Assembly: GCA_048882505.1 (NCBI GenBank)
Contig: JBHLRO010000011.1
Coordinates: 60,001-92,000, forward strand
Length of the DNA stretch: 32,000 nt
DNA from: Candidatus Thorarchaeota archaeon
GTDB lineage: Archaea > Asgardarchaeota > Heimdallarchaeia > Hodarchaeales > Hodarchaeaceae
Direction: 5' to 3'
In this document: piece after piece, positions 1 through 32,000 of the stretch
Layout of the letters: each line of letters starts with the position of its first letter
How positions within the stretch are numbered: the first letter of the stretch is position 1
Notes under the pieces: generated by a model
What the model was told of the DNA's origin: nothing
The model's database searches: none
What the model saw: the letters and a program-made list of their open reading frames with translations, nothing else
Translations under genes and position numbers: made by a program

Positions 1-263
1 CAAATGTGACCACAAAAGGACTAATCCAATATAGAAATGTCTTCTTTTTAGGGAATAATTCCGTTCTAGGGAAAGCAACGTTGGCGGATTCATTTTTGGA
101 AAACCTCCGACTCATTTTGATAGCTGTTTTAGGTATCATAATTCGCGATACAATATTTTTTTGTTTTATGAACTCTAATCTATAGTATATCCTACCAGAA
201 GCTCACTGTTAGATTCAGCAGGTTACTGGGGGCCAATTCCAGGTATTCTATTCAGCCTTTGAG

Positions 264-473
264 TTAGGATCTTGTTCCTCTTATCAGGAGCACTCCAACG
301 ATTAAAAAGCCAACCCCCCAAACTGACCAGGGGATCATCGCTGTTGGATCGAAAGGTAACTTAAGCATCAATCCTCTCGTTGTAAATAAGAATAGGAATA
401 AAGCAATGCTAATTAGTCCCCATCCCAGAATCATGGTATAGGTGAGCTGAAATTCCTCCTTTGGTTCTTTCAC
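264..473 (-). CDS. small two-TM membrane protein (69 aa, GTG start)
   Basis: Two hydrophobic segments. A TTTTTAAA TATA lies 45 nt upstream on the minus strand (518-525). The N-terminus MKEPKEEFQLTY resembles MKKPKVDLWITY at 3776, which has the same TATA spacing. Confidence 0.5.
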   Translation of the reverse strand: MKEPKEEFQLTYTMILGWGLISIALFLFLFTTRGLMLKLPFDPTAMIPWSVWGVGFLIVGVLLIRGTRS

Positions 474-517
474 CGCAATCCCTGCAATCCTTGATCTTAG
501 GTATAGGGAATTAGACC

Positions 518-525
518 TTTAAAAA
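518..525 (-). promoter_or_regulatory. divergent TATA box (TTTTTAAA on minus strand)
   Basis: Conserved at 3821-3828. Both copies lie 45 nt from a GTG start (473 and 3776). Confidence 0.55.
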
Positions 526-730
526 TTCATGCATTTTTTCATCTGTTGTTTCTTTTTGGAATCTGATTCAATTCTTAAATATCAAGGTTCGGGTTGTGTG
601 CGTTCCAACAAGAGTTCCTACAGTTATCTGAGAAGCCTATTGCCTGATTGAAGAAAAAGCACTCTCTTTTATCTTCCTCAGATCTGGGTAGTGGGGGGGA
701 GTGAAGGTTGGGAGACGATTCGTTTTTGGC

Positions 731-744
731 CAAAGATTTTTAAA
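731..744 (+). promoter_or_regulatory. BRE/TATA promoter CAAAGATTTTTAAA
   Basis: Archaeal TATA-like box with a purine-rich BRE. It is conserved at 3911-3925 and 4856-4870, and each copy ends 53 nt before an SD-preceded start codon. Confidence 0.65.
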
Positions 745-796
745 TCAGATTTAGCTACCATGGGACTAAATCTTTTCACCGTGAGAAGGAGGATTG

Positions 797-910
797 TTGA
801 GTGTGGCGGATCTAAAGACAGAAATCCATGATAACCTCCTGTACAATCTTGGTATTCCCTTATTGAGCCTGATTGCTGTTTTGAAATCGGTCTTCGGAGG
901 GGATGCGTAA
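797..910 (+). CDS. unannotated 37-aa small protein/leader peptide, copy 1 (MSVADLKTEIHDNLLYNLGIPLLSLIAVLKSVFGGDA)
   Basis: AGGAGG SD followed by a TTG start. The stop lies 2 nt before the SBP ATG. Same length and conserved residues as the ORF at 3978-4091. Confidence 0.55.
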   Translation: MSVADLKTEIHDNLLYNLGIPLLSLIAVLKSVFGGDA

Positions 911-912
911 AA

Positions 913-2724
913 ATGAAAAGGAAAGCGTTCTTTCTATTACTAGGACTGAACATTCTTTTTCTTTTACTTCCTATAAGTCTAATGAATATCTCAGATACTA
1001 ATCCTGAATCTGTTTTGGCTGCGCCTACAGCGCCTACTATCGATTCCCTAGTTATTATCCACACCCAATCGACCGATTTTGTGGGCTACGTGATTGGGGC
1101 CTTTCGAAACTGGTATAATGCTAAGTACGGGATTTCCATCATAGTCGATAACATTGAAATGACCTCTTCTGCTGCCTCAGCTCAGGTTTCGACCTGGGGT
1201 GGTGCTCCACTTGCCGACGTTTGGTGGGGGGGAGGAGAGTTTGAGTTTGAGATACGTCGGAACGAAGGAGGTCTTTTAGAACCTTACCGCGTTTTGGAAG
1301 ATGTGAATATCGCTTCATATTTATCCGGATGGCATTTGAAAGATGATTCGGGTGACTTTAGCGATCCTGTCTGGTATGGCGCGGCCCTTTCAGGATTTGG
1401 AATCATGTATAATACCGAATACCTGGCTGCCAACGGATTGGAGATTCCGAGAACGTGGGGCGATTTAACTAACCACTCGTACAAAGGACACATTACGATG
1501 GCTAGTCCACAGTTTAGTGGCTTAACTACCGCGACAGTGAAAATGCTACTTCAAGAGTTTAACACTCAAGCAGATAGTGGTAAGCTGGATTATAGCGGAA
1601 ATGCATCAGAAGGGTGGAGTTTCTGGGCGAAAATAGCAGGAAACATGGGAGAATTTGCATCATCTAGCTCCAAGGTTCCCCGAAACGTGTTTGAAGGAAC
1701 TTATGGGATTGGCATTACGATTGATTATTTCGCCTGGGATTATATCGCGTTGAGCTCAGCGATCGGATTCACATATGGTGGGGTATCCACCTTCAGCCCA
1801 GACCCTGCGGCTGTGCTTACTGGTGCACCAAACATGGTTCAAGGGAAACGGTTCATGGATTATCTTACGAGTACCGAAGGACAGGTCAAGCTAGGTAAAT
1901 ATCGAATTCCTGTCAATAGAGAAGCGGTCCCTGAAAGTACTCGGATCCCGCGAGCGTGGGATGCCACAGGAAACATTAATCCGATGTTTCCATTGCTTGA
2001 TCCATTCAATGTTTCCGTTGATAGCTTAATTCATTCTAGAGCACGAGAACTCTTTGCTTATTGGTTTGTATTAGGACAGAACGCTCAGAAGGCCGCAGAT
2101 GCATATGATGCGATTGGAAAAGCCACCGATGCTATTGCAAGGACCAAAGCCCTTGCGTTATATACAAAATTGCCTTCAACTTATGATGGTACGCTTGGAG
2201 ATTTGAGAGCTCAAAATTATACTGATCCAGCGATTCGAAATCTTTGGGCAACGGAAGGTGCGTTCCATTTTGACGCGGCCAAAACAGAAGCCCAAACTAT
2301 CATAGATCAATTTGCGCCTGAAATTGGGCTCCAATCTCCTCTTGTAAATGAAACAACTTATCCTCCAGAGACTACTATAACTCTATATATCGTCGATGAC
2401 AATCCAATTAGCCAAGTGCTCTATCATTGGGATACTGAACCCAACAGCACTCTTCCGTTCCCATATAGCATTACACTTCCCTCAACGAATGGGACCCATA
2501 TCCTGAAGGTCTTTGCCAAGGATACTTTAGGAAATGAGGGCCAAGCAGTGTTTGTTTTTCAAGTAAACATTTATTCAACCCTACCTTCTGAACAATCTAC
2601 AACGTCGAAGCCGACTAAAACTACTGAAATAACGGAGTTACAATTGGGATTGATCGAAATAGTCACTGTCAGCTCATGTTTGGGGCTCTCAAGGTTTTAT
2701 GGCAAAAAACAGAAGAAAATATGA
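913..2724 (+). CDS. ABC transporter substrate-binding protein (AfuA/Fe3+-thiamine-polyamine type) with C-terminal Ig-like module and membrane anchor
   Basis: N-terminal signal peptide. SBP motifs DVWWGGG, GFGIMYN, GITIDY, PDPAAVL and RFMDYLTS.EGQ. These are followed by a beta-rich module (GTHILKVFAKDTLGN), an S/T-rich linker, a hydrophobic segment and a basic tail. Confidence 0.85.
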   Translation: MKRKAFFLLLGLNILFLLLPISLMNISDTNPESVLAAPTAPTIDSLVIIHTQSTDFVGYVIGAFRNWYNAKYGISIIVDNIEMTSSAASAQVSTWGGAPLADVWWGGGEFEFEIRRNEGGLLEPYRVLEDVNIASYLSGWHLKDDSGDFSDPVWYGAALSGFGIMYNTEYLAANGLEIPRTWGDLTNHSYKGHITMASPQFSGLTTATVKMLLQEFNTQADSGKLDYSGNASEGWSFWAKIAGNMGEFASSSSKVPRNVFEGTYGIGITIDYFAWDYIALSSAIGFTYGGVSTFSPDPAAVLTGAPNMVQGKRFMDYLTSTEGQVKLGKYRIPVNREAVPESTRIPRAWDATGNINPMFPLLDPFNVSVDSLIHSRARELFAYWFVLGQNAQKAADAYDAIGKATDAIARTKALALYTKLPSTYDGTLGDLRAQNYTDPAIRNLWATEGAFHFDAAKTEAQTIIDQFAPEIGLQSPLVNETTYPPETTITLYIVDDNPISQVLYHWDTEPNSTLPFPYSITLPSTNGTHILKVFAKDTLGNEGQAVFVFQVNIYSTLPSEQSTTSKPTKTTEITELQLGLIEIVTVSSCLGLSRFYGKKQKKI

Positions 2725-2897
2725 AATGGTTAATTTGGAAACAGATGGGTAGATCCTAAATTCACAGTTCAGATCGGGTATAAAGTGGAAGTCCGCAAAT
2801 TAAATATCGAGATTACCATTGAACTCAAATCTAAGACGATTTAATGGATTTCTGCGTGATAAAAGAGCCTATGACCCGAATAGAAGGTCAGTTTTTT
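2724..2897 (+). repeat. downstream element copy D1
   Basis: 2747-2761 matches 5457-5471 at 14/15 nt. 2806-2897 aligns with 4663-4758, and the hairpin part matches at 25/29 nt. Confidence 0.8.
2863..2897 (+). terminator. hairpin (TGACC...GGTCA) + T-tract, candidate terminator
   Basis: 5-bp perfect stem followed by T6. It lies between the convergent genes 913-2724 and 3007-3666, and a second copy sits at 4721-4758. Confidence 0.45.
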
Positions 2898-3006
2898 GAT
2901 GACAAAGAACTTCCTAAAATCTTATGAGAATAATGCTGTTTTTTGGAATTTCCGATCTTATAGGTGACATTATGCAGGGTATCAGATCTCCGATAATCCC
3001 ACTGGA

Positions 3007-3666
3007 TTATGAACAAAAGCCAAAGAATAAAGGAAACATAACCTGGACAGAAGCAATAAGGAGTCCAAGGAACATCCCAATGTGTATAACGATTGCTATG
3101 ATTGCGTCCCTGGTAGAATTTATCTCCATATCAATCATCCGGTCGATTCCATGCCTCCCGATATAAAGACTTTGAACAAAAACGGCAGTAATCAATACGG
3201 GGCCAAAAATGAGAGAAGGAAGAAGAACGGGGAATTTAAAGATCCCATTTCCTCTGCCGGTCCAGTTAAGGTCTATAACATCGATGGCATCGGCTCGAAT
3301 ACCGTAAACCAGGAATATAGAGGCAATGAATCCCAAGAATAAGCCGATTAGGAAGATAAAACGCCATTTCCCCCCATGAGAAATGTACCGAGTGAACCCA
3401 CCCAGTCCAAGACCTGTTGGTACAGCGATAAAAATCAAAAGCAGCTCTGAAACGAAAGGATTCATATCGAAGTACAGACAATGATCTTTATACTGAATCC
3501 ACCATAAGCTCTGAGCTATCACCACTTTCTCGTCTACCCCAATGGGATCTGGAGGCCACGGGAGAATGGGGAAGAATAACAGATCAAGCAATATGCTAAG
3601 ATAAGATAAAAAGCCGAGTATCCCGAGGAAAAGCCCGAATACCGCAGTCAGTTCGCGCATCTGCAT
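3007..3666 (-). CDS. hypothetical multi-pass membrane protein
   Basis: 219-aa ORF with about 5 hydrophobic segments and no recognised family. Confidence 0.7.
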   Translation of the reverse strand: MQMRELTAVFGLFLGILGFLSYLSILLDLLFFPILPWPPDPIGVDEKVVIAQSLWWIQYKDHCLYFDMNPFVSELLLIFIAVPTGLGLGGFTRYISHGGKWRFIFLIGLFLGFIASIFLVYGIRADAIDVIDLNWTGRGNGIFKFPVLLPSLIFGPVLITAVFVQSLYIGRHGIDRMIDMEINSTRDAIIAIVIHIGMFLGLLIASVQVMFPLFFGFCS

Positions 3667-3776
3667 GTGTTTAACTTTCCATTTACGAAATTTGGCGGTA
3701 GACCTCCCGTATCGAACGCTTTATAGATTTCGAGAACATCGTAAGTAATCCAAAGATCCACCTTTGGTTTTTTCAC
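3648..3776 (-). CDS. putative 42-aa ORF (MKKPKVDLWITYDVLEIYKAFDTGGLPPNFVNGKLNTCRCAN), or frameshifted 5' part of 3007-3666
   Basis: GTG start in the same context and at the same TATA spacing as the 473 start. It overlaps the 3666 start by 19 nt. Confidence 0.3.
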   Translation of the reverse strand: MKKPKVDLWITYDVLEIYKAFDTGGLPPNFVNGKLNTCRCAN

Positions 3777-4091
3777 CTCAATCCCTTCAAACGTTGACAG
3801 GTATAAAAGCGTGGTAGACATTTAAAAATCTTTCATTTTCCCATTGTAGGTCTTCTTTTGGAATCTGGTTTAGTTCTGGATTGATAACTGGGAGACGAAT
3901 CATCTTTGACCAAAGGTTTTTTAAAGTACATTTGGCTATTATGGGACTAAATCTTTTCACCTTGAGAAGGAGGATTGATGATTGTGGCTCATTTGGAGGT
4001 TGTCATCCAGGATAAAACATTTGAAAATCTGGCTATTTTCTTACAGACTCCGATTATGATGTTGGTTTGGGTAGGGGTGTCGAATTTCTGA
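3757..4091. repeat. upstream element copy U2
   Basis: Aligns with U1 on both arms but lacks about 120 nt of U1 (590-709, bounded by AAGGTT direct repeats at 584-589 and 704-709). Confidence 0.85.
3978..4091 (+). CDS. unannotated 37-aa small protein/leader peptide, copy 2 (MIVAHLEVVIQDKTFENLAIFLQTPIMMLVWVGVSNF)
   Basis: AGGAGG SD followed by ATG. The stop falls at codon 38, exactly as in copy 1. Confidence 0.55.
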   Translation: MIVAHLEVVIQDKTFENLAIFLQTPIMMLVWVGVSNF

Positions 4092-4311
4092 TTTGGCATC
4101 AAACAAATATCTGGCCGCAATATGAAGCGCAACAAGGTTTGACAATGTGGTTAGCTTTTACTTCTTTGCTCATAGTCGTCTCGGTGTTGGAGCTAGGGGC
4201 AAATATTAAGGTTAAATTTGAACCAAGATGCCAGTGAGGATGTAATTTGAACAAATATTCGATTAAGGTTACTTATGAGATGTTAAAACCCTCCTCAGAA
4301 AATTTAAAGGG

Positions 4312-4605
4312 GTGAATGAGCTGAAAAAGAAATATAGAATCATTGAATTGATCCTCATCGGTGGTATGCTGCTAATTTCCGCAAATCCTCTGGTTCCTGC
4401 CTCGGGTCCCCAACAGAAGGAACTAAAAAGTGTTCCTTATCAAAAATTGGCGGAAAGGATTGAAATGGAGAATTCGGGAACTTCAAACGGTACAGCCAGT
4501 CCCACAAGTCAAGTTATAAGTCCAAGGGAGCCGTTTTCATTACTTCTATTGATAGTCCTAATCCATCTTTTCGAAAGGTGGAGGAATCCAAGAAAAGGAG
4601 GGTAA
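4312..4605 (+). CDS. small secreted/surface protein: signal peptide, S/T-rich linker, C-terminal hydrophobic anchor with basic tail
   Basis: MNELKKKYRIIELILIGGMLLISANP is signal-like. The C-terminus is PFSLLLLIVLIHLFERWRNPRKGG. Confidence 0.55.
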   Translation: MNELKKKYRIIELILIGGMLLISANPLVPASGPQQKELKSVPYQKLAERIEMENSGTSNGTASPTSQVISPREPFSLLLLIVLIHLFERWRNPRKGG

Positions 4606-4758
4606 ACACCTGATGAGGTAACGGCCCATGATCAGCATAAAGCGTTGTTACGGAAACCGAACATGGAGATTACCACTTAACTTAATTTTAGTCAGACTAG
4701 AGTGAATTTCTAATAGGTTGAAGAGCCTATGATCCGAGCGGAAGGTCAGGCTTTTTTT
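4575..4758 (+). repeat. downstream element copy D2, ending in hairpin GCCTATGATC...GGTCAGGC + T7
   Basis: Aligns with D1 2806-2897. The 5' part (GGGTAAACACCTGATGAGG) resembles D3 (GGGTAGATCCGAAATGAGG). The 5' boundary is approximate. Confidence 0.75.
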
Positions 4759-4809
4759 ATTCATCCTAAATCGGAAAATAAAACCAGAAGGTAAAAGCCG
4801 TAAAGGCTA

Positions 4810-5041
4810 TCATCCTTGAGGGAGGGAAAAACGGGAGATTAGGGTAAAGATGCATCAAAGATTTTTTAAATTGCATTCACCTTGTTTTTGACTAGTTCTC
4901 TTCTCCTTGAGATGGAGGATTGATGAGGATGGCTGAATTGGAATTTGATATCCGTGACAGGGGTTTCATAATATAGCTCATTTACTATTGCCTCCGGTTA
5001 TGACCCTGCAAAAACAGTCTTCTATGAATAAGAGGAAATAA
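4810..5041 (+). repeat. upstream element copy U3 (right arm only)
   Basis: CAAAGATTTTTTAAA at 4856-4870 and TTGAGATGGAGGATTGATG at about 4907-4925. Same 53-nt TATA-to-start spacing as U1 and U2. Confidence 0.7.
4923..5041 (+). pseudogene. third copy of the small ORF, frameshifted by a 1-nt deletion near 4968
   Basis: Reads MRMAELEFDIRDRGFII* as written. Restoring one base after codon 15 gives ...GFxNIAHLLLPPVMTLQKQSSMNKRK* (39 aa), which aligns with copies 1 and 2 and ends 6 nt before the 5048 ATG. Confidence 0.5.
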
Positions 5042-5047
5042 AACAAC

Positions 5048-5404
5048 ATGACATCATTCAATTTGGTACGATTTGACTGTCCATGTGGAAATTCGGTCGA
5101 AGCTTTCTTGCCCCAGAGTATTTGCACCTGGTTGGATCCCGCTCTGGTAGAACAGTTACTCGACCGTAGCCTCTTCTCTGTGGTCTGTAAATCCTGTCAA
5201 AACGTCATTGAGATTAGCACGGTGGTTTTGATGAATACCCCGCGAGGAATGTGGTATTTACGCACCGATCGCGACATTGCTGAGATAAAAACGTTCCTCT
5301 TCAGATCAGATGTGGCTGATGAAGAAGGAAATGTTTATTCACCCCAAGAAATGATGGAAAAGTTAGAATCCCATAAAAGAAACAAGACATATCAAAAAAG
5401 CTAA
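5048..5404 (+). CDS. CpXC domain zinc-binding protein
   Basis: CPCG...DPALVEQLLDRSLFSVVCKSC fits the CpXC (PF14353-like) pattern as I recall it. Confidence 0.75.
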   Translation: MTSFNLVRFDCPCGNSVEAFLPQSICTWLDPALVEQLLDRSLFSVVCKSCQNVIEISTVVLMNTPRGMWYLRTDRDIAEIKTFLFRSDVADEEGNVYSPQEMMEKLESHKRNKTYQKS

Positions 5405-5429
5405 ATACCTTTAAAGCAATTCATCAGGC

Positions 5430-5478
5430 AAAAATGGCTTGAATAACCAAACTACGGGGTAGATCCGAAATGAGGGCG
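5430..5478 (+). repeat. downstream element copy D3 (5' part only)
   Basis: AAATGG...AAT....AAAC....GGGTAGATCC.AAAT has the same spacing as in D1 2724-2761. Confidence 0.65.
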
Positions 5479-5501
5479 ATCTCTTTGTATCATACCCAAG
5501 T

Positions 5502-5990
5502 TTACACAGCAATTCTGAGAGTTTGAGAAAGATATTGATCTCTTATTTCCGAGTCTGTTCTACTTAAAATAGTAGAAACATAAGCTTCTCTTTCATGCCA
5601 AAAGATCTCTAAGTCCCATACACAAAATGATTCTTCAGCTTGTGCTTGTTGCCATTCATTCCCGTTATGGATAAATACCTTTGTCGGTAACTCATTCTCC
5701 CGATCCCACCAGCATAGAACTACATAATTACCAGTTAATCCCTGATGAACGATCAAAAATCCCAAACCAGGGCGTCCAGGGGCCAAAGGAGAAGAAGGAA
5801 GGAAATTAGAAGCAAGTTCAATTCCTTTTTCAAACAGATCCCATTGTATTGGTTTCGAGCCATATAAAACAGAATAAGTTTTAATTTGGAACCCTTTCAG
5901 TTCCCGAATTCCATGAAAATCAATTGTTCTCGGGCGATAAGGAGCATAATCAAGCGAATATTCTCTTTCGTTTTTCATAGTCATCAGCAT
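5502..5990 (-). CDS. conserved hypothetical protein (probable start at 5978)
   Basis: 162-aa ORF with globular composition and motifs GFLIVHQG, WWDRENEL and CVWDLEIFWHEREA. It resembles an uncharacterised bacterial-type family from memory; not verified. Confidence 0.7.
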   Translation of the reverse strand: MLMTMKNEREYSLDYAPYRPRTIDFHGIRELKGFQIKTYSVLYGSKPIQWDLFEKGIELASNFLPSSPLAPGRPGLGFLIVHQGLTGNYVVLCWWDRENELPTKVFIHNGNEWQQAQAEESFCVWDLEIFWHEREAYVSTILSRTDSEIRDQYLSQTLRIAV

Positions 5991-6153
5991 AGTAATATTT
6001 CTTTTATTCCTGATTGAAATCTGTGATAAAAAAGAGGACGATCAAGTCTTGTTCCGTAATGTTTACCCTTCAACCTATATGGCGGCTTTTTGCTATATCA
6101 GAATTGTCAAGGATAAAGAAAGGTCGAGAGGAATTTGACCGACACGTCGTTTT

Positions 6154-6687
6154 TTAGATTTGCTTTGCGAATGTATAGGTTTTATTGCCCTTCTTGACTA
6201 GTTGGAAAAGCCCATCTTTTGATATTTCATGGAGAATCGTATCCTCCGTTAAATGATGATCACTGAACGATAATCTTCCTCTATCCTTTAAGATTCGGTG
6301 CAATTCTTGTAATACACTAAACTGCTCACTTAATGCATGAAAAACATCATAAAACAGGACGACATCAATGGTTTCATTATCAAGGCCCGTCGTACAATTG
6401 GAAAGGATTGTTGTTATGGTATTTTGTAACCCATTCTTAACCGCAGCCTTTTTGACCTGTTCAATGGCAAGAGGATGAATGTCTAAGGCATAAACTTTAC
6501 CTGAAGCTTTTACAATCTGTGCAGCCGCAATAGAAAAACTTCCTGGCCCGCAACCATAATCCAGAATGGATGAATCTGGGCTTAAATCGATTTCACTAAG
6601 AATTTTTGTTGGTGGTGAGAAAAAATCGCGTGCCCTGAACCATAAGGCCATCATTCTGAAGCTAAAATTGCTCTGGGGATTGTCCAT
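6154..6687 (-). CDS. class I SAM-dependent methyltransferase
   Basis: Motif I ILDYGCGPG, then VYALDI, IDVVLFYD and ELHRILKDRG. Confidence 0.9.
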   Translation of the reverse strand: MDNPQSNFSFRMMALWFRARDFFSPPTKILSEIDLSPDSSILDYGCGPGSFSIAAAQIVKASGKVYALDIHPLAIEQVKKAAVKNGLQNTITTILSNCTTGLDNETIDVVLFYDVFHALSEQFSVLQELHRILKDRGRLSFSDHHLTEDTILHEISKDGLFQLVKKGNKTYTFAKQI

Positions 6688-7062
6688 GTTTTTTCAGCAG
6701 TATTGAGACAGAAATATCGTTATAAAAAAGCAATAGGGTGATGGCATAGGAAATAGAGCGGCTTTCACACAATCTTGGTGTACCTAGTGTACAATAATGT
6801 TGTGATGTTGTATGGGAAGGAAAAGTCGAAGTTACCGTTTGAAACGGCCGTAATAGTACTAGAGGGCGTCTATGGGCATCCCAAGATCCTATTGTTTGAT
6901 CGAGAGATCAATTGTTTTGTCATTCTTTGACCGAGAGCTTCAGGGTTTGTGAACAATTGCCGTTTTCGAGTGCATAAGCCTTATAGATTACTGTATTCAC
7001 CCTAAGGAGCTCGTAACGGAATATAAACGAGTCTTACGATGTGAACAAATTAGTGGTTTACG

Positions 7063-8580
7063 ATGGCGGTGCCAGAAAAAACGAGTGACAAGAACATTAA
7101 TGTGCTCGAAATTTCAGCTGAGGGCTCTCGGTTATTCAAATATACGAAATTCAACATTAGAGACGTCAATGGGACGACTTCTCTGATTGGACGAAAATCA
7201 ACCTTGCGATTTTTCTTAATCTGGGCAATAGGAGGGATCTCAGTGCCCATAGTGGCCACTGGCTTTGGTACCTTTCAATCCTCCATTCTTTTATCCTCTG
7301 AATATCAAATGCAAGGAATGTACATTCTTGTAATCCTTCTAGCCTCAATTTGGATCAGTGGATTTATCCTGTTTTACTATAAAGTTTTGAGAAAAGCCGT
7401 TCTCCCTGATATTAAATTTTGGAATATGGAAAACCAGTATATGGGCAAAATCCGGGAATTACCACACAAAGGAAACTACCAGATTTACGATGATAAAGGT
7501 ACGCTTCTTTCTTCTCTGAAATTCAACCCTTTTGGTCAAAAACGTTTTCTCAGTATGGATACGGCGGATAATCGCCGATTTACTTCGGACTATAAGTATC
7601 TTGATAGGCCTGAGGGTATCTACCATGAAATTGCGTACAGGGGTCTCCATTCTGAACTAAGAATCGTCGATTCAGCCGAAAGGCTCGCTTTTTACGTGAA
7701 AACTGGGGTAACCACAAAACAATCCCAAAAATACCGAATTCAAAATGATTTGGTTAAGATTTACGATCCGCGAAGTGTGTTTAACTTTGCACTAGCAGCA
7801 TTTTGTTGTCTTTTTCACCTTGAAAGACAGGATTTTAGAAATTTTATTATTTCTCCAGAGGATTCAGAGGAGACAGAGGTAAAATCAACGCGAGAACGAT
7901 ATCTCGCTCTTTCTTTCCCTATTCAGATTCTTTTTCTCCCCCTAATTCTTATAGACATTCCAATTTACCTTTTCTTTGAAATCAGTAAACTTATTCATAG
8001 GTTCATTATCAGAGGTATTTATTACGGAGTCAAAAGTCAAAAATGGCCTACTACACAAGGAGAAGTTGTAGCCACGACCTTTTCCAATGGGACGGGGGCG
8101 CCCACATTTAATGCCTACTATGAATATGAGATCCATCTACAAAGATACAATTCCCAAAGGAGGGTTTTTGGCTATCAGGATGCCAAGAAAAATGATCCAC
8201 TGCCCTTGACTGAAAAATATACTGTTGGAAAACCAGTTCAAGTATATTATCACCCAAAAAACCCAGGAATTGCAGTTCTTGAACCAGGACTAGTATCTCC
8301 TGGTATTCCAACACTGATTTTTGATTCGCTCATCTATGGGGCACCTGGTATCGCAATATTGATGTCGTTATTACTGTTACAAATTGGGATTTGGGTGAAT
8401 CTAATCAATATGTTATTACTACTTAATGACTCGCCTCCAATTGAACCTGAGTTTGGTTTCAGTTTTTCAATAAACGCCGCGATTGATCCAAGCTGGTTAT
8501 TTATATTATTTGTAGTAGTGGCTCTGTTCATCATCTTTAGAAGGCTAAGAGGAAAAGTAAACGGAAGTAAACAGGGATAG
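7063..8580 (+). CDS. membrane protein: LURP-one/scramblase-like N-terminal region fused to DUF3592
   Basis: The C-terminal half has a typical DUF3592 pattern (WPTTQGEV...YEY...Y.VGKPVQVYYHPKNP..AVLEPG) flanked by TMs. The N-terminal half has repeated beta-hairpins (FNIRDVNG, YQIYDDKG, LRIVDSAE) ending in a hydrophobic helix. Confidence 0.7.
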   Translation: MAVPEKTSDKNINVLEISAEGSRLFKYTKFNIRDVNGTTSLIGRKSTLRFFLIWAIGGISVPIVATGFGTFQSSILLSSEYQMQGMYILVILLASIWISGFILFYYKVLRKAVLPDIKFWNMENQYMGKIRELPHKGNYQIYDDKGTLLSSLKFNPFGQKRFLSMDTADNRRFTSDYKYLDRPEGIYHEIAYRGLHSELRIVDSAERLAFYVKTGVTTKQSQKYRIQNDLVKIYDPRSVFNFALAAFCCLFHLERQDFRNFIISPEDSEETEVKSTRERYLALSFPIQILFLPLILIDIPIYLFFEISKLIHRFIIRGIYYGVKSQKWPTTQGEVVATTFSNGTGAPTFNAYYEYEIHLQRYNSQRRVFGYQDAKKNDPLPLTEKYTVGKPVQVYYHPKNPGIAVLEPGLVSPGIPTLIFDSLIYGAPGIAILMSLLLLQIGIWVNLINMLLLLNDSPPIEPEFGFSFSINAAIDPSWLFILFVVVALFIIFRRLRGKVNGSKQG

Positions 8581-8827
8581 ATATGGATAAGCTACGGAGC
8601 GGCCAGAATTGTTTGGTGGTTCGTTTGAGCTGGACAATCCGGAACGTAGACAAAGTGGAATGACCCGATTACGGGGCTCTTTTAGAAACTGCAAACACTA
8701 ATATTTCCATTTGGAGGAACATTAATCAAACTAGAGAAAGTTTCTAAGTATATTATGAATCTACCAGCTGATCGAAACATCCAATCTTTTTTTCCTTTTT
8801 ATCGGGAGGGAAGTCGCAAGAAGAAAT

Positions 8828-10150
8828 TCATGAAACTTCGAGTTGAAATCCGCAGTTTCCACAATTAGCGATGCCTGCTTTTAGTTGATTTCCGCAATTT
8901 AAACAAACACTAAGTGATACTGGTTTAACAGCTATTCTGTGTAAAACTACTGCTAGGATCAAACAGGCAATAAGAATTCCAGCAGCCAAAAGCCACTGCA
9001 AAGTTTCCTGTACTTCAAATAACCCAGCACCTACAATGGGCCCGAAAATTCGCATTAAAGAACCCGACCCTTGATTTACACCCAAGACAGCCCCTGAGAC
9101 ATCTGAAGGAGCGTTTTTTGATAATGAAGCCCCCAAGGCTGGATTGGCAATCGAGGATCCAAATGCCAGAGGAATAACCCATATCATCATTCCCAGTAAA
9201 TCAGTTACAGAACTTAAACCCACAAACCCAATGACCAAGGCTAAGATGCCCCAGGAAATAAGGAGAGTATCCGCATAACGTGATGATAAAGGTCGTAAAA
9301 TCCCTCCCTGAGTAACAATCGCCACAATTCCGACAATCAAGAAAACAAATCCTGTGAGTGATTCATCGAGCCCAAATCGTGCTTCTCCAAACAGAGCAAG
9401 AGTTGCTTCTAGGCTGGAAAAAACAAAGGAAATGCTTGCAAACAGAAGAATAATCAGCATAATCGTAGGATTTGTAAGTATAATCTTGAAAATGTTTGGA
9501 CTAGCTTCTTTTCTCTTAGTTTTGAGAGACATCAATTCTTCTCTTTTTTTTTCATCCAGCGATTCCGGAAGCCGAATAATTCCCCCTATCAGGTTGATGA
9601 AAGCCAAGACCGCTGAAAATAGCGCAGGAGCCGCATATCCCCAAATTGAAAGAAAACCACCAAGAGCGGGGCCAATGGCAAACCCGAGTCCAAATGCAGC
9701 CCCAAGCAGTCCAAAACCTTTTGCTCGTTCATCACCAGTTGTAGTATCTGTAATATAGGCTTGACTCGTGGGTAGTGTGGCCGCTGTGAAAACTCCTCCA
9801 AGAATACGCGACAAGAAAAGCATAAGTAATGATTCAGAGAACAACAACGCGGTAATCGATAATAAGATAAATGAAATTAAAGTACCAGTTAATCCAACAA
9901 GAATTACTGGTCGGCGCCCTCTTCGGTCACTAATCCTTCCCCAAATTGGAGAAAAGACGAACTGCATCAGGCTATAGGATGAGACTAGTAATCCATAAAT
10001 AACGGCACTCCCTCCAATGCTTGATACCCAGAATGGAAGAAGGGGAAGTACTATTCCAAATCCTAACAAATCAATGAAGACCGCTAGGAACAGGATGCCA
10101 AGTGCACTGGTACTAAATGAGGTTTTATCTTCAGTTACCTTCTCATCCAT
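8828..10150 (-). CDS. MFS transporter (TetA/DHA1-like) with C-terminal zinc ribbon
   Basis: Motif A GRISDRRGRRPV, motif C GAAFGLGFAIGPALGG and about 12 TMs. The tail is CLNCGNQLKAGIANCGNCG. Confidence 0.92.
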   Translation of the reverse strand: MDEKVTEDKTSFSTSALGILFLAVFIDLLGFGIVLPLLPFWVSSIGGSAVIYGLLVSSYSLMQFVFSPIWGRISDRRGRRPVILVGLTGTLISFILLSITALLFSESLLMLFLSRILGGVFTAATLPTSQAYITDTTTGDERAKGFGLLGAAFGLGFAIGPALGGFLSIWGYAAPALFSAVLAFINLIGGIIRLPESLDEKKREELMSLKTKRKEASPNIFKIILTNPTIMLIILLFASISFVFSSLEATLALFGEARFGLDESLTGFVFLIVGIVAIVTQGGILRPLSSRYADTLLISWGILALVIGFVGLSSVTDLLGMMIWVIPLAFGSSIANPALGASLSKNAPSDVSGAVLGVNQGSGSLMRIFGPIVGAGLFEVQETLQWLLAAGILIACLILAVVLHRIAVKPVSLSVCLNCGNQLKAGIANCGNCGFQLEVS

Positions 10151-10163
10151 TCTCTACACCGTA

Positions 10164-10183
10164 AATATTCATGAATGAATGTT
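10164..10183. promoter_or_regulatory. imperfect inverted repeat AATATTCAT-GA-ATGAATGTT, candidate operator of the MFS gene
   Basis: 8 of 9 arm positions match. It lies between a TTAAAAA box (about 10183-10189, minus strand) and the ATG at 10150. Confidence 0.4.
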
Positions 10184-10296
10184 TTTTAAGCGGCTTTTTT
10201 CCCTATAGTTATATTGCACCCTGGGGTTATCTTTCAGTTTTATTTGTTGGAGGCTCCGATTTCACGTCCTATTATAGGTGATTTCCATCCTGATCA

Positions 10297-10773
10297 TCAG
10301 ATCTCGGCTAAATGAGATTTTAACTTGTCAAATGCTTGATTCCAACCAGTAAGAGCATTGTCTCTCCATTCCTTGGCAGGAAAACCGGTATGACGAAAGA
10401 CCATATGCGTTTTGCCATTTTTCTCTTCAAGCGTGATGGCAATTACTGTTTCTGGACCCGCTTTCCCATCGGGCCTGACCGCGGTTTGCGTATAAACCAC
10501 CTTATCAGGGGGATCAATTTCGCGGTACTCACCTGTCAATATAATTTCTGGGCCCTCACGGGATTCAGATTGCATCCCATATTTGTAGGTATTACCAACT
10601 TTCAGTTCACCCTCGCTAAAGGTTACCACAAAGTTTTTTGGACAGTTCCATTTCTTGATATGCTTGTGTTGAGTCAAGGCATCGAATACTAGCTTTTTTG
10701 GAGCCGCAAATTCTCTAATCACAACTAATTGATCCGTAGTTGTTTCATTCAATTCCAGAAGTTTTTGAGTCAT
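10297..10773 (-). CDS. SRPBCC/AHSA1-like (START-fold) ligand-binding protein
   Basis: REFAAPKKLVFDALT...KWNCP, GEYREIDPPDKVVYT and GWNQAFDKL. It overlaps the upstream ArsR gene by 29 nt. Confidence 0.9.
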   Translation of the reverse strand: MTQKLLELNETTTDQLVVIREFAAPKKLVFDALTQHKHIKKWNCPKNFVVTFSEGELKVGNTYKYGMQSESREGPEIILTGEYREIDPPDKVVYTQTAVRPDGKAGPETVIAITLEEKNGKTHMVFRHTGFPAKEWRDNALTGWNQAFDKLKSHLAEI

Positions 10774-11104
10774 CGGTTTCTTCTCCTTTTTGGAGATCAG
10801 TCAAATACTCATCCAATTTATCGAAGGCTTCTTCCCAATACTTTCTGTAAAAATCAATCCATTTATCAACTTGTTTCAAGGGTTTTACATTTGTACGAAG
10901 AATATACCATCTTCCTTCTCTTCTTCTTCCCAATAGACCTGCTATTTCGAGTTTTTTCAAATGTTTTGAAACCATAGCAAGGCTCATGTCATATGGAGCT
11001 GCAATTTCCGAAATTGAGAGTTCTTTCTGAACAAGACGTTTTAAGATATCTCTACGGGTTTTATCTGCAAGGGAGCGGAAGATTTGATCTAATTGAACGC
11101 TCAT
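10745..11104 (-). CDS. ArsR/SmtB family transcriptional regulator (ArsR-SRPBCC pair)
   Basis: IFRSLADKTRRDIL, SLAMVSKHLKKLEIAGLL and RREGRW, plus the WEEAFDKLDEYL tail typical of SRPBCC-linked ArsRs. Confidence 0.92.
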   Translation of the reverse strand: MSVQLDQIFRSLADKTRRDILKRLVQKELSISEIAAPYDMSLAMVSKHLKKLEIAGLLGRRREGRWYILRTNVKPLKQVDKWIDFYRKYWEEAFDKLDEYLTDLQKGEETDDSKTSGIE

Positions 11105-11122
11105 TCAACCACATGGTTGAAT
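11103..11122. promoter_or_regulatory. perfect palindrome ATTCAACCA-CA-TGGTTGAAT, probable ArsR autoregulatory operator
   Basis: 9-2-9 perfect inverted repeat overlapping the arsR start codon. A TTTAAG TATA-like box lies about 25 nt upstream on the minus strand, suggesting a leaderless transcript. Confidence 0.75.
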
Positions 11123-11305
11123 AATACTTAAACCTTAAAAAAGTTGTTATTTAGAGAGTCAATGACTTTGAATCAACCGGAAAACGGTAATCATGGATTC
11201 ACCTGGCACCTGAAATCACATTCTTATAGGTGTGGCAGGTTAGACCTAATTGCGATTATTTAGGTTTGATGTTAAAAGTTGATAACCGAACTCCTGGTGG
11301 AATAT

Positions 11306-11629
11306 ATGGCAAACGAAGATGAAAGGTTTCTTACTGCAACCTACGAAGAAAAAGTCAGGATGATGGCTGTCATGTCTGATGCGGATCGAGAGAGGGCCGC
11401 GGAGAATGTGCTGCATATCTGCGAGGATTACTGTGGAAAATGTCCAACGTATCAAGGAACGGGAGAAGTTTGGCTTGCGTTTTGCGCCTTGGGGAAAAGT
11501 TCGATCATACAAGAGCATAAAGGCTGCTTATGTGGACAATGTCCCATAACAAAAACAATGTCCATGCGCTGGGAAAATTACTGTACACAAGGAAAAGCCA
11601 TGCAGCTCTCAGAGGCTAAGCAGCAATGA
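11306..11629 (+). CDS. DUF2769 family Cys-rich (Fe-S/metal-binding) protein
   Basis: C..CPTY...E...FC..GKS..I....GCLC..CP...Y C..G pattern. The ATG at 11306 is preceded by GGTGGA; the ORF track starts at TTG 11279. Confidence 0.8.
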   Translation: MANEDERFLTATYEEKVRMMAVMSDADRERAAENVLHICEDYCGKCPTYQGTGEVWLAFCALGKSSIIQEHKGCLCGQCPITKTMSMRWENYCTQGKAMQLSEAKQQ

Positions 11630-11630
11630 T

Positions 11631-12161
11631 CTATTCCTTTTCATCCAAATCATCAAAATAGTAGAGATAATCGGCCTCAATCCTAGGTGATTCTAGAAGG
11701 TTCAGGCAATAATTTAGTTGCCCCCGATGGTAAACCGTATGGAGAATGTATTGAACGAGAAAATCGTCTCCATTTATCAAAAAATAATCGTCCTCAGAGG
11801 CTCTCTGAATCTTTATCTTGCCAAAATCTGCCTGTTCAAGTTGCTCTGAAAGGAATTTATCCCGTAGATACCAATAGTCCAACAATTCTGCCTTAGACAT
11901 TGATTTCACCCTCTTAACTCGGTTTTTCATGTCCTCCCAGCTGTTGTAATAAAAGGAGTAACATGTTTCATATGCTAAAAGGATATGCTCAACTTTTTGT
12001 CTTAATGAACCAATAGGATCCCCCAAATCTTTGTTAAAATCGTCAGAGGCCAATTTTTGCAGAATTTTACGTGCCTCATTGCCTGCCCAGAGATTATATT
12101 TGCCCAGATTGGATAAAACCATAGGAAGTTGATCCAGTATCCAATTTATGTTTGTTGCCAC
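11631..12161 (-). CDS. DinB/YfiT family four-helix metalloprotein
   Basis: YNLWA, GSLRQKVEHI and HTVYHRGQL (His triad). Confidence 0.85.
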   Translation of the reverse strand: MATNINWILDQLPMVLSNLGKYNLWAGNEARKILQKLASDDFNKDLGDPIGSLRQKVEHILLAYETCYSFYYNSWEDMKNRVKRVKSMSKAELLDYWYLRDKFLSEQLEQADFGKIKIQRASEDDYFLINGDDFLVQYILHTVYHRGQLNYCLNLLESPRIEADYLYYFDDLDEKE

Positions 12162-12295
12162 TCATGCATCAGGAGCAGTTCATGCTTTGGTAACCTTATT
12201 TCAGCGTAAAAACATCAAATAGCGCGTGAAAAGGGAAAAACACGCAGCTTGGTTAAGAAAGCTGAAAAAAACTCAGTTCAGAAGACGAAAAAAAG

Positions 12296-12328
12296 ATCAC
12301 AGCCTAAATTTATAATCTAGGCTGTGAT
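12296..12328. promoter_or_regulatory. 11-bp perfect inverted repeat ATCACAGCCTA-N11-TAGGCTGTGAT
   Basis: Lies between the divergent DinB and VOC genes. The spacer contains TTTATAA. Confidence 0.5.
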
Positions 12329-12449
12329 TTGTACACGCGTCTCCTCCAAGATTCCCTACGAACATTTAAGTTCATTTTCACTGATCTTACTTTTTGGTAG
12401 CAGACTTCTTTTAAATTTAGGAAGTACGGGATATTTTGGAGTTGCTAAA

Positions 12450-12800
12450 ATGTCGAATACCGTCAACCACGTAGAAATCCCAGTACTTAATTTGAAAAAG
12501 GCCAAGCAATTTTATGAAAGTATTTTTGACTGGAAAGTTGATACTGAGTTAATGCCAAATTATGGAATAGTCGAACTAGAAAATACAGCTAGCATAGGCT
12601 TCTTCGTTGTGGAAAAAGTTCCAGATCACGGAGTTAACGTTGTTTTTGAAGTTGAAGATATAAACCAGAAGCTAGGAGAGATAAAACAGGCCGGTGGAAG
12701 CGTATTACGTGAGAAATACGAAATCGCGCCTGAAATTGGCTTCTCTGCTCAGTTTCAAGATTGCTTCGGTAATGAATTCGGATTGTTTTCCCGAAAATAA
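12450..12800 (+). CDS. VOC family (glyoxalase/bleomycin resistance) protein
   Basis: VNHVEIPV..L.KAKQFYE.IFDW and F.DCFGNEFGL. The start is probably ATG 12450 rather than 12324. Confidence 0.9.
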   Translation: MSNTVNHVEIPVLNLKKAKQFYESIFDWKVDTELMPNYGIVELENTASIGFFVVEKVPDHGVNVVFEVEDINQKLGEIKQAGGSVLREKYEIAPEIGFSAQFQDCFGNEFGLFSRK

Positions 12801-12824
12801 ACCCTGTCTGAGAATTTGGAGGTG

Positions 12825-12846
12825 GCCCGTTAATGGATTGACGGGC
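12825..12846. terminator. GC-rich hairpin GCCCGTTAA-TGGA-TTGACGGGC
   Basis: 9-bp stem with one G-U pair, 25 nt after the VOC stop and between convergent genes. Confidence 0.35.
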
Positions 12847-12999
12847 TCTTCACTCCATTCAAGATAAAATCAGCATTAAATTATTCCTTTTAGTTTCATT
12901 CTCGTAAAAAGCATTGAAATTGGGATTTATGGATCACTTTACAGGTCTCTGAATACATTTGAACGAAAGGGCGTGCAGTTGTTCCTTGTTCGAATTTCA

Positions 13000-13434
13000 T
13001 CATATGTCGACAGGATTCAATCCAAATATGTTTCCAGAAGCTTCAACCATATCTGATCTCGAGGGGGGTTTCCCTTCAAAGATCTCCTGGGCGTAATAAT
13101 CATAACTAAACATAGCTAGATCGTACATAATTCTGTTCAACGCTCGACCCTTTTCTGTTAACTGGTAAATCGCCCGTAAGGGCGTTTTACTGATTATGAT
13201 CTTCTCTATTATATTGTATTGCTCTAGTTCTCTTAGTCGTTGAGACAAAACTTTCGTACTCAAACCAGGATTGGCTTTCAGAATGTCTGAAAACCTCTCC
13301 TCTCCGAACCAGATATCTCTTATTATTTCAATACTCCATTTCTTGAATAATTTAAGAGCAAATTTGGTTGGGCAAGTTTTCGGTGTAATTTTGACCCTCG
13401 CCCATTGTTGATCTATTGTTTGGTTTGTTTTCAA
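13000..13434 (-). CDS. HxlR family winged-helix transcriptional regulator
   Basis: CPTKFALKLF.KKWSIEII, RFSDI, LSTKVLSQRLRELE and YQLTEKGRAL. Confidence 0.9.
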   Translation of the reverse strand: MKTNQTIDQQWARVKITPKTCPTKFALKLFKKWSIEIIRDIWFGEERFSDILKANPGLSTKVLSQRLRELEQYNIIEKIIISKTPLRAIYQLTEKGRALNRIMYDLAMFSYDYYAQEIFEGKPPSRSDMVEASGNIFGLNPVDI

Positions 13435-13802
13435 TCAAAAACCTCATTCCAATCGAAATACTAGCATATTTACGGTCGGAGTATACGGCTTAACATCGTT
13501 ACTCATGATTAATCTGACACGAAAGGGTAGGTTTCCTTGGAAAACGTAGGAACATATCGTCTAAAAAACATTCTATTACCAAAAAGTAACAAATTCACCT
13601 CAGAGTTGCAGAACGGATTTAATTGGATAAATCAGATCTTTTTTCAAATCTGGATTGCTCACCAAGTTCTTGATGGAAGTTAATATCGTGATTCAGCAGC
13701 GAACTGACCTTGATCAAGCGCTACTATATGTACATATTAGTTAATCTTAATTCAAAGTTGGGTAAATCCTAGGAAGAAAGAAATTAACAGGAGCTAAACA
13801 TA

Positions 13803-14276
13803 TTGTTCGATTCAATTGCTGTAATAGAAAAGCAACTTGCCTATGTAAAAAAAGTCTTACCAGCCCGAAGAGAGCATTTCCAGAAGTCCTTTGAGAACCC
13901 CCTCTTTAAAAACGAGCAATCTGCGGGACAGGTGTTTATCCACGGAATTACACCATTGTACAAATATTGCCTTGAGATTCTAGATAGAGATAATCCTGAA
14001 TTCGCACCAAATCTCGAACTTAATCCTAAATTCGCGCTCCATCTCCAATATCTTGAGCTTTACGAAAGAACGGTCTCAATCCTTAAAGCGGCCCGAGAAA
14101 AGATCATGGACGAGAAACTTAACAAAAAGGGTCATTTTATCAATTCTCAAACCCAGATGACGTTGCGAGAGGAGTTAAGCTTAGCTATTATGCATGCCGT
14201 AACCCATATAGGTCAAGCTTTACGCTTACAATCCTTATATCTTCGTAACAGCTTGGATCGATCTGAAGTGCACTGA
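13803..14276 (+). CDS. DinB-like four-helix protein
   Basis: SAGQVFIH and HAVTHIGQ His motifs. AGGAG SD before a TTG start. Confidence 0.65.
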   Translation: MFDSIAVIEKQLAYVKKVLPARREHFQKSFENPLFKNEQSAGQVFIHGITPLYKYCLEILDRDNPEFAPNLELNPKFALHLQYLELYERTVSILKAAREKIMDEKLNKKGHFINSQTQMTLREELSLAIMHAVTHIGQALRLQSLYLRNSLDRSEVH

Positions 14277-14283
14277 TTGTCGT

Positions 14284-14616
14284 TCAGTCGAGATCAAGTT
14301 CAAGGTGTAAATTGCTTTTGATATATTGGATATAATCAATAACAAAAAAAACAGGAGAAAGCAGAATGAGGGAATACATAAGAGGGAGGGAAACAAAAAA
14401 TGAAATTATAGCTGTTAGTAGGAGTATTCTAATGGTGAATCTCCTAGGAACATCTTTTAGATAGTCTACAAGAGCCTCTTTATCAATAAACCTATCATAA
14501 ACGCTATAAATTCCTCTGGAAAAACGAACGTTGCATACGGGACAAAAGAGCGAGTCTTTTTCAACCTCCGTATGGCAATTCTCGCAATATATACCCGAGG
14601 AAATTGGTTTTGTCAA
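14284..14616 (-). CDS. zinc-ribbon membrane protein
   Basis: CENC...FCPVC at the N-terminus and a two-TM hairpin at the C-terminus. GGAGGT SD. Confidence 0.7.
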   Translation of the reverse strand: MTKPISSGIYCENCHTEVEKDSLFCPVCNVRFSRGIYSVYDRFIDKEALVDYLKDVPRRFTIRILLLTAIISFFVSLPLMYSLILLSPVFFVIDYIQYIKSNLHLELDLD

Positions 14617-14804
14617 ATGAGATTACCTCCAAACCTATCTGCACGTAATTCTTATGGATGGAAATCAACAATAACCTAAGTCCTATATTAATAATAAGCG
14701 GCCTTGAAGGACATCATAATAGGCGAATATGTTCCTTGCTTGATTTAGGTTTCTTCAGCTTGTTAGGAGCAAGGAGGATTAAAAAACTTAGGTTCCGTTT
14801 ATCC

Positions 14805-15968
14805 TTATGAATTTTCCCAAAATTCCAGTTCTGATGTTTTTTCATTCACATTGATGGGTGATATCGTGTTATCCAAGTTCAATACTAATTTTCCCTTGGA
14901 ATTGCGCGAATAATTCGAGGTTCCGTAGCCGCTAAGCCCAGTGATCGGTGTTTTTCGTAGGAAATCATCAGTATTAAATGTGTCTCCAGACTGTACCAGC
15001 TCGTGAAATCTAGGGAAATCTATCCAAGTGTACCAATTGGATCCCCGATTGAATTTCCTTTTGGCTAACAATACAACTCTAGAGGGTATATGTTCAGAAA
15101 CTATATCATAATTGGGTAAAAACTGTAATAAAGATCTAGCAAAAGGGATAATTTCCTCGTGCAAGGGCATATTTTCACGTTCAAGCCGTTTCATTGAAGC
15201 ACCAACATGCATATAGGCCTTGACTTCGATAAAATCAGGATCCCCTTTGTGGATTAAGCGAGCGTAATTCTGGGGTTCAATCATGTTAAAATCTTTGATC
15301 ATCGTTAAACGGATACACGTCCGAAATGGCTTTAGTGCCAAATAGTCTAAACTCTGGTTTAGGCGTTCCCAATAATCTTTAAAGAGAGGAGCATCCACTA
15401 TCTTTAATAATTCTTTATTAGGGGCATCTACGCTTATATATAGTTGTGTAACAGGCCGTAGATCTCTAATCTGATCAGGATAGGTTGCATTTGTTACAAG
15501 AAACGTGCTAATATGATGCTGATGGTACAAATCAATCAGTTCATTGATCCGAGGATAAGTAATCGGTTCTCCCGTCAATGACAAGGCTACGTGCTTGACA
15601 TTTTTCGATGCCACGTATGCTTTCATGTTAACATTCGGTGATCCTTTGTATCCTGCCAGCAGTCGATGATGCTCTTCTTGACTGTCTTCGAATATCTCGC
15701 GAGGATCATCAATTTTCCACTTCCAGGCTTTAGATACGGGTGCCTTTTCGCCACGCCAACAAAAAGTACACCTATTTGCACAACTCATACTCGTTGTCAT
15801 TTGCATGCATTGATTACTCATGATGCCATAGAATTTTAATTTATAGCATCCTCCTTGCCCTTTTATCATTTTTTTTGTCCAGCCGCAGATTTTGACGGCG
15901 GAATGATCCCCTACAAACCTATATTGTTGTTTCTCGAGTTTAGATTTAACTTGCAGCTTGATTTGCAC
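14805..15968 (-). CDS. taw1: 4-demethylwyosine synthase TYW1/Taw1 (radical SAM tRNA modification)
   Basis: HSAVKICGW, CYKLKFYG (catalytic Lys), QCMQMT, CxxxCxxC (CANRCTFCWR), SLTGEP, FLVTN and DFIEVKAYMHVG. Confidence 0.95.
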   Translation of the reverse strand: MQIKLQVKSKLEKQQYRFVGDHSAVKICGWTKKMIKGQGGCYKLKFYGIMSNQCMQMTTSMSCANRCTFCWRGEKAPVSKAWKWKIDDPREIFEDSQEEHHRLLAGYKGSPNVNMKAYVASKNVKHVALSLTGEPITYPRINELIDLYHQHHISTFLVTNATYPDQIRDLRPVTQLYISVDAPNKELLKIVDAPLFKDYWERLNQSLDYLALKPFRTCIRLTMIKDFNMIEPQNYARLIHKGDPDFIEVKAYMHVGASMKRLERENMPLHEEIIPFARSLLQFLPNYDIVSEHIPSRVVLLAKRKFNRGSNWYTWIDFPRFHELVQSGDTFNTDDFLRKTPITGLSGYGTSNYSRNSKGKLVLNLDNTISPINVNEKTSELEFWENS

Positions 15969-16120
15969 AAGAGTATCAACTTAGAACCCTGTTAATAAGA
16001 GTGGTCTTTCGATGGAGAAGAACAGCGATTTTTCTCAAATTTTCGAGATTTCGTAATTTCTCAATTAAAAACGGGATACGAACTTACCAAGAATCGAATG
16101 TATTTAAGTGTTAGACAAAA

Positions 16121-16864
16121 ATGTATCACATGGATCTGTCATCCGTGTTCTTTGATGACGGGGGAGTCTTGAATGATAATTCTATACGACATGACCAATG
16201 GATGGAACTCAGTGCCCAATACTTTCAACCTCGGTATGGAGGGAAGCATCAAACATGGCGAGAAGCCAATCATAAAGCGATTGGGATCCTTATCGATGAA
16301 TTACGCACACGGATTAGGGATTCCCAGAATCTGGAATTCCAAAAACACCAAGAATTACTAGATGAATTATGGATAAATCACATGTTTGAAATTGTCGGAG
16401 TGAAAAAACCCCCAAGAAGCGAATACTACAGACTATGTCGTGAAGCAGAAGAATGGATTGTTCCCCAAGTTCAGGCGGGGATCGATGGTATAATTCCTGT
16501 CATCCGGAATTTGAAATCATTAGGATATGACCTTTATACAGCCTCTGGAGAGACATCCTGGACATTGCAGGGGTATTTATCAAGTATGGGGATCCTCGAT
16601 TGTTTTGTCACCCTTTATGGCCCCGATCTAATTGGTATGATGAAGGGAGGGAATGAATTTTACAAAGGCATATTCTCCCATGCCAAAGTAAATCCGTCTC
16701 AGTCTCTGGTTATCGATGATAATCCTAAAATGTTAAGGTTAGCGGATCAACTCGGTGCCTTTACTATCCAATCTTGTGTCCCAAGGGAATTAGAACCAGA
16801 TTGGAAATATTATTATAGAACTCCTTCGGAGTTGGTTGAATTGATCAAGCGGATCATTTCTTAG
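16121..16864 (+). CDS. HAD superfamily hydrolase
   Basis: Motif I FFDDGGVL, motif II TASG, a Lys motif, and motif IV VIDDN. Confidence 0.85.
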   Translation: MYHMDLSSVFFDDGGVLNDNSIRHDQWMELSAQYFQPRYGGKHQTWREANHKAIGILIDELRTRIRDSQNLEFQKHQELLDELWINHMFEIVGVKKPPRSEYYRLCREAEEWIVPQVQAGIDGIIPVIRNLKSLGYDLYTASGETSWTLQGYLSSMGILDCFVTLYGPDLIGMMKGGNEFYKGIFSHAKVNPSQSLVIDDNPKMLRLADQLGAFTIQSCVPRELEPDWKYYYRTPSELVELIKRIIS

Positions 16865-16951
16865 ATAACCGAGACCAAACGATCATCTTGACTCCATACG
16901 AAAAATGACAGAATAATGATCCCTAGGGATCTTTTTTGAAGGGATTTAAAC

Positions 16952-17917
16952 TTGAATGATCCAATTCTAGTGAAAAAAATTCTAGAAGCTGAGAGACGCA
17001 TCCGAGACTATATCCGCGCGACTCCCGTCGAGTTTTCCCTCCCTCTTAGCAAGATCGGCAGAAGTCAAGTGTACCTTAAGTTGGAAAACCTTCAAATCAC
17101 AGGATCATTTAAATTTAGGGGAGCCATCAATAAAATTCTCTCCTTAACGAAGAAGGAAGTGGTCACTGCTTCATCGGGCAACCATGGGATCGCCGTTGCA
17201 CAGGCATTGAGCCTGGTAGATGGAACTGGGCTAGTTTTTTTACCCCAAAATACTGTTCAAGCTAAGATTGATGCTCTACAAAAGTTCGATGTAGAGGTTC
17301 AAGTATACGGTGAGGATGGTCAGGACACCGAGATTTATGCACGTCAGATTGCTAATCGAGAGAAAAAGACGTATGTCTCCCCATATAACGATTGGGATAT
17401 AATTGCGGGACAAGGAACAATTGGAATAGAGCTCGCGAAACAAATTCCGCATATTGATGCCGTTTTGGTAGCCATCGGTGGAGGTGGATTGATTTCGGGC
17501 ATTGCTACTTACCTAAAGAGCGTCAATCCAACGGTTGAGGTTGTAGGTTGTACTCCGCTCAACTCTCCCCCGCTTTACGAGTCGATAAAGGCAGGGAGGA
17601 TTGTAAACGTTCCCATTCATCCCACGCTTTCTGATGGAACCGCAGGCGGAATTGAACCCAATACAATAACCTTGGATTTATGTCAAAAATTGATTGATCG
17701 TTTCATTGTGGTCACAGAAGAAGAAATCAAGCAGGCAATCATTTTCATGTTAGAAAAACACCATATGGTTATTGAAGGGGCTGCTGGAGTCACCGTTGCG
17801 GCTTATTTACAAGAAAAAGAACGTTTTCATGGTAAAAATGTAGTTCTGATCATATGTGGTAGAAATATTGGATTGGATACATTGAAACGAATCATATGCG
17901 AGCAAAGGCAGCCATAA
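16952..17917 (+). CDS. PLP-dependent threonine/serine dehydratase (short type, no ACT domain)
   Basis: LKLENLQITGSFKFRGA, SSGNHG, AGQGTIG, IGGGGLISG and EGAAG. Confidence 0.92.
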   Translation: MNDPILVKKILEAERRIRDYIRATPVEFSLPLSKIGRSQVYLKLENLQITGSFKFRGAINKILSLTKKEVVTASSGNHGIAVAQALSLVDGTGLVFLPQNTVQAKIDALQKFDVEVQVYGEDGQDTEIYARQIANREKKTYVSPYNDWDIIAGQGTIGIELAKQIPHIDAVLVAIGGGGLISGIATYLKSVNPTVEVVGCTPLNSPPLYESIKAGRIVNVPIHPTLSDGTAGGIEPNTITLDLCQKLIDRFIVVTEEEIKQAIIFMLEKHHMVIEGAAGVTVAAYLQEKERFHGKNVVLIICGRNIGLDTLKRIICEQRQP

Positions 17918-18038
17918 TTGAATCTAACTTGATTATTGAATTTGGGGGATAATTATATGGCTTTCTATATGCTCTTATTCTAACAATTCCAGAGGCAGGC
18001 CATTATTAATGTTATTTCTGCAGCCCGTCAAGTCCCAC

Positions 18039-19016
18039 TTAAGGTTTGGAATAATTAAGAAACGAATCCTCAATGAACTTCATTGTATCCTTTCTTAAGG
18101 GGCCAAATTCGAGCGATTGCGCATTTTCGGTTAGTTGTTGAACATTTTTTGCTCCAGGTATAGGTATTGCGGAATCACTGAGGGCCCATATATATCCAAG
18201 TGCGGCTTGAGCCAAAGTTCTGCCATCTTCGGTTAATTTATCCTTAATAAGATTGACAAAATTCTTCATATTTGCAAAATACCCTTCTTTAAGGTTTACT
18301 CCCTTTAACCAATGATTATCTGGCAGTATATAATCCTCAGAATATTTTCCAGTAAGTAATCCATATCCGAGGGGGCTTCGAATTACACTTGCCAAGCTAT
18401 TTTTCTCACATAAACGTATCATTTCAGGATTATTCTTGGTAAAATTCAGGATGTATTGCATTGCCGTACAATTCTTTCCCTCAGCAAAGATTGCTGCTCG
18501 CTCAACATCATCAGTACTCCAACCATAACCGCCTATGATACCTTCAGATACTAGGTCTTCTAATGTTTCACGAACGTTTGGAGCATCTTCAATAGGACAT
18601 TCCCACCAGTGAAATTGATACAGATCAATAAAATCAGTTTCTAATCTTTTGCAGCTATCAAATACAGCCTTCCGAATATAATCTGGTGCAGACGTATGCT
18701 TATCGTAAATAGTCCTGGTTCCTTCCTCAAACATGCTCCCAAATTTCGTTGCAATAACAATATCATCCCGATAATCATATAGTGCCCTTCCTAGAACCTT
18801 TTCACTATGCCCAGTCCCGTAGACATCTGCAGTATCAAAGAAATTAATCCCCAAATCTACTGCCTTACGAACCGTTTTAATTGATTCTTCATCGTCCACA
18901 TGGCCGTACCCCAAATATCTACCATCTGGTAACTGGAAAGGGCCTCCAATAGCCCAACAGCCCATACCTAGTGGAGTAACACGTTTTTTACTCCCTTTTA
19001 TAGTCAAATATCGCAT
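18039..19016 (-). CDS. aldo/keto reductase
   Basis: LGMGCWAIGG, FFDTADVYG, IATKFG, IDLYQFH and PIPGAK. The start is probably ATG 19016. Confidence 0.93.
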   Translation of the reverse strand: MRYLTIKGSKKRVTPLGMGCWAIGGPFQLPDGRYLGYGHVDDEESIKTVRKAVDLGINFFDTADVYGTGHSEKVLGRALYDYRDDIVIATKFGSMFEEGTRTIYDKHTSAPDYIRKAVFDSCKRLETDFIDLYQFHWWECPIEDAPNVRETLEDLVSEGIIGGYGWSTDDVERAAIFAEGKNCTAMQYILNFTKNNPEMIRLCEKNSLASVIRSPLGYGLLTGKYSEDYILPDNHWLKGVNLKEGYFANMKNFVNLIKDKLTEDGRTLAQAALGYIWALSDSAIPIPGAKNVQQLTENAQSLEFGPLRKDTMKFIEDSFLNYSKP

Positions 19017-19348
19017 TATAGCACCTTTTACTTCTGCAGCTTGGTCCAGTAAAGTAATAATCAAATTCGAGAACTTTACAAGATCAATCCGTTCTATAAC
19101 AATTTCATTGAATATGAACCAGTTTTGTCCCCCGAATGGGGCCTATCTGGAGGAAAATGGTAACTAGATTATTATTTTTCCAAGATCATTACCTATAAAG
19201 AAAATTTCGCTTTGGGCAAAAATGAAAATGGTTTTTTCTTATTGATCTTAACACTTGGTAAGTCTGGATGTCCCTAAATGAAAAATTAAAGCTTCACCAT
19301 ACAAAGAAGCTTACACGTTTCATCTGTAGATCATCTGGAACGTGTGGA

Positions 19349-20023
19349 CTATTCTTGGTAAATATGGATCTTCGAGGATGTAGATTCAAATACAACATAC
19401 AAATTTGCAAGGATCTCGCTCAAATGTTCCGTGATGAGTTCCTCTCGCGCTCCGTAGGGACACCAGGCGAAGTAGAGAACGTTCTGGGTACTAGGAGTTA
19501 TTGATGTTTTTCTCGCTGGACCATATAAAACACTGGCCAGAATTTCATCTCCGTCTTTAAGGATCACATCATTGTCTTTCAGCGTTTGTTCCTTCCCGTT
19601 TATTTTCATATATCGTTCACCCCCTTCTGAAACATCAAAAATCAATTCTCCCTGTATTGTATCTAGATCATGCCCCGAAGTCAATATCCTGGTTTTGAGT
19701 TCCGCTAGAAACATACTATCGACAAGTATGGAAACTTGAGGAAAATGTCCCCCTTCTTTTATGGTCTTAATCTGAAATGCGATAGGATATGTCTTTCCCC
19801 ACTTTTTGAAATAGGTGTCGTATCCCCTGATAGTAGTATCTTCATCTACTTCTGGGTAAACCTCTCTGATCATCTTTTCCAGATCACGCTTTTTCGATTC
19901 TAATTCGTTATGCTTCTTTCTATTAGGTACGTCTCTCACAGCAAGCTTTCCAAATACAGCTGTTGAATATGAAGTTTTCAACTTGGGTGAGAGTTTTATT
20001 TCAATTTCTTTGAATTCATTCAC
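19349..20023 (-). CDS. standalone B3/B4 (PheT-like) tRNA-binding/editing domain protein
   Basis: LVDSMFLAELKTRILTSGHDLD, ILASVLYGP..KTSIT..T.NVLYFA. Confidence 0.8.
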   Translation of the reverse strand: MNEFKEIEIKLSPKLKTSYSTAVFGKLAVRDVPNRKKHNELESKKRDLEKMIREVYPEVDEDTTIRGYDTYFKKWGKTYPIAFQIKTIKEGGHFPQVSILVDSMFLAELKTRILTSGHDLDTIQGELIFDVSEGGERYMKINGKEQTLKDNDVILKDGDEILASVLYGPARKTSITPSTQNVLYFAWCPYGAREELITEHLSEILANLYVVFESTSSKIHIYQE

Positions 20024-20260
20024 CTTTAAGACCTCTAGATGTCATTTGCACTTGGCTACTCCTACATATTATCAGATGTGATTCATCCTGAAATTGCACA
20101 TTAATTATCATTGGTAAATGGTTTCATACTAATACCAGAGAATCGGAAATCCTGGTCAATAAAATCAAGTTAAAAGTTTAACACGGGTTGAAAAAGAACA
20201 TTAACGGATTTAATCATCAATTAAGATATAAATTTCATTCCCGTTAGAACATAAAAAATG

Positions 20261-21691
20261 TTACACATTCCTCAGGGCAATAGCCTGTTTAATATGGTCT
20301 TCCAATTGTGCCTGCTCAATTCTTTCCCTCATGGAAGCATTCTCATTTATTAAATCAAGCCACCGTTCGAAATCGGCTTCTAAAACCGATTGTTCCTCTT
20401 TTACCATCTTTTCGAGTCTTTTCAGGCCTTTTTCCACGGCGGTGAGACCTGCTTGAGACAATAATGACTGTGACCGCTGAATATCTCCTTCAAGTAGGGC
20501 GAATTTTGCTTGAAGAACTAAGGCCTCTACTGAGACTGAAAAGAAATAGGTCTTCCTTCCGATTTCATAAAGGGTTTTAGCTAGATCTATTGCTTGTTGT
20601 AGGACCAATTCTTCTCCTGAGGTCTTGAGTTCCAGTAAGTATAGATCACACAGGTGTTTAATTGCACGAACAATTAATTCAGGATCGTTCGAAACTTGAC
20701 CAACAGTCAATCGTAACTCTCGACATGGATGCTTGATAGCACTGACCGTTAACTCAGGATCGTCGAATTTTGCGACAATTTTCTCCAGAATCTCTTGGGC
20801 ATCCATTTTATGCCTAAGACGGTTACTATTCTTCAGGATCAATGCTTCTACAAGATGGGATGCTGAATTCACATAAAGACTGTTTGAATTCTTATCCATT
20901 TCTTGTAATTGTCGCCGATAACCATTTGCTTGATCTATTTGATTCATTTCTAGGGTTAATTCGACCAAACGTAAGAGAATGCTCGAACTAAGATATGTGT
21001 CTCTTGACTCCTTACTTATTACTAAGGCCTGAGTAAGAGAATCGAAAGCGTTGCCAAGTTCACCCATCTCCCAGTAGGTAGCTCCAATATTGCTTAACGA
21101 ATGAGCGATTCCGATTCTATTCTGATTATCTTCTCGTATCGCTAAGGATTTTCGGTGATACTCCAATGAAAGATCGAGCTCACCGCTTAAGTAATAGCTC
21201 CATCCCAGGTTATTGAGCGAATAACCAATATCACCCTTAAGTCCAAGTTCTTCGCGAATATCGAGGCCCTTATGAGTGCAGGTTAATGCTCGTTCAATCT
21301 TTCCTTCCATAGAATGCGCAATGCCTTGTACATGAAATATAGTTGCCTGTAGTTCTTTAACTGTTTCCCGTTCCTCCTTTTTCATTGTTTCCAAGATTTT
21401 TTCAGCGTGTTCAATAATCTTCATAGTTTCTTTGTGTTTACCAAGTCTGACTAATGCATAAGCTTTCGCTACAGTTGCCTCGAGCTCATAGATTTTATAA
21501 TTCTTATTCTGGCTCTGATTTAAAGCCTGGTCTGCGAGTTCTAAAGCTTCTTTATTCTTCCCCTTCATTCTTAGGATCTGACTCTGGAAAATTTTTTTAT
21601 CCACGTCATACTCTTCCCCTAGACTCTCGAGGTTCTTGTTGGCTTCATCAAACCTGTATTTTTGGATTAAATCCTTGGTCTGATCCAACAT
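20261..21691 (-). CDS. tetratricopeptide repeat protein
   Basis: Successive TPR-like repeats (IGYSLNNLGWSYYLSGELDLSLEY, IAHSLSNIGATYWEMGELGNA). The ATG at 21691 follows an AGGTGA SD; the ORF track starts at 21703. Confidence 0.9.
   Translation of the reverse strand: MLDQTKDLIQKYRFDEANKNLESLGEEYDVDKKIFQSQILRMKGKNKEALELADQALNQSQNKNYKIYELEATVAKAYALVRLGKHKETMKIIEHAEKILETMKKEERETVKELQATIFHVQGIAHSMEGKIERALTCTHKGLDIREELGLKGDIGYSLNNLGWSYYLSGELDLSLEYHRKSLAIREDNQNRIGIAHSLSNIGATYWEMGELGNAFDSLTQALVISKESRDTYLSSSILLRLVELTLEMNQIDQANGYRRQLQEMDKNSNSLYVNSASHLVEALILKNSNRLRHKMDAQEILEKIVAKFDDPELTVSAIKHPCRELRLTVGQVSNDPELIVRAIKHLCDLYLLELKTSGEELVLQQAIDLAKTLYEIGRKTYFFSVSVEALVLQAKFALLEGDIQRSQSLLSQAGLTAVEKGLKRLEKMVKEEQSVLEADFERWLDLINENASMRERIEQAQLEDHIKQAIALRNV
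20654..20763 (-). repeat. in-frame 75-nt-period internal duplication in the TPR gene
   Basis: 20654-20688 vs 20729-20763 match at 26/35 nt. They encode DPELIVRAIKH and DPELTVSAIKH. Confidence 0.75.
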
Positions 21692-22002
21692 CGAATTTTT
21701 CACCTAACAATCAATTATTTCGTACGTTGTTTAATTCAGAGAACGATCGTTGAGAAAAGGAGAGTAATTTACAAATGAATTCCGTACTTTTCTTTATTAA
21801 TCTTGATCTACGTAAAGAAGAAATACGAACATTAAAGGCTGTTTTGGCGGAATCAGTAATTCTCCCACTTTCTATCATCAATGTGTGAAGATTGCCATAA
21901 CGAAACGAAAGAAGATAGATAGTATCTCGAAGAAGAATGAAAGGTAATGTCCAAATTAGGATTAATAAACTCCCATATTCTTGGCTTTCATGAGGTGAAA
22001 AA

Positions 22003-22896
22003 ATGAAAAAAGACTGGAACCATGCTTACATCGATGTTAATGACATTACACTGCATTATGTCGAACAAGGAGCAGGTGATCTTGTAATTCTGCTTCATGG
22101 TTTCCCTGATTTTTGGTATACATGGCGACAGCAAATCCCTGTATTAGCAAAGCATTATCGGGTGGTTGCTCCCGACTTACGGGGATATAATAAAAGCAGC
22201 AAACCTATAGGAGTTGATCAATATGCAACTCCTGTTTTGGTTCAAGATATTGTGGGTCTTATTGAAACACTAGGAGAAAAGACAGCAGTAGTGATTGGTC
22301 ATGATTGGGGGGGTGCAGTTGCATGGAGTTTGGCTATGATGACCGATACCGTATCAAAATTAATAATTCTCAATTGTCCTCATCCTGTATCTCTTTTAGA
22401 AGCTTTTTGGTCGGTTCGATTCCAACAACTCCAAAAAAGTTGGTATGTTTTCTTTTTTCAACTCCCAAAAATCCCTGAGGTGGTTTTACTCCGAAATAAC
22501 TGTGAGGTTCTTCAGCGGATGGTGCGTGGATCTCTTCGCAACAAACAGGCCTTTACCGAAGAAGATATGCAGTTATATGTTCAGGCCTGGTCACAACCTG
22601 GGGCATTAACCGCCACTATCAACTACTATCGGGCAAACTGGAATATCACTCAATTCTTTTCAATCAAAAAAGAAGATCAGGAAAACTTCCTCAAAAGGTT
22701 CCCCAAAATTAAATGTCCCACAACGGTGATTTGGGGAGAGCAGGACATCGCCCTAGACAAATCCTTGACTTATGGATTAGAAGAGCACATTAAGGGTCCA
22801 TTTGAGCTCGTATATCATCCAAAAAGTGGGCATTGGGTACATCTTGAAGTACCAGACCTAGTAAACAAGGCGATCCTATCCTTTCTTGTTTCTTAA
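22003..22896 (+). CDS. alpha/beta hydrolase, epoxide hydrolase-like
   Basis: LLHGFPDFWYTW, APDLRGY, GHDWGG (Asp nucleophile), INYYRA, WGEQD and GHWVH. GAGGTGA SD. Confidence 0.92.
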   Translation: MKKDWNHAYIDVNDITLHYVEQGAGDLVILLHGFPDFWYTWRQQIPVLAKHYRVVAPDLRGYNKSSKPIGVDQYATPVLVQDIVGLIETLGEKTAVVIGHDWGGAVAWSLAMMTDTVSKLIILNCPHPVSLLEAFWSVRFQQLQKSWYVFFFQLPKIPEVVLLRNNCEVLQRMVRGSLRNKQAFTEEDMQLYVQAWSQPGALTATINYYRANWNITQFFSIKKEDQENFLKRFPKIKCPTTVIWGEQDIALDKSLTYGLEEHIKGPFELVYHPKSGHWVHLEVPDLVNKAILSFLVS

Positions 22897-22941
22897 TTTG
22901 TTTCTCCTTTCAATTTGAAAATCACTCCAAGGTGAACATGT

Positions 22942-23379
22942 ATGAAGACACAAAACAATACAGAAGTAGAAGCTCAAAAATCTGTTATCCCTCCACTAAT
23001 TCCACCACTTTTTCGATTTCTTCTTGAATTGACAACTTGGTTATGGTTTATTATTGCAGCTATTTATGTACATTGGATTTTTATTTCGGGCTTTATCCTA
23101 AGCGCGGCCTTATTGGGAGCGTTTAATGCACCAGGCGATAAATCCCGAGAAGGGCCCATACCTGTTGCAGGTTATCATAGGGTGACCATTGAGATATTTT
23201 CAGGCTTCCTTGGAGTGATTGGCGCTGGGGTATTGTTCAAGGAATTAGGACTCATCCTTCAATTGGCGTTAACGGTAGTGGTGTTTATCTTAGACTATGA
23301 ACGCTGGGCGTGGCTCTTAGGGTTACGAACTAAACCCCCAGAATCTGTCACAAAAATCCATGTTCTAGCTGAAAAGTAA
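22942..23379 (+). CDS. YrdB/DUF2568-like small membrane protein
   Basis: FRFLLEL...GAFNAPGD...PIPV.G..RV.IE pattern with about 4 TMs. Confidence 0.6.
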   Translation: MKTQNNTEVEAQKSVIPPLIPPLFRFLLELTTWLWFIIAAIYVHWIFISGFILSAALLGAFNAPGDKSREGPIPVAGYHRVTIEIFSGFLGVIGAGVLFKELGLILQLALTVVVFILDYERWAWLLGLRTKPPESVTKIHVLAEK

Positions 23380-23406
23380 CGATGCCTATAAAGCAGTGTG
23401 GTGTCA

Positions 23407-24783
23407 ATGAAATTTGAAGATCTAAGCCTTGATGGGGCTCCAAATATAAAAACAGAATTACCTGGAACGAGAGCAAGCGCTCTTCTGAATAAACAGAAAG
23501 AGATTGAGGGGAGTTCCATTTCATATCCATTGGGAATTCCTCTGGTATTAGAGGAGGGGCGAGGTGCAACTGTAAAAGATATAGATGGAAATGTTTTCAT
23601 CGATTTTTTTGCAGGAGCAGGAGTCTTGGCATTGGGACACTGTAATCCGCAAATTATGGAAGCAGTGAAAAAACAACAACATATGATTACTCACACTCTT
23701 GATTTTCCTACTCAGATTCGATTGAAACTAATTGAATTACTTCGATCGATTATGCCTGGGAGGTTAAAAGACAATGTAAGGATCCAATTTGGAGGGCCAA
23801 CAGGATCCGATGCTGTAGAAATGGCTATTAAGCTCGTTAAATATTATACCAAGAGGCATGCATTGATTTCATTTGAGGGGGGATATCATGGGATGACTGC
23901 AGGCGCCAGTTCACTTACTTCGGGCAGATATTGGAAAGAGAAGTATATTCCAATGTTACCAGAAGTACACTTCGTTCCTTATGCGTATTGTTATCGTTGC
24001 GCTTTCAAAAAGACCCAACATGAATGTAATCTCGAATGTGCATCATATTACGAACATGTACTTGAAGATCCCCATTCAGGGATAGTACATCCTGCTGGTA
24101 CCATAATAGAACCCATACAAGGAGAGGGAGGATCAATTATTCCACCTGATGACTTTATCACAAGTATAGCTGAAACTAGCAGGAATTATGATGTCCCCAT
24201 CATCTTTGACGAGATTCAAACAGGATTCTGCAGAACTGGGGAATTATTTTCCTTTCAACACTCCAATGCTGTTCCTGATATTATAACGATGTCTAAAGCT
24301 TTAGGGGGTGGTTTCCCCCTTTCTGCAATTGCCTATAGAGAGGAACTGAATGTATGGCGTAAAGGGGCCCATATTGGCACTTTTCGGGGTAATGTGACCG
24401 CCATGGCTGCTGGGGTTGCATCAATCGAGTTTATGCTAGAGAATAATCTGGTAAATCATGTGAAAGAAGTTGGAGCACTGGTTAAGATAAGATTAGACAG
24501 TTTAAAAGAAACTAGTACCGTTGTAGGCGATATCAGAGGAAAAGGTTTGATGTTAGGACTGGAACTAGTGGAAAACCGAGAGACGAAAAAACCTTCGTCA
24601 AAATTGGCTAGTTCCTTGCGAACAGAATGTTTTAAGAGGGGTTTGCTCATAGAAATCGGAGGACATTATGACAACGTGGCTCGATTTTTACCCCCTCTTA
24701 TAATAACAAAGGAACTCGCTAAAACCGCCACAGACATCATCATTGAATCAGTCGAATCCATAGAAAAGATAACAAAACAATAA
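23407..24783 (+). CDS. class III PLP aminotransferase, diaminobutyrate--2-oxoglutarate transaminase (Dat/EctB)-like
   Basis: DFFAGAGVLALGH, GPTGSDAVEMAIKL, GGYHGMT, EPIQGEGG, DEIQTG, SKALGGG and GTFRGN. The GPTG and GTFRGN motifs are typical of the DABA-AT branch. Confidence 0.85.
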   Translation: MKFEDLSLDGAPNIKTELPGTRASALLNKQKEIEGSSISYPLGIPLVLEEGRGATVKDIDGNVFIDFFAGAGVLALGHCNPQIMEAVKKQQHMITHTLDFPTQIRLKLIELLRSIMPGRLKDNVRIQFGGPTGSDAVEMAIKLVKYYTKRHALISFEGGYHGMTAGASSLTSGRYWKEKYIPMLPEVHFVPYAYCYRCAFKKTQHECNLECASYYEHVLEDPHSGIVHPAGTIIEPIQGEGGSIIPPDDFITSIAETSRNYDVPIIFDEIQTGFCRTGELFSFQHSNAVPDIITMSKALGGGFPLSAIAYREELNVWRKGAHIGTFRGNVTAMAAGVASIEFMLENNLVNHVKEVGALVKIRLDSLKETSTVVGDIRGKGLMLGLELVENRETKKPSSKLASSLRTECFKRGLLIEIGGHYDNVARFLPPLIITKELAKTATDIIIESVESIEKITKQ

Positions 24784-24784
24784 A

Positions 24785-26002
24785 TCATCCTGAATTCTCA
24801 GGACTAGCACGTTCTCCCTTCTTCCAGGACATTGCGAATGCTGAATAATATTCAACAGCCCTAAGTAGGTGGTCGATTGGAACTTGATCATCAGTTGTAT
24901 GTGCATACTTTTGGTTACCCGGGCCAAAGCCTATGGTTGGGATATCAAACAGTCCTTTTGTTGCTGCACCATTAGTTGAGAACGGCCAATATCCCAACCT
25001 TGGCTCCTTGTTAAACTGATTTTTATACGCTTTGATGGCTGATTGAACAAGGGGGTGATCTGGTTCAAGCTTCCATGTCGGATAGTAGCCCCTGATCGGA
25101 TATGATAGGCCACCAGGACTTGTATATTCATATTCCGGGATGAGGACCTCGGCATCACCTAGTTTTACACTGGGCAGTGCCTGTATTTCAGTAAGTACTG
25201 TTTTATCCGTTTCATTAGGATTTAGTCTTCGATCCAAATGAATTATGGCTCCATCTGCTACTGCATTGATCGCAGGAGCCGTTGAATCGATCTTGGTCAC
25301 AGTTATAGTTGCCTTTCCAAACATGGGATCTGTTGCTAGTTTCTCGTGAAGTTCCTCGATTTCTAGAATAATGGGCGCCATCTTATAGATGGCGTTTACT
25401 CCAAGGTTAGGAGTAGCACCGTGGCTGGAAATACCAGGAGTACGCACTTTTACATCAACCCGACCACGTTGTCCGATAATAATATCCAAATTTGACGGTT
25501 CGCTGAGAATAACAGCGTCGGGCGTCAAATGTTCTTCTTTGACCAAAAATTGCCAATTTAATCCTTCGTACATCTCCTCTTTAACCGAAACAACGACCAT
25601 ATACGTTAGATTCTCGGGGATACCCAGATCTTGTAATACCTTGCCTGCGTATAATGCTGCTGCGAGACCCCCCTTTTGATCACATGCACCTCGACCATAA
25701 ATAATTCCTTGTTCCAGTTTGCCCAAAAAGGGGTCATATTTCCATCCGGCTTCATTACCAACTTCCACTGTATCAGCGTGAGCGTCTATCACAAGAAGAT
25801 CTGGCCCAGAACCTAATAAACCCCGTAAATTGCCCATGTTATCGCGTCTGATTCCCTGAAATCCGATTTCGTTCATTTCCTCTTTAATTCTATTAATCAC
25901 TATAATTTCATCCGAAAATGAAGGAATCGCTATTATATCACGAACGAATTTCGTAAGTTCCGATTGGATTGCATTTGTTGTTTTGGAAATCTTCTCATTC
26001 AT
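24785..26002 (-). CDS. ygeY: YgeY family M20 metallohydrolase
   Basis: DAHADTV, GRGACDQKGG, VKEE, SEPS, GQRGR, HG, FSTNG and PTIGFGPG....AH. The start is probably ATG 26002. Confidence 0.8.
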   Translation of the reverse strand: MNEKISKTTNAIQSELTKFVRDIIAIPSFSDEIIVINRIKEEMNEIGFQGIRRDNMGNLRGLLGSGPDLLVIDAHADTVEVGNEAGWKYDPFLGKLEQGIIYGRGACDQKGGLAAALYAGKVLQDLGIPENLTYMVVVSVKEEMYEGLNWQFLVKEEHLTPDAVILSEPSNLDIIIGQRGRVDVKVRTPGISSHGATPNLGVNAIYKMAPIILEIEELHEKLATDPMFGKATITVTKIDSTAPAINAVADGAIIHLDRRLNPNETDKTVLTEIQALPSVKLGDAEVLIPEYEYTSPGGLSYPIRGYYPTWKLEPDHPLVQSAIKAYKNQFNKEPRLGYWPFSTNGAATKGLFDIPTIGFGPGNQKYAHTTDDQVPIDHLLRAVEYYSAFAMSWKKGERASPENSG

Positions 26003-26094
26003 AAAAATCATCACCAATTGCCATATCTTGTGTTCTCCTTTCTTAATCTATGTCGCTATAGTCATATTTATGTGAGAAGGTAGCTGGGGTATGA

Positions 26095-26889
26095 ATGCCA
26101 AAATCGCATACTCTTTTATTGATGGGCTCTAGCCCCGCCACAGTATACGGTGTAGATGATACGATGCGAAAAATCCCTCAGCTAAAGTTTCATGACGGAA
26201 GGATAGATGCGATAGAAAAAGATCGTCTGATTGAATTTGAAATTCGTTCCGTCCTCGATCGGTTTTATTCCAATCGAACACTCACCGCTGCCAAGGTGTT
26301 AAACGATATTGGTTCTGTCCACGTCGACTATACCAACATCCAGGATTTTCACGCAGAAATCCCTGACATTGACTCCCGGAGTGCCCGCTTGTTTACCCTA
26401 TGGGCTGAAGAAATAGACAGTAAGGACATCGCCTTGATTCTTCGGGGTTTTTTCATCTTAGTTCCTTTCGATTATTCCAAAGAAGCATTAACGTATTATT
26501 ACTACCACGAAGCGCCTTCCTATCCCATGGCTTTGATTACCGCTTTTCGAACCATTTATGATGAGGTGGATATCCTCAGTAATGTAATTGATCAGGTTGA
26601 AGAGGCTCTTTTATCCCATTGGCAGACCCTACGTAAGTCCTTGATCAGTACGCTTCAAAAAACGAAACTCTGGGAGAGATATGTCCTATCGCTGGACCAA
26701 CTCATCTATTATTCATTCTTAATTCCTTCAGTGGATCGGGAACTAATTTCTGCCTTGAAGCGGAAGAATCATAGAACTACGGGGATTATGCAAATAATGG
26801 CCTCCCAAACTCCGTCTTATGACCAAATTCAAATAAAAAACCATTTAGAAGAGGCCAAAGAGATAATAGATAAACATCGTTCCAGCTAG
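26095..26889 (+). CDS. hypothetical soluble protein
   Basis: 264-aa ORF and first gene of a probable 3-gene operon (26-nt gaps). No family recognised. Confidence 0.7.
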   Translation: MPKSHTLLLMGSSPATVYGVDDTMRKIPQLKFHDGRIDAIEKDRLIEFEIRSVLDRFYSNRTLTAAKVLNDIGSVHVDYTNIQDFHAEIPDIDSRSARLFTLWAEEIDSKDIALILRGFFILVPFDYSKEALTYYYYHEAPSYPMALITAFRTIYDEVDILSNVIDQVEEALLSHWQTLRKSLISTLQKTKLWERYVLSLDQLIYYSFLIPSVDRELISALKRKNHRTTGIMQIMASQTPSYDQIQIKNHLEEAKEIIDKHRSS

Positions 26890-26915
26890 ATCTGGAAAAT
26901 CGGGTTGAAATAACG

Positions 26916-27605
26916 TTGTCGAATCGTTTGGGGACTTTTATTACCGCCTGTCTATCCCTGGGCTTGGCTGGATATGCATTTGTCTTTGGAACTCTAATAC
27001 TGAGTGGAGTAGTTGACATCTATTTCACGTATTCCTTTACGGTGATTTTTCAGCCTGTGAATCTAGATCCAATCCCCGTTGTGCTTTCTCTCCTGCAAAC
27101 AGCGCTGGTTGCTGGGATATTCGTGATTATGACATATTACCTACTGAAACCCGTGTGGTACGAGCTTGTACTTGCACTCCTAATCGCTTTGAGAATAAGA
27201 ACATCTTCCTCTTCTTCTCCCCCATCTCCCGATACTAGTAGGGTTGAGTCAACTGAGAAGATAGAAAAACCGAATCTTCAAACATCCTCATCTGCTTCAA
27301 ATTCCATGTCTCTTAGCAAAAATCGACAAGAAATTCTTGCAGGCTCAATTACTCTAACGATCGTTGGTTTCTTGGGCATTAAGCTCTATAATGTTTACTT
27401 CACTAATGCTCCGCGTGATCTGGGATATTTCATTACTGCCTATCCACTTCCCCTAGAATTACCAATTTTAGTGGTAATTATGGTTGGTGCTGGACTTTGG
27501 GTGAGTGGTATCTACCTTTTGAAAGAAGCTCTTCAGGATATTCGTAGGCTCGAAAAAACCCAATTCGCTCACCAATTTAATCATAACAAAGATAACAGTA
27601 ACTGA
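26916..27605 (+). CDS. hypothetical membrane protein with Ser/Pro-rich loop
   Basis: About 5 hydrophobic segments, split by TSSSSSPPSP... Confidence 0.65.
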   Translation: MSNRLGTFITACLSLGLAGYAFVFGTLILSGVVDIYFTYSFTVIFQPVNLDPIPVVLSLLQTALVAGIFVIMTYYLLKPVWYELVLALLIALRIRTSSSSSPPSPDTSRVESTEKIEKPNLQTSSSASNSMSLSKNRQEILAGSITLTIVGFLGIKLYNVYFTNAPRDLGYFITAYPLPLELPILVVIMVGAGLWVSGIYLLKEALQDIRRLEKTQFAHQFNHNKDNSN

Positions 27606-27631
27606 AAGAAACGATCCTTTCTCTGGTTTAA

Positions 27632-28657
27632 ATGATGGTAAAACCGTTCAGAGTAATTCACGTGGGTCTTGGACCTATGGGGCGCTTAATAGCTCGACTT
27701 ATCATAGAGCGACCAAACCTCGACTTAGTAGGCGCTGTCGACATTGCTCCTGGGTTAGTTGGCAGATCTTTATCGGATATTCTTGCGATTTCCGCTGGCC
27801 CAGCAGTAATTGTACGCCCTTCTCTCGCGGAAGTTCTCGAAACAAATCCAGTAGACGTTGTCGTAATAGCAACAGCATCCACACTCCCCCACGTTGCCCC
27901 TCTTATTCAAGAATCGGTTTTGGCAAAATGCAATGTGATTTCAATCTGTGAAGAACTCGCGTTTCCTTATAGAAGATACCCTGACCTTTCAGAACAACTA
28001 AGTGAGGTAGCTGTTACCAAGGGAGTAACAATTACAGGAACGGGGATTAATCCTGGCTATCTTATGGATCTTCTTCCAATAGTTCTAGCGGCCCCGTGCC
28101 AGAGAGTGGACAAAATATCCGTAACTCGGATGATGAATTCAGGACGGAGACGAACCCCATTCCAACGGAAGATTGGTACTGGTCTCAGCACTGTGGAATT
28201 TGAGAAAAAAATCAAAGAACATCTGATAACGGGCCATGTTGGGCTCGAAGAATCGATCAGGTTGATCATGTCCGCGATGGGAATAGAATGTGAAGATGTT
28301 TATGAATATCCCCCAGAAGCCATTACGGCAAATTCGGAATTTACTACTTCATATGGTGAGCTAGTGCCAGAAGGTTATGTCTGTGGTTTACGTAGTCGAG
28401 CAACTGCAAACTACAATGGTCGGGAGTTTATCAATCTGGAATTTATCGCGTACGCAGGCGATCAAGAGGAATATGATTCTGTGGTGATTGAAGGATTTCC
28501 TCCTATTAATCAAAAAATCATAGGTGGCGTCCATGGTGACCTTGGTACCGCCGCTATGGTTGCAAACCTGATTCCAAGGGTCGTAAATGCAGCGCCGGGG
28601 ATACAAACAATGAAGGACCTCCCAATCCCCTCGTATACAGCCAATGTTTGGCGCTAA
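27632..28657 (+). CDS. DapB-like/2,4-diaminopentanoate dehydrogenase (Ord)-like NAD(P) oxidoreductase
   Basis: Rossmann VGLGPMG, then GTGINPG..MD, RR.PFQRKIG.GL and GGVHGD..TAA..N.IP.V..AAPG..TMKDLP. Confidence 0.8.
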   Translation: MMVKPFRVIHVGLGPMGRLIARLIIERPNLDLVGAVDIAPGLVGRSLSDILAISAGPAVIVRPSLAEVLETNPVDVVVIATASTLPHVAPLIQESVLAKCNVISICEELAFPYRRYPDLSEQLSEVAVTKGVTITGTGINPGYLMDLLPIVLAAPCQRVDKISVTRMMNSGRRRTPFQRKIGTGLSTVEFEKKIKEHLITGHVGLEESIRLIMSAMGIECEDVYEYPPEAITANSEFTTSYGELVPEGYVCGLRSRATANYNGREFINLEFIAYAGDQEEYDSVVIEGFPPINQKIIGGVHGDLGTAAMVANLIPRVVNAAPGIQTMKDLPIPSYTANVWR

Positions 28658-28709
28658 ACAAATGTACTGGCATTGGATCCCGATCAACTGGTATTAGTAG
28701 ATTAGGTTC

Positions 28710-29642
28710 TTAATGGACTGAAAGGGTCTCCATCGGTGAACCTTCGCCTCCAATAAGTATGGTGTGGAGCTTGTTCGCGTATTCTTCGCTGTTGGTATCC
28801 AAGGGCCTAATTTCGATCTTTTCTGGTCTATTTACTCCAAGTCCCAACTCTACAGCCCGAGATATCTGCTCTTGCTCGAAAATTGGACCGTTTGAGACCT
28901 CTTTCGTTGTACCATAATCACGAAGGATCGCTACTCCTACCGCATCAATAGCAATTCGATCTGGACTAGCTAACATTACATTGGGCGATACCAAAGTACC
29001 CCTCTCTGGTCCGCCATCAATAAATGCCTTCATACCATCCATAATGACTAATGTTGAATTAAAAACCTGGTTTATTTCGGCGATCATACTCCGCTGGCGC
29101 GGAGAAGAGTGTAGTTCTTTCATATACGAATATCCATGACGCGGAACCAAACCGACCGCCAATTTAAGCGATAGTGTGAAATGCCCTCCAAAACGATGCG
29201 TCTTCAGACAGGGAAGTGCTATAAACGCATCAGCCCTTTTGATGAGTTTCGGAAACAGAAATCCGTCTCGCCAGTGTGACCCCTCTGGGCGGATATGGAT
29301 CCACTCGTGTTCGGGTAAGGTGGAAAGATCTACAATGTTGAATCCCCGGATCTCTTCCTGGAGCTGATATAGCCCCTTCATCCTCATTGTATCGTAGGTG
29401 TTCGCGGGGCCTGCGCGTTCCGCAACTATGATCTTTTTGGGATCATTCCCCTTTATATGCTCGATGACTCGCCTCAATAATTGAATATCGGTAGATGCTG
29501 GCGGTGGATCTGCGGTATTGAAGTTCGGCTTAATTACCACGATCTTTTGATGTAGCGAGGTGAATAAATCCTTATAGTGAGCAAAAATAGCCTCAAGTCC
29601 CTCCTTTGCGCTATCGGTGTGGATTAGGGCAACTTCGGACAT
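28710..29642 (-). CDS. DUF362 domain protein
   Basis: VVIKPNF, LPCLKTH..G.FTLSLK..VG, MDG...F..GGP..G and SPDRIAIDAVG. The start is probably ATG 29642. Confidence 0.88.
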   Translation of the reverse strand: MSEVALIHTDSAKEGLEAIFAHYKDLFTSLHQKIVVIKPNFNTADPPPASTDIQLLRRVIEHIKGNDPKKIIVAERAGPANTYDTMRMKGLYQLQEEIRGFNIVDLSTLPEHEWIHIRPEGSHWRDGFLFPKLIKRADAFIALPCLKTHRFGGHFTLSLKLAVGLVPRHGYSYMKELHSSPRQRSMIAEINQVFNSTLVIMDGMKAFIDGGPERGTLVSPNVMLASPDRIAIDAVGVAILRDYGTTKEVSNGPIFEQEQISRAVELGLGVNRPEKIEIRPLDTNSEEYANKLHTILIGGEGSPMETLSVH

Positions 29643-29871
29643 TTTACAACCTCCAATCAGCAATCATATTAATTGTCAACTAGTTCGCATTACCCCTTAT
29701 ATTCGTATGTAGGCAATCAGAGAGAGTAAGTTGTTTCCAATTTTGAATCCGATAACGTCGGAATATTGGAATGAGGGGAAGAATCTTTTTAACCTATACC
29801 TCCGTTTTCCTCCCACCTTTTTAAAACCAATCCTAGATTCAAGTCATCTTGGTATCTTGGAGCGTGTTCTC

Positions 29872-30480
29872 ATGGCGAAGATTGACTTTAAAAAAGAATT
29901 AAAAGGGATATATTCCAATGTTTCATCTACAAAGTTTTCTATTGTGGATGTTCCTCCCCTTAATTTTCTGATGATTGATGGTCAAGGTGATCCTAACACA
30001 TCGGCCGAGTATCAAGCTGCTATGGAGGCCCTGTACCCGATAACATATACCCTGAAGTTCATGATGAAGGAGAAAGGGAAGGATTATGTAGTTATGCCCT
30101 TGGAAGGACTTTGGTGGGTGCCAAACATGGAAAATTTCAGTGAGGAAAATAAGGACGCCTGGTACTGGACCTCCATGATCATGCAACCAGATTTTGTAAC
30201 TCCTGCTTTGTTTGATCAGGCAATAGTCGAGGTTAAGAAAAAAAAAGCGCCTTCAGCATTGGATAAGGTTCGTTTCGAAGTATATGAAGAAGGCAAATCC
30301 GCACAAATTTTGTATTTTGGGCCCTACTCTGATGAAGGTTCGACTATCGCGAATCTCCACGAATTTATTGAAAGGCAAGGTTATTCTCGCCGTGGCAAAC
30401 ACCACGAGATATATTTGTCCGATCCAAGACGAACGAAACCTGATCGGTTAAAAACGATCATTAGGCAACCGGTGAGCTAG
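29872..30480 (+). CDS. GyrI-like small-molecule-binding domain protein
   Basis: FLMIDGQGDPN, YVVMPLEGLWW, W.WTSMIMQPD, GPYSDEG.TI and HHEIYLSDPRR..P..LKTIIRQPV. The start is probably ATG 29872. Confidence 0.9.
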   Translation: MAKIDFKKELKGIYSNVSSTKFSIVDVPPLNFLMIDGQGDPNTSAEYQAAMEALYPITYTLKFMMKEKGKDYVVMPLEGLWWVPNMENFSEENKDAWYWTSMIMQPDFVTPALFDQAIVEVKKKKAPSALDKVRFEVYEEGKSAQILYFGPYSDEGSTIANLHEFIERQGYSRRGKHHEIYLSDPRRTKPDRLKTIIRQPVS

Positions 30481-30608
30481 AACTGATCATAAGAGGAGTT
30501 TTTTCGCAAAGTTAAAGGCCTCCAATGCTTTTTTAAAATGAAAAACACTCTAAGGGATTATTCTAGAGATCTGTTTTCTGAAACCTGAATTCAACAAGAG
30601 GGACAACA

Positions 30609-31304
30609 GTGTTCATTGGACATTATGGTATATCTTTCGCTCTAAAAAAGTATGATCAGACTTTATCCTTGGGCATCTTATTCATCGCTGCGTAACTAAC
30701 CGACATTTTTTTCACTGCTTTCATTATTTTGGGAATTGAAAATGCTCGAATTGTTCCAGGCTTTGCTGAAGCCTCCTTTTTCGACCTCTATAATTTCCCC
30801 TTTTCTCATAGTCTATTAGGAACACTTTTCATGGCATTTGCTGCCTATCTCGTATTCCAGTATTGTATTCTTAGATTCAGCCAAAAAACAAAAGAGGAAA
30901 AGAACCAAACGTCTCTTCTGGTGGGAGTAGCAGTATCTTCACATTATTTTTTGGATTTTTTGGTCCATACTCCAGATTTACTCATAATTCCTGGTATTGA
31001 TTTAAAAATTGGGTTAGGTTTATGGAATTTTTGCCCAATAACGTTACTTTTAGAGTTAACGACCTTATTGGGAGGATATGTGATCTATTTCAGGGTGACC
31101 CGTCCTGGAGAAGGAGTCATAGGAAAATACGCGATGGGAGTGTTTATGGTGGTTCTTCTATTGACATCTACCATCCTTATTACCCCTGTTCCTCCGCCAG
31201 GTCTTGAAATAACTAGTGCTTCGTTTTTCCTTATATTACTCCTTTTAACCTTTGCTGGTGTGGCTTATTGGCTGGATAGGACACGAGCTCCGATTAGCGG
31301 TTGA
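30609..31304 (+). pseudogene. membrane metal-dependent hydrolase (YdjM/DUF457-like) interrupted by an in-frame TAA at 30693-30695
   Basis: The GTG at 30609 (after AGAGGGA) reads MFIGHYG...LFIAA*LTDIFF and continues in frame into the 30729 ORF, which has SHSLLG and SHYFLDFLVH. Confidence 0.8.
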
Positions 31305-31563
31305 AAACAACGCATTTTGAACGATTCAAACAGAAGAATTCTTAATTATGGCTCCATAGATGATAGCAAATATTTTTTACTTTTTGGCAAGCTTTAAAAG
31401 TTATCCTTCTCAAAAAGTATCAGAAAATATAGGTGCAGTTTTTCAACTAATAGTGTCAGTAAAGACGTGAAAATGTCTGCTAGCATTGATAACGGTTGGG
31501 AAACAGTATTTCGGCAGTAAAACCTAGATTTCAAAACCAGTTGGAAAAGAGATGAACTAATAG

Positions 31564-32000
31564 ATGAGCTTTCAAGAGTTAATATCAAATTTGGGTGGGA
31601 TGTATAACTTTGGTGATGCTATGTCGCATGATCAATTCACGGTATTTCCAATCTTGTCCAGAGGAACTACCGATTCGGGTGTACTAGGCATTATGGAAAC
31701 CGAGGAGAAGGAACAGGCCTGGATACAAGAAACGGAAGGATCTGAAAGAGTGGACAAATTATTGGCGGTCAATAAGACCGAATTTCCTGTTTTAATTCCT
31801 TATCTCCATCAGGTTGAAGGAGGTAAGCAAGATAGGACAATCTTTGAACCAATCCTTGTACCTTCTGGGTACACTGAATCACAGCCTTTGGATATCCCTG
31901 CCAAGTGTATTGAACAATCTCGTTGGACTTATCGCAACTCGCGAGGTGCGGCGACATCCCACAAATTCAGATCAGCCAAAACTCGGTTGGCTAGCCATAT
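31564..32000 (+). CDS. ARPP-1 (DUF6569) family domain protein, 5' part truncated by the window end; absent from the ORF track
   Basis: Open from ATG 31564 to the edge: MSFQELISNLGGMYNFGDAMSHDQFTVFPI...VNKTEFPVLIP...EGGKQDRTI...ILVP...IPAKCIEQSRW. GxKQxR and C[IV]EQxRW are the family hallmarks as I recall them. Confidence 0.75.
   Translation, partial: MSFQELISNLGGMYNFGDAMSHDQFTVFPILSRGTTDSGVLGIMETEEKEQAWIQETEGSERVDKLLAVNKTEFPVLIPYLHQVEGGKQDRTIFEPILVPSGYTESQPLDIPAKCIEQSRWTYRNSRGAATSHKFRSAKTRLASH

Follow-up and report, generated by a model that had tools for sequence, protein, structure and literature searches.

Copies of a TFB gene tail separate unrelated cargo genes in a Hodarchaeales archaeon: a likely fossil stack of homing-endonuclease cassettes

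In the mitochondrial DNA of Glomus and Allomyces, mobile endonuclease ORFs (mORFs) introduce a foreign segment that codes for the C-terminus, so that the native one is displaced and a hybrid gene is created; the host genes are atp6 in Allomyces macrogynus and atp6, atp9, cox2 and nad3 in Glomus, and the copies of the gene ends share 63.5% nucleotide versus 91% amino-acid identity (PMC3630166). HeimM2, an 8-kb element of Heimdallarchaeum, has a homologue of rRNA-intron-type homing endonucleases and lies between the 16S rRNA gene and a tRNA gene; neither gene-tail replacement nor stacking is described for it (PMC8813620).

The locus described here belongs to a Hodarchaeales (Heimdallarchaeia) archaeon with a genome of 4.3 Mb (G000). 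The window, the whole stretch of DNA that was analysed, comprises 32,000 nt (GCA_048882505.1, contig JBHLRO010000011.1, positions 60,001-92,000); feature coordinates are window positions unless given for C11, the contig of this genome that carries the TFB gene (tfb) and the array. The repeat unit of the array, D, consists of the last ~22 codons of tfb and a ~95-nt spacer with two hairpins, which show compensatory changes: the live 3' end that the copy Da overlaps belongs to a gene encoding TFIIB and Zn-ribbon domains (Pfam), 10 kb upstream of the window. There are eight copies (seven clear, one weak), all in direct orientation within 17 kb of C11 (49.98-66.95 kb), and no copy in the rest of the 4.3-Mb genome. 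Along the array they are named Da to De upstream of the window and D1, D2 and D8 inside it; the array extends beyond the window, in which only its far end, layers E5-E7 of a stack of eight, is seen.

D1 (2755-2897, plus strand) starts with a relic of the tfb tail (2755-2823) that reads ..FTVQIGYKVEVRKLNIEITI and has lost its stop codon, followed by the spacer with its two hairpins and a T-run to 2897. The tail relic of D2 (4612-4758, plus strand; relic at 4612-4680) reads DEVTAHDQHKALLRKPNMEITT followed by a stop, and then come the hairpin spacer and a T-run. D1 (2780-2897) and D2 (4637-4755) are 67% identical (BLAST, E 3e-10) and each match five more copies upstream of the window. D8 (6774-6948, plus strand), the eighth and most decayed tail with spacer, forms the right end of the array; its segment 6797-6948 matches De with E 1.6e-4 in BLAST, and nhmmer gives E 2e-5. 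D8 is probably the original tfb tail, and in strains of ~92% identity the matching part of the contigs is confined to the right of position 6958. The initial annotation, made on the window alone, had described an array of cassettes with unrelated cargo between repeated flanks, and this description stands: the cargo differs in relatives and one site is empty. Of its D flanks, D1 and D2 are genuine repeats; the third (D3, 5430-5478) is a chance match, as it consists of a single 14/15 match, a comparison of 8 kb with itself should yield about one such match at random, and a profile of left-extended D copies misses it as a truncated tail even at E 100. The true next copy after D2 is D8.

Compared with the live tail, four of the displaced ones (Dc, Dd, De and D1) carry mainly synonymous substitutions, on a base of only 22 codons per tail: pN is 0.07 for Dc and Dd, 0.14 for De and 0.22 for D1, with pS between 0.6 and 0.98 (0.98 for D1), where decay in place is expected to give a pN of about half of pS. 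The predominance of synonymous differences is missing in Db, D2 (pN 0.27, pS 0.60) and D8 (pN 0.51), which have decayed. Tail pN climbs with distance from tfb, up to the value of D8, but Db has decayed further than Dc-De, and the age gradient is therefore imperfect. The predominance of synonymous differences indicates that each tail was once functional; judged by these substitutions, the tails would have been functional elsewhere before their displacement.

Arrays behind the tfb tail are present in five of eight same-genus Hodarchaeales genomes with 95% identical TFB, with one to five extra tails and different cargo. G001 has an empty site, and in comparison G013 has an insert of ~0.9 kb with a 93-nt duplication at its flanks, which contains a nuclease relic and a PIN gene; this PIN cargo recurs in another array layer of G003. 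In G018, single-gene cassettes lie between repeats of 70-95 nt. Arrays with other cargo and one empty site in relatives indicate that the array turns over, and the comparison of cargo order, which the initial annotation had proposed, did not find both repeats confined to this genome with identical cargo order in relatives. Differences between the tails of G001 and G013 cluster towards the 3' end of tfb, but the 93-nt repeat is too short to tell which tail is native and which foreign. Relative to the stop codon, repeat starts vary between positions of about -24 and -70 nt; this variation would fit repair tracts rather than a fixed att core, with edges blurred by decay. No second repeat family is present in the relatives' arrays. 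Contigs of four DNA runs, from which rare variants may escape, contain no presence/absence variant, no empty site and no circle joint, and the loose ends of variant contigs have no match among the sequences compared.

The inserted segments carry an endonuclease gene beside the tfb 3' end, which is intact in G018, G020 (two loci), G010 and the metagenome contigs L109 and L110 and encodes a protein of 410-740 aa, tail-to-tail with tfb. The empty site of G001 has no such gene, and G013 and G000 have relics of it. Where the C-terminal coding segment is duplicated, the upstream copy is live and in frame and the downstream copy is displaced. By sequence, the protein matches no Pfam family and no solved structure (PDB sequence search), but an AF2 model (pLDDT 79) has PI-PkoII, I-DmoI and PI-SceI as top Foldseek matches (TM 0.55-0.63 for PI-PkoII and I-DmoI). 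The model has the double alpha-beta-beta-alpha-beta-beta-alpha fold, in which the two LAGLIDADG helices end in acidic residues, and the GDG and DDG motifs (G148-D149-G150, D245-D246) are invariant in 8/8 homologues; by its predicted fold, the product of the convergent gene is a putative double-LAGLIDADG nuclease. It shares the core fold (TM 0.55-0.63) and the GDG and DDG motif ends with I-DmoI and other archaeal monomeric double-motif LAGLIDADG enzymes. Unlike these enzymes, it is free-standing rather than encoded in an intron or intein, and it is extended by a helical domain at the N-terminus and by a helix-turn-helix-like tail at the C-terminus. The family is unannotated and may supply new long-target nucleases.

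No intact nuclease gene was found in G000. C-terminal relics of it trail four or five of the eight tails, D1 included: they are found behind Da (E 2e-5), Dc (E 8e-7) and Dd (E 7e-3), weakly behind Db, and are absent behind De, D2 and D8. The relic behind D1 (2897-2975, minus strand) holds the last ~25 codons of the gene and reads NVTYKIGNSKKQHYSHKILG..; it is recognised by translation and by DNA matches with the sequences flanking Dc and Dd (54800-54983 versus 62779-62956 and 57927-58007 versus 62892-62971, C11 coordinates), the protein HMM alone being not significant (E 16). As all nuclease genes of G000 would have decayed to C-terminal stubs, the stack would be a fossil.

We consider it reasonably likely that the array is a fossil stack of homing-endonuclease cassettes, each of which brought a replacement tfb tail together with cargo, as the mobile endonuclease ORFs of fungal mitochondria do. 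Each of the eight layers behind the TFB gene would be a small mobile cassette of a replacement tfb tail, a bidirectional-terminator spacer, a LAGLIDADG gene convergent on tfb, and cargo. We infer cleavage, homing and the order of events as follows: the nuclease would cleave cassette-free tfb alleles, and repair on an allele with the cassette as template would copy it in; the new tail would keep tfb intact, with the old tail pushed downstream. Repeated rounds with diverged donors would then produce the direct repeats between unrelated cargo, with E5-E7 as the oldest layers. Like mORFs, which also include GIY-YIG types, the tfb cassettes have a LAGLIDADG gene at the 3' end of the host gene, a foreign in-frame C-terminus with the native one displaced, and two copies that are low in nucleotide and high in amino-acid identity. 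Unlike mORFs, they reside on an archaeal chromosome and target a transcription factor gene, their nuclease gene is convergent on the host gene rather than fused in phase, and layers with one to several cargo genes each are stacked up to eight, which gives the look of a gene-capture array. With HeimM2 they share a free-standing homing-endonuclease-like gene in a small mobile element of a Heimdall-group archaeon. A further step, which we regard as rather doubtful, would be to see a gene-capture platform of Hodarchaeales that is integron-like in its working but driven by a homing endonuclease, with the tfb tail and the U-type promoter module described below as homology arms for cargo swap and expression.

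In the literature consulted, we found no description of tfb-tail arrays or of the nuclease family. If the proposal of endonuclease-driven stacking is true, a core transcription factor gene would provide the first chromosomal, multi-layer case in which an endonuclease drives the replacement of a gene end outside organelles. The stack would be a dated record of successive gene arrivals and would reveal an integrase-free route for Asgard archaea, the archaeal group closest to eukaryotes, to gain transporters, redox proteins and other cargo.

Direct repeats of a gene 3' end with variable cargo and an empty site are also the classic picture of a site-specific recombinase hot spot: the tfb tail would be the attB site for elements with matching attP, with the integrase lost or acting in trans, and the array would resemble tRNA-gene islands or tycheposon remnants. 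The cassettes of G018 between their 70-95-nt repeats do look integron-like. We nevertheless think this explanation improbable: no PF00589 match is present in or near the arrays of G000, G018, G020 and G003 (the only match of G000 is on contig C5, with none on C11), and the tfb contig of G007 has a single match, 14 kb upstream of tfb. Pfam scans, with the tyrosine type as the recombinase family specifically searched for, identified no integrase among the array proteins, the only gene recurrently beside the live tail is that of the LAGLIDADG protein, and repeat edges vary by ~45 nt, blurred as they are by decay. As in integrons, tRNA-gene islands and tycheposon remnants, direct repeats part unrelated cargo beside a fixed anchor gene and the content is strain-variable; unlike in integrons, integrase and attC-type sites are both missing, the repeated unit is a gene tail whose edges vary, and cargo lies on both strands, often with its own promoter-like region. 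The integron-like interpretation of the initial annotation is thus not retained, with D a displaced gene tail rather than an attC-type site and no tyrosine recombinase on the contig; its observation that the window shows no recombinase is correct, albeit with the nuclease relic at ~2897-2975 on the minus strand, and the linked recombinase that it had suggested outside the window is absent from the tfb contig (PF00589). Its other proposal, a non-autonomous element, is not supported either, as D is no transposon end and its copies are confined to one locus. As MITEs or non-autonomous transposons, both U and D were rejected: all copies lie in one 17-kb stretch in a single orientation, and no terminal inverted repeats were found.

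The cargo of E5 is a 603-aa solute-binding protein (SBP; 913-2724, plus strand) with a C-terminal anchor (Pfam SBP_bac_6 and SBP_bac_1); homologues are a 72% identical paralogue on contig C15 of G000 and 75% identical proteins in G016, none of which adjoin U or D. Cargo or filler of E6 is an ORF for a predicted membrane protein of 219 aa (3007-3666, minus strand; from the ORF list, no Pfam family), followed by a 97-aa ORF (4312-4605, plus strand). E7 carries a 118-aa zinc-ribbon protein of the CpXC type (5048-5404, plus strand; PF14353) and, on the minus strand (5502-6687), a 162-aa ORF (5502-5990) and a 177-aa SAM methyltransferase (6154-6687; Pfam Methyltransf_31). As initially stated, the SBP, the 97-aa ORF and the CpXC protein share no similarity; yet the 97-aa ORF derives by internal deletion from a copy of the cupredoxin/thioredoxin-like gene of E2 (343 aa), whose full-length version precedes another D copy 10 kb upstream. 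The deletion of 249 codons is in frame and leaves the signal peptide and the last 57 codons; identity is 62% between 4322-4433 and L052 7739-7850, 75% between 4434-4758 and L052 8598-8922, and 65% over 54 aa at the protein level. Several pseudo-ORFs and the odd 97-aa 'secreted protein' are in this way accounted for as relics.

The cassette ending in D2 is in part a decayed copy of the right half of the cassette ending in Dc, and substitutions in the segment that they share have no codon-position bias. Divergence without codon bias fits duplication in place, and not every layer need be a separate arrival. Extended to the whole array, this would make D and U the leftovers of an old tandem duplication of a tail-U-gene unit, with cargo later replaced and no mobile element involved. 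In favour of such a duplication, all copies are about equally diverged and U occurs only at this locus, but we judge it unlikely as a general explanation: the cargo genes are unrelated, independent arrays exist in relatives, along with an empty site and an insert bearing a nuclease relic, and for Dc, Dd, De and D1 pN is far below half of pS, which decay in place cannot give. Tandem duplication may account for part of the U-bearing section, and the three U-bearing cassettes may be a triplicated locus with replaced cargo, as initially considered.

U lies upstream of plus-strand cargo in E5, E6 and E7. U1 (439-910, plus strand) comprises a left arm (439-575), a private insert of 122 nt (576-697) and a core (698-874; BLAST against U2 and U3), with a BRE/TATA-like motif near 732-745, a GGAGG Shine-Dalgarno motif near 786-790 and an open frame of 37 codons (797-910). 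U2 (3742-4091, plus strand) has a left arm (3742-3877), a core (3878-4055) and an open 37-codon frame (3978-4091), and U3 (4826-5003, plus strand; start ~4826 from a MAFFT alignment) is core only, with the frame cut to 17 codons. The U repeat holds with 69-73% identity: 69% for the left arms of U1 and U2 (439-575 versus 3742-3877, E 6e-15), 73% for their cores (698-874 versus 3878-4055, E 1e-29) and 70% for U2 3911-4059 versus U3 4856-5003 (E 1e-18; all BLAST). This exceeds the third-position identity of neighbouring tails (45-55%). A fourth U is a 47-nt remnant in E2; the remaining 4.3-Mb genome has no copy, and no U-like DNA was found in 21 other genomes of the genus, nor in the tfb arrays or other loci of relatives compared. 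D plus U is not the inter-cassette unit that had been suggested: cassettes are generally bounded by D alone, the relatives' arrays lack U, and the two elements adjoin only once (D2/U3).

The origin of U as a gene relic was rejected for every candidate: HMMs for the genes of intact elements (the 176-199-aa gene next to the tail, nuclease, ATPase and helicase) have no significant match in it, and it lacks protein-level similarity to the 151-aa gene and to the N-terminus of the thioredoxin-like gene. The consensus RNA structure predicted for U is weak (-5.7 kcal/mol, with an unfavourable covariation term), and no Rfam covariance model matches at gathering score in the 32-kb window. From three copies and their motifs, in one genome only, we read U as a local promoter-like module with a shared promoter/Shine-Dalgarno leader and not as a recombination site: it appears to be a non-coding module of ~150-440 nt with a BRE/TATA-like box, a short leader, a strong Shine-Dalgarno motif and a start codon, which, if functional at all, would drive cargo expression and would stand outside the tail-replacement machinery. 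The cassettes would share it either through kinship (same backbone) or through unequal crossing-over between tails inside the array. That its functional core is instead a conserved 37-aa small membrane protein or leader peptide is very unlikely: in both U1 and U2 a strong Shine-Dalgarno motif does precede an open frame of 37 codons that starts and stops at matching positions and encodes a hydrophobic C-terminal half, but there is no codon periodicity (substitutions 17/18/17 over the codon positions), amino-acid identity is ~27% versus 54% for nucleotides, the frame is cut at codon 18 in U3 and after 8 codons in the E2 remnant, and a T-rich strand alone yields hydrophobic codons by composition. 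The best-kept stretch of U in the alignment is the region from the TATA-like box to the start codon.

Self-comparison of the first 8 kb of the window and a search of the whole 4.3-Mb assembly confirmed that the repeated flanks described in the initial annotation are real: there are two repeat families, U (upstream of cargo genes) and D (downstream). U1 and U2 are 69% identical at 439-575/3742-3877 and 73% identical at 698-874/3878-4055, with a 122-nt insert private to U1, while U3 (4856-5003) aligns with the U2 core only (70%); D1 (2780-2897) and D2 (4637-4755) are 67% identical. In the assembly, U is restricted to these three sites, with a fourth trace of 47 nt at contig positions 53687-53733, and five more D copies (Da to De, in order from the tfb gene described below) lie upstream of the window on the same contig and strand. 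A profile search identified a decayed eighth copy, D8, at window 6797-6948. The D3 element proposed at 5430-5478 had to be abandoned: it is a lone 14/15 match, of which one is expected by chance, and the profile has no match there even at an E-value of 100.

D is the displaced 3' tail of a gene. Da overlaps the true 3' end of a gene (tfb) whose product has the TFIIB zinc ribbon and TFIIB cyclin repeats; this gene follows radA and a PAC2 gene and is located 10 kb upstream of the window. Each D consists of the last ~22 codons of tfb followed by a ~95-nt spacer. The spacer has a 7-8-bp hairpin and then a terminator-like hairpin with a T-run, with compensatory changes in both. In every D copy the first of these hairpins forms a near-palindrome (ACTAG, 7-9 nt, CTAGT), for example at window 2848-2868 and 4700-4720; compensatory changes keep it, its distance from the tfb stop is fixed, and it may be bound by a protein in addition to folding as an RNA hairpin. 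In Da, Db, Dc, Dd and D1 the similarity extends ~80 nt further, and there the minus strand reads as the last ~25 residues of a protein.

By the names in its 90% identity cluster, which has 79 members, this TFB assigns the genome to Hodarchaeales, Heimdallarchaeia. Within the genus, only eight of 21 other genomes have an orthologue of it with 95% amino-acid and 75-79% nucleotide identity; G009, a closed genome of 4.9 Mb, lacks it, although more distant families retain a 61-82% identical orthologue. The genome studied here has four further TFB paralogues. Five of the eight relatives have their own direct arrays of tfb tails (66-164 nt long) downstream of tfb, with five extra tails in G018, three in G003, two in G020 and one each in G021 and G013, and no cargo is common to these five arrays and ours. 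In G001, a conserved 322-aa gene lies directly 3' of tfb with no array between, and in G013, G003 and G018 the same gene lies just past the last tail. Aligned with G001, G013 has a cleanly delimited insertion: 93 nt (24 coding and 69 downstream) are duplicated in G013 and flank ~0.9 kb with a nuclease relic and a PIN-domain gene, the latter also being present in the G003 array, in a different layer. The arrays were thus built by insertion and differ between species, and by the criterion that the initial annotation had set, a simple old tandem duplication is excluded.

The predicted nuclease is encoded by a gene of 410-740 aa that lies tail-to-tail with tfb in G018 and G010, at two loci of G020 and on two metagenome contigs; a search of 83 genomes of the class detected it in this genus only. 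It has no Pfam match and no PDB sequence match. The top matches of a structure model built from eight homologues (pLDDT 79) are LAGLIDADG homing endonucleases, PI-PkoII and then I-DmoI (TM 0.55-0.63), and the motif ends GDG and DDG are invariant in all eight. The array-bearing genome of this study has no intact copy, but profile searches detect the C-terminal relic of the nuclease directly after Da (E-value 2e-5), Dc (8e-7) and Dd (7e-3); the relic after Db is weak, and the one after D1 (window ~2897-2975) was found by DNA similarity and translation.

In several elements of relatives, the nuclease gene is separated from the tfb tail, live or displaced, by the gene for a 176-199-aa protein that belongs to no known family (L086 of G018, 18251-18838 minus; L087 of G020, 2090-2620; L109, 5462-6061; L089 of G003, 4173-4727 in reverse-complement coordinates). 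The copies are 47-51% identical to one another, and the genome studied here has none. The LAGLIDADG-like family has a second branch (39-42% identity) that lacks the C-terminal tail and occupies a conserved neighbourhood away from tfb (L097, contig C52 of G007, 1471-2751; L100, C96 of G001, 1495-2724; L099, C411 of G014, 728-1969). Its neighbour there is a gene of 385-391 aa, joined in G007 and G001 by a membrane-protein gene of 353-381 aa; this branch may represent a domesticated copy or act on another target.

We consider it probable that homing-endonuclease cassettes, each with a replacement tfb tail, built up the array as a stack that is now fossil, the cleavage presumably being made by the nuclease: new layers would enter beside the live tfb and older tails would be displaced. 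The closest known parallel is a mobile endonuclease ORF of fungal mitochondria that inserts at the 3' end of atp6, atp9, cox2 or nad3 and brings a foreign C-terminal coding segment, leaving the native one downstream; the foreign and native copies are 63.5% identical in nucleotides and 91% in amino acids (PMC3630166).

Each displaced tail was compared with the live tfb tail. pS is 0.6-0.98, near saturation, and pN is 0.07 for both Dc and Dd, 0.14 for De, 0.22 for D1, 0.27 for D2, 0.36 for Db and 0.51 for D8. A tail decaying in place should have a pN of about half of pS; for Dc, this predicts ~21 non-synonymous differences, and 3.5 are observed. Since non-synonymous differences are far below this expectation, most tails must have diverged under selection in other lineages and been displaced later. 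Decay rises with distance from tfb, with the exception of Db, and this gradient fits the entry of new layers beside the live gene.

The same deficit speaks against duplication in place as the origin of the array, which we regard as unlikely, although it may have contributed to the U-bearing part. The cassette between D1 and D2 contains a nuclease relic, a 219-aa membrane ORF (minus strand), U2 and a 97-aa ORF, and the latter is a copy of a 343-aa cupredoxin/thioredoxin-like gene preceding Dc, minus 249 codons in frame and with substitutions that have no codon bias. The right half of this cassette therefore corresponds, as a decayed copy, to that of the cassette ending in Dc, and either some sequence was also duplicated within the array or a related cassette arrived a second time.

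The 343-aa protein (L052 7738-8769; contig 53738-54769) has a signal peptide, a C-terminal anchor, a cupredoxin-like N-terminal half with a 56% identical paralogue in the same genome (contig C6, 157979-158428) and a thioredoxin/AhpC-like half found across the genus at 36-40% identity. The cassette from De to D1 has two short minus-strand ORFs, U1 and a solute-binding protein; a 72% identical paralogue of the latter elsewhere in the genome indicates that cargo was taken from the lineage's own gene pool. Between D2 and D8 lie U3 and a CpXC protein; the minus strand there carries a 162-aa ORF and a methyltransferase gene. Further upstream, a 408-aa cargo protein (L052 5886-7112 minus; contig 51886-53112) has a C-terminal cross-brace zinc finger with weak RING/FYVE-like Pfam matches; another strain (run X4) has a ~92% identical copy with a different right-hand neighbour.

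That an unseen site-specific recombinase built the array is as unlikely as duplication in place: the edges of the repeats lie at variable positions, about -24 to -70 nt before the stop codon, and although decay blurs them, this fits repair tracts better than the fixed core of a recombinase; no tyrosine recombinase was found in any array searched. The outline of a cassette array in the initial annotation was right, while the integron-like mechanism was not.

Conservation in U is highest over ~100 nt (78-85% identity) that open with a CAAAG-TTTTTTAAA box, continue with a leader of ~30 nt and close with GGAGG and a start codon. It is very doubtful that U encodes a small protein: U1 and U2 both keep an open 37-codon frame of equal length after this start codon, but its mismatches are spread evenly over the three codon positions (17/18/17), amino-acid identity is ~27% and the U3 frame ends early, at codon 18. 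Codon periodicity is likewise absent from all other frames of both strands, and there is neither a convincing common RNA fold nor an Rfam match. The U1-U2 and U2-U3 matches both stop at U2 4055-4059, ~40-45 nt before the start codons of the solute-binding and CpXC proteins, and the 47-nt piece of U core immediately precedes the thioredoxin-like gene in its full-length form. None of the 21 other genomes of the genus has U, nor does any related locus examined, and the relatives' arrays have no second repeat family of this kind. We read U as a putative promoter-plus-leader module common to a subgroup of cassettes in this one genome, and neither as a boundary element nor as a recombination site. 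U copies are 69-73% identical, against 45-55% at third codon positions of the neighbouring tails, which hints at constraint or a younger origin.

In the Logan assembly of the run that is the probable source, the array is covered by a 15.9-kb contig (49488-65373) and an overlapping second contig with D8 and the right flank; in a run from another study the array is present in pieces at ~100% identity. At the level of contigs, the run assemblies contain neither empty nor circular joints. Contigs of ~92% identical strains align with the right flank only from window 6958 on, just past D8, and the break in another variant contig coincides with the left edge of Dd; these contig breakpoints are consistent with cassette-wise differences between strains. 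Immediately beyond the right end of the array, the flank common to the strain variants encodes (7063-8580) a 505-aa protein that has several membrane helices and, at its C-terminus, a DUF3592 domain.
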